From a virus: a stretch of 64,000 nt of DNA. Each line of letters begins with the position of its first letter. Position 1 is the first letter of the stretch. The DNA is taken from IMG/VR virus record IMGVR_UViG_3300048919_000048, positions 1-64,000 of that record. One strand, written 5' to 3'. The position numbers and the translations under genes were made by a program. This document shows, piece by piece, positions 1 through 64,000 of the stretch. The notes under the pieces were generated by a model that saw nothing but the letters and a program-made list of their open reading frames with translations, made no database searches and was not told the DNA's origin.

Positions 1-111
1 TTTTTTTTTTATTGCTTGCAATCCGTAAACAGTCGTGTATACTGGTCATGTTGGTTATCCCTTTTAGGGGATAAGTTATTGATTACCCTCTGAAGGGGAT
101 ACAGGAGGTCT

Positions 112-345
112 ATGTCTAACGGTAATATCCCTGCGGGGAAGGTGCTCAACAATCTTGAGCGCCAAGAATTGAGATTGGAGCTTTCGCTACTGAAAGATTG
201 GCTGGAGAAGGCAGTCAGGGTAAACACATATACGGACGAGTACACCCCGTGGCAACGTGTTGAGCACTCTGCGGAACTGACCGCTGCCTCTCATGATATC
301 GAGGCGATCGAAATGTCTTTGGAAACTGGAAGGAGGGTCTATTGA
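112..345 (+). CDS. hypothetical protein
   Basis: 77 aa ORF; AGGAGG RBS; promoter-like TTGCAA-N16-TATACT at 16-43. Confidence 0.75.
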   Translation: MSNGNIPAGKVLNNLERQELRLELSLLKDWLEKAVRVNTYTDEYTPWQRVEHSAELTAASHDIEAIEMSLETGRRVY

Positions 346-572
346 AGCTGAAATGTACGAACGTGATTACGGACTTCAACAAGGTCTTTCCGAAGGGCCA
401 GGTTTTCACTTCAACCGAGCTTAAAAACGGCTTCTGTGATGTTGAAGGGACCCGGCCTAAGCGTAATGGTACACCGTGGACCGGGGTTCTGTCGCTGGGC
501 CACGTAGTGGTTCTGGGTGTAGCCAAATTTGAGATCCTGCCGGAGGACACTGATGATCCCAAGGTTGACTAA
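342..572 (+). CDS. hypothetical protein (C..F.xG..Y/F small beta family)
   Basis: TTG start overlapping previous stop; GGAGG RBS. Confidence 0.65.
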   Translation: MKLKCTNVITDFNKVFPKGQVFTSTELKNGFCDVEGTRPKRNGTPWTGVLSLGHVVVLGVAKFEILPEDTDDPKVD

Positions 573-1041
573 GACCACTCTGCACAAGCTGTTCAAGGAG
601 TGGCAGTGGAAGCAACTTAGCCGTCGGAAGTATGTTGAGCAATTAATTTGGACATCATACGGGGCACACAGGAAGGACAACCGGGTGGTTCAGCGTGTTG
701 GAAAGCCAGAGGTGAAGTTTAAGTTTGAGATCGGCAACTATCTCGGGGGTACGACGACCACAACCCCCCGCCATTTCAGCATCTCAACTACCGGACCTAA
801 GGAGAGGATCAGTTGGATGGCAATGCCAAACGACGACCTGTTCCTGAAGGTACGCGCTGCCGACAAGGTATGGCAACCACCTGTCCCAATGACAGGGTTC
901 TTCGAGGATTGCACAGATATACGGAACGAAGAGCTTGAATTTCTTGAGTTTCTTTATCCGGGCATCTGTGCTCAGATAGAACAATTGCTTCCCGGCCTGC
1001 ATGGTGTGGACGCTGCATTGAAGGAGAGATTTAATGGGTGA
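553..1041 (+). CDS. hypothetical protein
   Basis: ATG at 553 after GGAGG; co-directional tight packing. Confidence 0.7.
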   Translation: MIPRLTKTTLHKLFKEWQWKQLSRRKYVEQLIWTSYGAHRKDNRVVQRVGKPEVKFKFEIGNYLGGTTTTTPRHFSISTTGPKERISWMAMPNDDLFLKVRAADKVWQPPVPMTGFFEDCTDIRNEELEFLEFLYPGICAQIEQLLPGLHGVDAALKERFNG

Positions 1042-1273
1042 CTGCTTACCGAAATGCTTCGACTCACCACGGGTACAGTCTCAGTGGAAAAAGGATCAGC
1101 GTGTGCGTATCCTCCGTGGGAAAAATAAGGGCCGGACGGCCCTCGTATCCTACGAGACCATGCCTCACCCACTATCCCAGAAGCGCCGCTTCTACCTGTG
1201 GCTTGAGTCCCGGCACGATTTCTGGGCACCGAACCACGTTCTGATGAACGAGGATGGGTTTGTCGCGGTCTAG
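1034..1273 (+). CDS. hypothetical KOW-like protein
   Basis: RVRILRGKNKGRTA resembles the KOW motif; AGGAG RBS. Confidence 0.6.
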   Translation: MGDCLPKCFDSPRVQSQWKKDQRVRILRGKNKGRTALVSYETMPHPLSQKRRFYLWLESRHDFWAPNHVLMNEDGFVAV

Positions 1274-1589
1274 TGGGAGACCTCCGTACAATGGGCAACT
1301 GGAGCACGATGAATTTGAGTACGGAGGTCACCAGATAAGCCTCCGGTTGCCGAAAGAAATCTGGGATTACATAAAGCAGGTTGGGGAAAAGGACTTTATC
1401 TGGTGCCCGGATGAGGGGGAGTTCTTCGAGATACTGTACCCCGGCTGGATTGCTTACATACGGCACCAGGTTGAGGTTCAGTACGGGTTCATGGTGTTTC
1501 AGAACAGCACCTTCGGGGAGTCTCTACTGGCAACCCGGGAAATTAAGGATCATGTCCCCAGCGAATCTGGATATGTATGGAGTGGTTGA
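1254..1589 (+). CDS. hypothetical protein
   Basis: 111 aa ORF; shares EFxExLYPG with the 553-1041 product. Confidence 0.6.
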   Translation: MGLSRSSGRPPYNGQLEHDEFEYGGHQISLRLPKEIWDYIKQVGEKDFIWCPDEGEFFEILYPGWIAYIRHQVEVQYGFMVFQNSTFGESLLATREIKDHVPSESGYVWSG

Positions 1590-1715
1590 TTTCCACCCCT
1601 ATTTCACGTATGCTGCACAAATCAGGTAGAAAAGTACCGTTTTTGCACGTAAAAGTCAAAAATCTGGCACTTTTCTGCACAAAACTGCAAAATAATGATA
1701 CCTTGGAGGCCAAAA

Positions 1716-2066
1716 ATGGTAACAGTTGATGATGTACGTAAGATGGTATCTGACGCAGAAAGCGACCCGGAACTGATGAGAAGCCTGAAGAATCTTCTCA
1801 ATCCGGACTACTGGTTGGACAAATACTACGATTTCTCCGTGGCAATCGAGGCAGAGTACCCGGGCCTTGTGAAATTGTGGGGGATCGACCTGCACTGTTA
1901 CAAGTTGTACACCCAGTACGCAGAGGGGCTGACGGCCTTACCGGGGAAACAGGTAATGTTACAGACCCTTGTGGACGCACACAAGTTTTCCATCCGGAAA
2001 GACATGCGTGACATCAGTGACATCCTGCATGGAGAGTACGAAGACTTCTTTGATCTGGAGGGATGA
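1716..2066 (+). CDS. hypothetical protein
   Basis: GGAGG RBS, ATG 1716. Confidence 0.7.
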   Translation: MVTVDDVRKMVSDAESDPELMRSLKNLLNPDYWLDKYYDFSVAIEAEYPGLVKLWGIDLHCYKLYTQYAEGLTALPGKQVMLQTLVDAHKFSIRKDMRDISDILHGEYEDFFDLEG

Positions 2067-2335
2067 TGAAGATTCTGATCGAGCACCACAAGAAAGAGTA
2101 CCCGGGGATGACGGATGAGTATTACTACGTAAAGTTCAAGCTCAACTGGTGGTCTCCGTGGCGTTATGTGCAGCGCCACTACTGTCACGCAGACCCGGAG
2201 AACCTGCGGATTTATTTCCTCGACGAGGCGATAAAGGTTGCAAAGGAACTCCGGACCAAGTACAATGGGCCTAAACACATAGTCCGTGACCTCGATGAGG
2301 ATGGTACGGACCCAAACAAATACTGCGGGGGTTGA
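2063..2335 (+). CDS. hypothetical protein
   Basis: ATGA overlap with upstream gene. Confidence 0.7.
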   Translation: MMKILIEHHKKEYPGMTDEYYYVKFKLNWWSPWRYVQRHYCHADPENLRIYFLDEAIKVAKELRTKYNGPKHIVRDLDEDGTDPNKYCGG

Positions 2336-2336
2336 T

Positions 2337-2807
2337 GTGTACACAGTTATTTCTTATCGTGAGAACGGGCAGGTTTTCCGTGGTGGTTACTGCGAAGGCC
2401 GCACCGACAGCGACTTCCGCCTGGGGACGGTGGCGGACCGAGATGAGGCTATCGACCTACTGGCCCGGTCAATCTTCATCGACATGGTGGCTCAGACTCG
2501 TGACATGAACAAGGACTACGATTACACCGAAGCGGCTGAAATTGTCCTTGGGATCAACGGATACTTCGGGACTGATCACTCGGTTGATGTCGCCAGTGAC
2601 GAGGTGTACGATAACTACCTTAAAGAGCACTTCGAGATGTTCTCCGAGGCACAGTTACGTGCAGCCCGACTGTACAGTGACAAGGTCCGTCAAGACCGGG
2701 AAGCGAAGGAACGTAAGCAGCAGCAAAACGTTGAGGCGGAGGCTCGTCGCCAAGAGGCGGAAGAGCGTAAACAATTGGCCCGACTGAAAGAAAAATACGG
2801 AGAATGA
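2337..2807 (+). CDS. hypothetical protein with C-terminal coiled coil
   Basis: ORF 2286-2807; likely GTG start at 2337. Confidence 0.7.
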   Translation: MYTVISYRENGQVFRGGYCEGRTDSDFRLGTVADRDEAIDLLARSIFIDMVAQTRDMNKDYDYTEAAEIVLGINGYFGTDHSVDVASDEVYDNYLKEHFEMFSEAQLRAARLYSDKVRQDREAKERKQQQNVEAEARRQEAEERKQLARLKEKYGE

Positions 2808-2808
2808 C

Positions 2809-3012
2809 ATGAAGGCATATCTGTACGAACTTGAGTATCTTATCTTGGAAGAAGACTACATCGTCCACGTCGGGTACTTCACCAGCCTCAAAGAGGTTCG
2901 GCAGCGCATCAAGGACAGCAAGGATGATCCGAACCTGTTCTCGTGCTGGAGGCACCCGTTCAACCCTGAGGGGGCATACGACCCCGTCCAGGTGGAAATC
3001 TTCCGCAAATAA
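2809..3012 (+). CDS. hypothetical protein
   Basis: 67 aa ORF ending at a terminator. Confidence 0.65.
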   Translation: MKAYLYELEYLILEEDYIVHVGYFTSLKEVRQRIKDSKDDPNLFSCWRHPFNPEGAYDPVQVEIFRK

Positions 3013-3030
3013 CCGCCTCCGGGCGGTTTT
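3011..3030 (+). terminator. Rho-independent terminator
   Basis: AACCGCC-TCCG-GGCGGTT-TT; near-identical copies at 5913 and 56939. Confidence 0.75.
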
Positions 3031-3133
3031 CATGTTTAAGGAATGAACTTTTTTCGACAAATACCCCGAAACATGTTTACAGCGTAAACATACTGGTGTA
3101 TATTGGATACATCAACTGAAGAGGAGACCATCT

Positions 3134-3313
3134 GTGACAAACGAAGAGAAAGAGGTTGTACGTGAAAATATCCGTAAACTTACCGAGGGGACTTTGCTAC
3201 AACTAATCATTACGTACACCAAGGCCAGTCTCCACGTCACGATATGTGCTGATGATCTTGAGGTGAAGGAAATTCTGTGCCAAGAGGCACGTTCACGAGG
3301 ACTGATGCGATGA
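3134..3313 (+). CDS. hypothetical protein (59 aa, below ORF-track cutoff)
   Basis: GAGGAG RBS, GTG start, stop overlaps next ATG. Confidence 0.55.
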   Translation: MTNEEKEVVRENIRKLTEGTLLQLIITYTKASLHVTICADDLEVKEILCQEARSRGLMR

Positions 3314-3504
3314 CAACAGAAGAACTGGTAGCCCTTCGAGAGAAGATCAAAGCCCAAACCAACGGGAAGCTGTGCCTGTCAATCCAGTTGACGCGACTGG
3401 GGATTGATCGTGATTCTCGCAACGGCCTGCCGCCTAACGGCAAGCTGGCAATCTTACTGATAGAGCTTCTGCGGGAAGCTGGAGAAAGGGGACTCGTGAA
3501 ATGA
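3310..3504 (+). CDS. hypothetical protein
   Basis: ATG 3310 (MTTEEL), GAGGA RBS. Confidence 0.6.
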   Translation: MTTEELVALREKIKAQTNGKLCLSIQLTRLGIDRDSRNGLPPNGKLAILLIELLREAGERGLVK

Positions 3505-3732
3505 TGGGGTTCTGTGTATTCATGGCCTGCGTCGCAGCGGTGATCTTTCTGTATGGTGAACTGTGCCTCGGGCATGGTAGTCATTGAGAGGAGGACAAAT
3601 GATTAACAATCCGAACGCCGAATGGGAAAACTGCGACTTCTATTTCTGGCCTGCATGGTATGCTTGGGTGGCATGGGGACTACTCCTCTCGGCCTTTGCC
3701 TTCGGGGCTTGGTGTGTTTTTGTGGAGGGCCT

Positions 3733-3945
3733 ATGAAAGACTTAGACAAGATGTACAAGGCCGGGACCCGGATCATTCACTATGCTAACGGGCACCGCAC
3801 CGAACTGAAGATCCTGTCTACCGGGCTGGTAGTGGAGTATCCTTTGGCAACGAAGGAAGAGGAACGCGATCGAGAGATTGCTCTGCTCAAAGAACGTATC
3901 GCACGAGACACCGCCCGGCTGGCGGAACTGGAGGATAAACAATGA
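3733..3945 (+). CDS. hypothetical protein
   Basis: GGAGG RBS, ATG 3733. Confidence 0.65.
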   Translation: MKDLDKMYKAGTRIIHYANGHRTELKILSTGLVVEYPLATKEEERDREIALLKERIARDTARLAELEDKQ

Positions 3946-4148
3946 GTTACGAACCATGCAAAGAAACACTGAACGTTCCTCACGTGGTTGAGGACATCAA
4001 CGGCAACATCCTGTGTCTGACTTACAACTGGATCATGGCTCACCAGTTCCGTCGGTATCAGGACGGGTTTATGATGAATACCTGCACCATTCGTCCGGCG
4101 AACGAAGACGATGTAGCCAGCTTCAATCGCCGACTGGGGGATTGCTGA
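3942..4148 (+). CDS. hypothetical protein
   Basis: ATGA overlap, GGAGG RBS. Confidence 0.65.
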   Translation: MSYEPCKETLNVPHVVEDINGNILCLTYNWIMAHQFRRYQDGFMMNTCTIRPANEDDVASFNRRLGDC

Positions 4149-4420
4149 TGCTTGCTGCACATAGTGTACTGGACCCCCACGGTAAACTGCTCGCCGTCTG
4201 CCCGAACAAGGAGATAGCAAGAGAAATTGGCGAAACGTTCTGCATCATAACCGACTTGAACTACACGTGCCGGGAAGCCACCCCGGATGAAATACGTGGG
4301 CTGCTTGACAAGCCTGCACCTCAGAGAGGCCAGTGCTACAGGGTGGTCTCGGGTGTTGATAAGACGGCGGTGGTCATCCCGGACTACCGGGATACTCCTA
4401 CCGAACCTGTTGATAACTAA
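4148..4420 (+). CDS. hypothetical protein
   Basis: TGATG coupling at 4148. Confidence 0.65.
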   Translation: MLAAHSVLDPHGKLLAVCPNKEIAREIGETFCIITDLNYTCREATPDEIRGLLDKPAPQRGQCYRVVSGVDKTAVVIPDYRDTPTEPVDN

Positions 4421-4429
4421 GGGGTTTCT

Positions 4430-4750
4430 GTGAATATTGTAAACTTTCATCCGTCGGATGCGCCGACCCGGTTCAATGTGCATTCGTCGTTTTCGTACAC
4501 TGACCTCCTCATCTTCAAGGAGGGCCTCAATGATGTCCATACCTACCAGATGGCCCTCTTGGGCCGATGCTGGGAGAAGGGCCTGACTATCCGTATCTGG
4601 TATCAGGATGAGGACGGCTACAAGTACGACGAGTTCAAACCGGGGATGTCAGTGTACGGAAAGATCCTGCGTCGAGAGCACAACCTCTATCGACTGTGGG
4701 TAGGTGGGGCATTGGGAGACCATGTGGTGAGCGGTTTTCGAAACCTGTAA
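4430..4750 (+). CDS. hypothetical protein
   Basis: 106 aa ORF, GTG start after AGGGG. Confidence 0.65.
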   Translation: MNIVNFHPSDAPTRFNVHSSFSYTDLLIFKEGLNDVHTYQMALLGRCWEKGLTIRIWYQDEDGYKYDEFKPGMSVYGKILRREHNLYRLWVGGALGDHVVSGFRNL

Positions 4751-4928
4751 GGAGTTTTTATGTCTTATTATTTAGACTATACCGTGGCGCCCAATCGGGC
4801 GCCCCGCACCCTCCGGGACAAGTTCAACGACTTCTTCGAGGACCTGACGGGATATGAGCCGTCCGACCACCCTGACAAGCAGTACGTTGAGGATTTATGG
4901 GACGCATATCAGGCAGGGGCTGAGTCAA

Positions 4929-5147
4929 ATGATTAAGGTGCCGATGGAGGTCAAGGTCTCCGAGTGGTATCCGACGTATGGTTTCACGCAGAAGGAACTG
5001 CGTTACCTGTACGTGGACTGTGACGTGCGTATCTTCGAGGACCAGAGGGACGGCGTGATCTACCAGATTATGGACAGCGGCCCCGTGGATAAATACCGCC
5101 GGGACCTGTCCGGTTACTGGCTCAAAAAGCTGGAGGATTACCTGTGA
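4929..5147 (+). CDS. hypothetical protein
   Basis: ATG 4929 within ORF 4854-5147. Confidence 0.6.
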   Translation: MIKVPMEVKVSEWYPTYGFTQKELRYLYVDCDVRIFEDQRDGVIYQIMDSGPVDKYRRDLSGYWLKKLEDYL

Positions 5148-5446
5148 GTAAGATTGCACACCGATGGAGTCCAATCCTCCGGAAGGTGAATCAAAAGCGT
5201 AAAGAGGCAGACCTGTTCAAGGCCCGCCTTGAAATGGATATTCCGGCATGTGGTATTGTCACCTGCGTCAAGAAGAATCCACACGGATTTATACCGGGGT
5301 CCAAGTACCTCTTTCAGAATTCCGACTGTTACGACCGTGGTCACTACAGACGAATCCAGGTGGAGGGTGACGCCCAACGTGGTATCTGGGATTGGATCTT
5401 CATCGGTAACGATGTCGAATTCCACACCTATTTCTCCCTCGTATAA
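5144..5446 (+). CDS. hypothetical protein
   Basis: GTGA overlap, GGAGG RBS. Confidence 0.65.
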   Translation: MSKIAHRWSPILRKVNQKRKEADLFKARLEMDIPACGIVTCVKKNPHGFIPGSKYLFQNSDCYDRGHYRRIQVEGDAQRGIWDWIFIGNDVEFHTYFSLV

Positions 5447-5462
5447 AAGGGCCGAAAGGCCC

Positions 5463-5491
5463 TTGACCCTATCCCAAAATATCGGTATACT
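5463..5491 (+). promoter_or_regulatory. sigma70-type promoter
   Basis: TTGACC-N17-TATACT. Confidence 0.65.
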
Positions 5492-5527
5492 CCCCACATG
5501 TCCAAAACATGCCAAAGAGGAACACCT

Positions 5528-5914
5528 ATGAAAACCTGCCTAAAGAGACGGACCACTTACACCCAGGTCGCGCCTACCGTGGCTCACCTGTGGGGCGCTG
5601 ACCTACGGGAGCGCCGTAGACTCAAGGCCGACTTAGATGCCATGAAGAAGAGTGTCGATGAGGAGTACGCCAAATCTTTACGGTACAGGGAGTATATGGA
5701 ACTGTGTGACTCCATCATCCATTGCCGCACCAGTAAGGGAAAAGTCGGTGTTGAGTACCCGATACTCCGTAGACGCATCCGGGAATGGGTTACCAATGGC
5801 CCAACCACAACGGGTCAGTGGAACGGCATCAAGGTATGCCTCATGCGCCACAATAGAGAACACCTCCAGTATTTCCCACACTCTGTAGCAGAGCCAGCCT
5901 ACGTCCACATATAA
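5528..5914 (+). CDS. hypothetical protein
   Basis: GAGGA RBS, own promoter and terminator. Confidence 0.7.
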   Translation: MKTCLKRRTTYTQVAPTVAHLWGADLRERRRLKADLDAMKKSVDEEYAKSLRYREYMELCDSIIHCRTSKGKVGVEYPILRRRIREWVTNGPTTTGQWNGIKVCLMRHNREHLQYFPHSVAEPAYVHI

Positions 5915-5935
5915 CCGCCTCCGGGCGGTTCTTTT
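5913..5935 (+). terminator. Rho-independent terminator
   Basis: AACCGCC-TCCG-GGCGGTT-CTTTT. Confidence 0.75.
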
Positions 5936-6594
5936 GTATCTTCCCTCCGTGATTTTGTTTCCCACACTGGTAGACCTGAAGAGGCACACTTGAGTCTAAC
6001 CCACCGCCTGAAGAGGCAGACCTGTGCATAACTTCGGCGTCAGCCAAAATGGTTTACAATCCCGAATGTCGCCCAAAATGGCTGACAAGATTTCCTGATT
6101 TCTCCCCACATTGTCAAGACCTTTCTGAAGAGGCGCACCACCCCGTCCGGGAGGCCCTCTCCCGCCGGGATAAATCCGTTATACCTGTTCCCACAGAGAC
6201 GTACCCGTCTGTATTCCCACATTGCCCAAATATCAAGGGAGCCGGAGAGGCTCACCTGTAAGGCGCTGTGCCCTCTTTTTATGTCAAAATACCCTCCCGC
6301 CAAAATTTTTAGGACGCGATCAGGGGTGGTCCTTCTTGCCCAGAAACCAGAAAAATATCCCAGCGTATGGATATAGCTGCCAGGCATGGCGATCAGGGGG
6401 TGGGGAGGGGCCTCGTTATTTTCCCCAAATATCCTTATGAATCAATGAGTTAGCCCTTCTCAGCCTTTGCCCAATCGAACCGGGGAGGTCCCCGCTTTAC
6501 GTGATCAACTCCACAAAATGTCTACCATCTTGCCCATCTTTACACTTGTCCTATTGACTCATCGGTCTGACTGTGCATCACGCCGCTGATACCC

Positions 6595-6622
6595 ATTTAA
6601 CATAATACACCTTATACGCACC
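6595..6622 (-). other. dif: dif-like XerC/XerD recombination core site
   Basis: Minus strand GGTGCGTATAA-GGTGTA-TTATGTTAAAT vs E. coli dif GGTGCGCATAA-TGTATA-TTATGTTAAAT: XerD arm 11/11, XerC arm 10/11, 6-bp spacer. Confidence 0.85.
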
Positions 6623-6625
6623 CGG

Positions 6626-6874
6626 GATAATGATAATCATTCCCAACACGTGGAGAGGCCCGCCAGCACTGGCCCAGATGAGAATGGGTCTCACTCACCT
6701 TGTGGCATGATAATGAGAATGATTCGCACTCGCCCTTTGAGAATGGTTCGCGGATGAGAACCATTATCGTTTACGCAAAAACAAAATAAAAATTATTTTT
6801 CTATTGACACGAAGAGCGAATTTTGCCAGGCAATTACGCCATATCTGTACACTTTGCGAACGATAATCATTACC
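6626..6874. promoter_or_regulatory. cluster of Fur-box-like operators (left array)
   Basis: GATAATGATAATCATTCCC at 6626 (17/19 to the Fur consensus); further boxes at 6679, 6709 (15/19), 6738, 6755, 6856 (15/19). Confidence 0.75.
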
Positions 6875-7067
6875 ATCTGAGGCCCTCCGGCCCGTACCGG
6901 GTCCGCCTCTTCAGACATCTTTATGCAGATAAGATGCATTCTCATTCATAATCTTTTTGCAGATAAGACTTGACTTTGTGCGTTTACGCACTAGATTACA
7001 GCCCGGTTTACCGGGTGAAAGTAAGCGTAATAAACTCTTGACTTTCAAGGCTAAAGCCTCAACAAAT

Positions 7068-7176
7068 GACCAATAGAAAACAGGTATAAGCGGTCATCCC
7101 TTGACCGTGGGAACGTGAGCAAAAACCGTTGCGAGTTAGCAACGGGGGTTGATCCGTTACCTGTTTTCTATTGGTC
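7068..7176. repeat. 19-bp perfect inverted repeat enclosing a nested hairpin
   Basis: GACCAATAGAAAACAGGTA (7068-7086) / TACCTGTTTTCTATTGGTC (7158-7176). Confidence 0.85.
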
Positions 7177-7266
7177 GCGCCTCCGGCGCGCCCTCCCTTG
7201 ATCCGTGGGAACGTAAAACCCGGCTTTTCTCAGAAGTCAATAAAAAGTTAAGTTATTGATAGTAAA

Positions 7267-7281
7267 TGAGGATCATTCTCG
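7267..7281. promoter_or_regulatory. Fur-box-like site
   Basis: 7-1-7 form TGAGGAT-C-ATTCTCG. Confidence 0.5.
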
Positions 7282-7588
7282 CATTATGCAGATAAATGAA
7301 TAAATAGTGTCAAGTTATGTAAAGAAAAGGTGAGTTAGTCAATTGTGGCCTGATACACGTTTGCAGATAGAAGTCAATAGGGTCTAAAACGCTCTGTAAG
7401 GCTCTATGCGGGCCGCTATTCTCAACCCTGGCTAGTGGGTTAGCGCTTCAGTTATTCAATTATGCGCTTTAAAGTGAATAAAATTAGATGTTGATTTCCA
7501 CAATTGGAGGTGATAAGGGAAAGGATCTAAGAGTTGGGGGAGTCGGACCGATACCGGGCCGGGCCTGCTGGCTTGCCACGTTTGGGAC

Positions 7589-7616
7589 AAAAGAAAAGCC
7601 CGCCGGGGTGGCGGGT
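7589..7616 (-). terminator. terminator closing the leftward island
   Basis: CCCGCC hairpin followed on the minus strand by TTTTCTTTT. Confidence 0.65.
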
Positions 7617-7620
7617 CTCT

Positions 7621-7869
7621 TCAGTTTAGGCAGGTAACCAGGGCGGGCAGTGATAGCGCCAGATCATAACGGTTTATTGATTTGCCACGATAGGCAAGGC
7701 GGGCCGTTGCCAGTGTAGCGCCAAAAACGTTTAAAAATGTTGTGACCATTTGATCGGGTCCAAGTACAGCGGACAAAATCCAATTGTTGACCGTATCGCC
7801 AGAAAAGGCAATGAGGACCGCTAAAGCGGCCCACAATGGTAGATTGATTTTAAAAAGGCGGTTCATCAT
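7621..7869 (-). CDS. small membrane protein
   Basis: 82 aa, hydrophobic segments; ATGA overlap. Confidence 0.65.
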   Translation of the reverse strand: MMNRLFKINLPLWAALAVLIAFSGDTVNNWILSAVLGPDQMVTTFLNVFGATLATARLAYRGKSINRYDLALSLPALVTCLN

Positions 7870-8240
7870 GCGCCGAAAGTGCGGGTGTGGTTGTTGTCTC
7901 GCTCAATCATCACCGCCAGGCGGATCAGTTGGTCAGTTGTATCCTTCAGACTGTCCGGCCAGGTTTTACCGTTCCAACAATCTAAGTTTGATTCGATGTA
8001 ACTTTCCAGCGCTTGATCCATGCTATCAAACATGTTTTCTTTCAGGCTTTCGGATGTCTCACACTGAAAAGCGTTTGCCACGCTGTTAATCAGCAAGCAA
8101 GCCAGGTGATCGGCGTTGCGCCAGTTTTTACGGATGTTTTCATCTTTCAGGTAGCCGATCAGGTTGACCTGTGCGCCAGTGGTGGAGGTTGCGATCACTT
8201 CGTAAGCTTTTTCGATTGCGTTGATAGCTGATTTGGACAT
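7866..8240 (-). CDS. hypothetical protein
   Basis: ATG 8240 after GGAGA; own promoter at 8284-8312. Confidence 0.75.
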   Translation of the reverse strand: MSKSAINAIEKAYEVIATSTTGAQVNLIGYLKDENIRKNWRNADHLACLLINSVANAFQCETSESLKENMFDSMDQALESYIESNLDCWNGKTWPDSLKDTTDQLIRLAVMIERDNNHTRTFGA

Positions 8241-8315
8241 TTTACGGTCTCCAGTGTTTTGGGTGTTTGTTGCTTGAGTGGGTATTATGGGGCCTTTCGG
8301 CCCCCTTGTCAACGA

Positions 8316-8687
8316 TTAATTTAAATCCAGGTTCAGGGCCAGATCCACCAGGGCGGCGATCTGCTGTTCGTTAGCGATGCGGCCCACAACCCAACGAATA
8401 TAAATTTTAATCAATAATTCTTTGTTGCTGGCAAAACCCGGATGGTTCAAAAGGTCTTTTTTGCGGAATTTGTCCTCAGTAGCGAGAGTCATCACGCCGC
8501 CTTTGTACTCAATGGAGATCTGTAAACCATTGTCAAAGGTCGCCATAAAATAGTTTTCAAAGGTAACAGTTTCAACGTGTAACTTTGCGCCGCCTACGTG
8601 CTGTTGCATTTCGAACGAACGATCATAACCGAAATGATTTGCTTGCTCATCGCGGATGTAGTAGCGGTTGAAGTTGGTCAGGTTCAT
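8316..8687 (-). CDS. hypothetical protein
   Basis: 123 aa; GAGGAG RBS. Confidence 0.75.
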   Translation of the reverse strand: MNLTNFNRYYIRDEQANHFGYDRSFEMQQHVGGAKLHVETVTFENYFMATFDNGLQISIEYKGGVMTLATEDKFRKKDLLNHPGFASNKELLIKIYIRWVVGRIANEQQIAALVDLALNLDLN

Positions 8688-9021
8688 TTTACTGTCTCCT
8701 CTTTGTGGGCCGTCGCGTCATTGCCGCCCTACGTGATAAATAATACCACAATGGCGGATCGATGCAATAGGGAGAATTGTAAAGTTTTGTCAACGTAAAC
8801 CCGGCTTTCAGCCCTTCAGGTCTAACATAAAATTTTCACGTTTGCAAGGGCAAAAAGTGCGAAAGTCCGATTTCGGGAGATCTATATTTTTATGATGTAG
8901 GATACCGGGTAAGGGGAAAACGGCTTAAAACGCGTTTTAGAGCGTTTGGCGGGCATGTACATTTATACAGTGGAGTGAAATAAATTTGACAACGGTTTGA
9001 AAGTATGTACTTGATTTGATT

Positions 9022-9041
9022 GGGAATGATAACCATTCTCA
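9022..9041. promoter_or_regulatory. Fur-box-like site
   Basis: GGGAATGATAACCATTCTC, 15/19; intergenic. Confidence 0.65.
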
Positions 9042-9077
9042 TTTGCCCAGCGCGGCCCAGGTCCGGTCCGCCTCCCT

Positions 9078-9107
9078 GAATAGCGGGCAGGTCCGGTGTT
9101 TGTCTCC
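9078..9107. repeat. 30-bp element, exact inverted copy of 19601-19630
   Basis: GAATAGCGGGCAGGTCCGGTGTTTGTCTCC. Confidence 0.9.
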
Positions 9108-9190
9108 CCCTGCATCAGGTGCCATCGCATGACATAAGAATAACAAAAAAGGGGCGAACAAGTCAACCCCTGGAAACACTGTTTATTTGA

Positions 9191-9532
9191 TCAGCACTTT
9201 GTTGCTGTTCGCTGGTGGTCTATGGCGATCCGTTTCTCTGCGATACCGTCCAGGGCTTCGGCTTCGTACCCATCGCAGCGAATGTAAAATAATGCGTTGT
9301 CAATCTCTTTTATCTTCTCCAGAAGATCGGCCCGGCGGGCTTCTAACAGGTCATCAAGGGATCGCAGGGCGGCGGGGATTGTCTCCCCGGTAGCCTCAAC
9401 ATAACCCCGGCCCGATCCTGGCAATGACCCGGCGGCGGTGGATGCCGTCCAGCGCCCACGGATTGACCAAAACACTTTAAAGCCGTTTCCGCTAAAAATG
9501 TGATTCTTTATGACGTGACAAAAGCGGATCAT
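9191..9532 (-). CDS. hypothetical protein
   Basis: 113 aa; ATGA overlap with upstream gene. Confidence 0.6.
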   Translation of the reverse strand: MIRFCHVIKNHIFSGNGFKVFWSIRGRWTASTAAGSLPGSGRGYVEATGETIPAALRSLDDLLEARRADLLEKIKEIDNALFYIRCDGYEAEALDGIAEKRIAIDHQRTATKC

Positions 9533-9723
9533 ATCTCACCCCCGATAAAGTCGGATCGGTCGCTGTCTCTCATGCGGTCGTTTAATTCCTTCAGGGTGGC
9601 GATCCCGTTTTCGGCATCTTTCGCCAGGCATGACCCGGCATAGGTTGGATCACTCCCCAGGCGCAAGCGGTGAAGGTAACGCAAGGCGGCTAACGTTTGG
9701 CGGATCTCGGATTCTGTGATCAT
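9529..9723 (-). CDS. hypothetical protein
   Basis: ATG 9723 after GAGGG. Confidence 0.6.
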   Translation of the reverse strand: MITESEIRQTLAALRYLHRLRLGSDPTYAGSCLAKDAENGIATLKELNDRMRDSDRSDFIGGEI

Positions 9724-9893
9724 GGTTCGGCCCTCGGATGGCTCATATTTACCCCGATGAATGGGAAGTGTGCCAGATCGCAAGGCTTCAGCGTTTCATG
9801 CCTTGCCCACATACCAGATCCACGGCGGAAAAGTACCCGGTTACGGCTTATGCGGTAAAAGTTCCCGTTTTCTAAATTCTGATACCAAATCAT
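9720..9893 (-). CDS. hypothetical protein (57 aa)
   Basis: GAGG RBS, first gene after promoter 9941; translated by hand. Confidence 0.5.
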   Translation of the reverse strand: MIWYQNLENGNFYRISRNRVLFRRGSGMWARHETLKPCDLAHFPFIGVNMSHPRAEP

Positions 9894-9965
9894 TCTCGTT
9901 TACCTCATTTGCGGGGAGATGTTCCCGGCCTATGTGAGACATTATCGGCCCTATTGCGCCAGGTG

Positions 9966-10427
9966 TCAACCCCGGATCATGAAAAATTTTATTTTGTGGT
10001 GCATACCGTAAAGCCAATCGTGAAAAGCCGGGCCGCGCTCATTAACGGTGTTATACGGCCCCCTGAGCGCTTTTTGATCCTGGTCTGTGGGTAGCCATTC
10101 CCGGCCCTCAATAACCATCATAAAACGCTCCAGATAGTACACATACGCCCCGCACTCAGTAAAGATCACCTTGTTTGCTCGGATGTATGGGATCAGATAG
10201 GTATCCCCCAGATCCCGGATCTTATTGTGGGCACTTTGCCCGTTGATGAATCGGCGGATGTGATACGGGTCGTTTATTGCCCGGTGAATGTTCACCAGGT
10301 AGTCACCCCGTAAGGCGTTGATGTCTCTTTTACGCCATAACGCCACACTTGCAGCAATATTCCGGCGGGCTTCAGCCTGCGCCGCCGGGGTCAGTTCGTC
10401 GTAATACTTCAGATCTGTAAGGTTCAT
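9966..10427 (-). CDS. hypothetical protein
   Basis: 153 aa; TAATG coupling; stop lies in the next -35 box. Confidence 0.7.
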   Translation of the reverse strand: MNLTDLKYYDELTPAAQAEARRNIAASVALWRKRDINALRGDYLVNIHRAINDPYHIRRFINGQSAHNKIRDLGDTYLIPYIRANKVIFTECGAYVYYLERFMMVIEGREWLPTDQDQKALRGPYNTVNERGPAFHDWLYGMHHKIKFFMIRG

Positions 10428-10819
10428 TATTCCACCTCAATAAACCCGGCATCGTTGATAAACAGATTTTTTGACCCGAAAGTCTGCGCCACGTCGTGAA
10501 GTTTGTCACCGATTGACCCAAGCCCGCGATCCCAGAATCCCACGCCGTGACCTTGACGGCTAAACCATAGATCCCGGCCTGCTTGGGTGTGATCATAGTC
10601 AACCCCCGCCAGCATTGCCCCTTTGAGTAACAGCGGCGCAACGTCCATAAAGCGGGCACAATCCATGCGGGAGGCGTCCAGCGCTTCAGCGCTTAACTCA
10701 TACCCGGCCAGGTTTTCGATCTCTTCACCGTCGCTATCGGTGGCAGTCTCTGCAAATAACATCGCCTCAATGTAACCAGCGATAAAAGCGTTTAAGTGTA
10801 AAGCGTTGAAAGTAGTCAT
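10427..10819 (-). CDS. conserved phage hypothetical protein
   Basis: AGRDLWFSRQGHGVGFWDR motif, recalled from many phage proteins of unknown function. Confidence 0.8.
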   Translation of the reverse strand: MTTFNALHLNAFIAGYIEAMLFAETATDSDGEEIENLAGYELSAEALDASRMDCARFMDVAPLLLKGAMLAGVDYDHTQAGRDLWFSRQGHGVGFWDRGLGSIGDKLHDVAQTFGSKNLFINDAGFIEVE

Positions 10820-10992
10820 TTTATTAGTATCCCATTTTTACACAGATTGCGGTTGCGGATGCGATTGCTACGAAAACAGATACCAGGAAGATTACGCTCA
10901 TTTTGTTTCTCTCTTTGTTTGTTGTGGTCTGTTGTGACCCGATGAAAAGAGTATAGCCCGTAACGCTTCCCGGCGTCAACTTTATTTTTAAA

Positions 10993-11352
10993 TTATTTTT
11001 GTGCCACTTCCAGCGCGGCCCGGCGGGCTTTTGCGTCATCGCGTAGCGCTTTCATCTCTTTGATAGTGTCGGCAATGGTGCGGCCCACGGCGCAAGCTAA
11101 AAGCCACACGTGCGGCCCTTTCAGGTCGTGATCTTTGTAAAGCCCTTGCGATGTTACAGTAAGCCCCAAGCGGGAAGCGGCCTTGTGATCCGGCATTTCA
11201 AAAATTTGTTTTACTTCTTTGAAGGTCAAACGTTTGAAGTTAAGCCCACGGATCACGGCAGTAGCGGCGCGGACAATTCCATCCAGTTCGTTTTTGCTGC
11301 ACTCGAACAGGGTGATTTTGTACATTGGTTCCCACGGGGTGTATTTGCTCAT
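10993..11352 (-). CDS. hypothetical protein
   Basis: 119 aa cassette gene with own promoter. Confidence 0.75.
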   Translation of the reverse strand: MSKYTPWEPMYKITLFECSKNELDGIVRAATAVIRGLNFKRLTFKEVKQIFEMPDHKAASRLGLTVTSQGLYKDHDLKGPHVWLLACAVGRTIADTIKEMKALRDDAKARRAALEVAQK

Positions 11353-11436
11353 TTTACGATCTCTCTTCTGTTTGTGGGCGGCGTTGTGTCGCCCTATGTG
11401 TTACATTATGGGGCCTAACGTCGGCCCCGTCAATAA

Positions 11437-11691
11437 TTATTTTGCACCAACCATAAAACAGGCGGATTCGAAAGCATTACGGGCGCGGCGTTCACCGTAG
11501 CGGATTTTTCCGAAACCAGTTTTTGACGTGCGGCCCGTTTGGATAATTTCGTAGCACTCCCCGCCGTTGTGGATAAGGGACACGATAAACAGTTCCGACA
11601 TCTTGCGAGCGATCACGCCTTGCGCCTCCAGCGGTGGCAATTTGTTAGACGGGGCCTTGCGGGTGAAAAGTGATTTGATGAATTTTAACAT
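11437..11691 (-). CDS. hypothetical protein
   Basis: cassette gene with own promoter. Confidence 0.7.
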   Translation of the reverse strand: MLKFIKSLFTRKAPSNKLPPLEAQGVIARKMSELFIVSLIHNGGECYEIIQTGRTSKTGFGKIRYGERRARNAFESACFMVGAK

Positions 11692-11762
11692 TTTGTGATT
11701 CTCTCTATTCGTTTGGTGTGGTGGTATTATGGGGCCTAAGCGGCCCCGGCGTCAACTACTTT

Positions 11763-11969
11763 TTATTTTATTTCTTCGTCGCCTTTCCACTGCGAATAGG
11801 TTTTAAAAGCTTCGTGTAAGTGTGGGGTAACTTCGGACAGCAGGACCGCGCCGCGATCACTTACAGCGGTCACCTGGTAGTGATCCGCACGGCGGGACGT
11901 GTCACCGCAAGCGGACAGGGTAACAGTAACATCAATCAGGCGGGACTTTTGCAGAATCATTGTAATCAT
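11763..11969 (-). CDS. hypothetical protein
   Basis: GAGGAG RBS; own promoter. Confidence 0.7.
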   Translation of the reverse strand: MITMILQKSRLIDVTVTLSACGDTSRRADHYQVTAVSDRGAVLLSEVTPHLHEAFKTYSQWKGDEEIK

Positions 11970-12029
11970 TTTACGATCTCCTCGTGTTGGTGTGGGGTCA
12001 TTATCGGCCCTTTCGGGCCGGGCGTCAAG

Positions 12030-12185
12030 CTAATTTTTACCAAATCGTAAATGTTTTTTCGCCATAGCGCGGGCCGTTGCTTTACTATGCCCCGCCTCCT
12101 GATAATAGCGGGTTAAGCGGTCCAAAGTTTCGCGGCGGTCCGCCTTGCTCGGGTAAGCGGTGATTAAGAGTTTATGCGGGTTCAT
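12030..12185 (-). CDS. hypothetical basic protein (51 aa)
   Basis: ATGA overlap; fills gap to next promoter; translated by hand. Confidence 0.5.
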   Translation of the reverse strand: MNPHKLLITAYPSKADRRETLDRLTRYYQEAGHSKATARAMAKKHLRFGKN

Positions 12186-12478
12186 AAGGTGGCCCCCGCC
12201 GGGATCGTGTCGTTTACCAGGGTGGCGATCGCCTCTTTGATGTAGTCCGCCGGAAGTGGGTCGCTTTTGCTCTGAATATAGCGCCGCCCGTTGTAAATGA
12301 CATCGTAAGAGATCACAAAGTCCGCGCCGTGGCGGTCAACGTTGATTTGCAGGCGGTTCGGCTCTTTGTCATCCATATGACGACAAATGATCTGCACGGT
12401 GCCCGCTACGTTGGACATTGACGCCACGACGTGATCAGCCACGCCGGACAGGATGAAAAGGGTGTTTGCTTTTTGCAT
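12182..12478 (-). CDS. hypothetical protein
   Basis: ATG 12478 after GAGG; own promoter. Confidence 0.7.
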   Translation of the reverse strand: MQKANTLFILSGVADHVVASMSNVAGTVQIICRHMDDKEPNRLQINVDRHGADFVISYDVIYNGRRYIQSKSDPLPADYIKEAIATLVNDTIPAGATL

Positions 12479-12541
12479 TTTTGTAGCCTCGTTTGTTTGT
12501 GTTCGGTCATTGTAAGCCGGGACGATGCCCGGCGTCAACAA

Positions 12542-12721
12542 TTATTTTGAATTTTTCGCCGGGAGTGGTTCCCGGAAATAGCGGCGGATCTGCGCTGCTG
12601 TTAGGCGGGCGTCAGCCTGCAATGACTTCAGCGGATAGGGGCGGTTGGCTATAAAGGTATGTTGACCGCAGCCATTGCCGATCACGATGTCAACTAGGGC
12701 GAAAAGTAAAGATGATTTCAT
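12542..12721 (-). CDS. hypothetical protein (59 aa)
   Basis: ATGA overlap; ends next to promoter 12509; translated by hand. Confidence 0.5.
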   Translation of the reverse strand: MKSSLLFALVDIVIGNGCGQHTFIANRPYPLKSLQADARLTAAQIRRYFREPLPAKNSK

Positions 12722-12960
12722 TTTGCAGCCCCTTCTAAGGTGATTTCAACAATTTTAGCTGTTGCTTGCTCTTCGGTGATTTCGACGGCCCCGATCACGT
12801 CGTGATCTGTCAGGTCGGACGGCTTAAAGCCGGGACGGTAAAGCCAGCCCTTTCGCCCATCGGGGAGACTGTTTGACCAGCGGTAGATCTTCGGATATTC
12901 CCCGGAGGTTTCAGAATCTTCTAAACGGTAAAGGTTGTTTGTAACAAAATAACGTGTCAT
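12718..12960 (-). CDS. hypothetical protein
   Basis: cassette gene with own promoter. Confidence 0.7.
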   Translation of the reverse strand: MTRYFVTNNLYRLEDSETSGEYPKIYRWSNSLPDGRKGWLYRPGFKPSDLTDHDVIGAVEITEEQATAKIVEITLEGAAK

Positions 12961-13028
12961 GTTTTTGGCCTCGTTTGCCTGTTTGGTATGTCTGACATTA
13001 TCGGCCCTTTCGGGCCGGGTGTCAACGT

Positions 13029-13388
13029 TTATTTTTCATTTTTCACACGATAGAAAATGCGATAGGCGCGGCGCTTGCCGGGGCCGTATTGTGTGGTTAT
13101 GTATTCCAGTTCATACCCAAGCAAGCCTAAGCGGTGAAGGGCGGCACTTGCGCCGTCATTGTGTGACTGTTCGCGGCGATAAGGGGAGGTTAAGATCTCC
13201 AGCTCATTGGCGGCGGCGTACCAGTTTAAAACGGTTTGTTCGTCGCCTGAGACAAGCGCGGCGCGGTATTTGTTGATTGTGTTCCCGTTGATATCACGGG
13301 AAAAATCGAAAGTCTCCAGCGTAAGGAATAGATCACCATTCACCAGGAGATCAGGACGGGCGGCGATTGCTTCAGCGTATGATTTCAT
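13029..13388 (-). CDS. hypothetical protein
   Basis: 119 aa; RDINGN motif; own promoter. Confidence 0.75.
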   Translation of the reverse strand: MKSYAEAIAARPDLLVNGDLFLTLETFDFSRDINGNTINKYRAALVSGDEQTVLNWYAAANELEILTSPYRREQSHNDGASAALHRLGLLGYELEYITTQYGPGKRRAYRIFYRVKNEK

Positions 13389-13464
13389 TTTATTGCCTCA
13401 TTCGGTGGCGTTTCGTTTGTCTATGCCGGAGATTATAACCCCGGCATAATTCAAGCGTCAACAA

Positions 13465-13686
13465 TTATTTTTCAACTACCAACTGATAGCCCGCTTCAAT
13501 GTTGGAAAACACGATCCGCCCGTCCTGGCGTTCACTCATAAGCACACAAGGCGATAACATACGCTCTTCAGCTTTACAATCAGCATAAGCGGCGCGGATG
13601 TCGCCTGGCTTTTTGTCTTCAGTGGTGAAAGTGTCATTGATAAACACGTTGCCAGATACCAGGGTAATAATTGCGAAAGTGATCAT
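13465..13686 (-). CDS. hypothetical protein
   Basis: cassette gene with own promoter. Confidence 0.7.
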   Translation of the reverse strand: MITFAIITLVSGNVFINDTFTTEDKKPGDIRAAYADCKAEERMLSPCVLMSERQDGRIVFSNIEAGYQLVVEK

Positions 13687-13756
13687 TTTGTGCCTCGTTT
13701 GGTGGTTTGCTTTCGTTTGTCTATGCCGTCATTGTAAGGGACGGCATAACCACACG

Positions 13757-13909
13757 TCAAGCGTTTTGTAGATAAAGTTTTGTGCCCCGTGGGAGGCGTG
13801 ATCCGTAACCTTCTCGATCACGTAGGCGCTTTCTTGCATCCTGTTCATCATAGCCGAAAACTTTAAGCGGGCCAGCCACACCGGGGATATTTACAAGATA
13901 ATGTTTCAT
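13757..13909 (-). CDS. hypothetical protein (50 aa)
   Basis: ATG 13909; own promoter. Confidence 0.65.
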   Translation of the reverse strand: MKHYLVNIPGVAGPLKVFGYDEQDARKRLRDREGYGSRLPRGTKLYLQNA

Positions 13910-13972
13910 TTGGTTGTCTCTTTTGTTTGGGTCTGTGGGTATTATGGGGCCTAACGCGGCCCCGGTCAAGAA

Positions 13973-14407
13973 TTATTTTTGATAATTTTTCATTCTTACG
14001 GCGTTGTGTTCGGCGGCTTTTACCCAAGCGCCGGGGATAGTGTCGGCGCGGCTTACGAATTCACCACAAAAGCGGGTAACATACAAGGCCCCGCAAGGAT
14101 CGCCGGAAAATTCACGGGTCACGGTGTAGCGCTTATCCTTTTTGATTGTGCGGATCACTTCCCCGAAAAGCTGATTGACAAGCGCGGTCCATTGTGTGCG
14201 GGCGGCGCCGATCTGGTCTTCAACAACCCATTCGATCCGGCCTACATCATCAAAATCGTGTGCCTTAACGTGAAACGCGCCGTGTTCCATGAAAAGCTGC
14301 ACCCGGATATTGTTGCCCGTGATCTTTGTGTCGATCTCTTGGACATAACCGCAAGCCAGCGCGTAAACGGATAAGCCTGCTTTGATACGGAAAATTGGGG
14401 AAGTCAT
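13973..14407 (-). CDS. hypothetical protein
   Basis: 144 aa; LSVYALACGY motif; own promoter. Confidence 0.75.
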   Translation of the reverse strand: MTSPIFRIKAGLSVYALACGYVQEIDTKITGNNIRVQLFMEHGAFHVKAHDFDDVGRIEWVVEDQIGAARTQWTALVNQLFGEVIRTIKKDKRYTVTREFSGDPCGALYVTRFCGEFVSRADTIPGAWVKAAEHNAVRMKNYQK

Positions 14408-14510
14408 AACGGTCTCTCTTCTGTTAGTGCGGCGCGGTGTGCGTCGGTATGTGGTAGATTATGGGGTAACCGGGGCCATAGGTCAAGCCCCGGAATGAAA
14501 ATATTTTAAA

Positions 14511-14750
14511 TTATTTCACGGTAACCCGGATCGCCTCAATCGTCGCCACGGTGGCCGGGTCAACAATCAGGGCCTGAGAGGTGGAGATCTTCACCCCTTC
14601 ACGCGCTGCAATGGCGGCTAATGACTTCGAGGTTATACGGTAGCCTTTGCCGTCCGTTACCAGGTAAAGGCAGGTAAAGCCCATCGGGCGACCTGCTAAC
14701 AGGCGGATAAATTCTGTCATGCTGTAAAGGTTTTGCATTGTGTACCCCAT
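14511..14750 (-). CDS. hypothetical protein
   Basis: 79 aa ORF; start may be 14738. Confidence 0.6.
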   Translation of the reverse strand: MGYTMQNLYSMTEFIRLLAGRPMGFTCLYLVTDGKGYRITSKSLAAIAAREGVKISTSQALIVDPATVATIEAIRVTVK

Positions 14751-14755
14751 AGATC

Positions 14756-14781
14756 AAAAATAAGGGGCCTATGCGGCCCCC
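14756..14781 (-). terminator. terminator-like hairpin
   Basis: AGGGG(G)CC-GCATA-GGCCCCT then TATTTTT on minus strand. Confidence 0.55.
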
Positions 14782-14825
14782 TGTGCGGTTTAAACGGTTT
14801 GGCCTGGTGTTTCCATGCCGGGCGC

Positions 14826-14960
14826 TTACTCCCAGTTATAGCGCGTTTTACGACGCTGTTGTTTGTTAGCTTTGTCACGTTGCAGGCGCTCGCCTGCTTC
14901 AGCGTATGACAGGCGGGCCGGGCGGGTCTGTTTGTCACGGTTGATATTAGTCTGAATCAT
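14826..14960 (-). CDS. small Arg/Lys-rich protein (44 aa)
   Basis: ATGA overlap, GAGG RBS; MIQTNINRDKQ...QQRRKTRYNWE translated by hand. Confidence 0.5.
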   Translation of the reverse strand: MIQTNINRDKQTRPARLSYAEAGERLQRDKANKQQRRKTRYNWE

Positions 14961-15274
14961 TTGTAACCTCTTCTCTGTTTGCGTTTATCGTGCATATATT
15001 GGCGCTCATCGATCACGTCGTGGATCTCCTCAATATCCGGGGAGAATTTTTCGTAAGTGATCACGGCCCCCAACTGTTGGCGGTAGTTAATAGCCCCGAT
15101 GGCGTCAATCTCTTGCATCGGCCCATAATCGCGGGACGTTTCGATCTCCCCGTTGTACTCATATTCAAAGTAGCCAAACATTCTATTTTTACGCCTCCAG
15201 CGGCGTCGGTTGTAAAGTTTGGCGGCGTAGCCAACCGCCACCACTAAACCCAAGATGACCAGAATCGTGATCAT
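14957..15274 (-). CDS. membrane-anchored hypothetical protein
   Basis: N-terminal TM helix followed by RRRWRRK. Confidence 0.7.
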   Translation of the reverse strand: MITILVILGLVVAVGYAAKLYNRRRWRRKNRMFGYFEYEYNGEIETSRDYGPMQEIDAIGAINYRQQLGAVITYEKFSPDIEEIHDVIDERQYMHDKRKQRRGYK

Positions 15275-15636
15275 TCAATAACCCCATACTTACGGCCCAA
15301 GATGACCAGCGAACCCGCCAAACGTGTCCAATATTGATCTAACTCCCATTCCTCCTGGCCTGCTGTAGTGTGGAAGTTAATGTAACCCCAGTCGGTTAAA
15401 AGATCAATGATCTCGTGATTCATGAAAGCATGATTGATTGATGTCGGCAGTCCCCGGAGATATTCAGTGATGGCGCGTTGCATACCCAGGCGGCTAACTT
15501 CGTGCCCATATTCAGACTGAAGGGTATCAAAGAAAAATTTAAGCTTTTCGGACTCGGTGCCTTCAAAGTCGATAACAGATAAAACATATTCACGAACATA
15601 ACGAGTAGCGGCGGTGTTTTTGGTGGTAGTAGTCAT
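15271..15636 (-). CDS. conserved phage hypothetical protein
   Basis: 121 aa; EYLRGLP motif; own promoter. Confidence 0.75.
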   Translation of the reverse strand: MTTTTKNTAATRYVREYVLSVIDFEGTESEKLKFFFDTLQSEYGHEVSRLGMQRAITEYLRGLPTSINHAFMNHEIIDLLTDWGYINFHTTAGQEEWELDQYWTRLAGSLVILGRKYGVIE

Positions 15637-15720
15637 TTTACGGTCTCTCTTCTGTTAGTGCGGCGCGGTGTGCGTCGCTTCGGTGGTATTATAGGCCGGG
15701 AGTTTTCCCGGCGTCAACAA

Positions 15721-15930
15721 TTATTTTAAACTATTTGCGAGGCGGTCGATCCCAGCGCTTAGTTTAGTGTGCTGGGTAGCCTCCAGTAAAACGGATACCT
15801 GCATCAAAATATTTTCAGCCTGTTCTGGGTACAACTCAACAACCAGATTAAAGGCGGCGCGGGAACCGTCACGGATCGCCACCTGGTAAGCCTCATGTTT
15901 AACGTCGTTTACTTGCTGTTCGTTGATCAT
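15721..15930 (-). CDS. hypothetical protein
   Basis: cassette gene with own promoter. Confidence 0.7.
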   Translation of the reverse strand: MINEQQVNDVKHEAYQVAIRDGSRAAFNLVVELYPEQAENILMQVSVLLEATQHTKLSAGIDRLANSLK

Positions 15931-15998
15931 GGTGTGGATCTCTTTTCTGTTGGTGTGCGGGTATTATGGGGCCTAACCCGGCCCCGTGTCAACCACAA

Positions 15999-16379
15999 TT
16001 ATAAATCTTTTTTGCGGCTTACGTCGTACACGTTTTCAGTGTAGACTACCCCGAGATCCGCCGCCGCCTGGCAAGCATAAACCATTTTGCGCCACTTTGC
16101 CGGGGCATCCTTCACCGCCTCGATCATCGCACTCAGGGCGGTTTGTTCAAATCCGCGCTCATATCCATAAGCATAGCCAACATAGGCTAGGTCAATCCAG
16201 ATGTCCCCGCACTTATTCCCGTATTGGTTAGCGCCTAAACGGTCAGCCACTTCAACGGATACCAGCGCCGCCACGCTTGCGCTGTGGTAAGTATTCCCGG
16301 CACTACGTTGGAACCAACGTTTACCAGTTACGGAAATTTCTTTGATCTCGTTAGCGTTTACAGTGTTGATGATATTCAT
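15999..16379 (-). CDS. hypothetical protein
   Basis: 126 aa; WFQRSAGNTYHS and YGY motifs; own promoter. Confidence 0.75.
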   Translation of the reverse strand: MNIINTVNANEIKEISVTGKRWFQRSAGNTYHSASVAALVSVEVADRLGANQYGNKCGDIWIDLAYVGYAYGYERGFEQTALSAMIEAVKDAPAKWRKMVYACQAAADLGVVYTENVYDVSRKKDL

Positions 16380-16457
16380 CGTTTACTATCCTTTCGGTTT
16401 GGTTGTTTGCTTTCGCTTGCCTATGCCGGGGATTGTATACCCCGGCAGAAACCAGCG

Positions 16458-16688
16458 TCAAGCGGATTTAATGATATTATCAAAAAATTCCTGTGGGCGG
16501 GTCTCGCAGCCTTTTCCGGCCCAAGCGTTAACATGCCTTGAGGTGGTTGCGCTGTGCTTTGTGGCGGTTACCAGGTAGCCTTCACCGGGCAGGTATGCCG
16601 CTACCGGGGTGTTGTAAGAGAAGAAAACCTGTGAGCCGTCCGCCAGGGTAATCATGGTTTGGTTTGCGCCGATAGTAGTCAGATTCAT
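16458..16688 (-). CDS. conserved phage hypothetical protein
   Basis: FSYNTPVA...SATTSRH motif; own promoter. Confidence 0.75.
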   Translation of the reverse strand: MNLTTIGANQTMITLADGSQVFFSYNTPVAAYLPGEGYLVTATKHSATTSRHVNAWAGKGCETRPQEFFDNIIKSA

Positions 16689-16769
16689 TTTGTAAGCCTC
16701 GTTTGCTTGTCTGTTTGGTATGTCTGGTATTATGGGGCCTAACCCGGCCCCGGTCAACAACTATTTTAA

Positions 16770-17015
16770 TTAATTTGCAAAATATGGAGCCATTGCTGAG
16801 GCGGTAGGGCTTACGGTTATCTGAGAATCAATCAGATATTCCACGTTGTCAATTCTTACAGTGTCGATTGAGTGATTACTGAAAGGTTTACTTTTTACCT
16901 TTCTAACTACCGTCCGGCGGCGGTTACCTTTCATCTCTTCGAGTTGAATCCAGGCATATCCTTTATCATTCATGAAAATTTCATTATGATGGGTAATTGT
17001 GGAAAGCTTTTTCAT
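16770..17015 (-). CDS. hypothetical protein
   Basis: ATG 17015; AT-richer than neighbours. Confidence 0.65.
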   Translation of the reverse strand: MKKLSTITHHNEIFMNDKGYAWIQLEEMKGNRRRTVVRKVKSKPFSNHSIDTVRIDNVEYLIDSQITVSPTASAMAPYFAN

Positions 17016-17114
17016 ACTGTTACCTTTTGGTTTTGGCGGCGGGTTATTCCGTCGCCCTATGTGATACATTATGGGGGTAACGCCGCCGGGCGTCAACCCC
17101 CTAAACGAAAATAA

Positions 17115-17465
17115 TTAATAAAAAGATCCGCCGGGGCTTACAGGATCGATCCGCCCGCCATTGTCCAGGATGCAACGGATCACGGCGTCGCCCATTGCTT
17201 TACATTCTGCCCAGGTTGGCGCTAGAATTTCGATGTAAGGCCAGCAGGCCGCGCCACCTGGAAAGTGGGACGTCTCCGCCTCTTTGCTTGTCTCCGCGCC
17301 TTCGGCGGCCCGGCTAACAAGATCATTAAGCTGGTCCCATTCCGGGTACGGGTGTTTTTCGTCGCTGTCATCGCTTAACCATTCCCCGGCCAGCGGGTGG
17401 CAATCGTAAGATATTGAGCAACGGAAAAGCGGCGTGATCTGTACAGTGGGGATCTGTTTGGTCAT
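17115..17465 (-). CDS. hypothetical protein
   Basis: GGAG RBS, ATG 17465. Confidence 0.65.
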   Translation of the reverse strand: MTKQIPTVQITPLFRCSISYDCHPLAGEWLSDDSDEKHPYPEWDQLNDLVSRAAEGAETSKEAETSHFPGGAACWPYIEILAPTWAECKAMGDAVIRCILDNGGRIDPVSPGGSFY

Positions 17466-17511
17466 GGTACTGACTCCACACGAAAGGCCCCCGCCGGGGG
17501 CCTGCAATTGG

Positions 17512-17733
17512 TTAGCGGTGAGTGTTACGGGAAAGTGTGCCGCCGTTATGCTTTGCGCCAACGTGCCAGCCGTCCGCCTTTTTGGTTGGCGTTGTGGGGG
17601 TCACGCCAGCGGCGCGTAAACGGTTAGCAACGGCGCGGGCATCGTCACGGGTACGATAAGCGGGCAGGGTGGCAACCGCCGCCAGATTAACAGAGGAAAC
17701 GCCACGTGATTTTTTATAGATTACTTTTGCCAT
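17512..17733 (-). CDS. small basic hypothetical protein
   Basis: ATG 17733; own promoter; followed by palindrome at 17485-17503. Confidence 0.7.
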   Translation of the reverse strand: MAKVIYKKSRGVSSVNLAAVATLPAYRTRDDARAVANRLRAAGVTPTTPTKKADGWHVGAKHNGGTLSRNTHR

Positions 17734-17814
17734 TTTCTTTACTCTCTGATTTTGCCGGGCACCATTTGCCGGGCTTGTTTGTAGTATGGGGCCAGGTGGC
17801 CCCGGTGTCAACAA

Positions 17815-18252
17815 TTATTTTACGATAGTTACAGATTTATATTCCTGCTCTGCACTCATGCCGCCGCTACTGTTGGCGCGGAGGATCTCCAGGTGGGCAG
17901 GCATCCAGCCAGTAGAGCGACCCACAATAAAGCGGCGCTTTTCGCCGTACATGGTGATCACTTCTACCCGGCGACCCTCCAGGCCTTTCAATTGCTTAGT
18001 GAGACCAGCAAGACAGCGCTTGCCCGTGCGGGCATGATAGGCACAACCAGCGGAGATCATATCCTGGCAGGCTTTATAATGCTTTTTTGTGCCCTTGCGA
18101 TATGGGAGATCCTCAACTGTTGCACCTTCAGATTCTAACCATTGTTTAACCTTACGGGCGTTTCTGTCCAGGACTTCGAACCCGTAGCAGGTAAAGCCGT
18201 TGCCACACTTCAGGACATACAGTTTTTGCTCTTTGTTGATTGAATGTAACAT
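17815..18252 (-). CDS. conserved phage hypothetical protein
   Basis: 145 aa; VGRSTGWMPAHLE motif; own promoter. Confidence 0.75.
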   Translation of the reverse strand: MLHSINKEQKLYVLKCGNGFTCYGFEVLDRNARKVKQWLESEGATVEDLPYRKGTKKHYKACQDMISAGCAYHARTGKRCLAGLTKQLKGLEGRRVEVITMYGEKRRFIVGRSTGWMPAHLEILRANSSGGMSAEQEYKSVTIVK

Positions 18253-18337
18253 GATAACGATCTCTCTTTTGTTTATGCGGCGCGGTGTGCGTCGCTATGT
18301 GGTGAATTATGGGGCCTATCGTCGGCCCCGTCAAGCA

Positions 18338-18583
18338 TTATTTTTTAAAAGGCCAATTATTTTCTTCAGCCCAAGAAACGGATAAAACTTCACCTTTTAC
18401 CAGCTCCCACTCCCAGAAAAGCCCTTTGTGCTCAATGTAAGCATACGTTACCAAAGTTCCGTTCTGGTCAACATCCGAAAGGTGGTGGATCTTCCCGTAT
18501 CGGCGTACATCTTTGTAAGCCTCGTCTAATGAAATATTATTTTTATACTTTACGGCGGCGATCAATTGGTTTTTCGTAAACAT
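18338..18583 (-). CDS. hypothetical protein
   Basis: GGAG RBS; own promoter. Confidence 0.7.
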   Translation of the reverse strand: MFTKNQLIAAVKYKNNISLDEAYKDVRRYGKIHHLSDVDQNGTLVTYAYIEHKGLFWEWELVKGEVLSVSWAEENNWPFKK

Positions 18584-18650
18584 TTTACTGACTCCGTTTG
18601 TTGGTGTGGTTGTATGATAAGCCGGGACGGTTCCCGGCGTCAACAACATT

Positions 18651-18983
18651 TTAAATCTTTTTGTAATTTAATTTTGTGCTTTCCCGGTACGGCTTGCCCG
18701 TGGTCATATCGTAAATGACATAATGCCCGGCGCGGTCCGCCTGTTGCAGGGTAACGGCGCGATCCTCACACTGTTTGACGCCACCAATATAAACCGGGTC
18801 CAAATCGGACAGCTTAACAGCGCCCACACCAGGGAGGATCTTAAACACGGCATAGCCACGATCCACACTATCGAACCCGGCGAACCATTCCCGGCGGTTC
18901 TCTTCTTTATTGTAGCGGCAGGCGCGGATCTGCCCGGCGTGGGCGGCGGCGTTACCTTCAATAAAATATTTCGTCTGTTGCAT
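18651..18983 (-). CDS. hypothetical protein
   Basis: AGGAG RBS; own promoter. Confidence 0.7.
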   Translation of the reverse strand: MQQTKYFIEGNAAAHAGQIRACRYNKEENRREWFAGFDSVDRGYAVFKILPGVGAVKLSDLDPVYIGGVKQCEDRAVTLQQADRAGHYVIYDMTTGKPYRESTKLNYKKI

Positions 18984-19040
18984 CGGTCGATCTCCTTGTT
19001 TGTGAGCGCTTATTGTGGGGCCTTGTAGGCCCCGTGTCAA

Positions 19041-19301
19041 CTAATACCAGCCTCTTTGATGTTGTAGGACGCCAAACCAATAAGAAATTAACATAATCCC
19101 GTCAAGGTCCTCCGGCTTGCCAGATAAACGGCCTTGCGACGATTCCCAAGCGCCACGGCGGCGGGGTGTATTGTGAGCGCAATAGTCTACCGTGTGCAAA
19201 TCCAATACCTGATCCACGGTCAAGCCCGTGGCGCTGGCTACTTGGTGAACCGTGCCGCCTTGCCAGCCTAGCGCCTTCATTAAATATTCTGTATTGGTCA
19301 T
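19041..19301 (-). CDS. hypothetical protein, possible HTH
   Basis: GGAGG RBS; TVHQVASATGLTVDQV is HTH-like. Confidence 0.7.
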   Translation of the reverse strand: MTNTEYLMKALGWQGGTVHQVASATGLTVDQVLDLHTVDYCAHNTPRRRGAWESSQGRLSGKPEDLDGIMLISYWFGVLQHQRGWY

Positions 19302-19383
19302 TTTACGGCCTCCTTTGTTGGTGTGCCTGCATTGTGGCCCGGCTTGCCTGGCAGGTCAACAAAAATTTATTTTATTTTGGGTA

Positions 19384-19412
19384 TTGACGCCCGGCGGGCC
19401 AGGGTCCATAAT
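19384..19412 (+). promoter_or_regulatory. rightward sigma70 promoter with no downstream ORF
   Basis: TTGACG-N17-CATAAT, divergent from 19331-19359. Confidence 0.7.
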
Positions 19413-19545
19413 GATCACATACAGGAAAGGACACGCCACCCCACGGCGAAAAGGCGGGGCTAACGTACCGGGCACCGGGGCCAGGTCGGAAGGTGGATCG
19501 CCGGGAGTTCGTCTAAAATAGTTTCGTAAAGAAACGTAAAGACGC

Positions 19546-19574
19546 TTGCAACCGGGGCGGGCCGGGGCTATATT
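19546..19574 (+). promoter_or_regulatory. second rightward promoter
   Basis: TTGCAA-N17-TATATT. Confidence 0.55.
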
Positions 19575-19600
19575 ATACACATAGCGGGGAGAATTGACCC

Positions 19601-19630
19601 GGAGACAAACACCGGACCTGCCCGCTATTC
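19601..19630. repeat. 30-bp element, exact inverted copy of 9078-9107
   Basis: GGAGACAAACACCGGACCTGCCCGCTATTC. Confidence 0.9.
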
Positions 19631-19636
19631 TGGAGA

Positions 19637-19747
19637 TGAGAATGATTCTCATTCAACAACCTGAATGCGAATGATTATCAGTTGCATTTGCAAATGAGAA
19701 CGATTCTCATTCCGCCCCGGGCGAGACGAGAATGATAACGATTTGCA
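19637..19747. promoter_or_regulatory. cluster of four Fur-box-like operators (right array)
   Basis: TGAGAATGATTCTCA 19637, TGCGAATGATTATCA 19666, TGAGAACGATTCTCA 19695, TGATAACGATTTGCA 19733. Confidence 0.75.
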
Positions 19748-19778
19748 TTTCGATTTTCACCTCTGTATAGATTTTGAG

Positions 19779-19955
19779 AATACGTTTTCGAAAATGAAAT
19801 TTCGATCGAGACCCCGGCGCGAGACCTGTACCTGTACCGAGAATACGATCTGGAAATTGAAAAACCGATCGAGACCCCGATTGCTGTACCGAGACCCGGG
19901 TCCGAGTAACCCGAGAGAAAATACGATTTGGAAAATGAAAAGTCGATCGAGACCC
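19779..19955 (+). repeat. three 36-bp direct repeats AATAC-N20-GATCGAGACCC
   Basis: copies start 19779, 19842, 19920; fourth copy at 30869-30904. Confidence 0.85.
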
Positions 19956-20260
19956 TCAAATTTCTTGATGGTTCATAACTCCAGTATTGTAACGTTTATG
20001 TACCATTAGTGGTGCATAAGCCCCCGAATGTAACATTTATGGTGCAACATGTGCTGATCCCGTGTGGGGTGTGCTGGTACATTGGCGAATAAATCTGAAA
20101 AAGAAATCGGATCTGAGTTCCCGCCCGGCGGGCCATCCCAAATCAAATCTCAAATTGAATTTCGAATTGAAATCTGGTTTCAAATATCCTTGCAAATATC
20201 AAGGGTAAATATCAAATCGAAAATCGACCTGAAAACTGAGCCGTCCTTGGCTCACAAATA

Positions 20261-21109
20261 TCACAAGGCTACAGAGATGAAGTTGCGTATGTCTGCCCCT
20301 GTTTTTGGTTTGTTGCTGACGTAGTTATTCTCTTGGTAGTCACGCAGGTATCGCAGAACTGTCCAGTCAGCGCCGGGATGTACCACATCAAACAGGGCTA
20401 TCTCTTCCTCTAATGGCTCCGCCCAGTTCTCGAAGTGGGACATGAAGTCAGCCACAGGCATTACGAAAGCACCGCTCTTTTGCCGGGATGGATCTTTACT
20501 ACTGAGTACAATTTTGTTGTCACTAGTAAACACCATGTGGCCCGGCTTCCATTCAGAATCAAAACGGAGTATACCATTCGAACAAGCCTTTATGCTGAGA
20601 CGCCCCATTGCATCATCACGAAGGTATCCGTGGTACATGTCGTCGGTATGGTAGCTGATCGGCATGAACTTCAAGGCATGGTAATTGTGGATAAACGTAC
20701 CAACCTGATACCCGAACCATGCGTGTGCAACGTCCTTCATTGTCTTCGAGGATGGGAGGTTCTCCTCCAGGTTGCCTTGGAGTTTTTCCACAAAAGCAAT
20801 CATCTCATCCCGAGTCATGTTGTCCGGGTCCCATTCTTGGTTAAGCGAGGCACAGGCATCTCGGATACCCCGGTGGAGGAGGTCGATCTTGTCGTATGAC
20901 TTTTCCACATACTGCTCGATCTCGTCATCGAAATCAAAATCGCTGGCAATACCTTTGACGTCATCAACAACATCATCTAAGTCGGCGCATCGTTGGACCC
21001 CAGACAGACGTTTCTGTAGATCCTTGAAGTCTGGTATGGCAGGCATTGGTTTGGCCCCACGGGAATAGTCCATCACACCGTGAAGGAAAATCGCATCAAA
21101 TGAAGACAT
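20261..21109 (-). CDS. hypothetical protein
   Basis: 282 aa acidic ORF; AGGAG RBS. Confidence 0.8.
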   Translation of the reverse strand: MSSFDAIFLHGVMDYSRGAKPMPAIPDFKDLQKRLSGVQRCADLDDVVDDVKGIASDFDFDDEIEQYVEKSYDKIDLLHRGIRDACASLNQEWDPDNMTRDEMIAFVEKLQGNLEENLPSSKTMKDVAHAWFGYQVGTFIHNYHALKFMPISYHTDDMYHGYLRDDAMGRLSIKACSNGILRFDSEWKPGHMVFTSDNKIVLSSKDPSRQKSGAFVMPVADFMSHFENWAEPLEEEIALFDVVHPGADWTVLRYLRDYQENNYVSNKPKTGADIRNFISVAL

Positions 21110-21167
21110 GCTCTATTTGCTCCTGTAACGCATCAGGAGAGGCGCTAGCCTCTCCCGGTATGATTTA

Positions 21168-21437
21168 TCAAAGTCCCTTTACCATGCCCATATGCCAGCC
21201 CTCAGGCCGCTCATTTTTGAGCTTGGTGTGGTCATCCACGTAAGCCTGTTGACTTGCAATCAGACTTCCGCAATTAACAGCCGCCGTCATGGTATCGAGG
21301 ATAGCATGTGGGCAGACACCATCTTTGATGGCCTGCGCCGTGATCTCTTCTGCCACCTGGCGCAAGCGATCCCATGCTGATTGCTGGTACTTAGAGAACT
21401 CAGGGGTCATCTTCCCGTATTTATCGTAGCAGATCAT
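21168..21437 (-). CDS. hypothetical protein
   Basis: ATGA overlap chain. Confidence 0.7.
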   Translation of the reverse strand: MICYDKYGKMTPEFSKYQQSAWDRLRQVAEEITAQAIKDGVCPHAILDTMTAAVNCGSLIASQQAYVDDHTKLKNERPEGWHMGMVKGL

Positions 21438-21661
21438 AAAATCCCCTCATGCAATTTGATGCCCATCACTTGGGCCTCAAGACCTTTGGATCGGAAATGG
21501 ATGACCGCCTTGCGGAAACCATCCTCGTTGTCAACCTGGTTGATATCCACCTGGTCAAGAACCACCTCACCAGTGTGTCCGAACAACTTATGCCACCAAC
21601 GGACCCGGCGGATAGCCATGCTATTGTACATGATGTTGGACAGGAATACGTATGTCTTCAT
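21434..21661 (-). CDS. hypothetical protein
   Basis: ATG 21661 overlaps upstream stop. Confidence 0.65.
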   Translation of the reverse strand: MKTYVFLSNIMYNSMAIRRVRWWHKLFGHTGEVVLDQVDINQVDNEDGFRKAVIHFRSKGLEAQVMGIKLHEGIL

Positions 21662-21933
21662 GATACGAAGTCCAGTGTTGTGTCGAGTTCTTCCATGCGG
21701 TTCAGCAGCCACACGCAGGCTTTGTTAAACTCAACTTCTTCCGTTACATCGGCTGACAGCCAATACTGGCAGAACTCTGCATCATCAACGTTAAGAGCCA
21801 CCACTTGAGCGAAGTCTTGTTCAGCAAACTCTTCGATGATCTTGTTTTCAATCTCGTCGTACTGATCTTCATTGTGAGGAATGAAGAACATAACCCCGGT
21901 GGTGATAGTGCGGGTGATTTTCAGGTCAGCCAT
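21658..21933 (-). CDS. acidic hypothetical protein
   Basis: GGAG RBS, ATG 21933. Confidence 0.7.
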   Translation of the reverse strand: MADLKITRTITTGVMFFIPHNEDQYDEIENKIIEEFAEQDFAQVVALNVDDAEFCQYWLSADVTEEVEFNKACVWLLNRMEELDTTLDFVS

Positions 21934-21934
21934 T

Positions 21935-22162
21935 TTATTTCTCCACGTAATAGGTAAGGAATGTTTCAACGGCTACTGCCGCATTGGGTTGGTAGAAGAA
22001 GTCATGCTCCCCACCATGAAACAGCGCCGCAACGTCAGGGTAATCCTCGTTGACGTAGTTCCAGAGGTTCTGTCCCACACGTAACTGAGGGTGCGCCCGG
22101 GTCAACTCATATGCACGGTTGATGAGTTTACCAGCTTCTTTGTGACTGATCAACTTAGTCAT
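21935..22162 (-). CDS. hypothetical protein
   Basis: GGAGG RBS; LRVGQ...DFFY motif. Confidence 0.7.
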   Translation of the reverse strand: MTKLISHKEAGKLINRAYELTRAHPQLRVGQNLWNYVNEDYPDVAALFHGGEHDFFYQPNAAVAVETFLTYYVEK

Positions 22163-22496
22163 CGGTAGCCTCCGCAGTGATTCGGTTAACCCAAGACTGA
22201 AGGCCCAAGTTAACCCAGTTGGAGAACTCTTCACCCTCTTGGATGCGCTCCAAGGCTTCAACGGCACCCAGAGCTTTGATAGTCTTGATGAACTTCAGCA
22301 TCTGGTCTTGGTTATCCAAGTTTAGGTTACGCACCAGTTCGGTGAAGTGGTAGTTGTTATCATCCATTTCACAGACGAATGCCTCAATCTCCCAGCTTTC
22401 AGCCGACCCGGCCCGCATTTCTTGATACTGGCGAATGTCTTTCTGACACTGTACCGCCGATGATTCAAGGATACGGATATTGTCAAAGATGCTCAT
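22155..22496 (-). CDS. hypothetical protein
   Basis: 113 aa; GGAGG RBS. Confidence 0.7.
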   Translation of the reverse strand: MSIFDNIRILESSAVQCQKDIRQYQEMRAGSAESWEIEAFVCEMDDNNYHFTELVRNLNLDNQDQMLKFIKTIKALGAVEALERIQEGEEFSNWVNLGLQSWVNRITAEATDD

Positions 22497-22726
22497 TTGC
22501 TTTCCTCCATTTCAAACAGAGCGTTGTCGTACTCACCGCCGATTTTGTCTTCGTAGAAGCCGATGTTGGCATTAATGATTGCCAGAGCCTCGTTCACTGC
22601 CACACCCTTCACACCAGCGGCGCGGAGTTCCAGTTCGAAAGCCTGCTGCAAGCGGCGAACTGCTTCGATGTGACCTTTCTGCACTGCTACACGTGCCAGG
22701 TCGTTTGCTTTTTTCTTCATGCTCAT
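22493..22726 (-). CDS. hypothetical protein
   Basis: AGGA RBS; promoter-like TTGACT...TATTCT at about 22765-22794. Confidence 0.7.
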   Translation of the reverse strand: MSMKKKANDLARVAVQKGHIEAVRRLQQAFELELRAAGVKGVAVNEALAIINANIGFYEDKIGGEYDNALFEMEESK

Positions 22727-22803
22727 TTTGTTGTTCCTTTTGTCTGTTTCGTTTCGATGAGGTAAGAATAGCAAAAGGGGCTGACCGAAGTCAACCCCTT
22801 TGA

Positions 22804-23013
22804 TTAAATAATTTCAAATTTTACTGTGAACCCCAAGAGGTCCATATTGTTACCTACAGTCCGCTCTGCAAACCATTCTTCCCCTTCCTCATCCACCACA
22901 ATCATGGCTGTTGGGTCTGTGGCCTGGTGATCCTGACTGCAATCGTACTCTTTGCCTACGGAGAAATGGCACACCATCTCTCTTTCAGCGAACGTGCAAC
23001 GAGCTTTCATCAT
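22804..23013 (-). CDS. hypothetical protein (C..F.xGK.Y family)
   Basis: GGAGG RBS. Confidence 0.65.
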   Translation of the reverse strand: MMKARCTFAEREMVCHFSVGKEYDCSQDHQATDPTAMIVVDEEGEEWFAERTVGNNMDLLGFTVKFEII

Positions 23014-23542
23014 TACCTCCGGGTTTTATAACCTCACGGACAAGGTTAAGGATACGCTCAAGATATGCGTATTTGTGAGACGGCATCTGGGGCCAGTCAA
23101 AGTGCCACGGCTCACAGATACCCTCGATAATTTCCAACTCCTCCGGGATATGTCCGTAGCACAGGCTGTTACGGTCTGGAGAGTAGTTATCAATGTAGTA
23201 CCAAGCATTCTTCGCTTGGAACTTGGTGATGTTCCCCGCCCGGCGATCTTTCAGGATCAGAGACTTCAGATAGTCTGAATCGCCGTCGATGTCCGGCTCC
23301 ATGGCGCGGTAGTCAGACATCTTGTCGATCAGATAGTCATTGCTGACACGTTGGAAGAATTCCTCGACTGTGCCGCCCATGCTGCCCCAGAACCCGGTCC
23401 AGACTTCACCATAACAACTGATAGTGATTTTTCCTGCACCCTCGTCAAAGTTCTCCACAATCACCTCTACCGGGTCTAATCGGTGGGACTCATGCAGGTC
23501 TTCGATTCGGATCTTTTCTACTGTGGTGCGTTTAATCTGCAC
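22985..23542 (-). CDS. conserved phage hypothetical protein
   Basis: GTG 23542 after GGAGG; LDPVEV...GKITISCYG..W..FWGSMG motif. Confidence 0.75.
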   Translation of the reverse strand: MQIKRTTVEKIRIEDLHESHRLDPVEVIVENFDEGAGKITISCYGEVWTGFWGSMGGTVEEFFQRVSNDYLIDKMSDYRAMEPDIDGDSDYLKSLILKDRRAGNITKFQAKNAWYYIDNYSPDRNSLCYGHIPEELEIIEGICEPWHFDWPQMPSHKYAYLERILNLVREVIKPGGNDESSLHVR

Positions 23543-23729
23543 TTCGTACCTCCAGTTCACGCGCCACCTGACCACCCTCTGAGGTGAGAACCCAGCCAAA
23601 AGGCGGCAGATAACGGATAAGCCCCAGTGCTGACAGGTTATCCTGTACCTTGCCCTTTAGGTCTCGGGTGTGTTCACCACGGAGTGCTGCCAGAAGGAAC
23701 TTTTGTTGTGGTTTAGTCAGTTTAGCCAT
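23532..23729 (-). CDS. small winged-helix-like protein
   Basis: LTKPQQKFL...L..LGLI....WVLTSEG pattern. Confidence 0.6.
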   Translation of the reverse strand: MAKLTKPQQKFLLAALRGEHTRDLKGKVQDNLSALGLIRYLPPFGWVLTSEGGQVARELEVRSAD

Positions 23730-23760
23730 TATTTACCTCTTTATCAATAGGAATTTGCCG

Positions 23761-23964
23761 TTAGTTCTCGACGATGGTTATCTTCCCGACCATCAAATTG
23801 CACTGAGTGCCCGGCGACAACATCTTGTGGGCGCGGGTTTTAGCCGCCTCCGATGCCTGCTTGAGGATTTGATTGACGGTACACTCTTCGCCCCAAGCCC
23901 CAAGATCATGGAGCTTCAGGGTTATGGTTACTTCAGCAGATGCTGTAATGGTTTTACTCGCCAT
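23761..23964 (-). CDS. hypothetical protein
   Basis: packed ORF. Confidence 0.65.
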   Translation of the reverse strand: MASKTITASAEVTITLKLHDLGAWGEECTVNQILKQASEAAKTRAHKMLSPGTQCNLMVGKITIVEN

Positions 23965-23965
23965 A

Positions 23966-24208
23966 TTACCGCCCTAATAGGTATACCTTCCCGGCCTTCG
24001 AGATGGTATATTGTGGATAAGTTTTACCTTCTTCGGTAGTGTACGTACCTTTATCGGCAAGGCCCTTTTTAACCAAGGTCTCAATGATCTTGATGGTCCC
24101 TTGGCGGGTGTTCCACACCCACCCGCACCCCCAAGGGAAGGCGATATAACCATACCGACCATCCCCAAGGCACTTCAGGACGCCGATTTGGTTTTTCCCA
24201 AGTACCAT
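23966..24208 (-). CDS. small winged-helix-like protein
   Basis: ETLVKKGL...YTISKAG pattern; AGGAG RBS. Confidence 0.65.
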   Translation of the reverse strand: MVLGKNQIGVLKCLGDGRYGYIAFPWGCGWVWNTRQGTIKIIETLVKKGLADKGTYTTEEGKTYPQYTISKAGKVYLLGR

Positions 24209-24421
24209 TTACTTCTCCTTGCAGAAGGTATAGGCAAAGTATGCCTTGTTTCGATTATCCTTGACGCCGAAGTAAGCGTCGTGGTCATATCCAAAGAGCC
24301 ACCCGGTAATCACGAGGGTTCGCTCCCAGAACTGCCATTTATACCTCAGGTAAGTTTTCTTCACGGGCCTTTTCCTTCCGTTTGTTGTGGAGATGTTCCA
24401 CAATTCGTACAAGTGGTCCAC
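24209..24421 (-). CDS. hypothetical protein
   Basis: 70 aa; overlaps 24339-24689 so one start is uncertain. Confidence 0.45.
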   Translation of the reverse strand: MDHLYELWNISTTNGRKRPVKKTYLRYKWQFWERTLVITGWLFGYDHDAYFGVKDNRNKAYFAYTFCKEK

Positions 24422-24689
24422 GCCAGCGCTTACGGATCTTACGCTGAAGACTCCAGCTTATGTAATCGGGACGCTGCTTGAATTTCTTCCACCACTTATC
24501 GAGGAAGAAGCAGAATTCCACCAGTGCAATACACGGCGCGAACAGATAGCTCGCCGGGGTCATCGCCAGGAGAACCATGAAGCGATCATCGCTGTTCACT
24601 TTACCGTTGATAGACATCAGCACGATAATACGCCAGAGGCTGTATGCAGAGAACAGTACCCACAGGGTCACCAAAATGATCATTCCCAT
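24339..24689 (-). CDS. membrane protein
   Basis: two hydrophobic segments then basic tail. Confidence 0.55.
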   Translation of the reverse strand: MGMIILVTLWVLFSAYSLWRIIVLMSINGKVNSDDRFMVLLAMTPASYLFAPCIALVEFCFFLDKWWKKFKQRPDYISWSLQRKIRKRWRGPLVRIVEHLHNKRKEKAREENLPEV

Positions 24690-24999
24690 TTAGGCCCCCG
24701 GTTGCACGTTAGAAGGCCACCAAAAATATTGCTGGGCGTATGCACGTTTACCGTCGCCGCCCTCGTTGTCATTGGCTGGTGCTGCCAATGCCCACCATTT
24801 CACGTTAACCACTGAAACCTCCACACATTGAAATTAACAGGAGGATGACCTTCATGATCACCCCTAAGAAAACAAGCAGCCCTCCACTAAGGATCAGCCA
24901 CTCTGTTATTTTATCCCCAGGTTCCATATGGATTCCTTCGATACTTTGCATAGAAGAAATCCACAACGATCACCAGTAAGATACCACAGATGATCAGTT

Positions 25000-25242
25000 T
25001 CACTTTACATCCTCATCTGAGTATCCAAACACACCCAGACCAGAGACATTGATGAGGTAGGTGTTCCAACCAATGCGCTCATCATAACCCTGTGGGATCA
25101 GGAAGATCGAACCAGGTCCGATATTAACCGGGTAGTTCATTACCGAGTTAATGTGATCTGCCAGTGCCTCTTTGGTGGCAGGGATCTGCTTAACCGTCTT
25201 CAGACTTTCCACCAATGAACCACGGTGTTGACGTACTCTCAT
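25000..25242 (-). CDS. hypothetical protein
   Basis: GAGGAG RBS; promoter TTGACA-N17-TATGCT upstream. Confidence 0.7.
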   Translation of the reverse strand: MRVRQHRGSLVESLKTVKQIPATKEALADHINSVMNYPVNIGPGSIFLIPQGYDERIGWNTYLINVSGLGVFGYSDEDVK

Positions 25243-25342
25243 ATTATTTCTCCTCATGTTTGATGTTGTGTTGGGAGTCATCTCCCTTGAAAACAAGCAT
25301 ACATAACTGAAATGTTGGTGTCAATACAATTTCGAAGAAATT

Positions 25343-25445
25343 TAATAAAACTGACTCCGAACGAATGTGAGTGGGGAAGTTTTATTATAAGATAAGATCT
25401 AACACCCAAGGCCCGGATGGGTGAGCGTAGCGAAGGTGTTAGATC
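25343..25445. other. two adjacent intergenic hairpins, possible ssDNA priming signal
   Basis: TAATAAAACT/AGTTTTATTA and GATCTAACACC/GGTGTTAGATC stems; loops carry GAACG..GTGAG and GTGAGCGTAGCGA. Confidence 0.5.
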
Positions 25446-25464
25446 ATATACTCTTGTGTGCCTT

Positions 25465-25854
25465 TTAGGACACACCCTCTGTTGTCATTTCTGTCCACTT
25501 TTTCAGTGTGGGACGAATCACTTCGTGGAACATTTCCTCCGAGTGACCCGCCGCCCACTTCGCCACCAGGAAGGAGCACAATCGGATGAAATCGTGGTCT
25601 TCCTTCACAGGTGCCATGGACAACATGTCCACAAAATCAAGTTCTTCATCCTCTACACGATCCGGGTAAAGGAATGTCTCGAAGGTCGCAAGCTTGGTCT
25701 CTGCCCCTTCCGAGTTTGACCTGACCACCTCCATCCCCTTGCTGTTGAAAGTGGAGATCCAAGTATACTCCACCCGGCCTTGCTTATCCAACCTGTACAC
25801 GCAGAGGGTCGCCCCCCGGCGACCGAACTCCAATTCATAACCGTATTGAGACAT
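25465..25854 (-). CDS. hypothetical protein
   Basis: 129 aa; AGGAG RBS. Confidence 0.7.
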   Translation of the reverse strand: MSQYGYELEFGRRGATLCVYRLDKQGRVEYTWISTFNSKGMEVVRSNSEGAETKLATFETFLYPDRVEDEELDFVDMLSMAPVKEDHDFIRLCSFLVAKWAAGHSEEMFHEVIRPTLKKWTEMTTEGVS

Positions 25855-25862
25855 ACTGCTCC

Positions 25863-27416
25863 TTAGTTAATATACTTGTCGAAGTCAATGGCATTCCCGA
25901 AAGGTGGCTCCCAATCCTGACCATGACGACCAAGGATGACCCACAAAGTTTTAGGCCCGTACTTCTTGGCCCAATCCTTCGTTTTGGACACATCGGAGAA
26001 ATACCCATCGGTATAAATAACCACTTGATCCGTCTCATGCTTACGGGAATCAAGCTCCTCGAAAACACACTTCACGTCTGTGCCGAACGTCGTTTTGATC
26101 TTATAGTCAGAGATCTCTTTGACGTTCTTCTTCGTATATGACTTGACTTCCCCGACTTCTGTGGACCAGCAGGCCAGGGTCACCTCAAAATCGTCATACT
26201 GGTTACAAAGTCCCTTGATCTCACGGATCGTGGGCTTCAGTAGGCTGTCATTAAAAGATCCGGACACGTCAAAGAAAATGTCCGCCCTGATTGTCTTCGC
26301 CTTGCTGTGCGATGGCAGGCCGATCGTCTGCCGGGTACTGAGATACCCTGCCTTCCGCAAAGATCGCGTCAGGGAGTAGCTACGGCGGCTTAAACGACGA
26401 TATGTCACGTTGTCTTTGAACAAGCGCTCAATGGTCCGGCGCAACAGGCGAAGATAGTTGATCTTCGGTTTACCTGACTCCTCTATAAACTTACGGGCAT
26501 CCGGCGGCGCTCCCGACCCCGCTGCCTGCACAGCATTCTCGATGGCACGACGCATAACCGTGTCATTGTAATTCTTCTGGTCTTGGGTCAAAGGCTTGAT
26601 TGCCCCGGGATCTGTACCCATTGCTTTGGACAGACCATCCTCACCTTCCGGGCGGTCAAATGTACCATCTGGATTTGGGTGCTGATCGGTGCCGATCTGG
26701 CCCTGTGCGGAGCCTTTCTGGTCACTCTTGTCCCCACCTGTGCCACTTCCACCGCTACCACCCATCGGCGGAGGTGGAGGGGTGTTCTTAATCAGCAAAT
26801 CATAGATCTGCTCTGCGTACATGTCCACATACTGGAAGTCGCAGTAACCCCATTTCATGAAACCAAACTCTTTGTTTGGATCAAACACAGTTTTATCACC
26901 AAGCGGGAACCAGGCGGTGCCCATGGCATCGGCCTTGGTGTGGCTGAGTACCGCATTCGTATTGATACGGTGATCCGCTGCGATGTTGAACACATCAAAG
27001 TTGAAGCCTTTCCCACGGTACATGTGGTCAGACACGACGTGATCACACTCGTGCTCCAGTACCAATGCCACTTCACGGGCAGTCTTTTTGCGGTAGAAGA
27101 CATCCACCATTAGCTTCATGTCGTCAGCCTTGGCCTTATCGAGACCCATCTTGTCGATGCGCCCCTTGACAATAGCTTTTCGCTTATCACACATCCCGGC
27201 AATAAACTCCGGGGAGTAATACAGGTTTCGGCCATCAGTAGCCATGGTGTTGATGGTTTCTGTTGCACGGGTCAGTGGCATGGATGCCAGCATTACGCCG
27301 TAAAACGGCTTGTACCGCATCAGTTGCAGGCTTGCCGCCTCAAGGATCTTCTCAGCTTCATCTGTGGCAGCATTGGCAAGCTCAAGCTCTTCTGCACTCA
27401 TAATATCGTCGAACAT
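25863..27416 (-). CDS. HExxH metallopeptidase-like / VWA domain protein (DUF2201 type)
   Basis: TMATDG, HECDH, Pro/Gly linker, MIDAS DVSGS and YTDG; GGAGG RBS at ATG 27416. Confidence 0.85.
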   Translation of the reverse strand: MFDDIMSAEELELANAATDEAEKILEAASLQLMRYKPFYGVMLASMPLTRATETINTMATDGRNLYYSPEFIAGMCDKRKAIVKGRIDKMGLDKAKADDMKLMVDVFYRKKTAREVALVLEHECDHVVSDHMYRGKGFNFDVFNIAADHRINTNAVLSHTKADAMGTAWFPLGDKTVFDPNKEFGFMKWGYCDFQYVDMYAEQIYDLLIKNTPPPPPMGGSGGSGTGGDKSDQKGSAQGQIGTDQHPNPDGTFDRPEGEDGLSKAMGTDPGAIKPLTQDQKNYNDTVMRRAIENAVQAAGSGAPPDARKFIEESGKPKINYLRLLRRTIERLFKDNVTYRRLSRRSYSLTRSLRKAGYLSTRQTIGLPSHSKAKTIRADIFFDVSGSFNDSLLKPTIREIKGLCNQYDDFEVTLACWSTEVGEVKSYTKKNVKEISDYKIKTTFGTDVKCVFEELDSRKHETDQVVIYTDGYFSDVSKTKDWAKKYGPKTLWVILGRHGQDWEPPFGNAIDFDKYIN

Positions 27417-27428
27417 ATTTCCTCCAAA

Positions 27429-27465
27429 AGAAAAAGGGGCCATCCCGAAAGATGACCCCATTTTA
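27429..27465 (-). terminator. terminator between ATPase and VWA genes
   Basis: GGGGTCATC-TTTCGG-GATGGCCCC-TTTTTCTTTT on minus strand. Confidence 0.65.
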
Positions 27466-27483
27466 TCAGTTCAGGATTGACTG

Positions 27484-28710
27484 TCAAGCTTTAACTTGGA
27501 AGTCTTCCATAATTTTACCGTAGCGAGTCTGATACTCGATTACGAGATCCGCCACAGAGGAACAGTGCTTACGCAGCATCGGGATCATCTTCTCGCGTCG
27601 AGGGTTCTGAAGCAGAATTGGCTGCTCCCCATCCTTCGGCGCACGGAAGATACCGATCATCAGTGCAATCAACGTATCCTTGTTGGTCTGATAGTAGTTG
27701 CTGAACATAAAGTTCATGAAGTTAGAGGCACGTTGGATGAAGTCCTCGTCATTCAGGCTATTATCCATGACCTCTTTCTCCAGGTGACGGAGACAGGTTT
27801 GTGCCAGTACATACACCAGGTCGTTCTTCTCACGTGGCAGGTGGTGTTTAGTCTCCTTGCCAGAGAAGATGTCTTCCACCTTCGGCAGTTCAGCCGCACG
27901 TAAATGGTACGCCATCACAGACGTTTCTAGACCTTCACCTACGGTGCCTGCGATGGCAATTTCAGTGATGAATTCATCTTTGGTCTTCTCGTAATCAAAC
28001 AGGATGTCTGATGTGGTTTTCCACTGACGAGGAGATGCAAATACGCCGTTGTCTGGACGGTTTACAACGTCACCCGTGTAGAAATGTTCCGGGAACTGCT
28101 TCAGGAAGCCGATGATATGCGGGTGCAGTTTGAACGGCACAGCATAGTCTTCAATCCACACATCCAGGTTGTATTCAACTTCACACACGATCATACGGTT
28201 GATCAGCGGACCCGGCATTTCAGTAGTGCCAGCATTATCGGTAGAACGGTTACCCGCGCCTACGAACACACAGCCTTTAGGGAACTTGAAGTTACCCGCC
28301 ATGTGGTCCAGAATTACCTGATACGCCGAGTGCTGGGTGCCCAGAATGGCGTTAGGAAGTTCATCAAGGAAGATGATACCTTCCCAGTTTGGATCGGTAG
28401 GCCAGAAGTCCGGCACCGCATACATGGTACGGACAGTACCGTCCTGCATCTCGATCGGGAGCGGGATACCCGCGATGTCCTGAGGCTCTTTGTCCGACAG
28501 ACGAACGTCACACAGGTTATCGCCGATGCGATGTGGGAACATCTTGTTGGCAATCTGACGCATCTTTTCTGATTTACCCAGGCCAGCACCGCCATAGAAG
28601 AAGGTGGTCTTGCCGATGCGAGCACCCAGCATTACCATATCTTCCATCTGACGAATGGAAATGCGCTTCTGGAACATCGTCTGTTTTTCACGTTGGTACG
28701 TCTTCTGCAT
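27484..28710 (-). CDS. MoxR-like AAA+ ATPase
   Basis: Walker A GGAGLGKS, Walker B IIFLDE, AGN sensor, SPR; adjacent VWA partner. Confidence 0.88.
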   Translation of the reverse strand: MQKTYQREKQTMFQKRISIRQMEDMVMLGARIGKTTFFYGGAGLGKSEKMRQIANKMFPHRIGDNLCDVRLSDKEPQDIAGIPLPIEMQDGTVRTMYAVPDFWPTDPNWEGIIFLDELPNAILGTQHSAYQVILDHMAGNFKFPKGCVFVGAGNRSTDNAGTTEMPGPLINRMIVCEVEYNLDVWIEDYAVPFKLHPHIIGFLKQFPEHFYTGDVVNRPDNGVFASPRQWKTTSDILFDYEKTKDEFITEIAIAGTVGEGLETSVMAYHLRAAELPKVEDIFSGKETKHHLPREKNDLVYVLAQTCLRHLEKEVMDNSLNDEDFIQRASNFMNFMFSNYYQTNKDTLIALMIGIFRAPKDGEQPILLQNPRREKMIPMLRKHCSSVADLVIEYQTRYGKIMEDFQVKA

Positions 28711-28744
28711 CTGAAAATCTCCTCTTTGTTGTTAATGAGGGCCA

Positions 28745-28772
28745 TTATACATGGCCCGTTCGTGAAGTCAAT
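28745..28772 (-). promoter_or_regulatory. sigma70 promoter with -10 inside a hairpin
   Basis: TTGACT-N16-TATAAT; GGGCCAT...ATGGCCC flanks the -10. Confidence 0.65.
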
Positions 28773-28777
28773 ACTTT

Positions 28778-29392
28778 TTATCCACCAAAAGAACTGCTGC
28801 TTCGACCAACTGAAGAACCAAACCCACCACGGGTGGTTGTCTTGGACGAAGAGAAGCCTGATTTGGAACCAGACCAAGTGGATCGTGGTGCCTCTACCTT
28901 CGGCTTAATGGCAGATTTTGTCACCTTAAATGACTTGCCCGGCTTGATGTCGTAAGAGCGGGCCTTGTTGTCAACCCACTTCCCAGATCGGCTCTGGTAC
29001 ATCGGGGCAGCATGATAGGAGTTGCTTGACCCCATCATATTGCCTAGCATGTAACCCATCATCAGGGGCATCCACGGGGACTCCCCGCCCGTGCTGGCAG
29101 CAGCGGCAGAGTTGTGCTGGCACATATTGCCAAACTCTTCGTAGCACTCAGCATAGGTGCCGAATTTAGGCGCGGTCTCTGCCGCAACCTTTTGGGCTTC
29201 CTTCTCTGCTGTTTTGCACTGCTCCAGAGTATTGCCGCTCTCTTTGGCACACTGCTCGGAGTTCGTGTACAGCTTCACCGTCTCGTCAGCTTTCTCACAG
29301 CCGGAGAGGGTGAAAGTAACAGCCGCCGCCACTGCAAACCCAATGAAAGATTTGCGGAAGCGGGACTTATTCATCACTTTGGTACGCTTCAT
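28778..29392 (-). CDS. ygiB: YgiB-like DUF1190 lipoprotein
   Basis: MKRTK start, LSGC lipobox, CEKADETV, WMPLMMGYM, TRGGFG, terminal GG match enterobacterial YgiB. Confidence 0.88.
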   Translation of the reverse strand: MKRTKVMNKSRFRKSFIGFAVAAAVTFTLSGCEKADETVKLYTNSEQCAKESGNTLEQCKTAEKEAQKVAAETAPKFGTYAECYEEFGNMCQHNSAAAASTGGESPWMPLMMGYMLGNMMGSSNSYHAAPMYQSRSGKWVDNKARSYDIKPGKSFKVTKSAIKPKVEAPRSTWSGSKSGFSSSKTTTRGGFGSSVGRSSSSFGG

Positions 29393-29393
29393 C

Positions 29394-29924
29394 TTAACCC
29401 CATGCTTTCAGGCCGTAACGCCCGGTAAAGAAGATTTCGTTATCCTGGAAGATGCCATCCGGGTTCTTGCGGAACAGATCCATGTAGTAATCTCGGACTG
29501 CATCCCACTCCTTCTTATCGAAGTACACCACAGCCTCTCCAGTACCCACCACGCCGTCTTTATAACCGTCAGACACCTTACCCATCACCCGGACGGTGGC
29601 CTTTTTACGGTGGATACGGACGTTCTCGTGATATCCGGCGCAACCGCCGTGACCACAAGAACAGGTAAAGAACGTGTTCCACGTCCAACCGTCCTGATAA
29701 TCGCCCTTGTAGCCCGGCTTCATTGCCTGAAGGAAGTAGTACATGCAGTACGTCTCCTCCGGCTCCTTACCGTTGATCAGGCAACCCAAACGGGTGATAG
29801 GGTATTGCTTGTCCTCTTCAAGGTCCAACCAATCACCATCGTCCATAACCTCGGCACTGCCGTAGCGGTCAGGGCACCCGAGGTATGTGGAGACCGCAGG
29901 TTTAATGCTCAGTGTCTTTTTCAT
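29394..29924 (-). CDS. hypothetical Cys-motif protein
   Basis: FTCSCGHGGCAG motif. Confidence 0.75.
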   Translation of the reverse strand: MKKTLSIKPAVSTYLGCPDRYGSAEVMDDGDWLDLEEDKQYPITRLGCLINGKEPEETYCMYYFLQAMKPGYKGDYQDGWTWNTFFTCSCGHGGCAGYHENVRIHRKKATVRVMGKVSDGYKDGVVGTGEAVVYFDKKEWDAVRDYYMDLFRKNPDGIFQDNEIFFTGRYGLKAWG

Positions 29925-30109
29925 TCCGGCTCCACAAAAATTTTCAGGGTTTGTTCGAGGCGACCATAGATATGAATCAGGTCGCGGACAAAGTAACGCT
30001 CACCACGGATTACCACGACCTCGTTTTTGCGAGGACATACGAATGTCGCATTGATGCGCTCATCCAGTAGTTGAACTTCATTAATACCCGTTACGATTTC
30101 AAGTTTCAT
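29921..30109 (-). CDS. hypothetical protein
   Basis: GGAGG RBS; ATGA overlap. Confidence 0.6.
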   Translation of the reverse strand: MKLEIVTGINEVQLLDERINATFVCPRKNEVVVIRGERYFVRDLIHIYGRLEQTLKIFVEPE

Positions 30110-30258
30110 TTTCCCAAACCTCCCATTCCAGATCCATTAAAAAGCAGGACTCACAGTCATCGTCGAAGACGTAAGCCTGACGTTCACCCAACGTAAAGCC
30201 GTAGACGTGGTAGGGCTTGTCGTCAGTAAATTTATGCCCCAACGGGGCATCAGTAATC

Positions 30259-30822
30259 TTAATTTTCATCGTATGCACACTCCATTATTGCCTTCACTTG
30301 TTCATCACGGGCAGAGAAATAATCGCCCGGGAAAGAGAACATGCTCAGATGGTTATCTTCGTACCATGCGATCATGTCTTTAATCTGCATGTGCATTTTA
30401 TGATACTTCTGGATTCGCTGCAAGTCTTTTTTACGCAGTCCTTTCAGACGACGGATATCGGTGTTGTGACGCAAGTCTGCCAGCTTAACACGGCAGGCAT
30501 CATAACTCTCCAGGACACCCTTCAGATATTCGTCGTGGGTCTGACCTTCTACCTTGGTGAGCCGGGCGATCCCGGAGATAACCCTGTTGGACATACCCAG
30601 CCGTTCCAAATCACAGGGTTGTACCGGAGTATCTTCAACGATGTCGTGACCCACGGCAATACAGTTCAGTTCGTCATCATCCTTTACTTTAAGGTAGTGC
30701 ATTACCTTCAGGACGTGCAGAACATAAGGACGCCCGCCCTTATCAAACTGTCGCATGTGGTGTGTCGCCGCTAACTTAATCATCATGGCAAGCTGCTCTG
30801 CCGGGGATAATACTTTGTTCAT
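30259..30822 (-). CDS. HD-domain hydrolase, small alarmone hydrolase (SpoT HD/Mesh1-like)
   Basis: H..Q.DKGGRPY..H, HDIVEDT, VKLADLRHN. Confidence 0.85.
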   Translation of the reverse strand: MNKVLSPAEQLAMMIKLAATHHMRQFDKGGRPYVLHVLKVMHYLKVKDDDELNCIAVGHDIVEDTPVQPCDLERLGMSNRVISGIARLTKVEGQTHDEYLKGVLESYDACRVKLADLRHNTDIRRLKGLRKKDLQRIQKYHKMHMQIKDMIAWYEDNHLSMFSFPGDYFSARDEQVKAIMECAYDEN

Positions 30823-30883
30823 GGTGTTCTCCTTTGGTTAATGTGGGGCATAAGGTAGCATGAAGAAAAATACAATTCAAGGG

Positions 30884-30912
30884 TTGATTTCTTGATCGAG
30901 ACCCTATATAGT
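30884..30912 (+). promoter_or_regulatory. promoter at the strand switch driving the main rightward operon
   Basis: TTGATT-N17-TATAGT; spacer contains GATCGAGACCC. Confidence 0.65.
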
Positions 30913-30942
30913 TCACACATCACTGACGAAGAGGAACGATAA

Positions 30943-31149
30943 ATGTTGAGAATGAAAGAAGAAGACTTCAAAAAATTACTGCTGATCGCCACCACTATCG
31001 AGAATCTCCAGAACCTCGGCTTCCATCCCGGCAAATGCCCGGAAGTCCTTGAGGACCTATATGGTAAGTACGGGGCATATGTAAAGCACATGTCCCCGGC
31101 GGATTTGTTGGCATTCGCTCAATTTATGAAAGGAGAGGGGAATGTTTGA
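30943..31149 (+). CDS. hypothetical protein
   Basis: GAGGA RBS. Confidence 0.65.
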   Translation: MLRMKEEDFKKLLLIATTIENLQNLGFHPGKCPEVLEDLYGKYGAYVKHMSPADLLAFAQFMKGEGNV

Positions 31150-31672
31150 GCGCACAGAAGATCGAGATGAAGAGCATGTGGATGAACGTGCAAAGGGGTT
31201 CTTCAGTTGGTCCTACGGTCGTGGAAATACACGCGGATGGGATTCAACCAAAGAGGGTCTCCGCCCTACTGCCACAATAGGAAGTGGTGATGGATTCCGT
31301 GCTTGTGCCTATTGTGGGCGGCAGGCATTACCGATCCAAGAGAAGCGTTGGGACAATTTCGAAGAGCGTTACGAATATATTAAGAAAGGCCACTGTTGTG
31401 TCTGCAAAGATGCAATGGACGAACTGGAAATGATGGACCAAGTTGATATCATTACCAAACAGTTCAATGCTGCCATCAGTAAGTGCCACCAGGCTATGCC
31501 GAAGACAAATCCAGACGTTCTTTTTGCCTTGGTTGACAGACAGCATGAAGAGAAGAAAAAGTCATTGCGTTTTTGGAATAATGATGGCAGAATTTCCCCA
31601 CACTCCTTGAGCGACTTCAATATGAACCTCAAGGGTAGTCGATACGCTAACGGCGATGAGGATTATGACTGA
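31142..31672 (+). CDS. hypothetical Zn-finger-like protein
   Basis: CAYC...CCVC motifs. Confidence 0.75.
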   Translation: MFERTEDRDEEHVDERAKGFFSWSYGRGNTRGWDSTKEGLRPTATIGSGDGFRACAYCGRQALPIQEKRWDNFEERYEYIKKGHCCVCKDAMDELEMMDQVDIITKQFNAAISKCHQAMPKTNPDVLFALVDRQHEEKKKSLRFWNNDGRISPHSLSDFNMNLKGSRYANGDEDYD

Positions 31673-31896
31673 TGATTTATACTATTGTTGACGAAGGGTA
31701 CAACATCACTGTATCCAAAACCCAAAAACGCTTGGCTATTCTTTTAGATGGTTTCTTCCTTGAGGACGGAACCCCGGTAAGTGAGCGGACAGTGAGTCGC
31801 CAGCTTTCCAAAAACACCGTATTCTACGTGTATTCTTCGGATGAGACTCGCCACTGGTCAGAGGAATGGCACTACCGGGTGGAGTGCCACAAATGA
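31672..31896 (+). CDS. hypothetical protein
   Basis: TGATG coupling. Confidence 0.65.
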   Translation: MIYTIVDEGYNITVSKTQKRLAILLDGFFLEDGTPVSERTVSRQLSKNTVFYVYSSDETRHWSEEWHYRVECHK

Positions 31897-32192
31897 AAGA
31901 AAAATTAATCTTTTTGTGGAAACGGTTCTTCCCTGACCCCATTGACACCAACCCAGAACACTTTGATGCTTGGTTCCAGCACAAGATTGGACAAGGGTTG
32001 AAGGGTGGGGATGTGTATTTCGCCATCCGGGAGGAGGGAGGCACCAAGCTCCCAACCTTGAACAAAAAGTTCCAGTTGTTCAAGGAACTTGAAAATGCAG
32101 AAAGGTTCAGAAAAGAGTTGCAACGCGATAATCCTCATGTTACATTGGAGATCGTGGTTGCAAGAGCATTTTACTCATTCCCGGAGGTATAA
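31893..32192 (+). CDS. hypothetical protein
   Basis: ATG 31893 overlaps upstream stop. Confidence 0.65.
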   Translation: MKEKLIFLWKRFFPDPIDTNPEHFDAWFQHKIGQGLKGGDVYFAIREEGGTKLPTLNKKFQLFKELENAERFRKELQRDNPHVTLEIVVARAFYSFPEV

Positions 32193-32422
32193 TGAAAATT
32201 AACGAGCCAGAACGTATCAATCTGCGTCTGTCCAATGCGCCAAAAACCAACGAACCGGACAAGCGCCTTATCGGCTTTGTGATCGACAAGGATGAGTTGG
32301 AATGCATGGGGCTGTTCTCCGACACACTGGAGAAATATTGTGTCTTGCTGCTGCAATCGCGTGGCTACAAGGTGAATAAGAAAAAGGTCAATGACCGTTT
32401 AACTATTGAGGGGACAGAATGA
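32192..32422 (+). CDS. hypothetical protein
   Basis: TAATG coupling, GGAGG RBS. Confidence 0.65.
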   Translation: MKINEPERINLRLSNAPKTNEPDKRLIGFVIDKDELECMGLFSDTLEKYCVLLLQSRGYKVNKKKVNDRLTIEGTE

Positions 32423-32691
32423 AACGTACACGTTTGGTATTGATGGCGGCGCTGATGGGCTTTGCCTTGGCTGGCTGTGATGCCGTCACCAAAGAAAAAA
32501 CTGAGAACTACATCATGCCAAAAGACTTGGCAGATAAGTCTTGCAAGGTCTACCGTATGGAAGGTGAAGGTGGCAACCAAACCCTGACGGTCGTATACTG
32601 CCCCGGCGCACAGGTGACCACCAGTACGTACCAGAACAAGCAGAATTACGACACCACCGTGATCGATCGGAGCGTGGACTATGGTTACTGA
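32419..32691 (+). CDS. putative lipoprotein
   Basis: signal peptide with LAGC lipobox. Confidence 0.75.
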   Translation: MKRTRLVLMAALMGFALAGCDAVTKEKTENYIMPKDLADKSCKVYRMEGEGGNQTLTVVYCPGAQVTTSTYQNKQNYDTTVIDRSVDYGY

Positions 32692-32962
32692 AGAGATCGA
32701 ACTGGATCATCTGGGACTTTACTTCGGGAAAGAACTCTGTCAGCATGATCGCTGGGCGATAAAGAATTTCGGGATGCCGAAATACCGTTGCGGTACGCCA
32801 GTGGCTATCTGCGGCGGAGACTCCTCTACAGAGGGTCATGAGTTTGTAGTGGAAGGGATGTTTTGGTCGGACTTACTTCACTCTTGGGTGTATTATGTCC
32901 CGACGTACAATTTCTATCAATGTGAGTCTGATCTAAGGGAGACCTATGGAAGCTTTAATTAA
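32681..32962 (+). CDS. hypothetical protein
   Basis: 93 aa packed ORF. Confidence 0.65.
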   Translation: MVTEEIELDHLGLYFGKELCQHDRWAIKNFGMPKYRCGTPVAICGGDSSTEGHEFVVEGMFWSDLLHSWVYYVPTYNFYQCESDLRETYGSFN

Positions 32963-33209
32963 TTTCTTCACCATCACCCCGCCTGAAGCACTGCTGTTTG
33001 TTCTGACGTTCGGCGTTATTGGCATCGCCATCGGTTGGGTAAATGAAGTGTTTGCGACAGCTCGTCGTATTCGCTACCTGTTCAGCCCGGCAACACGGGG
33101 TCTGTTCACCTGGCACACGGCGGTGTGGATGCCTGTGCGCCTGTTCGTGATTGTTATCCTCCCGCAAGTCCTCTTCCAATTATTCACCGAAGTATTAAAA
33201 TTCGGTTGA
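32946..33209 (+). CDS. membrane protein
   Basis: two TM segments. Confidence 0.65.
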   Translation: MEALINFFTITPPEALLFVLTFGVIGIAIGWVNEVFATARRIRYLFSPATRGLFTWHTAVWMPVRLFVIVILPQVLFQLFTEVLKFG

Positions 33210-33240
33210 CAGTAAGAAACGGGGCCTGTAATATGGCCCC
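33206..33240 (+). promoter_or_regulatory. sigma70 promoter with -10 in a GGGGCC hairpin loop
   Basis: TTGACA-N17-TAATAT; GGGGCC-TGTAATAT-GGCCCC. Confidence 0.65.
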
Positions 33241-33266
33241 ATACCAACACAAATGAGGAAACACCA

Positions 33267-34424
33267 ATGAACAATTACAAATCCCAAGGTCAGACTTTCG
33301 AAGAAGCCCGTGCAAACATGGACGAAGGTATCTTTGTCGAAGACCCATTCTTCAAGAATCACTTGGAAAATATTCGCAAGCAGCGTGAGATGGGCTTGGG
33401 ATTTGATATGGACAAGGTGAAGGAGATTGTCGGATGGGCCTGTGATTTTGGTTGTGACAGCCCTCAGGCTGTACGCAGGGCTATTCTTGACATGGACCAA
33501 CTCCGGGCTGTACACGGTGCAAAAACTGAAGTCCAAGCCGATCAGTTAATGGACATGATCACCATGCTTCCACCACACACGGCAGCGGATGGCGAGTTTG
33601 TTTCCTTCGAGGTACTGAAAGGCCGCAGCCCAACCGGGCGTTTGGAGTACCAGTTCCTGCCGGATCTGCACCAGATGCCGCGCGTGAACAAGACGTATAT
33701 GCCACCAAAAGAGGGTGATGCCTTTATCTGTATGGAGAGTGAGATCGATTGGTCTCGTTTGGAGCAACTTTGCAAGGCGGATGTTCCACGCCCGGACCTG
33801 CATATTTCCGGAGACGACCCGGCTATTAAGGCACGTAAGCATCCGATGATCTTCAAGATCACCGACTTGGTGGAAGAAGAACAAGAGATGAAGCGCCTGC
33901 AAGAGACCTTAGAACGCAACAAGCAGACTGAAGAGATGATAGGCTGGCCTGCTCCGCCTATGTTCATCGAAGCAATCCCCGATGCCAACATTGTAGCCCG
34001 GGCGGCAGCAGATGTAATGTCTGAGTTGACAGCGCTCGCAAGAAAGTATAAAGTGCAGATCTACTTCGGCACCAAGCCCGCATTAAAGACAGCCTTGTAC
34101 TCTTTGATGTACGGTGCCAAGAAAGAAGACCTCGACATGTCGCAGCTTGACGAGATCTCTGTGGAGAAGGCCATAGAGATGTATGAAAGCAAGCTCCGCA
34201 AGGTTGCTATTGTAGGTGGCGGCGGACTTGGTTTTGGGAAGATGGCGAAGCTGTTAGCTGACCACTACAGTTCAGAAACAGTCTGTATTGATTCTATGGA
34301 TACGTGGAACCTGGAAGATTTCTTCGCTATCTCTAAGATAGATAAACCTGCCCGTGATTGGGAGCAAAGCAAGCTCCGTCGTGGAAAGGGTCACAACAAA
34401 TTTAAACGTAAGGGGAAGAAATAA
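33267..34424 (+). CDS. hypothetical protein with PolA-like and other motif fragments
   Basis: 385 aa; GAGGA RBS; SPTGRL, KTALYSLMYGA, VAIVGGGGLG, basic tail. Confidence 0.8.
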   Translation: MNNYKSQGQTFEEARANMDEGIFVEDPFFKNHLENIRKQREMGLGFDMDKVKEIVGWACDFGCDSPQAVRRAILDMDQLRAVHGAKTEVQADQLMDMITMLPPHTAADGEFVSFEVLKGRSPTGRLEYQFLPDLHQMPRVNKTYMPPKEGDAFICMESEIDWSRLEQLCKADVPRPDLHISGDDPAIKARKHPMIFKITDLVEEEQEMKRLQETLERNKQTEEMIGWPAPPMFIEAIPDANIVARAAADVMSELTALARKYKVQIYFGTKPALKTALYSLMYGAKKEDLDMSQLDEISVEKAIEMYESKLRKVAIVGGGGLGFGKMAKLLADHYSSETVCIDSMDTWNLEDFFAISKIDKPARDWEQSKLRRGKGHNKFKRKGKK

Positions 34425-34669
34425 TGGAAAAGTATCTCGAAGTTGAAGAGAACACCGAGTTCTACCATGGTCGTGCAGAAGTGATGGAATCCCTGTGCAA
34501 TCCCGGCATGGTCTTGATTCAACTGTGGATGAATGACAAGACAGACGGTTCCCGTGACAGTGCGGGTATCCGCCTGACCCGTGAGCAGGCCCGCCAGGTA
34601 GCCAACCACCTGAATGACCTGGCAGATAACCTGTTTTTTGAGGAGCAGAGATCCCATGGAAATGAATGA
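34424..34669 (+). CDS. hypothetical protein
   Basis: TAATG coupling. Confidence 0.65.
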   Translation: MEKYLEVEENTEFYHGRAEVMESLCNPGMVLIQLWMNDKTDGSRDSAGIRLTREQARQVANHLNDLADNLFFEEQRSHGNE

Positions 34670-34862
34670 TTTTGTTGGTAAGCCACTTGCAATCGACGAC
34701 GAAGTGGTGTTTACTGAATACAACCGTCACGGGATGACCCGTGGCAAGATTGTCGGCTTCTCGAAGTCTTTGCACATGGCGATCATCGAGTACATCTCTG
34801 AAGGCGGTGCGGTTCGCAAGACAAAGAAAACTTCGGGCTACGTAGTGAGGGTGGTGAAATGA
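34656..34862 (+). CDS. small SH3-like hypothetical protein
   Basis: DFVGKPLAIDDEVVF motif shared with 42713 and 53043. Confidence 0.65.
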   Translation: MEMNDFVGKPLAIDDEVVFTEYNRHGMTRGKIVGFSKSLHMAIIEYISEGGAVRKTKKTSGYVVRVVK

Positions 34863-35065
34863 GTAAGGCTCAGATTTTGTTTTCTGTTAATGACCCGTGG
34901 GGTCATCTCTCAAACAACGACCTGAACTTTGAAAATCATGCCCGTCTTAAAAACGGGGATATTTACCCAAATAAATTTTTCCCACGAGGGAAAAGCTATT
35001 GGAATCTATACGCTGTCCAGTGCGACAGCAAGGTAGCCAAAGAGGAGGCTGCACGTTATGACTAA
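34859..35065 (+). CDS. hypothetical protein
   Basis: ATGA overlap. Confidence 0.6.
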   Translation: MSKAQILFSVNDPWGHLSNNDLNFENHARLKNGDIYPNKFFPRGKSYWNLYAVQCDSKVAKEEAARYD

Positions 35066-35795
35066 AGAGCAAATCAAACCATATCCGAAAGAGCGCCCAA
35101 CGATCCGTTCCGAAATGACAGGTTCCGGCTGTGATCGTGTTATTCAGGAACATCCAGCATACGGTCGAATCACCCTGACGCATCCTTCAGGTGGTAATAC
35201 GGAGATGTTCGGTTCAGACATCGTCCATAACGAGCGCATAGCGCTCCGTATTGACCTCGCGTATGAAGAGACGGCGTATGGTATTCCTAACTACCGGAGC
35301 CAGCCACAGAGCCGTGGAGGCCGTGTGCTGGAACTGGAACTGACGGCGTACCAATGGGCGGGTCTGGTTGCATCCCACAGTGGTAATGGTGTACCATGCA
35401 CCTTGCGGTACATTACTCCGCACGGTAAGGGCAATCTTCCGCTTATTGATGGGCAGAACACCAGTACCGAGCAGGCCAATCGTGAGGTTGAGGCATCCCT
35501 CAAGGTCATGATGAAGCGACATGCGGAGGGCCTTGAAGTCCTTTCGGCACTGATTGCTAAGGGCAAGGCCAACAAGGGTGAGTTGCAGGCAGCGATGGAG
35601 AAGTTCCAGAACATCCATGCCAAGCTGCCAGAGGTTACTGCGTATGCACTCCACACCTTTACCGAGCACTCTGAGACGGTGATGGCCCGTGCCAATGCAG
35701 AGATCGAGGCGTCAATCAACAGCCTGATCCAGCGTACCGGGATGAAGGCCCTCGGCATGAAGCCGCTGGCACTGGAGGACAAATCTGATGAATAA
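35058..35795 (+). CDS. conserved phage hypothetical protein
   Basis: 245 aa; HPAYG, MFGSD, GVPCTL motifs, helical C-terminus. Confidence 0.8.
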   Translation: MTKEQIKPYPKERPTIRSEMTGSGCDRVIQEHPAYGRITLTHPSGGNTEMFGSDIVHNERIALRIDLAYEETAYGIPNYRSQPQSRGGRVLELELTAYQWAGLVASHSGNGVPCTLRYITPHGKGNLPLIDGQNTSTEQANREVEASLKVMMKRHAEGLEVLSALIAKGKANKGELQAAMEKFQNIHAKLPEVTAYALHTFTEHSETVMARANAEIEASINSLIQRTGMKALGMKPLALEDKSDE

Positions 35796-35991
35796 GTCAC
35801 AGATTGTCCAGAAAATGTTGCTGGAATTGCAGAGTTCCGGTATGAATATGGTGGTGGACACCGCCGCTGTTAAGGATTCGTTGGTAATCAGCGTGTCCGG
35901 CGACCAAGGGGCGTTGTTTTTCCGCACGGCGGAAGGCTCTGTCTTAGTATCGGCTGAGATTCAAGACGTTCGTTTTGAGGAGGTCGAATGA
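35788..35991 (+). CDS. hypothetical protein
   Basis: GGAGG RBS. Confidence 0.65.
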   Translation: MNKSQIVQKMLLELQSSGMNMVVDTAAVKDSLVISVSGDQGALFFRTAEGSVLVSAEIQDVRFEEVE

Positions 35992-36332
35992 CAGATTGGG
36001 CTACAGTAGAGGATCTGCTGACCCGGATCGATGCCAAGATCCACGGTATCAGTAACGACGAAGAGGACGTGGAGTTCGAGCTTCGTGAGGTTATGGATCT
36101 CCGTGGGGCGTTTGAGGGAGTTCGACATGAGCTTTATAACGTCCGTGTCTGCGGTATGCCGGGATTCACCCGTGGGGACTTTGTCCGCGATAAGTTCAAC
36201 GGTAAGTCTTTCTACGTGACAGATGCGGAAGTGTCTGAAGGCACAGACGGGTACGAGTGGTTCTATCGTAGCGGGTTCTATTTCATCCCGCAATCGGATC
36301 TGGAATTGGTAAAACCAAGGGGCGTTGTATGA
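35988..36332 (+). CDS. hypothetical protein
   Basis: GGAGG RBS; C-terminus resembles the 32681 product. Confidence 0.7.
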   Translation: MTDWATVEDLLTRIDAKIHGISNDEEDVEFELREVMDLRGAFEGVRHELYNVRVCGMPGFTRGDFVRDKFNGKSFYVTDAEVSEGTDGYEWFYRSGFYFIPQSDLELVKPRGVV

Positions 36333-36451
36333 CGGTGAAGTCTGTAAAGCAACAAAATTGCCAGCATAAGTTCATCACCACCGGGAGTGTCCACGCTTTT
36401 GTTCGTGAATGCACAAAATGCGGCTGGTACGAAGTCTGCGTGGGGTGATCG

Positions 36452-36667
36452 ATGTACGTTTATGCACACGATATAAAGTGTGGAGACACTTTCCGGTACG
36501 CATGTGACTGGGATATACTCGGAAAAGCTATCATGAGCCATCCTATTTTGGCAAGTGATGACGCAATTGTGATCGGGACTCAGGTAATGATCCCGTTCGG
36601 CGGTGATGAGGGTCGTACTTTCATGGCCTGTTTTGGTGACAAAGTGGAGAAAATTGATGTTGAATAA
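36452..36667 (+). CDS. hypothetical protein
   Basis: packed ORF. Confidence 0.6.
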   Translation: MYVYAHDIKCGDTFRYACDWDILGKAIMSHPILASDDAIVIGTQVMIPFGGDEGRTFMACFGDKVEKIDVE

Positions 36668-36971
36668 TAATGGCACCACCCTGATGTTTGCGATTGACGA
36701 TACTGCCGCCGGGCATAACGTTCCGTCAATGCCCCTGGGGACGACTGATGCGGGTGATACCATTCTGGCTAAGGCGGTGTTCGCCGACGAGCCAAGCGCC
36801 CAACTGATGGCTAATCACATGGACAAACAGCCGGGTGCTTTCCCGGGCCGCTTTGCGGTGGTTCCTGTAGAGATCTGGCGTCCAACCGACATCGAGATCT
36901 ATGTTCGTGAGCGCCTGCGTGAAGCGAAGAAAGAAGAAGGTCCTAAACTGGTTCTGCCGGGGAGCATCTAA
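36657..36971 (+). CDS. hypothetical protein
   Basis: GGAG RBS, ATG 36657. Confidence 0.7.
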   Translation: MLNNNGTTLMFAIDDTAAGHNVPSMPLGTTDAGDTILAKAVFADEPSAQLMANHMDKQPGAFPGRFAVVPVEIWRPTDIEIYVRERLREAKKEEGPKLVLPGSI

Positions 36972-37156
36972 TGCACAACATCGAGGTTACGAAAGAAGAC
37001 TTCGCTGCCCTGGTGAAGCAATTCACAGGTGCATCTGGCTGGCGACGTTCCAACGGCAAAGGCTCTTTCAACGCTAACCATCCAAGCGATGACAAGCGCC
37101 GTAAGCTGAAGTATGGTGACATTACCTTCATCGAGAAGGTTGACACCGAAGAGTAA
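36971..37156 (+). CDS. hypothetical protein
   Basis: TAATG coupling. Confidence 0.65.
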   Translation: MHNIEVTKEDFAALVKQFTGASGWRRSNGKGSFNANHPSDDKRRKLKYGDITFIEKVDTEE

Positions 37157-37199
37157 GTCATGTAATCTGCCCTCATTGGAAACAGAGAGGGCTTTTTAG

Positions 37200-37649
37200 A
37201 TGAAATTTACGATTGAAGATTTTGATGTGACAGTGCAATTTGGTCGTCCAGAGATTCAGTATCTCAAAGGTGAGGATGGTCAATATCGTGTGGTGCATTT
37301 CTATGCCCCGGAAGCACTGATCCATCCGGCGTTCAAGAAGGAGTTCGAGGAGTATGTAGTTAAGTGCATCAAGATGCACATGAACAAGGTAAACATGAGC
37401 AAGTATTTGCCTAATGGACAACCTGTTTCTCACTACATTCCGCCCAGAATCATCACTTCGGGGTATTCCGCTTATGAGTTCCGTAAGCAGATCGAGGCCC
37501 GTGTTGGTGATATCGAGGAGGCGAAGGAGGCCTGGGACTACAACAGAGCGCCAGCGGGAGCGGTGGCAACAGGGAGGTTTGGTGACCTGAAGGCATTCTT
37601 GGAGATGCGGACAGGTCGTGAACTGAACATGACTGGGGATGGGAAATGA
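37200..37649 (+). CDS. hypothetical protein
   Basis: 149 aa ORF. Confidence 0.7.
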   Translation: MKFTIEDFDVTVQFGRPEIQYLKGEDGQYRVVHFYAPEALIHPAFKKEFEEYVVKCIKMHMNKVNMSKYLPNGQPVSHYIPPRIITSGYSAYEFRKQIEARVGDIEEAKEAWDYNRAPAGAVATGRFGDLKAFLEMRTGRELNMTGDGK

Positions 37650-38023
37650 GCAGACGACCGGAGTACAAACCAACCGACTACCGATACCAAGAAGAGATCG
37701 ACAAAAGCTGGAACCCACAACTGAAATGGGGTGATGACTTCTGGGTCTTTAACCAAAAAACGGGGAATGTCTGGGGTCCGTACAAATTCAGCCACTACAC
37801 CTTCCTCGGGGCTGTGGGTTGGTGTGATGTTGGGTATAAGTCTTCCATCAAGGTACGCTACAGCAAAGGTGATATTGTGTGCGCCACCGAGGCTATTGCC
37901 ATTGGTCGCCAACTCATGGAGAAAGCCCGAGAGTGGTCCCGTACCACTTTGAGGGCAGAGGAATTGAAAAGGGAGGTTGAAGAACTGTCCCGTAAATTGA
38001 AGGAGGTTGAAGGTGGAGCATGA
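37646..38023 (+). CDS. hypothetical protein
   Basis: ATGA overlap. Confidence 0.7.
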   Translation: MSRRPEYKPTDYRYQEEIDKSWNPQLKWGDDFWVFNQKTGNVWGPYKFSHYTFLGAVGWCDVGYKSSIKVRYSKGDIVCATEAIAIGRQLMEKAREWSRTTLRAEELKREVEELSRKLKEVEGGA

Positions 38024-38189
38024 TGAATTCGAAGTCATTCAGACACTTGTGACCTTGGCAAGGTCTGGTGCCTACCGCAAGAAAGAGCCACTCTTCGAGA
38101 GGATGTATGAACTCTTTCCCGAACTTACCGAAAAACAACTCCACAAGGCCGTAGGCCGGGCCTTTGGAAACACTTATCTGGAGGGTTAA
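38007..38189 (+). CDS. hypothetical protein
   Basis: stop couples to next ATG; start uncertain. Confidence 0.5.
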   Translation: MKVEHDEFEVIQTLVTLARSGAYRKKEPLFERMYELFPELTEKQLHKAVGRAFGNTYLEG

Positions 38190-38437
38190 TGGACGAATTA
38201 GAGAATTTCAATGAGGTGGCGGACCGGGTGGAAAAAGAACTCCACGGAGATGTCAAGATCATCATTGACAAGAATTGGGATGACACTTGGCATGTTGAGG
38301 TCCAAGAACGTTCTGATGAAGAGGACGAAGAAGACTGGGCGTGTAACTGCATAGACGGCTGGTTCACCATAAACGAGAAGCGAGACTGCAAGTCCCCTGA
38401 CGAGGCGGCGCAGTGGTTGGAGGGTCAATACTTATGA
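38189..38437 (+). CDS. highly acidic small protein
   Basis: 82 aa, SDEEDEED tract. Confidence 0.7.
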   Translation: MDELENFNEVADRVEKELHGDVKIIIDKNWDDTWHVEVQERSDEEDEEDWACNCIDGWFTINEKRDCKSPDEAAQWLEGQYL

Positions 38438-38655
38438 GCGTATCATTAGAAAAGTATGCAGAGAAGGAGCGTTTCGACCGCGGCGCTCGTGATTACCTCG
38501 CTGTCGGGTATGTTGAAGAGGATCGTGACGCAGACTTCCCGTGGAAGGCTGTCCGGACCGGGGGCCATGAAAGCTGGCACTCTTCCTATGCTGAAGCCTG
38601 GCAAGAGGTGGCGAAGGGCTTGGTTCCTCCGTCTACAGTCTACACTTTACCGTGA
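38434..38655 (+). CDS. hypothetical protein
   Basis: ATGA overlap, GGAGG RBS. Confidence 0.65.
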   Translation: MSVSLEKYAEKERFDRGARDYLAVGYVEEDRDADFPWKAVRTGGHESWHSSYAEAWQEVAKGLVPPSTVYTLP

Positions 38656-38662
38656 GGTGACC

Positions 38663-38878
38663 ATGTTTATTTACCTGAACCAACTGAACGGGGATGCCCC
38701 GATCTGTATTGATGTGAACAACGTGTCCCACTTCCACCCGGAGACCATTCAACTGGAATCTGGGCAGGAGATGCATGGGACACTTGTTAATCTATACCGT
38801 GGGGAGCCGTGGATCGTGAGGCAATCCTGCTACAACGTTCATGTGATGTGCCAAAAAGCGAAGCGGGGTGAACTTTAA
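38663..38878 (+). CDS. hypothetical protein
   Basis: GAGG RBS, ATG 38663. Confidence 0.65.
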   Translation: MFIYLNQLNGDAPICIDVNNVSHFHPETIQLESGQEMHGTLVNLYRGEPWIVRQSCYNVHVMCQKAKRGEL

Positions 38879-39422
38879 TATGCCTTGTGGTAAAATACGG
38901 TACAAGGTTGGTGACCTGATCACTGCGGCACAGACCGGGGAGGTGAATGTCATCGCTCACGGCTGTAACTGCATGAACACCATGAAGTCGGGTATTGCCC
39001 CAAAAATTGCGTCGGCTTTCCCTGAAGCCTTTGCGGCGGACCAGATGACTACCCGTGGATCTCGGGACAAGTTGGGGACTTTATCCTCGGCCTTCTCTAA
39101 AAACGGCCTGTTGGTTTATAATCTGTACAGTCAGTACACCTTCACTGGTCGTAAAGAAGGCAAGATGGACCTTGATTATTGGGCGCTGCGTTCAGCTTTG
39201 ATGGGGATGGCTGTATCTCTCCATGCAAAATGCCGTATCTTGGACATATCTACTCACGACGTGAAGATCGGGCTACCAAAAATTGGGGCTGGACTTGCCG
39301 GGGGTGATTGGAATATTATCTACCGAATGATCGAAGGTTGCCTGCAAGACTTCGACGTGACCATCTACGTTCTAAAGGAGAGTGAAATTGTCAATCACCA
39401 AGATGGCGGAGTTTGCCCGTAA
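38868..39422 (+). CDS. macrodomain ADP-ribose hydrolase (Appr-1-p processing family)
   Basis: GDL, IAHGCNC, MKSGIA, NLYSQ, PKIGAGLAGGDW. Confidence 0.9.
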   Translation: MNFNMPCGKIRYKVGDLITAAQTGEVNVIAHGCNCMNTMKSGIAPKIASAFPEAFAADQMTTRGSRDKLGTLSSAFSKNGLLVYNLYSQYTFTGRKEGKMDLDYWALRSALMGMAVSLHAKCRILDISTHDVKIGLPKIGAGLAGGDWNIIYRMIEGCLQDFDVTIYVLKESEIVNHQDGGVCP

Positions 39423-39783
39423 GTACGGGAAGAAGTACGGCGGGAATCTGTGCCTGGAAGGATGTAAATCTGGGAATCAGGTTCTTAGCCACGAAAAACT
39501 CCCGGACCTTCAGGTCCCGGAGAAGATTGTCACATTGACAGGCTATATCGAGTTCAATGAGGCAAAGCGCCGGAAGACAGGTAAGGAAGGTGCTCAGGTC
39601 CGGACCGGGTACGTAACGGGCCTTGCTGTCCATTCCGGACAGTTGTACGCCATCACTGTGGATTCTGTGTACCGTATTTACGGGCCATGGTATCCCGATG
39701 TGATTAAGAACGATCCTTTCCTCAATTCCCTCTGGGAAGATGTTAAGAAAGGTGTCCTCGCTCAAGCTTCCAAAAAGGCTTGA
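39382..39783 (+). CDS. hypothetical protein
   Basis: 133 aa ORF; start uncertain. Confidence 0.65.
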   Translation: MKLSITKMAEFARKYGKKYGGNLCLEGCKSGNQVLSHEKLPDLQVPEKIVTLTGYIEFNEAKRRKTGKEGAQVRTGYVTGLAVHSGQLYAITVDSVYRIYGPWYPDVIKNDPFLNSLWEDVKKGVLAQASKKA

Positions 39784-39832
39784 CTTCCAAAGGCTCAGTG
39801 TTAAACTGGGCCTTTATTATTTAGGAGTTTGC

Positions 39833-40363
39833 ATGAAGAAGAGCATCGCTGCACTATTCGCAGCCAGCGCTTTATCTTTCGCCCCTGCAACAGCTTTGGC
39901 AAAAGATAACGCACCGAAGAAAAAGCTCGCCCCGGTAGTTCACACTTGCAAGAAGAATGATTCTTCTGTGGATGCGTTGGCCTGTAATATTTATTTCGAG
40001 GCCCGTGGGGAAAATATTAATGGACAGATGGCAGTTGGTTTTGTTACTCTTAACAGGTTGAAGCACGACGGATACCCGGAGTCAGTTAGGAAAGTGGTGT
40101 ACCAATCATCACAGTTCTCTTGGACAATGATGCGTAGCGGGTACGCCGTCCGTGATAAAGATTCTTGGATGGTTGCACAGGATATTGCGAAATTCCTTTA
40201 CAAGATCCGGAACAATGATGTATTGTATAACAAGCTTGACCCAACTCATGGTGCGACCCACTTCCACACGAAGAAAGTCAAACCTTATTGGAGAAAGTTC
40301 TTTACGAGAACAGCCACTATCGGCTACCATGTATTTTACAAACCCAAGGAGATCACCACATGA
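39833..40363 (+). CDS. SleB-like cell wall hydrolase (Hydrolase_2)
   Basis: signal peptide; NIYFEARGE, VTLNR, QFSW, GATHFH, IGYHVFY. Confidence 0.92.
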   Translation: MKKSIAALFAASALSFAPATALAKDNAPKKKLAPVVHTCKKNDSSVDALACNIYFEARGENINGQMAVGFVTLNRLKHDGYPESVRKVVYQSSQFSWTMMRSGYAVRDKDSWMVAQDIAKFLYKIRNNDVLYNKLDPTHGATHFHTKKVKPYWRKFFTRTATIGYHVFYKPKEITT

Positions 40364-40548
40364 GAAACTTATGTATCTGGGCCATCACACTTTTGGCTGT
40401 CTGGATGTACCCGGCACGTTGGGGTGCTAACTACTTCTTCCCTGAAGTTATTGCACAGTTTGGGAGTCAGGTCCCTTGGATAATGGCTTGGGGCGCGGTA
40501 ATGATGTTCTTGTCTCTGGTTATTATGGCATTCATCAGTCACGATTAA
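40360..40548 (+). CDS. small membrane protein
   Basis: two TM segments; AGGAG RBS. Confidence 0.6.
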   Translation: MRNLCIWAITLLAVWMYPARWGANYFFPEVIAQFGSQVPWIMAWGAVMMFLSLVIMAFISHD

Positions 40549-40557
40549 GGGGGTTTT

Positions 40558-40743
40558 ATGGAAGAGAAGACTGTTTTTCTGGTATCGTCCAACGCCGGAT
40601 ATGGCGTAAGCATTCGTGCTAAAGTTGAAGATCCGCAGGCGGCGACGTTGAAAGCGTCCCGTCTCCAAAAGAAAGGCCACACGAATATTGAAATTAGTGA
40701 GGCCCGTATTATCAGCACCACCAAATTTGAGGGTGAAGAGTGA
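40558..40743 (+). CDS. hypothetical protein
   Basis: packed ORF. Confidence 0.6.
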   Translation: MEEKTVFLVSSNAGYGVSIRAKVEDPQAATLKASRLQKKGHTNIEISEARIISTTKFEGEE

Positions 40744-40931
40744 AACAGGTATATCTGACATCTGATTTCAGCGACCGGGATGACCACCCTAAAAAGGGCG
40801 ACATTTTCAAGGTCCTTGATACGGAATATGATGATCACGGATTCGATTACTGTTATCATTGTGAAAGTTTAGGTGACGGGAAACAATACACCCTGTATCC
40901 CGACGAAGTTGAGGAGTTTATTTGTGGCTAA
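40740..40931 (+). CDS. hypothetical protein
   Basis: GTGA overlap. Confidence 0.6.
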   Translation: MKQVYLTSDFSDRDDHPKKGDIFKVLDTEYDDHGFDYCYHCESLGDGKQYTLYPDEVEEFICG

Positions 40932-42285
40932 GACAGTAATTGGTAATGACGATGCGATGAAAGCTATCATGAATGGCGACAACGTGTTCGTCACTGGCCC
41001 GGGCGGCTCAGGAAAGAGTCTGATGATCGCCTCCCTGCGCGAGTTCTTCGCAGACAGCTTCCTGTTCGTTGCTCCGACGGGTATTGCTGCCCTGAACATC
41101 TCCGGGATCACTGCCCACAAGGCTTTCGGCCTGACCTTCGGCGTGACCACGGACGAAGACTACAAGGCAAAATCGAAGAAGCCTGCTATGCTGATGGCCT
41201 CTGATGCCTTGGATGCGATCGTCTTCGATGAGATCTCAATGATTCGTAGCGACAAGCTGCGAGAGATTGACATGAAGCTTCGCTATCACCGTAAGGTAAA
41301 CAAACCTTTTGGTGGTCTCCAAGTGATCGCCTTTGGCGATGGTTTCCAGATCAAGCCTGTACTGAAGCGAGATGAAACGGCACTGTTCCGTGATATGTAC
41401 GGAAGTGAAATCCCGTTCGGCTCCGAGGTATGGAAAGAACTGAACTTCACCAACGCATACCTGCCGAAGGTACACCGACAGGCGGACCCGGTATTTGCTG
41501 GTCACCTGAATAACATCCGTGTTGGCAACAATATCCCGGCGGCTGTTGATTATTTCAACCAACATTGTTTTGGTCCGGCGCTGCCGGGTGCGGTCACCCT
41601 GACCACCACAAACAAGCTGGCAGAAGAGATCAACCAGCGCGAGTTCGAAAAGATCAAGGCAGAGCCTCATGTGTTTGAAGCCAAGATCAGCGGTGAGTTC
41701 CCGGAGCGCCCGGTCAATGAGGTCCTGAACCTCAAAGAGGGTCTGAAAGTGATGATCGTTGTTAACGACAACGATAAGCAGAAGAAGACTCCGGACTACG
41801 TTAATGGAACGGTGGGGATCATCAAGCGTATTGCCAAGACCTTCGTGATTGTGGACATCGACGGCAAGCCGATCCATATCGGCAAGTACGAGTGGACGAA
41901 CGTGACCCAAGTCCCGGAGGAAAAGCTGGTTCAGGTAGAGAAAGAGATTGATCTTCCTGACGGGACCAAACAGGTTACCAAGGTGATGGAGAAGCAAACC
42001 GTTCTGGTTGATAAAGAGATCGGAAAGTATTTGCAGTTCCCATTCAAACTGGGTTATGCTATCACCGGACACAAAGCTCAGGGTCTTACCCTTGGCAAAG
42101 TGAACATCGACCTTGGCTTTGGCACCTTTACCGCCGGGCAGGCGTATGTGATGTTGTCCCGAGCAACCAGCACGGAAGGTCTTCGACTGATGAAGCGCCT
42201 GCGTGTGAAGGACATTATTGTTGATCAAGAGGTCCGCCGTTTCTACGACGAGACCTTCCCTGAAATTTTCGGAGGAGAAGCATGA
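40924..42285 (+). CDS. Pif1/RecD-like SF1B DNA helicase
   Basis: GPGGSGKS, APTGIAA, DEISM, KPFGG, GDGFQ, HKAQG, GQAYVMLSR; GTG 40924 after GAGGAG. Confidence 0.93.
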   Translation: MAKTVIGNDDAMKAIMNGDNVFVTGPGGSGKSLMIASLREFFADSFLFVAPTGIAALNISGITAHKAFGLTFGVTTDEDYKAKSKKPAMLMASDALDAIVFDEISMIRSDKLREIDMKLRYHRKVNKPFGGLQVIAFGDGFQIKPVLKRDETALFRDMYGSEIPFGSEVWKELNFTNAYLPKVHRQADPVFAGHLNNIRVGNNIPAAVDYFNQHCFGPALPGAVTLTTTNKLAEEINQREFEKIKAEPHVFEAKISGEFPERPVNEVLNLKEGLKVMIVVNDNDKQKKTPDYVNGTVGIIKRIAKTFVIVDIDGKPIHIGKYEWTNVTQVPEEKLVQVEKEIDLPDGTKQVTKVMEKQTVLVDKEIGKYLQFPFKLGYAITGHKAQGLTLGKVNIDLGFGTFTAGQAYVMLSRATSTEGLRLMKRLRVKDIIVDQEVRRFYDETFPEIFGGEA

Positions 42286-42506
42286 GAAAGAACCCATTCA
42301 AACTGAACCAGAACGTCCGATTCGCACCGAAGTCGGACACGTGGGAAGAAGATTACACCTCGGCAGGTGTCCGCCCCGGTGACATCGGGGTAGTTGTCGG
42401 CGTGGATTTCGACGACGATGTTGTCGTAAACTTCCTGCGTCAGGACGGGTCTATCTGCGAGCATTTCTTCGCATTTATTGAAGACGTGGAGGCAGTTGAT
42501 GAGTAA
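42282..42506 (+). CDS. small SH3-like hypothetical protein
   Basis: GGAGG RBS; GDIGVVV. Confidence 0.65.
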   Translation: MRKNPFKLNQNVRFAPKSDTWEEDYTSAGVRPGDIGVVVGVDFDDDVVVNFLRQDGSICEHFFAFIEDVEAVDE

Positions 42507-42720
42507 ATACGAAACGGGTATGCGTGTTCGTATCGACGAGGGGTTGACAGGGGAGGACGATTTTCCATACACTGGTGTTGGTCGTCTTGTTTCCAAGGGC
42601 TATGAGACTTGGAAAGTTTCTCTCGAATGGCTTATTGATCCCACAGGGCAGAAAATTGGCGGGCCGGGGGATACCTACACCATCTATGAGAGCGAAATCG
42701 CAGAGGTGCTGAATGATTAA
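42499..42720 (+). CDS. hypothetical protein
   Basis: GGAGG RBS, ATG 42499. Confidence 0.65.
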   Translation: MSKYETGMRVRIDEGLTGEDDFPYTGVGRLVSKGYETWKVSLEWLIDPTGQKIGGPGDTYTIYESEIAEVLND

Positions 42721-43126
42721 GGACTGCTTCGGCGTCCAGGCGATTGTGGGGGACCACATCGCCTTTTCAAGGGGCAATGCAGGAGCCAAGCCCTTTGAAG
42801 AAGCCGTTATTACCAAAATCACTGCAAAGTCCATCTATTTCAGTGGGAAAACTGGCTCCATGTACCGCTCGGCGTCGGATGAACTCCGCAGGGGAGAGGG
42901 TTGTTTCGTAATAGACACGACTAAACGAGACCCCGGTAAAGAGGGCCGGGCCAACGCTTGGGCGTCGTTTGACAAGCACGTCCGGAAGATTGACGGCCCG
43001 GCGGCAGAACTCCGCAGGGAAGTCTCCGCAGAGCTTCATTTTAATGGGTGTGCATCTGCGTGGGTTCACCATGCCCACTTTGTTGATGCCTTGGTGGAAA
43101 AATATGAGGAGTCTCTCAATGACTAA
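42713..43126 (+). CDS. hypothetical protein
   Basis: 137 aa; DCFG...VGDHIAF. Confidence 0.7.
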   Translation: MIKDCFGVQAIVGDHIAFSRGNAGAKPFEEAVITKITAKSIYFSGKTGSMYRSASDELRRGEGCFVIDTTKRDPGKEGRANAWASFDKHVRKIDGPAAELRREVSAELHFNGCASAWVHHAHFVDALVEKYEESLND

Positions 43127-43283
43127 AGACCTTGGCAACCTGTCCATGAGCCACTTGCTGGCCCTGCGCGATCTGGGCCGTGATGATCTTCGCCGTGTGG
43201 AGAAGAACAAGGCAGAACTGGAAGGAATGTTGGCGGCAATTAAGCTGGAGATCGAAGCCCGTGGAAACCGAGCAGCAGAGTAG
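43119..43283 (+). CDS. small coiled-coil protein
   Basis: GAGGAG RBS, ATG 43119. Confidence 0.6.
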   Translation: MTKDLGNLSMSHLLALRDLGRDDLRRVEKNKAELEGMLAAIKLEIEARGNRAAE

Positions 43284-43290
43284 GGTCAGA

Positions 43291-43557
43291 ATGACCGCAG
43301 AACGCCACTGGGAGCGTTTTGACGAGGCATGTCATGGAAACGCCCAGCAAATGGCAGAAATCGCTGAGAGCGCGATTGAGGAGCTTTTACAGCGGGAGCA
43401 TGAAACTCCTCGACTGAAGCCTCATTTGTTCAACCAAATGATCATCGACATCATGTTTGCGATGAATAAGTACGGAGCCACGCAACAGATGCGTACTCAC
43501 CTCGTGCAGATCATCTCCAAATATATTGCCCCTGATCATCCGCACACGAGGCCATGA
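43291..43557 (+). CDS. hypothetical protein
   Basis: within ORF 43180-43557; start uncertain. Confidence 0.6.
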   Translation: MTAERHWERFDEACHGNAQQMAEIAESAIEELLQREHETPRLKPHLFNQMIIDIMFAMNKYGATQQMRTHLVQIISKYIAPDHPHTRP

Positions 43558-43928
43558 TGAAAAAGAAAACTGTTGATTTAAAGGCGCTGACCACAGAAGA
43601 GCTAAAGGCTATCCTGTTCAACAATGCCGGGGGTTGGTACAACACCCCCTACGACTTCTTCCAAGTGAAGGCAGAGTATGATAGTCGTTTCCCAAAGGTA
43701 GAGTTCGAAATAGTCGGACCTTGTCAGAAAGTAATCGACAAATATTTCAACCCCGGGTTGTACGAAGGTCCGGCACATCTGTTTAGGGTGGAAGGAAACC
43801 GGATAACCCATGTTGACGTTAACGAGTTCATGTGGGCCGTTGGGATGTCTGATTACTTCCAGAGCGAGGGTTATGTCCCTGTTACAGAGGGGTCGATGCT
43901 CTTGAGAGGGGTTTCAGATGGAACGTGA
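43554..43928 (+). CDS. hypothetical protein
   Basis: ATGA overlap. Confidence 0.7.
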   Translation: MMKKKTVDLKALTTEELKAILFNNAGGWYNTPYDFFQVKAEYDSRFPKVEFEIVGPCQKVIDKYFNPGLYEGPAHLFRVEGNRITHVDVNEFMWAVGMSDYFQSEGYVPVTEGSMLLRGVSDGT

Positions 43929-44115
43929 TTCTTACTGCAAGGTGAAAAAGACCCAAGGGGACTTCGACAGGGCCTGCGACCTCGGGTATGGTATCAACCT
44001 GTACGATTGCACGAAGGATGAGATGAGGCTTATTCTGCCAGTCTCTCCGGCGTACATGAAGTTACTGGTTGAGCGTGATAATTTCACTATTTTGACGGAG
44101 CCTGAGTACAGATGA
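43918..44115 (+). CDS. hypothetical protein
   Basis: GAGG RBS. Confidence 0.6.
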   Translation: MERDSYCKVKKTQGDFDRACDLGYGINLYDCTKDEMRLILPVSPAYMKLLVERDNFTILTEPEYR

Positions 44116-44287
44116 TTATGCTGATCCCCTTGGGAATTTTCTTGATGGCCTTGTTCATCTTGGCGGTTGGTTTGCCGTACCTCAAGATGATCACGGCTAA
44201 AAACATCGGCGGGTGCCGGGTATACTGTATCCGGGTTGGGTATTCACACATCGTCACTGGCGATGGTCGTTACTGGGAGCACATCTG

Positions 44288-44479
44288 GTGAAACCTGTCT
44301 TTGCTTATGAGATCAACGACGTTGTTCTCTTTGACCAGGGCAATCAGCGCTGGGATTATCGAGGGGAAGGAAAGATCCTTCTCCAGCAGGAGTATATCAC
44401 CTGCAATGCTTATCTGGTCGAAATGCCGGATGGAGTCAAAACACAGGTCAGAGAAGACCAAATTTCCGGCAAGAAGTAA
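44288..44479 (+). CDS. small SH3-like hypothetical protein
   Basis: GTG 44288 after GGAG. Confidence 0.55.
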   Translation: MKPVFAYEINDVVLFDQGNQRWDYRGEGKILLQQEYITCNAYLVEMPDGVKTQVREDQISGKK

Positions 44480-44514
44480 CAGATCAGTTAAGAAATCATC
44501 AATAAGGAGTTATC

Positions 44515-44790
44515 ATGCGTAGCACAACTGTAGAGTTCCCATATTTTCACAAGGCGTTCGGTAAAGAAGTAGTAGTCGAGGCTGAAGTGATGCTGTATAA
44601 GGGCATTCCAAACGCCGAGAGCGACTGGGATGCAGAGGATTACCTCGAAATCATCTCCGTTGCTGTATATCACGAAGGTGATGTGCTCGACATTGACATT
44701 CCCCGCAAAGTGATCTACTCTGAGATCTCGGCTCAGATCCGTGATGCCGAAATGCAGCAAGCGTTCTTGGAAGAAGATGGGGGTTTTTGA
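44515..44790 (+). CDS. acidic hypothetical protein
   Basis: AGGAG RBS. Confidence 0.7.
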   Translation: MRSTTVEFPYFHKAFGKEVVVEAEVMLYKGIPNAESDWDAEDYLEIISVAVYHEGDVLDIDIPRKVIYSEISAQIRDAEMQQAFLEEDGGF

Positions 44791-44969
44791 TGGATGTTAA
44801 ACTGTTGGTGTATACTCACCCTGGCGAGTTAGAGCGTCAGATCCGAAAGTGGACCCGTGAGTATGGTTACACCTTACAAGGTTCTGTCTCTATCGGGACA
44901 AATCCTAATGGCAGTACGGTTTATGTTGCCACAATGGTCGAATCTCCTAAGAAAGGAGGTAAGAAGTGA
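44787..44969 (+). CDS. hypothetical protein (DUF1737-like)
   Basis: GYTLQGSVSI...YVATMV pattern. Confidence 0.55.
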   Translation: MMDVKLLVYTHPGELERQIRKWTREYGYTLQGSVSIGTNPNGSTVYVATMVESPKKGGKK

Positions 44970-47050
44970 GCCAATTTGGTGAAGGATTGTTTGGTGGTTA
45001 CAAGACGGGGTACACCAACCCGAAGGCGTCTACCACACGTGGTTTTGGAGGCGGAGTGCAGCGAGTTGAAGAGACAGTTGAGGACGTAAAGACGTACCCC
45101 TTCAAGGCGATCCCGGAACGTGGGATTGATGAGAAGACTGCGGAACGCTTCGGTATTCGTACAAAGCTGTCTGCTAAGGACGGCATGACTCCGGAAGCGC
45201 ACTATTTTCCGTACACCCTGGAAGGGAAGATTGTAGGCTTCAAGAAGCGCGATCTGACCGTCCCTAAGCAGCAGAAGGGCCACTTCAGCACGATCGGCTT
45301 CCAGTCTGTAGCCTGTGATCTGTTTGGTCTGGAGGGTGCCAACAAGTCATCCAAGCGTATGATCTTCATCACTGAAGGTGAGTACGATGCGGCGATCCTG
45401 TGGCAAGTTCTCCGTGAGAAGTATAAAGCGAAGGATGGCAACGCACGTAAGCCAAACTTCACGGTGGTGTCCATCTCCAACGGCACCTCTAACGCAGTGC
45501 AGAACCTGTCTCAAAAGAACAACTATAAGTTGTTGAGCAAGTTCGAAGAGATCATTGTGGCATTCGACGCTGACCGTGCGAACGAAGCAGAGAAGGCCAA
45601 GGGTATCATGAAGGGTAAAGACGCTGTGGCAGCGGTGTATTCCGTTATCCCACAGATGAAGGTTGTCGATATCCCGGAAGACATGGACCCGTGCGACATG
45701 TACAACAAGGGCCTCGCTGACCAGCTTTTCTGGGCGGCGATGAAGCCAAAGGAATACGTGCCGGATGGTTTTGCGACTTACTCTCAGTTCCGTGAGAAAG
45801 CGCACGAGATCCCTAAGCTCGGTAAGAAATGGCCTTGGCCTACGATGACCCGCCTGACTCTGGGCCGTCGCCTCGGCGAGGGTATGTTCGTCGGGGCCGG
45901 GGTTAAGATGGGTAAGTCCGAGTGGCTTAACCAGCTTGTTGAGCATATCATCGGGACCGAAGGCCGTAAGGCTGCGGTGTTCAAGTTCGAGGAAGAGAAC
46001 GAGATCACCTGTAAGAAGGTTGCTGGTAAGATGTATCACAAGGACTTTGTGAACGCCGAGAAGGTCCTGATCCCACAGGAAGACGGTACTTTCCGTGACA
46101 TCTGGGGTGAGGAGGTCTTCGAGGGCCAACGTGGTTACTTCAAGCAGGAAGAACTGATTGAAGCCACGGACAAGGTTGGCGATAACATCATCTACTACAA
46201 CAACTATGGTCGTGCAGTTTGGGACGAGGTGAAAGGCGCTATCCGCCATGCGGTTATCGTTGAAGGCTGTGAAGATATCTTCATTGACCCAATCACCCGT
46301 CTGGTGCAGGGTATGTCGGCATCTGAGGCCAACGTGGAACTGGAGCGCTTCTCTGACGAGATCTCCAAGCTTGCGAAGGAACTCGGATTCTGGTACTGTT
46401 GCTTCTGTCACCTGAACAAACCAGAGGCGGGTAAGCCTCACGAGTTTGGTGGTCAGGTCCAGTCGGCACAGTTTGCAGGTTCCCGTGCGATGATGCGTAA
46501 CACCTACTACATGGTGGGTATTGAGCGTAACAAGGACCCAGAGCTTCCAATGAAGCAGAGAAACACGTCGTGGTTTGTGCTTCTGGATGACCGTAAACAC
46601 GGTCGTGCTGGTAAGTTCCCGGTGTTCTATGACATCGACACAGGTGATTATCTGGAGCCGCCAGAAGGCTTCTTGGATAGCCCGTATGAAACTCTTCGTG
46701 AGTGGTATGCTGTGCATCCGGAGCATGACCCTAACAACGAGTCGTATCAGGAGCCTCTCGGAAATGCGGCGCAGCCGTTGTCCGTGGAGAACCAGGATAA
46801 GACCGGGTCTGATCTGACTGAGGATGACATTCCTCCGGCAGATGCAGAGTTCTTGGCGGCTCAGGAAGAGGCCAAGCTGGCAGAAGAGCAACCTCAGGTT
46901 GTTGAGCAGCAAGATCTGAGTCTTGAAGAAGAGGTTACTGATCCGGTTGTGGAGGAGAACGTTGCCCAAGTTCATCACACCTGTAATCCAGAAATCCCTG
47001 AAGTCCCGGACATGCCGGAAGACGACTTCAACGATGAATGTCCGTTCTGA
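44966..47050 (+). CDS. DNA primase-helicase (TOPRIM plus DnaB-like, T7 gp4 type)
   Basis: ITEGEYDA, AFDAD, KMGKS Walker A, IFIDP, HLNK, GSRA; long acidic tail. Confidence 0.93.
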   Translation: MSQFGEGLFGGYKTGYTNPKASTTRGFGGGVQRVEETVEDVKTYPFKAIPERGIDEKTAERFGIRTKLSAKDGMTPEAHYFPYTLEGKIVGFKKRDLTVPKQQKGHFSTIGFQSVACDLFGLEGANKSSKRMIFITEGEYDAAILWQVLREKYKAKDGNARKPNFTVVSISNGTSNAVQNLSQKNNYKLLSKFEEIIVAFDADRANEAEKAKGIMKGKDAVAAVYSVIPQMKVVDIPEDMDPCDMYNKGLADQLFWAAMKPKEYVPDGFATYSQFREKAHEIPKLGKKWPWPTMTRLTLGRRLGEGMFVGAGVKMGKSEWLNQLVEHIIGTEGRKAAVFKFEEENEITCKKVAGKMYHKDFVNAEKVLIPQEDGTFRDIWGEEVFEGQRGYFKQEELIEATDKVGDNIIYYNNYGRAVWDEVKGAIRHAVIVEGCEDIFIDPITRLVQGMSASEANVELERFSDEISKLAKELGFWYCCFCHLNKPEAGKPHEFGGQVQSAQFAGSRAMMRNTYYMVGIERNKDPELPMKQRNTSWFVLLDDRKHGRAGKFPVFYDIDTGDYLEPPEGFLDSPYETLREWYAVHPEHDPNNESYQEPLGNAAQPLSVENQDKTGSDLTEDDIPPADAEFLAAQEEAKLAEEQPQVVEQQDLSLEEEVTDPVVEENVAQVHHTCNPEIPEVPDMPEDDFNDECPF

Positions 47051-47055
47051 TTAAC

Positions 47056-47075
47056 GGGGCTTCGGCCCCATTTTC
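47056..47075 (+). terminator. Rho-independent terminator
   Basis: GGGGC-TTCG-GCCCC-ATTTT. Confidence 0.7.
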
Positions 47076-47080
47076 TTGAG

Positions 47081-47599
47081 GTGAGTATGATTATTGAACG
47101 TAAACGTGGTGGTCAGCGCAACGATTTTGATATGCCTGCGTTAGAGGACCACTCAACCATCGAACTGACCGACATGGTCACGGCGGCATTCCAAAAAGGT
47201 ATGCAGGATGGCCTGAAGGATACAATTGACGTTTCCTATGGCAAGGTGGTGACGGAAGACTCCAAATTCTACCCGATTGACCGAAAAGTGCCGGAGTACC
47301 TGTACCCGGATCTGGCTGAGTTTGTCAGGACCAAGCAGGCATCTACGGACCTGCGTAATTTCATCGCTCAGATCATCTCGGTCCAAGTATCTAACTTTGT
47401 GACGGTTGTTTTACAATCCGGTAAGCGGTCTGTGGAGTTCCACCCTGCGGACACCGTGCAGCATTGTAACACCACGGCGCTTCCAGTGTACGCATTCCTC
47501 GTCCGCCTGGGGAACAGTTTTTATATCCAGACGGAAACTTCTTTCCGGGTATTCGACCCGGAACCAGAGGTTGAAGAGGCTGTGCCCTTCAAAGAATAA
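47081..47599 (+). CDS. hypothetical protein
   Basis: 172 aa ORF between terminators. Confidence 0.75.
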   Translation: MSMIIERKRGGQRNDFDMPALEDHSTIELTDMVTAAFQKGMQDGLKDTIDVSYGKVVTEDSKFYPIDRKVPEYLYPDLAEFVRTKQASTDLRNFIAQIISVQVSNFVTVVLQSGKRSVEFHPADTVQHCNTTALPVYAFLVRLGNSFYIQTETSFRVFDPEPEVEEAVPFKE

Positions 47600-47600
47600 T

Positions 47601-47627
47601 AAAAGGTCCCTTCGGGGACCTTTTTTC
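47601..47627 (+). terminator. Rho-independent terminator
   Basis: AAAAGGTCCC-TTCG-GGGACCTTTTTT. Confidence 0.8.
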
Positions 47628-47686
47628 GTTTGACGTGCAAGGAAAACTTGTGTAGACTCGAATTAATAGTTAATAGAGGGGGTATT

Positions 47687-47983
47687 ATGGTAAAGTTAAT
47701 GGTTCCTGTAGTTCGTGATATTATTTCAGAAAGAACTGGCATTCCAAGTGCCGTCGGCACATCAGTTGAGGTGGTTAAAAAGATCCCCAAATATTCCCGG
47801 ATCTTGGTGTCTGTGCCGGGCATAGGCAAGCCACGTAAATTCCCGGTGCGTGAAGACCTGTATCTGGTTAATGCACCGAAGACCCGTTGGATGAACGGAC
47901 CTGTGCAATGTGAAGAGGCTATGGTCATGTTCGAAGGCTATGTCGGTAACGATATGTATTCTGCGGAGGAACTCGGCTTATGA
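47687..47983 (+). CDS. hypothetical protein
   Basis: promoter TTGACG-N17-TAGACT at 47630; GAGG RBS. Confidence 0.7.
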   Translation: MVKLMVPVVRDIISERTGIPSAVGTSVEVVKKIPKYSRILVSVPGIGKPRKFPVREDLYLVNAPKTRWMNGPVQCEEAMVMFEGYVGNDMYSAEELGL

Positions 47984-48116
47984 TCACTCTATTTATGACG
48001 TTGATGGCTCACTGTTTTGGTCGCCGTCCCGTGGAAGACTACATGTGGGTAATTGCCTTCATGATCGGTGCCATGGAAATTATGTTCGGCACGATATTGC
48101 TGGCGGAGTTGATCAA

Positions 48117-48299
48117 ATGAGCATCATGGTAGAGGGCCGGGAGTGGAAGGAATACTCCATCGAGTGGTATGATGTGGAGGGCAGAAAGTTTTCCTTCAAC
48201 ATCCCGGCTATCAGTAAGGAACACGCCTCCTACATTCTGGAGGAAATCAAAAATACCGCCCGGTTGGGCGATGAGGTTGTGGGGAAATATCGTGCTTGA
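48117..48299 (+). CDS. hypothetical protein
   Basis: GGAG RBS, ATG 48117. Confidence 0.6.
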   Translation: MSIMVEGREWKEYSIEWYDVEGRKFSFNIPAISKEHASYILEEIKNTARLGDEVVGKYRA

Positions 48300-48501
48300 C
48301 AAGGATCTCGAAACCCATTACAGTGTGAAGTGTCGAATGTCCCTTGGGGATTCCTATCACGTCTGCGGCTATGCCCGGGACGAAGAGAATCTCAAGGAAC
48401 TCATGGAACACCTGAAAAAGACCTGGCGGTACGTTGAGTACACTGCGTACAAAGCCAAGGCTTATGTTGAACCACCATCGAAAAGGAAGGTTAAGAAATG
48501 A
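48292..48501 (+). CDS. hypothetical protein
   Basis: GTG 48292; packed. Confidence 0.55.
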   Translation: MLDKDLETHYSVKCRMSLGDSYHVCGYARDEENLKELMEHLKKTWRYVEYTAYKAKAYVEPPSKRKVKK

Positions 48502-48692
48502 AAATGTTACTCTGCCAGCGTGTAAGAAAAGGCTTCGAAGACGTATTCACTGCCGGGAAGAAGTATAAGATCGTAGCCACGGCACCTAACGGGAAGGCGT
48601 GGAATGTGGAGCGCTTCCCGGGGGATGTCACCTTTGTCGGGGCCGCTGGGTCCATCTTTGGGGACTTTATTGAGGTCGAGGCTGATGAGTGA
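48498..48692 (+). CDS. hypothetical protein (C..FTAGKKY family)
   Basis: ATGA overlap. Confidence 0.65.
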   Translation: MKMLLCQRVRKGFEDVFTAGKKYKIVATAPNGKAWNVERFPGDVTFVGAAGSIFGDFIEVEADE

Positions 48693-48957
48693 TCTGGACC
48701 GCAGGGACCCCTGCAATCTGCACGAAGGTACGCTGTTCTCCGGTGGGTACGCTTTGGTGTACGGCGGGCCAAAAGAATTCCACGGGAAGATGGTCTTCCT
48801 GAGCCAAGCTGATGAGCACGGTTGGTGGGAGTCTTTTGACCGCAAAGGGGATATGTTGATCCTCAACACTGACTGGCTGATGCCAGTTTCGGAACCAAAT
48901 TGGGATAACAAAACCGATTTGGACACTTTCCTTTATGAAGCGAGGTACGGGTCATGA
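48685..48957 (+). CDS. hypothetical protein
   Basis: ATG 48685. Confidence 0.65.
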   Translation: MSDLDRRDPCNLHEGTLFSGGYALVYGGPKEFHGKMVFLSQADEHGWWESFDRKGDMLILNTDWLMPVSEPNWDNKTDLDTFLYEARYGS

Positions 48958-49295
48958 TTGAACGCATCGCAGATTTGGTGGAGGGCAGTATGGACCGGTG
49001 GATATCAGTCCTGTCACCATTCACATCACCAACCCTGCTCTTTTTCCTTTGGTTTGCTGCGTCATCTGTGGCGCTGTTCCTTATCCTTCGCCATCAGTAC
49101 AAGGTTTACCGTATTGTGTGGATATCTGAGGGGCTTGAGGCAATTATCGCAGGTATTTGCGGAGGGCTGGCGGTGTTGGCAATTTATTCTGTGCCTGTGA
49201 TTTTGTTTGGGATGTTGCTTTTACTGGTTGTATACGGCATCCTGATGGTCTTCCAGTTCTTGGCTGTAGCTTCAGTGGAGGGATTTAAACGATGA
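48954..49295 (+). CDS. membrane protein
   Basis: three hydrophobic segments. Confidence 0.65.
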   Translation: MIERIADLVEGSMDRWISVLSPFTSPTLLFFLWFAASSVALFLILRHQYKVYRIVWISEGLEAIIAGICGGLAVLAIYSVPVILFGMLLLLVVYGILMVFQFLAVASVEGFKR

Positions 49296-49474
49296 TGGGT
49301 GGCACAGTACGTGTGGTGAGCACAACTCGCCGGGTCCCGGCTCTGACTGTCAACGGGCGCTATCAGGTGTTTATTCGCCAAGGCAAGGAGTTCATCCTTG
49401 ACTGGTACGGCGGTTATGTCCCGGTGAAAGAGGCCAAAGAGGCGGGGATCGTCTTGGAGCGTATCCATGGCTAA
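49292..49474 (+). CDS. hypothetical protein
   Basis: GGAGG RBS. Confidence 0.6.
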   Translation: MMGGTVRVVSTTRRVPALTVNGRYQVFIRQGKEFILDWYGGYVPVKEAKEAGIVLERIHG

Positions 49475-49700
49475 GAAGATGACCCTGAAAGCCTGCCCGT
49501 TCTGCGCTTGTAAGGCGTACTGGACGAAGGGTGACAGGAATACGAAGATGAACGATCGTGTTCAGTGCCTTGAATGCTTTGCCGAGATAGAGGGTGATTA
49601 CACCACCATGTCTGCGCTTGAAGCTTGGAACACCCGGTGCTCAAGCTACGCGATTTCCCAAAACGATCGCCTGGTCAATATCGAAGGAGAAAATTTATGA
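49467..49700 (+). CDS. Lar-family (restriction alleviation) zinc-finger protein
   Basis: LKACPFC...VQCLEC...ALEAWNTR. Confidence 0.8.
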   Translation: MAKKMTLKACPFCACKAYWTKGDRNTKMNDRVQCLECFAEIEGDYTTMSALEAWNTRCSSYAISQNDRLVNIEGENL

Positions 49701-49972
49701 AATATTGGGTACGTTTAGACAAAGAGCGGATCATGAAAGATTATGATGAGGAAAGCCTGCTGGAAGGTTCAGGTACTGACTCTATCTACCTAATCCGTCA
49801 ACTCCGCCTGCTGATCCTTCATGGGGAGGGAATGTTCGCTGTTGACGAAGAAAGTCTTCTTATGGCCCAAAGCTCGGTCTACCTGAAAGAAGATGTTGAT
49901 GGCGGGATGTACAGCGGCGTGTACGTACCGTGCTTCATCGTAGCCCCTGTGGATGAGGTGGTTAATGGATAA
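49697..49972 (+). CDS. hypothetical protein
   Basis: AGGAG RBS, ATG 49697. Confidence 0.65.
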   Translation: MKYWVRLDKERIMKDYDEESLLEGSGTDSIYLIRQLRLLILHGEGMFAVDEESLLMAQSSVYLKEDVDGGMYSGVYVPCFIVAPVDEVVNG

Positions 49973-50636
49973 AGTGGTCTGGAGCCTCTTTGATGGCTCC
50001 GGCTTCATGGGGTATGAGTACGCCAAGAACGGTTGGAAGGTGTTCTGTTTCAACGCAGACACCGCCGACCATGGGCAGTACGAACTGCGCCGGGAGCATC
50101 CTAATATTCAGTACGTTAACTGCTGGATCGATGACAAGTTTGAGGCTTTCATTGCCAAATCAGGCATCCCTAAGCCCGACATCATTTTTGCATTCCCAAG
50201 CTGTACCAATCTATCCGGGGCCGGGGCGAAGCACTCCCGAACGAAGATTGAGTTGATGGAGTCGATCGACAATGCCGTGATGGTGGAGCGTATCGCTAAC
50301 ACCTTCAACTGCCCTTGGATGGTTGAGAACCCGGTTGGGAAGATGAGTACAATCTGGCGTAAGCCGGATCATTACTTCGACCCCTACGAGTATGGTGGTT
50401 ATCTGTCCCCGATTGAGGGAAGTTACCACCCGAAAATGCCGTACCGGAATGCATACACCAAAAAGACTTGCCTTTGGACCGGGAATGGGTTTATCATGCC
50501 GGATAAGAAGCCAGTTCCACACATTGGTTGTTTCTGGGGCTGGAAATACCTCGGCGGTAAGTCAGAGAGGACCAAGCAGTTACGGTCCTTGACTCCTGAG
50601 GGTTTCGCAAGGGCAGTCTATCAATTTAACAGGTGA
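49965..50636 (+). CDS. DNA cytosine-C5 methyltransferase (short phage type)
   Basis: motif I SLFDGSG, motif IV FPSCT, motif VI VENP, RSLTP. Confidence 0.85.
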   Translation: MDKVVWSLFDGSGFMGYEYAKNGWKVFCFNADTADHGQYELRREHPNIQYVNCWIDDKFEAFIAKSGIPKPDIIFAFPSCTNLSGAGAKHSRTKIELMESIDNAVMVERIANTFNCPWMVENPVGKMSTIWRKPDHYFDPYEYGGYLSPIEGSYHPKMPYRNAYTKKTCLWTGNGFIMPDKKPVPHIGCFWGWKYLGGKSERTKQLRSLTPEGFARAVYQFNR

Positions 50637-50640
50637 GAAT

Positions 50641-50913
50641 ATGGGCAAGAAAAAACGTATCATGAGTCCGGGACTTAGGAAACAACTCGACGGGTCTGTT
50701 CGCAAGGGTCGCCGTGAGACTCTCTGGAGAATGGCTATGAAGCACAATGGTGTGGTAAACTGCTACGTCTGTGGGAAGCCGATCACCAAGGAGAGTTACG
50801 CCACTCTCGAACACATCCTTCCGGTGTCCAAGGGTGGGACTGATGATATGAGCAATCTTGCCCTTTCTCATGAAAAATGCAACCAAGCACGAGGTAACAA
50901 TGAAACAAATTAA
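50641..50913 (+). CDS. HNH endonuclease
   Basis: CYVCG, TLEHILPVSKGG, NL, CNQARG. Confidence 0.9.
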   Translation: MGKKKRIMSPGLRKQLDGSVRKGRRETLWRMAMKHNGVVNCYVCGKPITKESYATLEHILPVSKGGTDDMSNLALSHEKCNQARGNNETN

Positions 50914-52108
50914 ACTCAGCTTCACAGAAGACTACGTGGGCCACTGGTCCTGGTGGCAGGGTGCCCGTGAACTGATGCAAAACGCCATCGACACGAAGGA
51001 CTATGACATCCAGTTCGACTATGATGCCGGGACGATGAAAATCGTCTCCCGTGGCGGCGCTATCGCAACTAAGGCTCTGCTTTTGGGTGCCACTACCAAA
51101 CGTAACGACTCCAGCACCATCGGTAAGTTTGGTGAGGGTATGAAGCTGGGCTTTCTGGTTCTTCTTCGTGAAGGTGCCAAAGTTGCAATGGAGAATGGCA
51201 AGGACCTGTGGGTCCCTGAGATAGTCCATGATGAGGCTATGGATGCCAACGTCTTGGCTGTCAATATCTGCGAGGGAAATCTCTCCGATCGAGATCCAAA
51301 CACCGTGACGATCAAGATCCAAGGTATCCCTCGTGATGCTATGGACGAGATTATGGACAACTACGCCCCGACAACCGAGCGAGAGATCGTGATCGAGAAC
51401 TCCCGTGGCAAGGCGTACAAAAAGATTTGGCAGGAAGGTGCCAATCAGGAAGAGGATGAAGATGGCAACGCCATCGGCGGCGACTGCAACCTCTTCGTCA
51501 ACGGCCTGTTCGTCACCCGGGTCCGTGGCAATTTCAAGTTCGACTATGACTTTAAGCCGGAGGCTTTTGTCCTTGATCGTGACCGTGATTCTGCCAACCT
51601 GTACGAAGTGAAGTACGAGGCAAACCGCCTGCTGTCAGAAAGCGACGATATCGACCTTCTGGCGCGTTTAGCGCTTGAGGAGTACGATGACCTTGCCTTG
51701 TTCTCAGAACGCCGGGAAAAGGCCACTGGTGGCGTCTGGTGGGGTGGTTCTTCCCGTGGTCAGTCAGAGCAGGAAGTTTTGGCAGCAACGGCTGTCTCTA
51801 TGTTCACCAACAAGTATGGGTCGGATGCCTTCCCAATCGACGATACCTGGACGGATGGCAAGAAGCGTGTTGTCACTCAGATGGCGATCGGCAAGGGGTA
51901 TGTCCCGGTGACCGTCAAGCCTGCGGTTTACAAGATGGTCCAGAAGAAGTTTGAGGTTGACAAGGCTGTTGAGAACGTGTTGACGTTCAAACCTCTGGAG
52001 TTCCTTGAGGGCTTCTTAGAACGCCATAATCGCCGACTCGTAGCGAAACCACGCCGTGAGTTGGAGAAAACTATTCAAATGCTGCGTATTGCGGCAGGTA
52101 AGGAGTAG
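50900..52108 (+). CDS. GHKL-family (HATPase_c) ATPase
   Basis: RELMQNAID N-box, IGKFGEGMK G-box; GAGG RBS at ATG 50900. Confidence 0.8.
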   Translation: MKQIKLSFTEDYVGHWSWWQGARELMQNAIDTKDYDIQFDYDAGTMKIVSRGGAIATKALLLGATTKRNDSSTIGKFGEGMKLGFLVLLREGAKVAMENGKDLWVPEIVHDEAMDANVLAVNICEGNLSDRDPNTVTIKIQGIPRDAMDEIMDNYAPTTEREIVIENSRGKAYKKIWQEGANQEEDEDGNAIGGDCNLFVNGLFVTRVRGNFKFDYDFKPEAFVLDRDRDSANLYEVKYEANRLLSESDDIDLLARLALEEYDDLALFSERREKATGGVWWGGSSRGQSEQEVLAATAVSMFTNKYGSDAFPIDDTWTDGKKRVVTQMAIGKGYVPVTVKPAVYKMVQKKFEVDKAVENVLTFKPLEFLEGFLERHNRRLVAKPRRELEKTIQMLRIAAGKE

Positions 52109-52110
52109 AA

Positions 52111-52389
52111 ATGATCGGTTATCGTATCAGCATAGGGCCTTGCGGCCCTTATGAGCATACCTTCAAGCCGAGTCACCCGCTGTTTGATCTCACTGACGAA
52201 TGGGATCTCGAAATTGCTGCGGAAGAAGCCTGTGCCGATTTCCGTGATAATCACGACGGCTGGGAGACTTGGAACCGGGGAGATGCTTCTCTTGAACTGT
52301 TCAACCCGGAGAACGGCGAGACGGTTTTAAAATGTAAAGTAGCCTTGTGCTTCGAGCCAAGCTACGAGGTATGGGGAGTCGAGAAATGA
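52111..52389 (+). CDS. hypothetical protein
   Basis: AGGAG RBS; HDGWE motif. Confidence 0.7.
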   Translation: MIGYRISIGPCGPYEHTFKPSHPLFDLTDEWDLEIAAEEACADFRDNHDGWETWNRGDASLELFNPENGETVLKCKVALCFEPSYEVWGVEK

Positions 52390-52760
52390 GCGGTATGCGT
52401 TTAACCGTTGGCATTATTGCCAAGCTGGAGAAGTCTTTTGGTGACTACAACCAGTCTGAGCACATCGATCTGAACGAGCACTTGGAGAACATCGGGTCCA
52501 AACTGCGTCTGACTTATGGCGGGGACATGATCGTCTTCATCGAGAAGGATAAGCGGACTGATTACGAAGGCTGCGGCTTGATGCTCCTCGATAATGACCT
52601 GATGGCAGACTTCTGGCAAGAACTGGCAACTGCCAATCTGTTTGTGGTAGAGGGTACGCCAAAGGTGTTCGTTGATTACTGGTATGACGGGGCCGACCCG
52701 GGCCATATCGACATCACCCTGGCGGAAGCAGGTTACGAAGAGGAGTGGAAGGATGAATGA
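52386..52760 (+). CDS. hypothetical protein
   Basis: ATG 52386; WYDGAD motif. Confidence 0.7.
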   Translation: MSGMRLTVGIIAKLEKSFGDYNQSEHIDLNEHLENIGSKLRLTYGGDMIVFIEKDKRTDYEGCGLMLLDNDLMADFWQELATANLFVVEGTPKVFVDYWYDGADPGHIDITLAEAGYEEEWKDE

Positions 52761-52965
52761 GTTTGTTGGACGTAAAGTTCGTGTCATTAAAGACACCAGT
52801 GAAGACTCACCTTTGGCTGACAACGGGTGGAAGATCGGTGATGTGGGCATCATCCAGATGGTCCTGACCGATCACCCTGAGTACAACATCATCGTACAGC
52901 GTGGTGAAGACTCTCACGACACCTTGGGCTTCTCTATTGAAGAACTGGAGTTGCTCGATGCCTGA
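52753..52965 (+). CDS. small SH3-like hypothetical protein
   Basis: VGRKVRV...GDVGII. Confidence 0.65.
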   Translation: MNEFVGRKVRVIKDTSEDSPLADNGWKIGDVGIIQMVLTDHPEYNIIVQRGEDSHDTLGFSIEELELLDA

Positions 52966-53042
52966 TTGGTTTGGATTGGCATTCTTGGGGGCCGTCGGCC
53001 TCCTGTGCCTTGTCTTGTACGTCTTAGGGGTGAGGAAGCAAG

Positions 53043-53261
53043 ATGAATGATTATCGCGGAACGCCCTTGAAAGAGGGTGACAAGGTGGCTATCTATTGGG
53101 GATATAATTCTCTGGAGACTGCGATTATCCACAATATCCAAGGCAATGCAGCGAAGGTAAGGGTTCAAATCAAACACTGTCCTCGTGGGGCCGAACCTTA
53201 TATCGAGGAGGTCCTCAGCAAATGGAAGAGTGGTGACTGCATGGTCAAGCTGGAGTCGTGA
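53043..53261 (+). CDS. small SH3-like hypothetical protein
   Basis: DYRGTPLKEGDKVAI. Confidence 0.65.
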   Translation: MNDYRGTPLKEGDKVAIYWGYNSLETAIIHNIQGNAAKVRVQIKHCPRGAEPYIEEVLSKWKSGDCMVKLES

Positions 53262-53458
53262 TGGGGAAATACGTCAAGGTGCTTTGCCTGCGGTCATCCC
53301 CCGGCTACCAAGAGGGTTCAACCTATGAAGCAGAACCCCATGATCCACCTGCGGGGGTAGGGTATTACGGAGTTATAAGCCATGATCGTAGCAGGTGTTC
53401 TTTTTACCTGCTTGGGAAAGACCCTGATTTTGTGATCGACCCAGAGCAAGATGGTTGA
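53258..53458 (+). CDS. hypothetical protein
   Basis: GTGA overlap, GGAG RBS. Confidence 0.6.
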   Translation: MMGKYVKVLCLRSSPGYQEGSTYEAEPHDPPAGVGYYGVISHDRSRCSFYLLGKDPDFVIDPEQDG

Positions 53459-53512
53459 TCTTTACGAGGCATTGGGATATCCTGAGTGGAGGTATGCCAA
53501 AAAGGAGAGAGT

Positions 53513-56149
53513 ATGAAAGGGCTGTTTTTAGGAGATGCGGAAGCCAACGGTCTGCTTGATGAAGTGGACCAGCTTCACGTAATCTTGTTCAAGGAGTATA
53601 AGGTCGATAACTGGAATATCTTCCTTGACCCCAACCGGGAAGGGTACGATCAGGCATTGAAGTTCATTAATTCGAAGGGGTACAATTTCAAAATCCGTAC
53701 CTTTGACGAGTTGAACGACTGGTTTAAGACTGAGCCTCGCTCAATTGCGATCCACAACCTGTTCGGCTACGACCTGCGTCTGTTCAAAAAGATGCTGGGC
53801 ACTCAGTATGATATGTTCGGCGACCCCAAGTGCATGGGCACCCTGAACGGAAAACAGGTGAACCTGTTCGACACTCTGTCAATGTCTCGAACTCTTTACC
53901 CTGACCGCCCGCTGCCACGTGGGTGTCCAGAGATGGTGAAGAACCCGGTGACCGGGAAGATGAAACCTGTCGGCCCTCACGGCCTGGAAGCGTGGGGTAT
54001 GCGTGTTGCCAACCAAAAAGTGGCAATCGAAGACTGGCGTGGCCTGCCACTGTGGAAGTATTGCGATCGTATCATCGAAGACGTCATCATCAACGAAATG
54101 GTGTGGACGGCCCTCATGGAAGAGATCGCTTGTGACGGTAAGTTGGTCGATGATAAGCGCTTCATGTACAAGGATGAAGAGAAGGATAAGGATGCCAAGA
54201 AGTACAAGCTGATCAACTGGAAGAACGCCCTACGTCGTGGTATGCTCACTGACTACCTGATGATCGAGCAGGAGATCCAAGGCGTAACCTTTGATGAAGA
54301 GGCCGCTCTTAAACTCCGTGACCGCATTGATACGATGATGCGTGACATCGAGGGCGACGTTGAACCACACCTCCCGAAGAAGGAGATGGCTAAGTCGGCG
54401 CAGCCTACGTTCCCATCCAAACCTTTCAAGGGTGACGGGTCTCTGTCCGGGACCGGGTGGAAGTGGCTGGAGAAACTCGGCTACAATATCAACTGGGAGG
54501 CCCTCGACTTCAAGGGTCCCCCGGCGAAGGCGTTTAAGGCCGACGGTAGCCTGACCGCAGCAGCGATCAAATACTGTAACGAACACGGCATTGAAGATGA
54601 GTCAGTTATGGCCCAGTTCATCCGTGATCAGAACGATAAGCAAACAACCTTGATCCCACTGTCCCCAGAGGACATGGCCCGTGCAATGCTGGACCTGAAG
54701 AACCAGACAATGCCGGACATCATGATCCCGATGCGTATCGGTAACCAGGATGACGTTAAGAAATTCCTGATCCGTGATGCGGGGTGGAAGCCAACGCTCT
54801 GGCGTAGCAAGGATGTGACCAAGGATCAGTTCAAGAAGCAGCGCCCGGATAACGAAGTCGATGGCCTCGTCCGTGAGTACATCGAGCAGTTGGACCAGGT
54901 TGAGTACCGTGATCTTATTCTGGACTACCTCGGGATCACCCTGAAGGCATGGCAGGACAAGGAGAAGATGTACAAGCTCTTGCGTCGTAAGGCGCGTGGT
55001 TTGCCTACATCACCGCAGTTGAAAGATATGAGCGGCCTTTGCCCTAACCTGGAGAAGGTTGACGGTCACATGGCGAAGCAGATTGTGAAATGGCTGTCTC
55101 TGCGAAACCGACGTTCTGTACTTGATCCGCTCAAGGAAGATAAGGTTGACACTGGTTGGCTGAACCATCCACGACTGCGTATTGACGGGAAACTTCCGGC
55201 ACGGTATTCTGGTATCACCAACACCGGGCGTCGTAAGCACACGATTGTGGCTAACGTGCCAAAACCAGACGAGAAGGTTCTGCTGGGCAAGGAAATGCGA
55301 GCGCTGTTTAAGGCGTCTGAAGGGAAGTATCAGGTCGGTATTGACGGATCTAACCTTGAGGGCATGATTGCAGCCTGGGGCGCTTATGAGTTCGACGGTG
55401 GTGCGTATCTCCGGATCATGGAGATGGAGGATGCCCACAAACGAAACGCAGAGGCATACACCAAAGCGGCAGGTAAACCAGTTTCTCGTGGTGAAGGTAA
55501 GGGCGTTACATACGGCATCATGTACGGTGCCCAAGCGGCGAAGATCGCCTCTATGCTCGGCATCTCATTGGAGAAGGCCCAAGCGGTAATCGACGCATTC
55601 TGGGATAGCAACATCGGCTTGAAAGGCCGTAAAGAAGCTCTGGAGAAGTTCTGGGAACTGACGGGCAAGCGCTTTATCTATGGCTTAGATGGTCGCAAGA
55701 TCTATACCCGTTCCAAACACTCCTTGCTGAACGCATACCAGCAGAACGGCGGTGCCGCACTGTTCGACTTGGTTGGTATTCTGTTGCACTGGCAGTTGGT
55801 TAAACGTGGCTGGTATGATGAGGGTGTTCGCCGAATCATCTATTACCACGATGAATACCAGCTTGAGGTGCCGCACAAGTTCAAGAAGGTTTGGAGGTTC
55901 ACCGATGAAGCCAAGGCCAAAGCCTTTGTTGAACAATGCCTTGCAAAAGGTCTTGTTCTTGACGGTCACTGCGTGAAGGAAGGGAAGTTTAAATGTGATC
56001 CTGATGAGGACGGCGTGTACAACATCATCCACTGCCCAGTGGGCCAGATGGTGGTCAAGTGCGTAGAACAAGCCGCCAAGATGATGAAGTCTCCAGTCCA
56101 CATCACAGGTGAGTATTTGACTGGTACGAGTTGGGGTGACTGTCACTAA
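53513..56149 (+). CDS. DNA polymerase family A with 3'-5' exonuclease
   Basis: ExoI DAEANG, ExoII HNLFGYD, TNTGR, motif A DGSNLE, motif B KGVTYGIMYG, motif C YHDE; AGGAG RBS at 53513. Confidence 0.95.
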   Translation: MKGLFLGDAEANGLLDEVDQLHVILFKEYKVDNWNIFLDPNREGYDQALKFINSKGYNFKIRTFDELNDWFKTEPRSIAIHNLFGYDLRLFKKMLGTQYDMFGDPKCMGTLNGKQVNLFDTLSMSRTLYPDRPLPRGCPEMVKNPVTGKMKPVGPHGLEAWGMRVANQKVAIEDWRGLPLWKYCDRIIEDVIINEMVWTALMEEIACDGKLVDDKRFMYKDEEKDKDAKKYKLINWKNALRRGMLTDYLMIEQEIQGVTFDEEAALKLRDRIDTMMRDIEGDVEPHLPKKEMAKSAQPTFPSKPFKGDGSLSGTGWKWLEKLGYNINWEALDFKGPPAKAFKADGSLTAAAIKYCNEHGIEDESVMAQFIRDQNDKQTTLIPLSPEDMARAMLDLKNQTMPDIMIPMRIGNQDDVKKFLIRDAGWKPTLWRSKDVTKDQFKKQRPDNEVDGLVREYIEQLDQVEYRDLILDYLGITLKAWQDKEKMYKLLRRKARGLPTSPQLKDMSGLCPNLEKVDGHMAKQIVKWLSLRNRRSVLDPLKEDKVDTGWLNHPRLRIDGKLPARYSGITNTGRRKHTIVANVPKPDEKVLLGKEMRALFKASEGKYQVGIDGSNLEGMIAAWGAYEFDGGAYLRIMEMEDAHKRNAEAYTKAAGKPVSRGEGKGVTYGIMYGAQAAKIASMLGISLEKAQAVIDAFWDSNIGLKGRKEALEKFWELTGKRFIYGLDGRKIYTRSKHSLLNAYQQNGGAALFDLVGILLHWQLVKRGWYDEGVRRIIYYHDEYQLEVPHKFKKVWRFTDEAKAKAFVEQCLAKGLVLDGHCVKEGKFKCDPDEDGVYNIIHCPVGQMVVKCVEQAAKMMKSPVHITGEYLTGTSWGDCH

Positions 56150-56189
56150 TAGCTATTTAAGGCTATTCGTGATAAAATTCTTACATTCC

Positions 56190-56210
56190 GGGGACTTCGG
56201 TCCCCATTTT
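56190..56210 (+). terminator. Rho-independent terminator
   Basis: GGGGAC-TTCG-GTCCCC-ATTTT. Confidence 0.7.
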
Positions 56211-56226
56211 ACTATTTGGGTGACTT

Positions 56227-56940
56227 ATGCTTGAAGATATGTTGATGATCTATAAATCGACAACGCCCCCTGTCGATGCCACAGTGAATCCCGGACCTCA
56301 TGCCGGGACACTTCTTTCCAGTTATGACTTTCAAACACTAACCACCCTCCCGACTTTCAGGACCTCTCAATCTGTTGTTGGTGTTGGGGCGGGTAACTCA
56401 TACACTACTCCAACGTCCGGTCTCTTGGCTGACAAATTGGAGAGGGGAGGTCTGACATTTGTCCGTCAAGATGCTTCCAGTACCGGGGCGGCGGGAGGGG
56501 TGTTTTATTTCCCGGGGGAGATCCCTAACCAGTGTGTTGTCACTCTCGCGGTGGCTCTTAATATTGACGGAGCGCCGGAGTCGGCTGTTGCAAACAACAA
56601 CGCACACTTGGGTATCCATTTCGGGTCAGCAACTCAGACGAACAGGATCGGCGGGCGTTGGATTGTCTCCAAGCGCCAGATCGCCCAGACTGTCCAGACC
56701 TTGGCTACCGATGGGACCAACACTTTCACCCCGGTAACTTCTTCAGGGATCATCAAGATTCGTATAGAGAAGACCAGTTCCAACGTGAAGGTGTATGTTA
56801 ACGATACTCTTATCGTCACCGGGCCAAGTGTGAACAGCATTTACACGGCCTTCGGCTTGTGGTTCGGTCAAAACTCAGAGACGGGCCTTGTGGTACAGAA
56901 AGGTCTTGTGTACAACACAAATGTTTACTCCTACGTATAA
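56227..56940 (+). CDS. beta-rich protein, possibly lectin-like or virion-associated
   Basis: 237 aa, T/S/G/V/N-rich; isolated between two terminators. Confidence 0.7.
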   Translation: MLEDMLMIYKSTTPPVDATVNPGPHAGTLLSSYDFQTLTTLPTFRTSQSVVGVGAGNSYTTPTSGLLADKLERGGLTFVRQDASSTGAAGGVFYFPGEIPNQCVVTLAVALNIDGAPESAVANNNAHLGIHFGSATQTNRIGGRWIVSKRQIAQTVQTLATDGTNTFTPVTSSGIIKIRIEKTSSNVKVYVNDTLIVTGPSVNSIYTAFGLWFGQNSETGLVVQKGLVYNTNVYSYV

Positions 56941-56961
56941 ACCGCCTTCGGGCGGTTTTTT
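56939..56961 (+). terminator. Rho-independent terminator
   Basis: AACCGCC-TTCG-GGCGGTT-TTTT. Confidence 0.8.
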
Positions 56962-57034
56962 ATTATCTGAAGAAAAGTGTTGACGTGCAGAATCAATCTG
57001 GTAGTATTCCTCCATCGAAACAAAGGAGGTCATC

Positions 57035-57229
57035 ATGACCGAGAAGAAGATTGTGAAGTTCACGGTTGAGATTGAGTGCTACGAGGAGACTATCAAATCT
57101 GCCGTGACTCAGTATCAACTGAGGCAGATGATGGGGGAAGGTTTCAACGAAGCCACCCCACAGGAGAGGCTGGGACTCCAAGTTGCCAGGTGCTACATGG
57201 CGGGGTTAACCACCCCGGCGGAGGGCTGA
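57035..57229 (+). CDS. hypothetical protein
   Basis: promoter-like TTGACG-N16-TAGTAT at 56980; AGGAGG RBS. Confidence 0.7.
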   Translation: MTEKKIVKFTVEIECYEETIKSAVTQYQLRQMMGEGFNEATPQERLGLQVARCYMAGLTTPAEG

Positions 57230-57432
57230 TGATAAAGTTCAAAGATCTTCCTGAGGGGGCTGTGTTTCGACTTCATGAAGAGTTCAGCAAAGGAATAAAC
57301 CGACAATACTACAAGTATTATTTCAACAAAGACTTTAATGCAGAAGTCTTCGGAATACACACCCGTGTTAAGATTGACCGTGAAGCATTGATATCTGATG
57401 ACGGATTTGCAGGAAGGAGAACGAGGTCATGA
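57229..57432 (+). CDS. hypothetical protein
   Basis: TGATG coupling. Confidence 0.6.
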   Translation: MIKFKDLPEGAVFRLHEEFSKGINRQYYKYYFNKDFNAEVFGIHTRVKIDREALISDDGFAGRRTRS

Positions 57433-57585
57433 AAACCCGTGACAACAAATCATTTGACACACTGGAAGAAATAATGCAATATCTTGGTGACCCGGAACGA
57501 GTCGGAAAAGACAACACTTGGGTAGCAAAGAACTATTCGCTGGCACAACTTATCAAAGACCTTCAGAAGGTAAAGGAGAAAGATA

Positions 57586-57870
57586 ATGAATCCTGATGCA
57601 CTTAACCCAACGGTCGCGGCTATTGTTGGCTACGATATTTTCCCGTATTATGCCGTAACAAAAGGGGAGTTGACCAATACGGGAGGAATCCGGGCTGTTG
57701 GTGTCGGTATTTACTCTGCTGATTCGGTCATCCGTATTTTCCCGGAGGGGGAGTATGAGAGTCTTGAAAACCAGCGAGCAGCCATTAAAAATATTTACCG
57801 TGAAAAAGAACGTCAATTACGTATTGACATCCTTGAGCAAGTTGGTGTAGACTTCGTAACAGTTAAGTAA
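57586..57870 (+). CDS. hypothetical protein
   Basis: AGGAG RBS. Confidence 0.7.
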   Translation: MNPDALNPTVAAIVGYDIFPYYAVTKGELTNTGGIRAVGVGIYSADSVIRIFPEGEYESLENQRAAIKNIYREKERQLRIDILEQVGVDFVTVK

Positions 57871-57901
57871 GCAACCCATTTCATTCACTGAGGAGATTCA
57901 A

Positions 57902-59914
57902 ATGAGCAATAACTATCATGATTTCGTAGTGGCACTTCAGAAGCAACTGACCAAAATGGCTAAAACTGGCCTGTTCGAAGTCACCCTGGATAAAGACCAA
58001 GTTTGGAACCACTATCTGGATTCCTTCCCTGCGGGCACCAACAACCTGTTCCGTGAGCGTCGTGAGTACGACTGTAACTGCTGCAAACAGTTCATCCGTG
58101 ATGTAGGTCGTGTCGTGACCTTCGTCAACGGCAAGCGTGTGACCATCTGGGACATCAAGGTGCCGGGTTATTACCAGACCGTTGTTGACGCGCTGGCGGC
58201 GCTGATCAATACGGCCCCGGTTGGAGACCAGTTCCTGCACTTCCAAGCGAAGGTTGGCACTGCCCAAAGCAACGTGCTGGAAGACGGGAAAGTTGTGACC
58301 TATAACCACTTCCACGCCGTTCTGCCGCAGGAAGTTGTGAAGCCAAACGCTACCATCGCCTCCACCTTGAGCGAGAGCCGCAGCAACGTGCAGGTGTTTG
58401 AACGCAGCCTGAAAGAACTGTCTCTGGATGCAGCGGAGACCATTCTTGAACTGAACGCACAGGGTTCCCTGTACCGTGGCAACGAGCAGATCGGCTCTGT
58501 TACTCTCTTCATTGAAATGAAGAACAAGTACGACGCGATGCCGGATGACCAGAAAGAAGGCTTCGTGTGGACTCAAGGTCTGAAGCTGGGCCATCGTGGC
58601 AAGTTCCGTAACTCTGCGATCGGTACTCTGCTGGAAGACCTGTCCGGCGGTATGGACATCGAATCTGCGGTTAAGCGCTGGGAAAAAGTTATGGCTCCGG
58701 CAAACTACAAGCGCCCAACCGCGCTGGTTACCGAAGCGATGATCAAAAAGGCACAGGAAACCGTGCAGGAAATGGGCCTGATGGACTCCCTCCCGCGCCG
58801 CTATGCTGTGCTGGAAGATCTGACAGTGAACAACGTGCTGTTTGCTGACCGTAATACCAAAAAGGCCGCTGATGTGTTTGGTGACCTACTGAGGGGTGCG
58901 AAGAAGCCAGTGAAAGGCCCGGAGAAGGTCGAAGAGATCTCCATCGCCAAGTTCATCAAAGATGTTCTGCCGACGGCAACAAGCATCGAGGCGTTGGTAG
59001 AAAACCGCCACACTGGCAACCTGGTATCTCTGGTGGCCCCGGTATATCCTGACGCACCAAACATGCTGAAGTGGGACAACAACTTCTCTTGGTCTTACAA
59101 CGGGGAAGTGACCGACTCGATCAAAGAGCGTGTGAAAGCGGCGGGCGGTGCGGTTGAGGGCGCTCTGCGTGTATCTCTGGCATGGCATAACCCAGACGAC
59201 TTGGACCTGCACATGCGTACCCCAAGCGGTGCTCATATCCACTACGCTCGCTATGCCCGTCGTGCATCAGGTGGTGAGTTGGATCTGGACATGAACGGCA
59301 TGGATCGCTCAGATGAGCACAACCCGGTCGAAAACATCATCTTCCGAAATGAGCGTCAGATCGAAGAGGGCATCTATAAGGTGTGGGTAAACCAGTTCAA
59401 CCAGCGTTCTCATGACCGTGTGGGGTTCACTGTCCAACTGGACTACAAAGGCGAGCAGTACGACTTCAACCACCCTCGTGAGCTTCGTACCGACGCAGAT
59501 GTGGACGTGGTGACTTTCCGCTACACCCGTAAGGATGGCGTACAGATCATCGACTCCATGCCTCACACCAAGCAGTCTAAAGAGGTTTGGGGTATTGCCA
59601 CCGAGCAGTTCCAGAAGGTGTCTGTGGTGATGAACTCACCTAACCACTGGGACGGTCAGGAAAATGGCAATAAGCACTACTTCTTCATGCTGGAAGGTGC
59701 TAAACAGCCGGGCACTACTCGCGGTTTCTACAACGAGTATCTGCGTAACGAACTGAACGAGCACCGTAAAGTGTTCGAGCATCTGGCAGGTAAGATGAAG
59801 GTTCCAGCCTCTGACGACCAACTGTCAGGTCTGGGCTTCTCCGACACCCAGCGTAACGAACTGACGGTGAAAGTGACTGGTGCGTTCACCCGCACACTGA
59901 AAGTGATTTTCTGA
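57902..59914 (+). CDS. large conserved phage protein with CxCC motif and YfaP/DUF2135-like domain
   Basis: 670 aa; YDCNCCKQF; SLAWHNPDDLDLH...GELDLD...PVENI. Confidence 0.8.
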   Translation: MSNNYHDFVVALQKQLTKMAKTGLFEVTLDKDQVWNHYLDSFPAGTNNLFRERREYDCNCCKQFIRDVGRVVTFVNGKRVTIWDIKVPGYYQTVVDALAALINTAPVGDQFLHFQAKVGTAQSNVLEDGKVVTYNHFHAVLPQEVVKPNATIASTLSESRSNVQVFERSLKELSLDAAETILELNAQGSLYRGNEQIGSVTLFIEMKNKYDAMPDDQKEGFVWTQGLKLGHRGKFRNSAIGTLLEDLSGGMDIESAVKRWEKVMAPANYKRPTALVTEAMIKKAQETVQEMGLMDSLPRRYAVLEDLTVNNVLFADRNTKKAADVFGDLLRGAKKPVKGPEKVEEISIAKFIKDVLPTATSIEALVENRHTGNLVSLVAPVYPDAPNMLKWDNNFSWSYNGEVTDSIKERVKAAGGAVEGALRVSLAWHNPDDLDLHMRTPSGAHIHYARYARRASGGELDLDMNGMDRSDEHNPVENIIFRNERQIEEGIYKVWVNQFNQRSHDRVGFTVQLDYKGEQYDFNHPRELRTDADVDVVTFRYTRKDGVQIIDSMPHTKQSKEVWGIATEQFQKVSVVMNSPNHWDGQENGNKHYFFMLEGAKQPGTTRGFYNEYLRNELNEHRKVFEHLAGKMKVPASDDQLSGLGFSDTQRNELTVKVTGAFTRTLKVIF

Positions 59915-59944
59915 TTGACAACCGGGGCCGAAAGGCCCCATAAT
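59915..59944 (+). promoter_or_regulatory. hairpin-spacer promoter of the island type
   Basis: TTGACA-N18-CATAAT with GGGGCC-GAAA-GGCCCC, as at 8284-8312. Confidence 0.75.
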
Positions 59945-59976
59945 GAACCCGAACTTAATTACTGAGGAGAAATACA

Positions 59977-60375
59977 ATGTCTACCAACATCTTTGAAATC
60001 GCAGCACGTTCAAAAATCCGTTTCGCTTCTCCACGCTTCGCATCACTGGCTACTGAAGACCTGTTCGATCTGTCTCTGACCCAACTGGACGAAGTGGCGA
60101 AAGGCATCAACCGCCAGATCAATGCGGAGAAGGAAGAGTCCTTCCTGTCTCAGAACAAAAACGCTGTGCGTAAAGATCTGGAACTGAAGCTGGACATCGT
60201 TAAGCACGTGATCGGCGTGAAAGAAACCGAAGCGGCAGAGCGCGTGGCGGCACAAACCAAAGCGGCACAGCGCCAGAAACTCATCAACGCCCTGGCGGAA
60301 GCCGAGCAGCGTGAGGTTCAGTCTAAGACCCCGGAAGAGCTTCGCGCTGAACTGGCGGCACTGGACGCTGAATAA
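59977..60375 (+). CDS. conserved helical protein, partner of upstream gene
   Basis: GAGGAG RBS; EDLFDLSL, EESF, coiled coil. Confidence 0.8.
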   Translation: MSTNIFEIAARSKIRFASPRFASLATEDLFDLSLTQLDEVAKGINRQINAEKEESFLSQNKNAVRKDLELKLDIVKHVIGVKETEAAERVAAQTKAAQRQKLINALAEAEQREVQSKTPEELRAELAALDAE

Positions 60376-60510
60376 TGAGCAGGGAAGAACTGGCGGAACA
60401 TCTCCAGTCTTTCATGTCCAAAGCAGAACTTGCGGAACTCTTGGCTTGGATTGCCACCCGGCAACACCTGACCTACGAGGATTTGCAGGAGTATCTGAAA
60501 CTAATTTGAT

Positions 60511-60540
60511 AAAGGCCACCTTCGGGTGGCCTTTTTATTT
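60511..60540 (+). terminator. Rho-independent terminator
   Basis: AAAGGCCACC-TTCG-GGTGGCCTTTTT. Confidence 0.8.
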
Positions 60541-60609
60541 AAACAAAAGTGTTGACTTCCTTTCCGACTTCCCTCATAATCCTCTCATCGACAACAAAGA
60601 GGAAAAGAC

Positions 60610-60978
60610 ATGAACAACACGAAAATAACGCAGGTAAGTTCTGCAATCATCCACGAAAGTGATTTCATGAACAAGTCTTCACATCGTCGCTTCATGAAAG
60701 GTTTTGACCGGGCCTTCGAGATCCAGCAATTGAAGGACGAAGGATACATGATCCTCATCGACGGAGAGCCGATGAGCAAGGATGAAAACTTTATCTTCGG
60801 CGACCTGCGAGATAAACCCTGCTTCGGCATCGGCGATGGGCGCTGTATGTACGTCTGGCTGGGCAGCACGTTCTGTGCAGAAACAGAAAATGTATGCGTC
60901 ACCACAGAAGAGATGAAGATCTTCAACAACATCTCCTATGTGTCTCCTAAAAACATCAAGAAAATGAGGAAGCTGTAA
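60610..60978 (+). CDS. hypothetical protein
   Basis: promoter TTGACT-N17-CATAAT at 60552-60580; GAGG RBS. Confidence 0.75.
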   Translation: MNNTKITQVSSAIIHESDFMNKSSHRRFMKGFDRAFEIQQLKDEGYMILIDGEPMSKDENFIFGDLRDKPCFGIGDGRCMYVWLGSTFCAETENVCVTTEEMKIFNNISYVSPKNIKKMRKL

Positions 60979-60979
60979 T

Positions 60980-61207
60980 ATGGGTTGGTTTTCAAGAGCG
61001 ATGTGTGTACACAATTGGCGAGTAACAGAGGCTCTGCAAGTTACCCGCTGTCATGATACCCCAGCATATGTGGTCCCCGAAAGTCACGAGACCCAAGTGT
61101 CACGGGTATGTAAATCTTGCCTGAGGCAGGAAACTCATACGGTTAACGGGCATATCTCGAAGGAAGAGGCAATAGATATTTACGGGGGATTTTATCTTGC
61201 GAAATAA
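60980..61207 (+). CDS. hypothetical protein
   Basis: CVHNW...CKSC motif. Confidence 0.6.
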   Translation: MGWFSRAMCVHNWRVTEALQVTRCHDTPAYVVPESHETQVSRVCKSCLRQETHTVNGHISKEEAIDIYGGFYLAK

Positions 61208-61442
61208 CGGAATCTGGTTCAAAATCTTCCTTACAGGCATCGTCATCTTCTGTATTATTGGTATTGTGAATTACGCGATGACTGAGTACCAAGACTTCAA
61301 GGACGGCTGTCAGCCGACCGGGGAGCAGCGAATGGTTAACTCGGTTATCAATGCACCAGACGGCGCGTTCAGCGGTCTGGTGGCAGAAGACAAGTTCGTC
61401 TGTAAAGACGGACGTATTACCTGGAAAGCCCAATACAAATGA
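61197..61442 (+). CDS. membrane-anchored protein
   Basis: N-terminal TM, two Cys. Confidence 0.65.
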   Translation: MRNNGIWFKIFLTGIVIFCIIGIVNYAMTEYQDFKDGCQPTGEQRMVNSVINAPDGAFSGLVAEDKFVCKDGRITWKAQYK

Positions 61443-61451
61443 GGTATCAAG

Positions 61452-62126
61452 ATGAAATTCAACCGTGGCGAAGTACAGTTCGGAAATAAGATCGAGAAGC
61501 CGTCTCAGGACGACATCAAGAACACACAGGGCCTGTGGAACGCATCGTTCGATGATGCTTTCCGCTTCGGCGGGGACGTAACCCGTGCGGCCCTCCAGGC
61601 GATGAACCTGCGTGGCGATAAAAAGCATATCGTGGTTGATGTGAAGACCCACATGCTGATGCCGGGTATGATCCCTGCGATTCCCGGTTGGCACACTGAC
61701 GGCGTTCCTCGTGGTGGGAAGTCTCTATCCCCGGCGTCAGGTGCCCCGCACATCCACATGCAGATCGGTTCGGACTCTCCGCGCTACCACCTGCTGGTTG
61801 TCGGCGGTGACTGCCCGACGAAGTTCATTGCCTCACGAAACATCAACCTCGTGACGGAGAACCTCCCGAACTTGTATGCCGGGATCTCCAGCCAGGTTTG
61901 TGCGATGGATGACAAGGGCCTCTTGGATACCTATGACTCCCCGGATGGTCAGGTGGTTGAATGGGACTGGTGGGAACTTCACACCGCACAGCAGGCCCGT
62001 GCTCCCGGTTGGCGATACCTTATTCGTGTGACCGAGACTGATTATCTTGAGCCACAAAAGGATCTGCGTTTAGTGCTGCGTAACCAGCAGCAGGTTTATC
62101 TTCCCACGGAGAAATTCGGATGGTAA
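61452..62126 (+). CDS. putative 2OG-Fe(II) dioxygenase-fold protein
   Basis: PGWHTDG (HxD), distal H in ELH, then R in WRYLIR. Confidence 0.65.
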   Translation: MKFNRGEVQFGNKIEKPSQDDIKNTQGLWNASFDDAFRFGGDVTRAALQAMNLRGDKKHIVVDVKTHMLMPGMIPAIPGWHTDGVPRGGKSLSPASGAPHIHMQIGSDSPRYHLLVVGGDCPTKFIASRNINLVTENLPNLYAGISSQVCAMDDKGLLDTYDSPDGQVVEWDWWELHTAQQARAPGWRYLIRVTETDYLEPQKDLRLVLRNQQQVYLPTEKFGW

Positions 62127-62398
62127 AGTACGATATTCAAATGTTTGACTGGGTGAAGGTTATTGATGTAGCTCCGGACGGCTACCTGCGGGATGTTTTG
62201 AAAACAGGCATCCCTTCAGACACCCCGCTTCAAGTGATCGAGATTTATCGTCATGAGCGTTGGGGTTGGCGGTACGTGGTGGCTGAAACTGAATACCCGT
62301 TCGGTGATTATGAGGTATCAGGTGACGATATCTACGAGGTGAATCATCCACCAGAAGTCTTCTATGAGCAAAGGAATCCTTATGGCGAAGAAGGTTGA
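62120..62398 (+). CDS. hypothetical protein
   Basis: packed ORF. Confidence 0.65.
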   Translation: MVKYDIQMFDWVKVIDVAPDGYLRDVLKTGIPSDTPLQVIEIYRHERWGWRYVVAETEYPFGDYEVSGDDIYEVNHPPEVFYEQRNPYGEEG

Positions 62399-62603
62399 CA
62401 AGAACCAGAAGGAAGAGTACCATTATGAGCGTCACCACTTCTACTTGGACAAACATGCCGGGAAACAAGTGTGTGCATGGTGCGGGCTGGTAGCCCTACG
62501 CAATAAGGCTTCAGAGTGGTGTGTTGAGAAAGGGTGTGACTACAGGCTGCACCCCTCTTATCATAGCACAATGAAAAAGTTGACTAAACAATTTGATTTC
62601 TAA
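62382..62603 (+). CDS. hypothetical Zn-finger-like protein
   Basis: CAWCGL...GC. Confidence 0.65.
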   Translation: MAKKVDKNQKEEYHYERHHFYLDKHAGKQVCAWCGLVALRNKASEWCVEKGCDYRLHPSYHSTMKKLTKQFDF

Positions 62604-62616
62604 GGAGAATTACATT

Positions 62617-62964
62617 ATGATGACTTTCTGGCAATACCTGTGCGACAATCCGGCAATCCTGATTTCTTGCGTTATCTTCGGGGCGGTTTTTGGGATCATC
62701 ACCTCTTTCTTCGAAGGTTATAATTTCAAAGAACGCATGGGACACATCGGGGTCTCGATCCTTATTTGGGTGGTCATCATGTTCCCAATGGTATCTTGGG
62801 CAGACTATCATGACTATAAGAAACATTACCAGACGTGTGAGAAACCTGTTGCTAAACGTGCCGGGTACATCTTCTCAGAGAACCGTTGCTGGAAACCTAC
62901 CAACACGTATGTGAAGGTAAATGAAACAACCAAAACCAAACAGGAGCTTCTGGATGTCAAATAA
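62617..62964 (+). CDS. membrane protein
   Basis: two TM segments; AGGAG RBS. Confidence 0.7.
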   Translation: MMTFWQYLCDNPAILISCVIFGAVFGIITSFFEGYNFKERMGHIGVSILIWVVIMFPMVSWADYHDYKKHYQTCEKPVAKRAGYIFSENRCWKPTNTYVKVNETTKTKQELLDVK

Positions 62965-63355
62965 GGCGGAACTCGTCGAGAAGAACCGGGAGGAGGTTAA
63001 CGTCTTCCTCTCCAATGTCTTCGGGTACAGCTTCCAGGCGGTTATTCGTAACCGCTTCCCGCTGGCGCAGTTGGACTTCAAACCTGTTGAAAAACTACCA
63101 TACGTCGGCGAAGGTAAAGCGTGGGTATGTGACTGTGGTTGTGGTGAACAAAACCCAATCCTGATCCCTTATGCCACAATGATGGTTGTCGGGGCTGACG
63201 GCCTGAAGGCGGCAGACATCGAAGGTATCTGGGTGTCACCATGCACCGTGAAAGGCTCAGAGCCAGAAGATGGTATGCGCCACTTCGGTATGGACCTCTG
63301 GGACTACGAAACTGACGACCTTGCAGATCCTAAGGTTCGTTTGGAGGGAAACTGA
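62954..63355 (+). CDS. hypothetical protein
   Basis: AGGAG RBS; CDCGC motif. Confidence 0.7.
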   Translation: MSNKAELVEKNREEVNVFLSNVFGYSFQAVIRNRFPLAQLDFKPVEKLPYVGEGKAWVCDCGCGEQNPILIPYATMMVVGADGLKAADIEGIWVSPCTVKGSEPEDGMRHFGMDLWDYETDDLADPKVRLEGN

Positions 63356-63591
63356 TGAAGCTGGTACTTGACCCAAGTATTCGCCCGGAGTTTGAGACTT
63401 ACCATGCCAAAATTGATGGTGGGGATCTTGGTGGGGAAACCGAAGTGTGGGTGTGCAAATCCTCCGCTTCTTTCGGGCTGAATCAAGGCGGAGAGGATGA
63501 TGGTTGCGACATCATTCTTCTCGACAAAGAGGGCCTCCTCAAACTGCAATCGTTGGTAAATCAAGCTGTTGAACTGTTGGAGAAGGACTGA
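63355..63591 (+). CDS. hypothetical protein
   Basis: TGATG coupling. Confidence 0.65.
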   Translation: MKLVLDPSIRPEFETYHAKIDGGDLGGETEVWVCKSSASFGLNQGGEDDGCDIILLDKEGLLKLQSLVNQAVELLEKD

Positions 63592-63836
63592 TGAAAAGGG
63601 CTTTTGGTATTCTGTTTGAACTTCTCGGGGTCGTTGCCCGTATGTGGTGGTTGGATCTGTCTTTCCACAAAGGCAAGCACAAGGATCGTGTTGAAGTCCT
63701 CCGGGCGCGTGGTAAAGATCTCGTTGAAGAGTTCCACACTCTGTCAGAAAAGCTCGACGAAGAGCACAAAGAGAGTGTTGATCGTTACCGCAAGGTTAAG
63801 GCAGAGATCGATAAACTTAATAAGAAGGGTAGTTAA
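63591..63836 (+). CDS. hypothetical protein
   Basis: TGATG coupling; coiled coil. Confidence 0.65.
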   Translation: MKRAFGILFELLGVVARMWWLDLSFHKGKHKDRVEVLRARGKDLVEEFHTLSEKLDEEHKESVDRYRKVKAEIDKLNKKGS

Positions 63837-64000
63837 ATGTTGAAGGTATTGTCGAAGTTTGCTAGAGTCATTCTTCTGCTGACGGCACTGATTGTCCTTA
63901 ACCCGCACAGGATTATCCTGATCCCGTTCAGCCTGCTCGCTGCCTTCGGTAGCTGGCTGGCATGGAAACTGGAGGACGGTTGCCAGTGGGTTGCTGACAA

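Follow-up and report, generated by a model that had tools for sequence, protein, structure and literature searches.

A dif-like site in a virulent phage genome

What would a site closely resembling the chromosomal dif of Enterobacterales, acted upon by the host recombinases XerC and XerD, be doing in the genome of a lytic phage? The question is raised by a locus in a 64,000-nucleotide stretch of viral DNA (hereafter the window), the minus strand of which carries two dif-like arms flanking a central hexamer (Table 1). Sequence comparison identifies the window as belonging to a CR3-like lytic myovirus of the genus Certrevirus (Vequintavirinae): the 1.4 kb around the site match 24 phage records at 80-90% identity, all of which are CR3/phiTE-type Certrevirus genomes of 142-155 kb from phages of Pectobacterium, Cronobacter, Enterobacter, Klebsiella or Pantoea. 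The source record is a circularly closed assembly of 151,943 bp with a 127-bp end overlap. The site lies in a region that is gene-free over 1.2-1.5 kb in every annotated relative. Arrays of small genes, rightward on one side and leftward on the other, converge on it. Three other accounts of this region were considered and rejected, namely a plasmid origin (no plasmid match was obtained), an Rfam family in 5500-8000 (no credible match) and a GC-skew switch at the dif-like site (cumulative skew reaches its minimum near 30.8 kb).

Table 1. Sequence features of the dif-like locus, in window coordinates
Feature	Position	Strand	Remarks
Left junction motif GCTGCCA within palindrome TGCCAGGCA	6376-6386		GCTGCCA/GGC, same as that of Gotham
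Predicted counterpart of the short direct terminal repeat of Vequintavirinae	6384-6827		444 bp, +/-1 at each end
G-run with KOPS-like octamer GGGGAGGG (6402-6409)	6396-6410	+	13 bp inside the predicted XerD-side end
Invariant 16-bp block, XerD side	6531-6546		TGCCCATCTTTACACT
dif-like XerC/XerD site	6595-6622	-	GGTGCGTATAA-GGTGTA-TTATGTTAAAT
XerD arm	6595-6605	-	TTATGTTAAAT
Central region (spacer)	6606-6611	-	GGTGTA
XerC arm	6612-6622	-	GGTGCGTATAA
Fur box 1	6626-6650		17/19 (6626-6644) with overlapping partner 6 bp on; 3 bp from XerC arm
Weak Fur-like box	6680-6698		12/19; 13/19 columns invariant, kept in relatives
Fur-like pair in 6-bp phase	6709-6733		15/19 and 13/19
Fur-like boxes	6738-6774		14/19 and 13/19, in GAGAATGG...GAGAACCATTATCG; 26/37 columns invariant
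A/T tract followed by TTGACA (6804-6809)	6776-6809	+	Conserved anchor 18 nt from the predicted XerC-side end
Fur-like box, just outside the predicted repeat	6856-6880		15/19; phage-specific, 4/25 columns invariant

The arms equal those of E. coli dif at 21 of 22 positions, the single mismatch falling outside the XerD arm (11/11), and this minus-strand likeness, which was the starting observation of an earlier note on the locus, is far above chance, with matches to dif found in 0 of 100 shuffled sequences. The context of the central hexamer reads ATAA-GGTGTA-TTAT, as required of dif-type sites. The same note had described a spacer that departs from the host TGTATA at two of its six positions; this holds against a reference dif 28-mer with TGTATA that was verified against bacterial chromosomes, the differences being at position 4 and at position 1, the base adjoining the XerC cut. 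While the exact E. coli dif 28-mer is present in Enterobacter, Erwinia, Klebsiella, Serratia, Pantoea, Brenneria, Raoultella, E. coli and others, none of 185,579 bacterial species genomes carries the phage-type site, and a bacterial source for it was accordingly rejected. A promoter role for the 28-mer was also dropped, since no -35 element upstream of it is conserved across genera. The absence of a recombinase gene, previously stated for the window, extends to the whole 151,943-bp genome, in which neither a tyrosine nor a serine recombinase gene was found; any recombination at the site must, therefore, be carried out by the host XerCD. These comparisons support the 28-mer as a genuine dif-type XerC/XerD site by sequence, in a strictly lytic phage.

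Well-known exploiters of XerCD for integration are the IMEX phages (CTXphi, VGJphi, TLCphi, dif-integrating gokushoviruses), which are likewise integrase-free and present a dif-like site to the host XerCD, and by this precedent the phage might on rare occasions integrate at the host dif through XerCD, using the present site for attachment and entering a hidden carrier state. The IMEX phages are, however, small, temperate or chronic, and integrate at the host dif, whereas the site here is on a 152-kb virulent myovirus, and no integrated copies were found in the bacterial genomes just mentioned. Its spacer would disfavor the host dif, from which it differs at both the XerC-cut base and position 4, and these 150-kb virulent phages have no known lysogens. 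We regard integration of this kind as extremely improbable.

Conservation of the arms and a non-host spacer

In an alignment of 13 Certrevirus genomes (the window and 12 fetched relatives) spanning 1.25 kb, the longest invariant run is formed by 27 bp of the dif-like site (6595-6621), and the next are 16 bp at 6531-6546, 14 bp at the core of the adjacent Fur-type box (6629-6642) and 13 bp at 7068-7080. All 12 fetched relatives keep the 28-mer at 27-28 of 28 bases, spacer included, with only its first base varying (G or A). A 30-base query matches 242 phage records, nearly all of them Vequintavirinae and their kin with genomes of 137-155 kb, from the host genera Escherichia, Klebsiella, Salmonella, Cronobacter, Pectobacterium, Enterobacter, Erwinia and Serratia. 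On this distribution, the dif-like site is a subfamily-wide feature and not a local oddity.

Across 21 lineages the XerD arm is invariant at 11/11 positions and changes in the XerC arm are limited to positions 1 and 7, such that the arms equal the host dif at 20-22 of 22 positions in every lineage compared (22/22 in Hena1, Av-05 and Gotham). The 150-bp flanks of lineages other than Certrevirus are at the shuffled baseline and the arms are nonetheless kept, a contrast that indicates strong purifying selection on the arms and bears out the earlier reading of the locus as a dif-type XerCD site in a lytic phage. The spacer differs by lineage (GGTGTA, CGTGTA, CGTGTT, TGGGTA or GTTGTA) and is never the host TGTATA, with position 4 being G, as against A in the host, in all lineages but one; the GGTGTA version is common to Certrevirus, Hena1 and pEp_SNUABM_01, the flanks of which are unalignable. 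As judged from the sequences, this distribution of variation between arms and spacer is the pattern of an Xer site and not that of an arbitrary protein-binding block, and XerCD quite probably binds the 28-mer.

Position of the site in genome-end repeats

The genomic setting of the site is best seen in three relatives with mapped ends (Hena1, KPP-1 and Gotham), in each of which it lies mid-way in a direct terminal repeat of 459-519 bp, about 200-290 bp from each physical end. In Erwinia phage Hena1 it occupies 289-316 within an annotated 519-bp repeat that is present at both record ends; in Klebsiella phage KPP-1 it is contained in the 514-bp repeat (116,316-116,829) published from coverage and PhageTerm (PMC9862379); and a version with perfect dif arms lies in the 459-bp repeat annotated for Escherichia phage Gotham (PMC7471380). 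The three repeats share two anchors, namely TGTCAA, which starts about 18-20 nt from the XerC-side end, and GATATTT, which is exactly 50 nt from the XerD-side end. Applied to the window, the same anchors lead to 6827 on the XerC side and 6384 on the XerD side, which leaves the dif-like site 211 and 205 bp from the two ends. The palindrome at the left junction recurs at the right junction (6824-6832), the layout of A/T tract and TTGACA is shared with Hena1, KPP-1, Gotham and ABPH49, and the large terminase shares 68-70% full-length identity with those of Hena1, KPP-1 and PVP-SE1. Because the anchors, the Gotham-type junction and the terminase identity agree, we infer that 6384-6827 is the homolog of the mapped terminal repeats.

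The region thus resembles the mapped short terminal repeats of Vequintavirinae in its boundary motifs, its internal layout and the associated terminase, but differs from them in that its congeners phiTE and CB7 (both Certrevirus) have been published as circularly permuted (Bal-31 digestion), with no double-depth region in CB7 at 2554x coverage and with phiTE being a generalized transducer (PMC3475682, PMC7344957). In view of this permutation, the terminal-repeat setting may not hold for Certrevirus; by analogy with lox in P1, if packaging proceeds by headful from a site in this region, a dif copy could be found in the terminal redundancy of some virions only. The literature is, hence, inconsistent in that three genera have mapped short repeats and Certrevirus and PVP-SE1 are described as circularly permuted, despite their homologous terminases and boundary motifs. 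The assembled genome itself holds a single copy of the dif-like site, and the 'direct terminal repeats' label that IMG/VR gives to the record was rejected, as it reflects the 127-bp assembly overlap and not physical ends.

The location of the 28-mer inside a unit that the terminase must recognize, with other invariant blocks adjoining it (e.g., 6531-6546), might also indicate a packaging or replication signal for a phage protein such as the terminase, the likeness to dif being incidental. This we hold to be very unlikely: the arms track the host dif in every lineage, the variation is limited to the spacer and the two XerC-arm positions in the manner of an Xer site, and a dif match of this quality is not expected by chance.

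KOPS and plasmid-type accessory sites

Recombination by XerCD at sites of the dif type normally depends on FtsK at the septum, and it had been suggested that a KOPS octamer might guide FtsK to the phage site. The octamer GGGGAGGG is indeed present and points toward the XerD arm, but such octamers occur at chance frequency on the + strand of the window (5 versus 5.4 expected from composition). The whole genome contains 11 on the + and 5 on the - strand with no switch or polarity at the site. In 11 of 12 Certrevirus relatives the octamer at 6402-6409 survives only as part of a G-run, and other genera lack it or have it in reverse. KOPS guidance was rejected on these grounds.

A parallel drawn by the earlier note was with the plasmid sites cer (ColE1) and psi (pSC101). 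Next to the XerC arm of such sites are about 180 bp of accessory DNA, which include an ARG box or an ArcA site and bind PepA. The parallel holds insofar as a host Xer site appears to have been borrowed by an extrachromosomal replicon and has candidate protein-binding sites on its XerC side within about 200 bp. It does not extend to the accessory architecture: neither an ARG box (allowing up to 3 mismatches) nor an ArcA-like match is present in 6300-7000, the flanking boxes are of Fur type with a side and distance that vary by genus, and the arms of the phage site are dif-like rather than degenerate.

Fur-type boxes around the site and elsewhere in the genome

The 17/19 match to the 19-bp Fur consensus that had been reported 3 bp beyond the XerC arm is a strong one, with 0.01 such matches expected per window. 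Clusters matching at 14/19 or more number four in 6623-6900 (6626, 6709, 6750 and 6856) versus 0.015 expected, a count reached by 0 of 1000 dinucleotide shuffles; the further boxes, given in the note as about five within 250 bp, are three strong and two weak ones, making that figure roughly right. Each cluster contains a 6-bp-phased pair (6626/6632, 6709/6715, 6750/6756, 6856/6862), an arrangement known from E. coli Fur sites, in which overlapping boxes occur in 6-bp phase (PMC2189734). The phage boxes accordingly resemble enterobacterial Fur operators in their 15-17/19 matches, phased overlaps and multi-site arrays. They differ in their location in phage non-coding DNA, where most appear to overlap no convincing promoter: the only promoter-like match in 5800-7800 is at 6970-6997, and the TTGACA at 6804 is without a good -10 element.

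Within Certrevirus, the core of box 1 (AATGATAATCATT, 6629-6641) is invariant in all 13 genomes, while the linker that separates it from the dif-like site (6623-6628) has none of its six bases invariant and shows no indels. Because the linker bases vary freely without indels, the dif-like site and the Fur core are, in this alignment, two separately constrained elements at a fixed spacing. Joint conservation of arms and boxes, which had been put forward as a check on the locus, is therefore seen across the genus; beyond it the arms are kept, but the boxes vary in side and distance or are absent. A significant XerC-side box is found in Certrevirus, pEp_SNUABM_01, Av-05, PVP-SE1 and two uncultured relatives, being 130-250 bp out in all of these other than Certrevirus; Hena1 and KPP-1 have a marginal one, and UPEC06 has none. 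In the rV5-like phages Gotham and L064, Fur-like boxes instead adjoin the XerD arm within 4-5 bp. Two genera thus have boxes 3-5 bp from the core, though not on the same side of it. By their recurrence, Fur-type boxes are a component of the end repeat, the side and distance of which are not conserved.

These patterns might be taken to mean that Fur, bound to the array by the XerC arm, is an accessory or gating factor for recombination, either as an iron switch or in an architectural capacity like ArgR, ArcA or PepA. The close apposition of box 1 to the XerC arm, the invariance of its core and spacing across a freely varying linker and the boxes abutting the XerD arm in Gotham and L064 all speak for such a coupling, as do the more distant boxes of pEp_SNUABM_01, Av-05, PVP-SE1 and the two uncultured relatives, since 130-250 bp is the distance range of the accessory sites in cer and psi. 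However, genome-wide, 10 of the 14 strongest Fur matches fall in three non-coding loci that flank an early gene island (6626-7262, 9022-9046 and 19638-19728), and the clusters at the latter two (9022-9046 and 19632-19752) are equally strong with no dif nearby. Further, side and distance differ between genera, UPEC06 is without a box and Hena1 and KPP-1 have only marginal ones, the ARG or ArcA box is absent, and the topological filter of cer and psi acts on supercoiled circles and not on linear ends. Taking both sides together, an accessory or gating function of Fur at the Xer site appears rather unlikely.

The phage encodes no Fur homolog, and the boxes would, therefore, be read by the host Fur, which they most likely bind. 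What they mainly do, probably, is to titrate Fur or exert iron-dependent control around the early region; iron-dependent control of nearby promoters or Fur titration is favored because either explains all three loci at once, and a dedicated Xer accessory role is less likely.

A candidate role for host XerCD in genome closure

We propose that the 28-mer is a XerC/XerD recombination site built from host dif arms and a private central region, and that Vequintavirinae phages keep it in the genome-end region where host XerC and XerD would bind it and recombine two directly repeated phage copies. The substrates would be either the two end copies of the infecting linear DNA or neighboring copies in replicative multimers, and the product would be a monomeric circle, the genome being cyclized or resolved as it is by Cre-loxP in phage P1. 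The non-host spacer would keep the reaction phage-with-phage and away from the host dif. XerCD binding, recombination and its timing, as well as Fur binding, are deduced here from sequence comparison, and whether host XerCD recombines two phage copies, thereby cyclizing or resolving the genome, seems to us evenly balanced.

The original suggestion was that the phage may use host XerCD to resolve genome multimers, or may titrate XerCD/FtsK. The involvement of XerCD is retained in our proposal, but the natural substrate in the relatives, two direct copies on one virion DNA, points to cyclization; by analogy, it is suited to closure in the style of Cre-lox in P1 rather than to a plasmid-style multimer. 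The logic proposed for the two phages would be the same (a site in the terminal redundancy, recA-independent closure and multimer resolution), with the difference that P1 encodes its own recombinase and the phage here would use that of the host. P1 is temperate and packages by headful, with lox in the terminal redundancy of only some virions. Against cyclization, phages of the T7 type with short terminal repeats need no circle.

With the chromosomal dif/XerC-XerD/FtsK system of Enterobacterales the phage site shares the 11-bp arms, the 6-bp central region and the ATAA-N6-TTAT context. It differs from it in being on a virulent phage and not at a replication terminus, in having no KOPS polarity, in the GGTGTA central region in place of TGTATA and, in the phage relatives, in the presence of two direct copies on one linear DNA. 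The weak point of the proposal is the activation of XerD away from the septum, as there is no KOPS polarity and no XafT (DUF3653) or FtsK-gamma domain was found among the phage proteins. The central region itself bears on this: the same hexamer is found in the pdif/xrs sites of Acinetobacter plasmids, GGTGTA is a recombination-proficient central region in the Acinetobacter Xer sites that share it, and the possibility that the central region may confer FtsK independence has been raised for these (PMC11705084). The pdif/xrs sites differ from the phage site in their outer arm bases and flank plasmid gene modules.

The lack of an XerD activator among the phage proteins would be accommodated if XerCD merely bound the site, perhaps stalling FtsK, without productive recombination, in which case the site might tether and pair, or cap, the two DNA ends, serve with the Fur sites as a landing pad for proteins, or act as a decoy titrating host proteins. 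Arms conserved far better than chance, the proximity of the site to each physical end in the relatives and the presence of several host-protein motifs (Fur-like, IHF-like) in the same unit would all be in keeping with this. The spacer, however, is also kept in lineages with unalignable flanks (GGTGTA in Certrevirus, Hena1 and pEp_SNUABM_01), and spacer conservation fits catalysis better than mere binding. Moreover, one or two sites per genome would make a weak decoy, and Xer titration offers no obvious gain within the lytic cycle. Binding without recombination is, on balance, doubtful.

Recombination of phage copies by host XerCD hence remains our preferred reading. A more elaborate version, in which the subfamily closes its injected genome via host XerCD at a private-spacer dif in each repeat and bound Fur makes the step iron-dependent, is distinctly unlikely. 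Joint XerCD closure and Fur gating would amount to a nutrient-gated, host-recombinase-driven entry checkpoint.

Implications for Vequintavirinae biology

Plasmids and small integrating phages are known to use host XerCD, but no such use is known for large virulent tailed phages. Our literature searches turned up no account of dif sites in Vequintavirinae, of virulent tailed phages using XerCD, or of virulent phages of the Vequintavirinae type with Fur-box arrays. If the site works, an early step of rV5/CR3-like phages would require a recombinase of the host. The recombinase would then be a new host factor for these phages and might open a route to resistance, a matter of consequence given their wide use in collections for phage therapy and biocontrol. 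The Fur-box arrays offer a second, independent lead, namely that of a lytic phage that may read or manipulate the iron signaling of its host.

Dif-like sites in other viral records

Eighteen MG0656xx records labelled 'Campylobacter phage' (A142, C2, C7, and others) show 85–90% identity to the end region of the rV5-like coliphages, and in all of these the matching region contains an E. coli-type dif site; their Campylobacter host label looks doubtful. ABPH49 (MH533020) is a vequintavirine genome labelled with an Acinetobacter host, yet it has a dif site of the Enterobacterales type and the same end-unit layout as the window, with a predicted unit of 483 bp. Here, either the host label or the expected match between the site and the host dif needs checking. 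Two uncultured viral contigs of 155 kb (L018) and 262 kb (L042) each have a dif-like site with perfect arms, and in both the site is directly adjoined by a cluster of three DnaA-box-like repeats (TGTGGATAA), while a second, inverted copy of the XerD arm lies approximately 90 bp away.

Additional elements within and beside the inferred terminal repeat

A 16-bp block, TGCCCATCTTTACACT, shows no variation among the 13 Certrevirus genomes and matches no known motif; it is located in the XerD-side part of the inferred repeat. Also on this side, AATCAATGAGTTA agrees with the IHF consensus at every position, and this site is partially conserved in the relatives. Repeated TGCAGATAA motifs adjoin -35-like boxes (CTTGACTTT) in two stretches, at whose counterparts the relatives phiTE, DU_PP_I, CB7, and PcCB7V have insertions with additional near-perfect Fur boxes (up to 18/19). 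In two of these phages, phiTE and CB7, the large terminase gene is split, with residues 1–142 and 128–495 matching in separate frames approximately 0.9 kb apart. This organization is consistent with published descriptions of CB7, in which intron or homing-endonuclease insertions are reported. Between the two motif stretches lies an element unchanged among the relatives, comprising a perfect 19-bp inverted repeat (arms GACCAATAGAAAACAGGT and its complement) and a direct repeat, CCCTTGAYCGTGGGAACGT, with one copy inside the inverted repeat and the second following the stem; the PBES 02 record has its first base exactly at the outer edge of this element.

Coordinates of the elements in the window
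Element	Position	Locus
IHF consensus match	6440-6452	
Invariant 16-bp block	6531-6546	
TGCAGATAA motifs	6920-6975; 7285-7375	
Inverted/direct-repeat element	7067-7176	
Fur-like boxes (one pair)	9022-9046	9022-9166
30-bp inverted repeat	9078-9107	9022-9166
30-bp inverted repeat	19601-19630	19545-19760
Fur-like boxes (four)	19632-19752	19545-19760
Tandem units (three)	19779-19960	

Distal Fur-like loci and tandem units

Two further groups of Fur-like boxes occur away from the dif-like site, each 3' of a promoter-like site. A 30-bp inverted repeat adjoins the boxes, one copy per locus. Neither locus contains a credible ORF, and the two of them, along with the end region, bracket the early gene island. 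Three tandem units of approximately 60 bp, each with a GATC and each terminating in CGATCGAGACCC, have the appearance of iterons or operators; a replication origin may be located here.

Follow-up and report, generated by a model that had tools for sequence, protein, structure and literature searches.

The Fur box is a textbook component of iron promoters in bacteria, the classical operators of this kind sitting on the −35 or −10 hexamer of the promoter subjected to regulation. Fur boxes are also carried by temperate phages, the Fur box of the stx1 promoter being of such origin. Xer sites of the cer/psi type possess accessory sequences located on the XerC side and bound by ArgR/ArcA and PepA. 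Single Fur operators have further been described on cargo promoters, as for sitABCD on lambdoid coliphages (PMC6969025); in T5, the “injection stop signal” region corresponds to Repeat Region 3 with its palindromes and DRC repeats (Davison, bioRxiv 10.1101/866236). Literature searches on Fur boxes in phage genomes or in Vequintavirinae and on Fur titration in the course of phage infection returned nothing relevant, and in the T5 literature searched the repeats were not tied to Fur. No description of conserved Fur-box arrays in gene-free early hubs of virulent phages was found in the searched literature; here, we describe Fur-box-like arrays of this placement, whose carriers are Certrevirus, other Vequintavirinae, phi92-like, and T5-like phages.

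The window analyzed comprises 64,000 nucleotides (positions 1 to 64,000 of the IMG/VR record IMGVR_UViG_3300048919_000048) and belongs to a virulent rV5-like phage (Certrevirus) with a genome of 151,943 bp, the 127-bp overlap between the contig ends representing assembly overlap. Individual sites were assessed against the 19-bp consensus GATAATGATAATCATTATC and the 7-1-7 consensus TGATAATnATTATCA, while the genome-wide scan exploited the degenerate pattern TGAKAAYNRTTMTCA and was controlled by 30 dinucleotide shuffles.

Results

A preliminary description of this DNA had listed 12 Fur-box-like sites in the non-coding flanks of the early gene island, and each of the 12 positions does carry a site. 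The left array consists of Box L1 (6625–6645), a double site with 6-bp shift (6625/6631) that agrees with GATAATGATAATCATTATC at 17 of 19 positions as a 19-mer at 6626; the 7-1-7 site L2 (6679–6693); the double site L3 (6708–6728; 6708/6714; 15/19 as a 19-mer at 6709); the 7-1-7 sites L4 (6738–6752) and L5 (6755–6769); and the double site L6 (6855–6875; 6855/6861; 15/19 at 6856), which is found in the source genome only, the corresponding place being empty in six relatives. Two isolated boxes follow, namely, the 7-1-7 site M1 (7267–7281), adjoining the −10-like CATAAT of a candidate minus-strand promoter, and the double site M2 (9021–9041; 9021/9027; 15/19 at 9022). The right array is composed of R1 (19637–19651), a perfect palindrome TGAGAATGATTCTCA, the 7-1-7 sites R2 (19666–19680) and R3 (19695–19709), and R4 (19727–19747) with a 7-1-7 site at 19733 and 14/19 matching positions as a 19-mer at 19728. 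The first three of them, at 19637, 19666, and 19695, are spaced by exactly 29 bp, as had been proposed. Altogether, the arrays comprise 4–6 sites each with spacing of 17–48 bp; scored as 19-mers, one site reaches 17/19, three reach 15/19, and several reach 13–14/19, and the degenerate 7-1-7 pattern gives three exact and five one-mismatch matches. The intergenic position ascribed to the boxes also holds, since they overlap only with mechanical and probably spurious ORFs, 8963–9166 (−) and 19356–19652 (−), the latter being dropped as a gene because it has no ribosome-binding site and shows junk-like composition.

With one mismatch allowed at most, the whole genome contains 8 matches to the pattern versus 0.43 on average and never more than 2 in the shuffled sequences, so the sites are denser than background. 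All 8 are found between 6631 and 19695, confirming for the whole 152-kb genome that strict sites are absent from the rest of it. Relaxation to two mismatches yields 21 matches genome-wide, 14 of which are located within 6625–19733, and the remaining 7 are in line with the background of 5.2. Each of the 8 strict matches falls into one of three non-coding stretches (6441–7620, 8688–9190, and 19302–20260) that cover 2,642 bp in total, which is 1.7% of the genome; all 8 would be there by chance with a probability of about 8e-15. A pattern scan of viral contigs returned only 4 loci.

Being applied to E. coli K-12, the phage pattern gave 38 matches against 6 in controls, and the matches checked sit just upstream of ryhB, fecI, entC/fepB, mntH, exbB, and fhuF; moreover, the 15-mer at 9027 (Box M2) is identical to the Fur box of E. 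coli fecI. Two features typical of Fur lie outside the search pattern: the overlapping copy shifted by 6 bp in four sites, resulting in a 19-bp architecture, and the flanks of half-sites, with A at −1 in 17 and at −2 in 16 of 24 cases. Consensus, K-12 specificity, 6-bp doubles, flanks, and conservation together give good support to the initial assignment of these sites as Fur-box-like.

The phage boxes depart from E. coli matches at position 4 of the half-site, where the ratio is 16 G to 7 T versus 23 G to 49 T (Fisher p = 0.003), a G bias that could mean either that the boxes are related by descent or that another protein binds them. Under the second option, the palindrome, Fur-like but with G at position 4, would be recognized by an unrecognised phage early protein or by some other host regulator, which we hold to be unlikely. 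Besides the significant preference for TGAGAAT over TGATAAT, it is favored by the array module apparently shared by descent among unrelated phage groups and by the fact that most early proteins are without known function. On the other hand, the best phage sites are classical GATAAT boxes (17/19), and GAGAAT half-sites are present in the true Fur operators of ryhB, fecI, exbB, and mntH. No Fur homologue encoded by the phage was found, nor any DNA-binding Pfam domain (HTH or other) in 31 early-island ORFs, nor any protein common to the first 32 kb of the phage and T5-like pre-early regions, which favors a host factor, though as absence of evidence only. Sites for RcsAB, SlmA, ArgR, IHF, Lrp, and LacI-type regulators were set aside for misfit in half-site spacing or sequence, the spacing being wrong for RcsAB, SlmA, ArgR, and LacI-type ones.

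Box positions and spacings are retained in six other Certrevirus genomes, and mean pairwise identity is higher for boxes than for spacers (0.905 vs. 0.681 and 0.847 vs. 0.629), indicating purifying selection. In eight whole records of relatives, every match falls in the early region. The segment 7137–7420 around Box M1 is almost invariant across the genus, and the isolated single boxes 7267 and 9027 are likewise conserved. The right-hand module including two promoters, leader hairpin, and boxes is present in 282 phage records from two subfamilies, with the interval between the hairpin and the first box free of indels in 16 phages, again from two subfamilies. PVP-SE1 and Henunavirus retain just 1–2 boxes. 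The internal box TGTGAATCATTCTCA of five relatives was left uncounted because it lies inside the first codons of a gene absent from the source genome.

The right hub is rich in conserved elements. P_R1, an early-type rightward promoter TTGACG-17-CATAAT (19384–19412, plus strand), is followed downstream by an almost invariant non-coding element (19425–19520, plus), and the CpxR-box-like direct repeat GTAAA-N5-GTAAA (19526–19540, plus) is located just upstream of the −35 hexamer of promoter P_R2 (TTGCAA-17-TATATT; 19546–19574, plus), which across two subfamilies retains its hexamers with a variable spacer. Next comes the leader hairpin ATAGCGGG...CCCGCTAT (19576–19633, plus), including a 33-nt element that recurs at 9107–9075; the right array occupies approximately +56 to +165 relative to the P_R2 start, and beyond it there are three iteron-like 39-nt direct repeats (19776–19955, plus), each with GATCGAGACCC. 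On the minus strand (9075–9166), the promoter TTGACT-18-TATTCT (9166–9137) together with the 33-nt leader element (9107–9075) reads into Box M2; the unit of promoter, leader element, and box thus exists in the genome in two copies (P_R2/19637–19747 and 9166–9137/9041–9021). The candidate promoter at Box M1, also on the minus strand, combines the −35 element TTGACA (7313–7308) with the −10-like CATAAT (7289–7284) over a spacer of 19 bp, and this box (7267) is the only one abutting a −10-like hexamer; most boxes, as anticipated, overlap neither −35 nor −10, and the promoter-like element neighboring the left array has no recognisable −10. Search in Rfam gave no match at gathering score and only chance-level ones at E<=10, including PrrF with 16.9 bits against the gathering score of 90; folding of the RNA from 19419–19640 gave z = −1.1, and alignment folds in the right hub contain just 1 and 2 covarying pairs. 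GC skew tracks gene orientation only and displays no origin signature.

T5-like phages share the array (75–83% identity over 54–82 bp) with the boxes in an identical order, GAGAAT / GCGAAT / GAGAA, implying that it may have spread as a transferred module, without both groups having converged independently on a host factor. The boxes of T5 proper fall inside the annotated iss feature, and DnaA boxes are found beside the T5-like array.

The left hub contains a dif/pdif-like XerC-spacer-XerD core, GGTGCGTATAA-GGTGTA-TTATGTTAAAT (6595–6622, minus strand), revealed by a pattern that likewise detects dif of E. coli, from which its XerD arm does not deviate (11/11) and its XerC arm deviates once (10/11). 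With its 28 bp, a XerC and a XerD arm, and a spacer within 6–8 bp, it corresponds to a cer/psi-type core. It is invariant across 7 Certrevirus genomes (100% conservation), and 26 nt of it are identical to small Acinetobacter plasmids. The left array of Fur-like boxes abuts this site, an arrangement that is new here: in Certrevirus, it begins 3 bp past the XerC arm and extends over positions +4 to +175 of that side. Henunavirus has the same core, the nearest Fur-like box being about 155 bp off, with no adjoining array.

Discussion

Host Fur is probably drawn to these hubs by the boxes. As our leading though tentative interpretation, whose probability we place somewhat short of even, host Fur may bind the boxes and act in cis on the conserved promoter-leader units, rendering an early non-coding step iron-responsive. 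The palindromes would then be operators for host Fur on phage DNA, occupied by holo-Fur both singly and as cooperative arrays and working in cis within the conserved non-coding hubs at the borders of the early-gene block. When iron is plentiful, bound Fur would block or attenuate transcripts after initiation, presumably as a roadblock, and iron scarcity would release them; the iron-gated step may be, for example, transcription running on into the iteron region or the last early genes. Any titration of Fur as genomes replicate would come as a by-product. An iron-responsive early step was one of two functions suggested in the preliminary description, and it is the one that agrees best with the anatomy, given the two promoter-leader-box units and the box placed after a −10-like hexamer. 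Against the interpretation speak the position of most boxes off −35 and −10, the 19-bp spacer of the candidate promoter at Box M1, the G bias of the half-sites, and the box order in common with T5-like phages.

Fur could also be architectural, with Fur filaments or wrapped Fur-DNA complexes nucleated on the arrays and organizing a cis-acting DNA machine, with an origin in the right hub, a Xer accessory arm in the left hub, or a boundary of the early block as candidates. Such a role, in our estimate improbable, would accord with 4–6 sites per array in hubs rich in cis elements (Xer core, iterons, and T5-like DnaA boxes), with few boxes overlapping promoters, with the combination of promoters, boxes, iterons, and AT-rich DNA in the right hub, and with the XerC side chosen by the left array as by the accessory sequences of cer/psi. 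It is at odds with conservation of the isolated boxes 7267 and 9027, with the Henunavirus core devoid of an abutting array (nearest box about 155 bp away), and with GC skew showing no origin; to our knowledge, no Xer site employs Fur as accessory factor.

The other function suggested at the outset, a Fur sponge, supposes that replicating genomes, with about 12–14 sites in each copy, withdraw Fur by titration and thereby lift repression of iron uptake by the host, to the advantage of the phage. FURTA demonstrates that titration by multicopy Fur sites works in principle, and Fur is present in thousands of molecules per cell. About 100–200 genome copies would provide a comparable number, thousands of sites, so the sponge is arithmetically possible late in infection; strict sites are denser in the phage than in E. 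coli (53 vs. 8 per Mb), and certreviruses encode iron-dependent RNR (PMC7344957). Beyond arithmetic and precedent, nothing specific speaks for it. A sponge requires no fixed position, spacing, or juxtaposition to cis elements, yet all these are conserved; the sites are packed into 1.7% of the genome and not dispersed; only 1–2 boxes are left in PVP-SE1 and Henunavirus; and T5 degrades host DNA early, which would leave derepressed host genes of no use to it. As a primary function the sponge is very unlikely, and cis action is favored over it because positions and spacings are fixed beside other conserved cis elements.

To a joint reading we assign only a very low probability: the left array would in this genus be an accessory arm of a phage-borne dif/pdif-like XerCD site, making dimer resolution of the circularised, permuted genome Fur/iron-dependent, the CpxR-type activator site, promoter, and Fur array on the right would together control the firing of an origin or the output of a regulatory RNA, and the hubs of large virulent enterobacterial phages would be platforms of host-regulator sites. 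A T5-style injection stop is ruled out in the genus by the circular permutation of Certrevirus genomes (CB7 and phiTE; PMC7344957), which offer no fixed site at the inner end of a first-entering terminal repeat, and injection arrest is therefore not the general function of the arrays.

If Fur truly binds, these phages would sense or make use of host iron status from the very start of infection, which would bear on their performance where iron is poor, as in plant tissue, roots, and infected hosts. Fur becomes at the same time a concrete candidate host factor for the long-unexplained injection-stop repeats of T5.

Comparison With Known Systems

With chromosomal Fur operators of Enterobacterales, the phage sites share consensus, flanks, 6-bp-shifted doubles, and clustering (as in ryhB, fecI, entC/fepB, and fhuF), but they reside in gene-free hubs of a virulent phage, mostly off −35 and −10, and form GAGAAT-biased arrays spaced by 17–48 bp. 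Temperate phages likewise have host Fur sites on the phage genome, although these are single operators on cargo protein genes, whereas here arrays occupy non-coding DNA of a virulent phage. Common with cer/psi is the 28-bp XerC/XerD core, and the about 150 bp of putative regulator-site DNA on its XerC side may be a counterpart of the about 180 bp of protein-binding accessory sequences of cer/psi; the phage regulator sites, however, resemble those of Fur and neither ArgR nor ArcA ones, and the Henunavirus core is not adjoined by an array. The T5 array likewise borders on the genes expressed earliest, with other repeats adjacent, but it is part of a fixed terminal repeat and has DnaA boxes for neighbors, while in Certrevirus the arrays are part of a permuted genome.

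Early Region and Clustering of Fur-Like Boxes

The window covers the initial 64 kb of a phage genome 151,943 bp in length, which belongs by DNA similarity to Certrevirus (Vequintavirinae; relatives CR3, CR8, PBES 02, phiTE, CB7, P7_Pc, and KaOmega); the 127-bp overlap of its ends was rejected as a terminal repeat and attributed to assembly. Plus-strand genes end at ~6440, and ~31 small minus-strand genes form a block from 19301 down to 7621, the likely early region according to the CB7 paper (PMC7344957). Each gene of the block is preceded by a promoter of the sigma-70 type that has an A-rich element upstream (promoters named throughout are candidates, being consensus matches only). One of the 31 ORFs of this island (7621-19301) encodes a homologue of T4 Gp30.7 (Pfam PF06919, E = 1.6e-42), the remaining ones falling into PHROG families of unknown function. 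Gene-free stretches at 6441-7620, 8688-9190, and 19302-20260 total 2,642 bases.

The preliminary description placed twelve Fur-box-like sites in intergenic DNA, and all of them were recovered: six in the left array (6625-6875), four in the right array (19637-19747), and isolated boxes at 7267-7281 and 9021-9041. The perfect palindrome noticed at 19637 and the 29-bp spacing of the boxes at 19637, 19666, and 19695 hold as well. Across the whole genome, TGAKAAYNRTTMTCA with no more than one mismatch is matched 8 times, always within 6631-19695, versus 0.43 in shuffled sequences, so that the sites are denser than background; all eight lie inside the 2,642 non-coding bases, the chance of which is ~8e-15. 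With two mismatches allowed, the zone 6625-19733 holds 14 matches and the rest of the genome 7, which is the background level (5.2). The classical Fur 19-mer is matched at 17/19 positions at 6626 and at 15/19 at 6709, 6856, and 9022, no score of 15/19 or higher occurring elsewhere in the genome.

The same boxes occupy the same relative positions in P7_Pc, phiTE, CR8, KaOmega, CB7, and POP15, with spacings of 48, 35, 24, and 17 bp kept in the left array and of 29, 29, and 37-38 bp in the right one; the box at 6856 was found in this genome alone. In the whole records of these relatives, all matches with one mismatch or fewer fall within the same ~13-kb early region, and the reversed control gives zero. 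Conservation of boxes exceeds that of spacers both in the left (0.905 vs 0.681, p = 5e-8) and in the right array (0.847 vs 0.629, p = 6e-5), CB7 retaining its boxes despite diverged spacers. Fur boxes upstream of sitABCD are known on temperate phages (PMC6969025); for Vequintavirinae and for the "injection stop signal" (iss) region of T5, no description of such boxes in arrays was found in the searchable literature.

Resemblance to Operators of Fur

Four mutually independent sequence tests support the initial assignment of these sites as Fur-box-like. The same pattern has 38 matches in the E. coli K-12 chromosome versus 6 for the reversed control; the annotation check covered 7 of the 38, picked by known Fur-regulon membership, and these precede ryhB, fecI, entC (fepB-entC gap), mntH, exbB, and fhuF (two sites) by 8-117 bp, the promoters of all of which are classical Fur-repressed ones. 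The 15-mer at 9027 agrees in every base with the fecI site of E. coli. Four sites (6625/6631, 6708/6714, 6855/6861, and 9021/9027) contain a second copy that overlaps the first with a 6-bp shift; the 19-bp Fur box is built in this way, whereas such an arrangement would be odd for a generic dimer operator. At the two positions flanking the searched 15-mer, A is found in 17/24 and 16/24 half-sites, respectively, matching the extended Fur consensus and the E. coli sites, and GAGAAT, the commonest half-site variant of the phage, is also present in the operators of ryhB, fecI, exbB, and mntH. One departure from E. coli Fur sites is the preference at position 4 of the half-site, where the phage favors G over T (16:7), whereas the E. 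coli matches favor T (23 G : 49 T; p = 0.003). Binding of Fur, a homologue of which was not found in the phage, appears probable, and occupation of the boxes by a different binder unlikely.

Left Hub

The left array, for which a convincing promoter was not found, begins 3 bp past the XerC arm of a dif/pdif-like 28-mer (6595-6622, minus strand), matching E. coli dif at 11/11 positions of the XerD arm and 10/11 of the XerC arm, with GGTGTA as spacer. Across 7 Certrevirus genomes this Xer-type core does not vary, even though the DNA upstream diverges; it is also carried by Henunavirus phages of Erwinia, 26 nt of it are identical in small Acinetobacter plasmids, and the phi92-like and T5-like genomes searched lack it. 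The isolated box at 7267-7281 is located directly after the -10-like hexamer CATAAT of a candidate minus-strand promoter with a 19-bp spacer. Non-coding DNA at 6920-7420 is more conserved than the adjacent genes and contains four copies of TGCAGATAA (about 6925, 6957, 7285, and 7361), two of AGAAGTCAATA, and a perfect 19-bp inverted repeat (7068-7086/7158-7176) enclosing a minus-strand terminator (7145-7116).

Right Hub and Second Copy of Its Leader Unit

Rightwards from the early genes, the elements are ordered as promoter P_R1, nearly invariant ~100 bases, direct repeat, promoter P_R2, hairpin, boxes, and iteron-like repeats. Downstream of P_R1 (19384-19412, rightward), an early-type consensus match, a nearly invariant element of ~100 nt (19425-19520) is kept across Vequintavirinae and Stephanstirmvirinae (282 records); having one covarying pair only, neither conserved ORF nor Rfam match, it may represent either a small RNA or an element of the DNA itself. 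The direct repeat GTAAA-N5-GTAAA (19526-19540), the center of which precedes the P_R2 start by ~48 bp, has both pentamers invariant and the 5-nt spacer variable in 16 phages from two subfamilies, and it is CpxR-like in sequence. Since the same pattern matches the DNA between cpxR and cpxP in E. coli K-12, P_R2 (TTGCAA-17-TATATT, 19546-19574, rightward; hexamers kept, spacer varying) may be CpxR-activated and responsive to envelope stress. Between P_R2 and the four boxes lies the leader hairpin ATAGCGGG...CCCGCTAT, the distance from which to the first box is free of indels in 16 phages. The boxes are followed by three 39-nt iteron-like repeats (19776-19955), each with GATCGAGACCC, which Seunavirus and Mydovirus also carry, and, farther downstream, by GATTT-rich DNA (20100-20260). 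On the other strand, 33 nt of this hairpin are repeated at 9107-9075 with 97% identity, again preceded by a promoter (9166-9137) and followed by a box (9041-9021).

Possible Function of the Arrays

Due to this repeated promoter-leader-box unit and the box at the -10-like hexamer, the best-supported reading, still a tentative one, is that Fur at the boxes would gate early non-coding transcripts in cis in an iron-dependent manner. An architectural role, with Fur as the scaffold of an origin, of a boundary, or of the Xer site, ranks next and seems rather improbable. The iteron-like repeats together with the GATTT-rich DNA look like an origin, but GC skew gives no support for one. A pure Fur sponge is the weakest reading and very doubtful, because position, spacing, and neighbors of the boxes are all conserved and some relatives have only one or two boxes, even if titration late in infection is arithmetically plausible (~12-14 sites per genome in roughly at least 100 copies, the cell containing thousands of Fur molecules).

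Distribution and Comparison with T5

Matches to the right-hub module occur in 282 phage records, including Seunavirus, Mydovirus, and the phi92/phAPEC8 group (Stephanstirmvirinae), with 1 to 5 boxes retained. For T5-like phages, the likeness is limited to the box array (75-83% identity, identical box order). Proteins common to the first 32 kb of the phage and the T5-like regions were not found, and DNA-binding Pfam domains occur in 0 of the 31 early ORFs; as an absence of evidence, this only tentatively favors a host factor as binder. T5-like phages have further strict Fur-like sites in first-step-transfer DNA, with a perfect TGATAATGATTATCA at T5 233-247; such sites also surround dmp (5′-deoxyribonucleotidase) in the T5-like Salmonella phage S131, and Vibrio phage VB_Vhy_SJ1 (121 kb) matches the boxes at 6679-6693 and 6708-6728. 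In T5, the feature annotated as "injection stop signal" contains the boxes. The preprint by Davison (bioRxiv 10.1101/866236) describes direct repeats and palindromes there with no link to Fur, and the first-step-transfer shear point that it calculates, 9618, falls within the box array. Since the genomes of CB7 and phiTE are circularly permuted (PMC7344957), the arrays are unable to act as an injection stop in Certrevirus, and this also speaks against arrest of injection being what they generally do.
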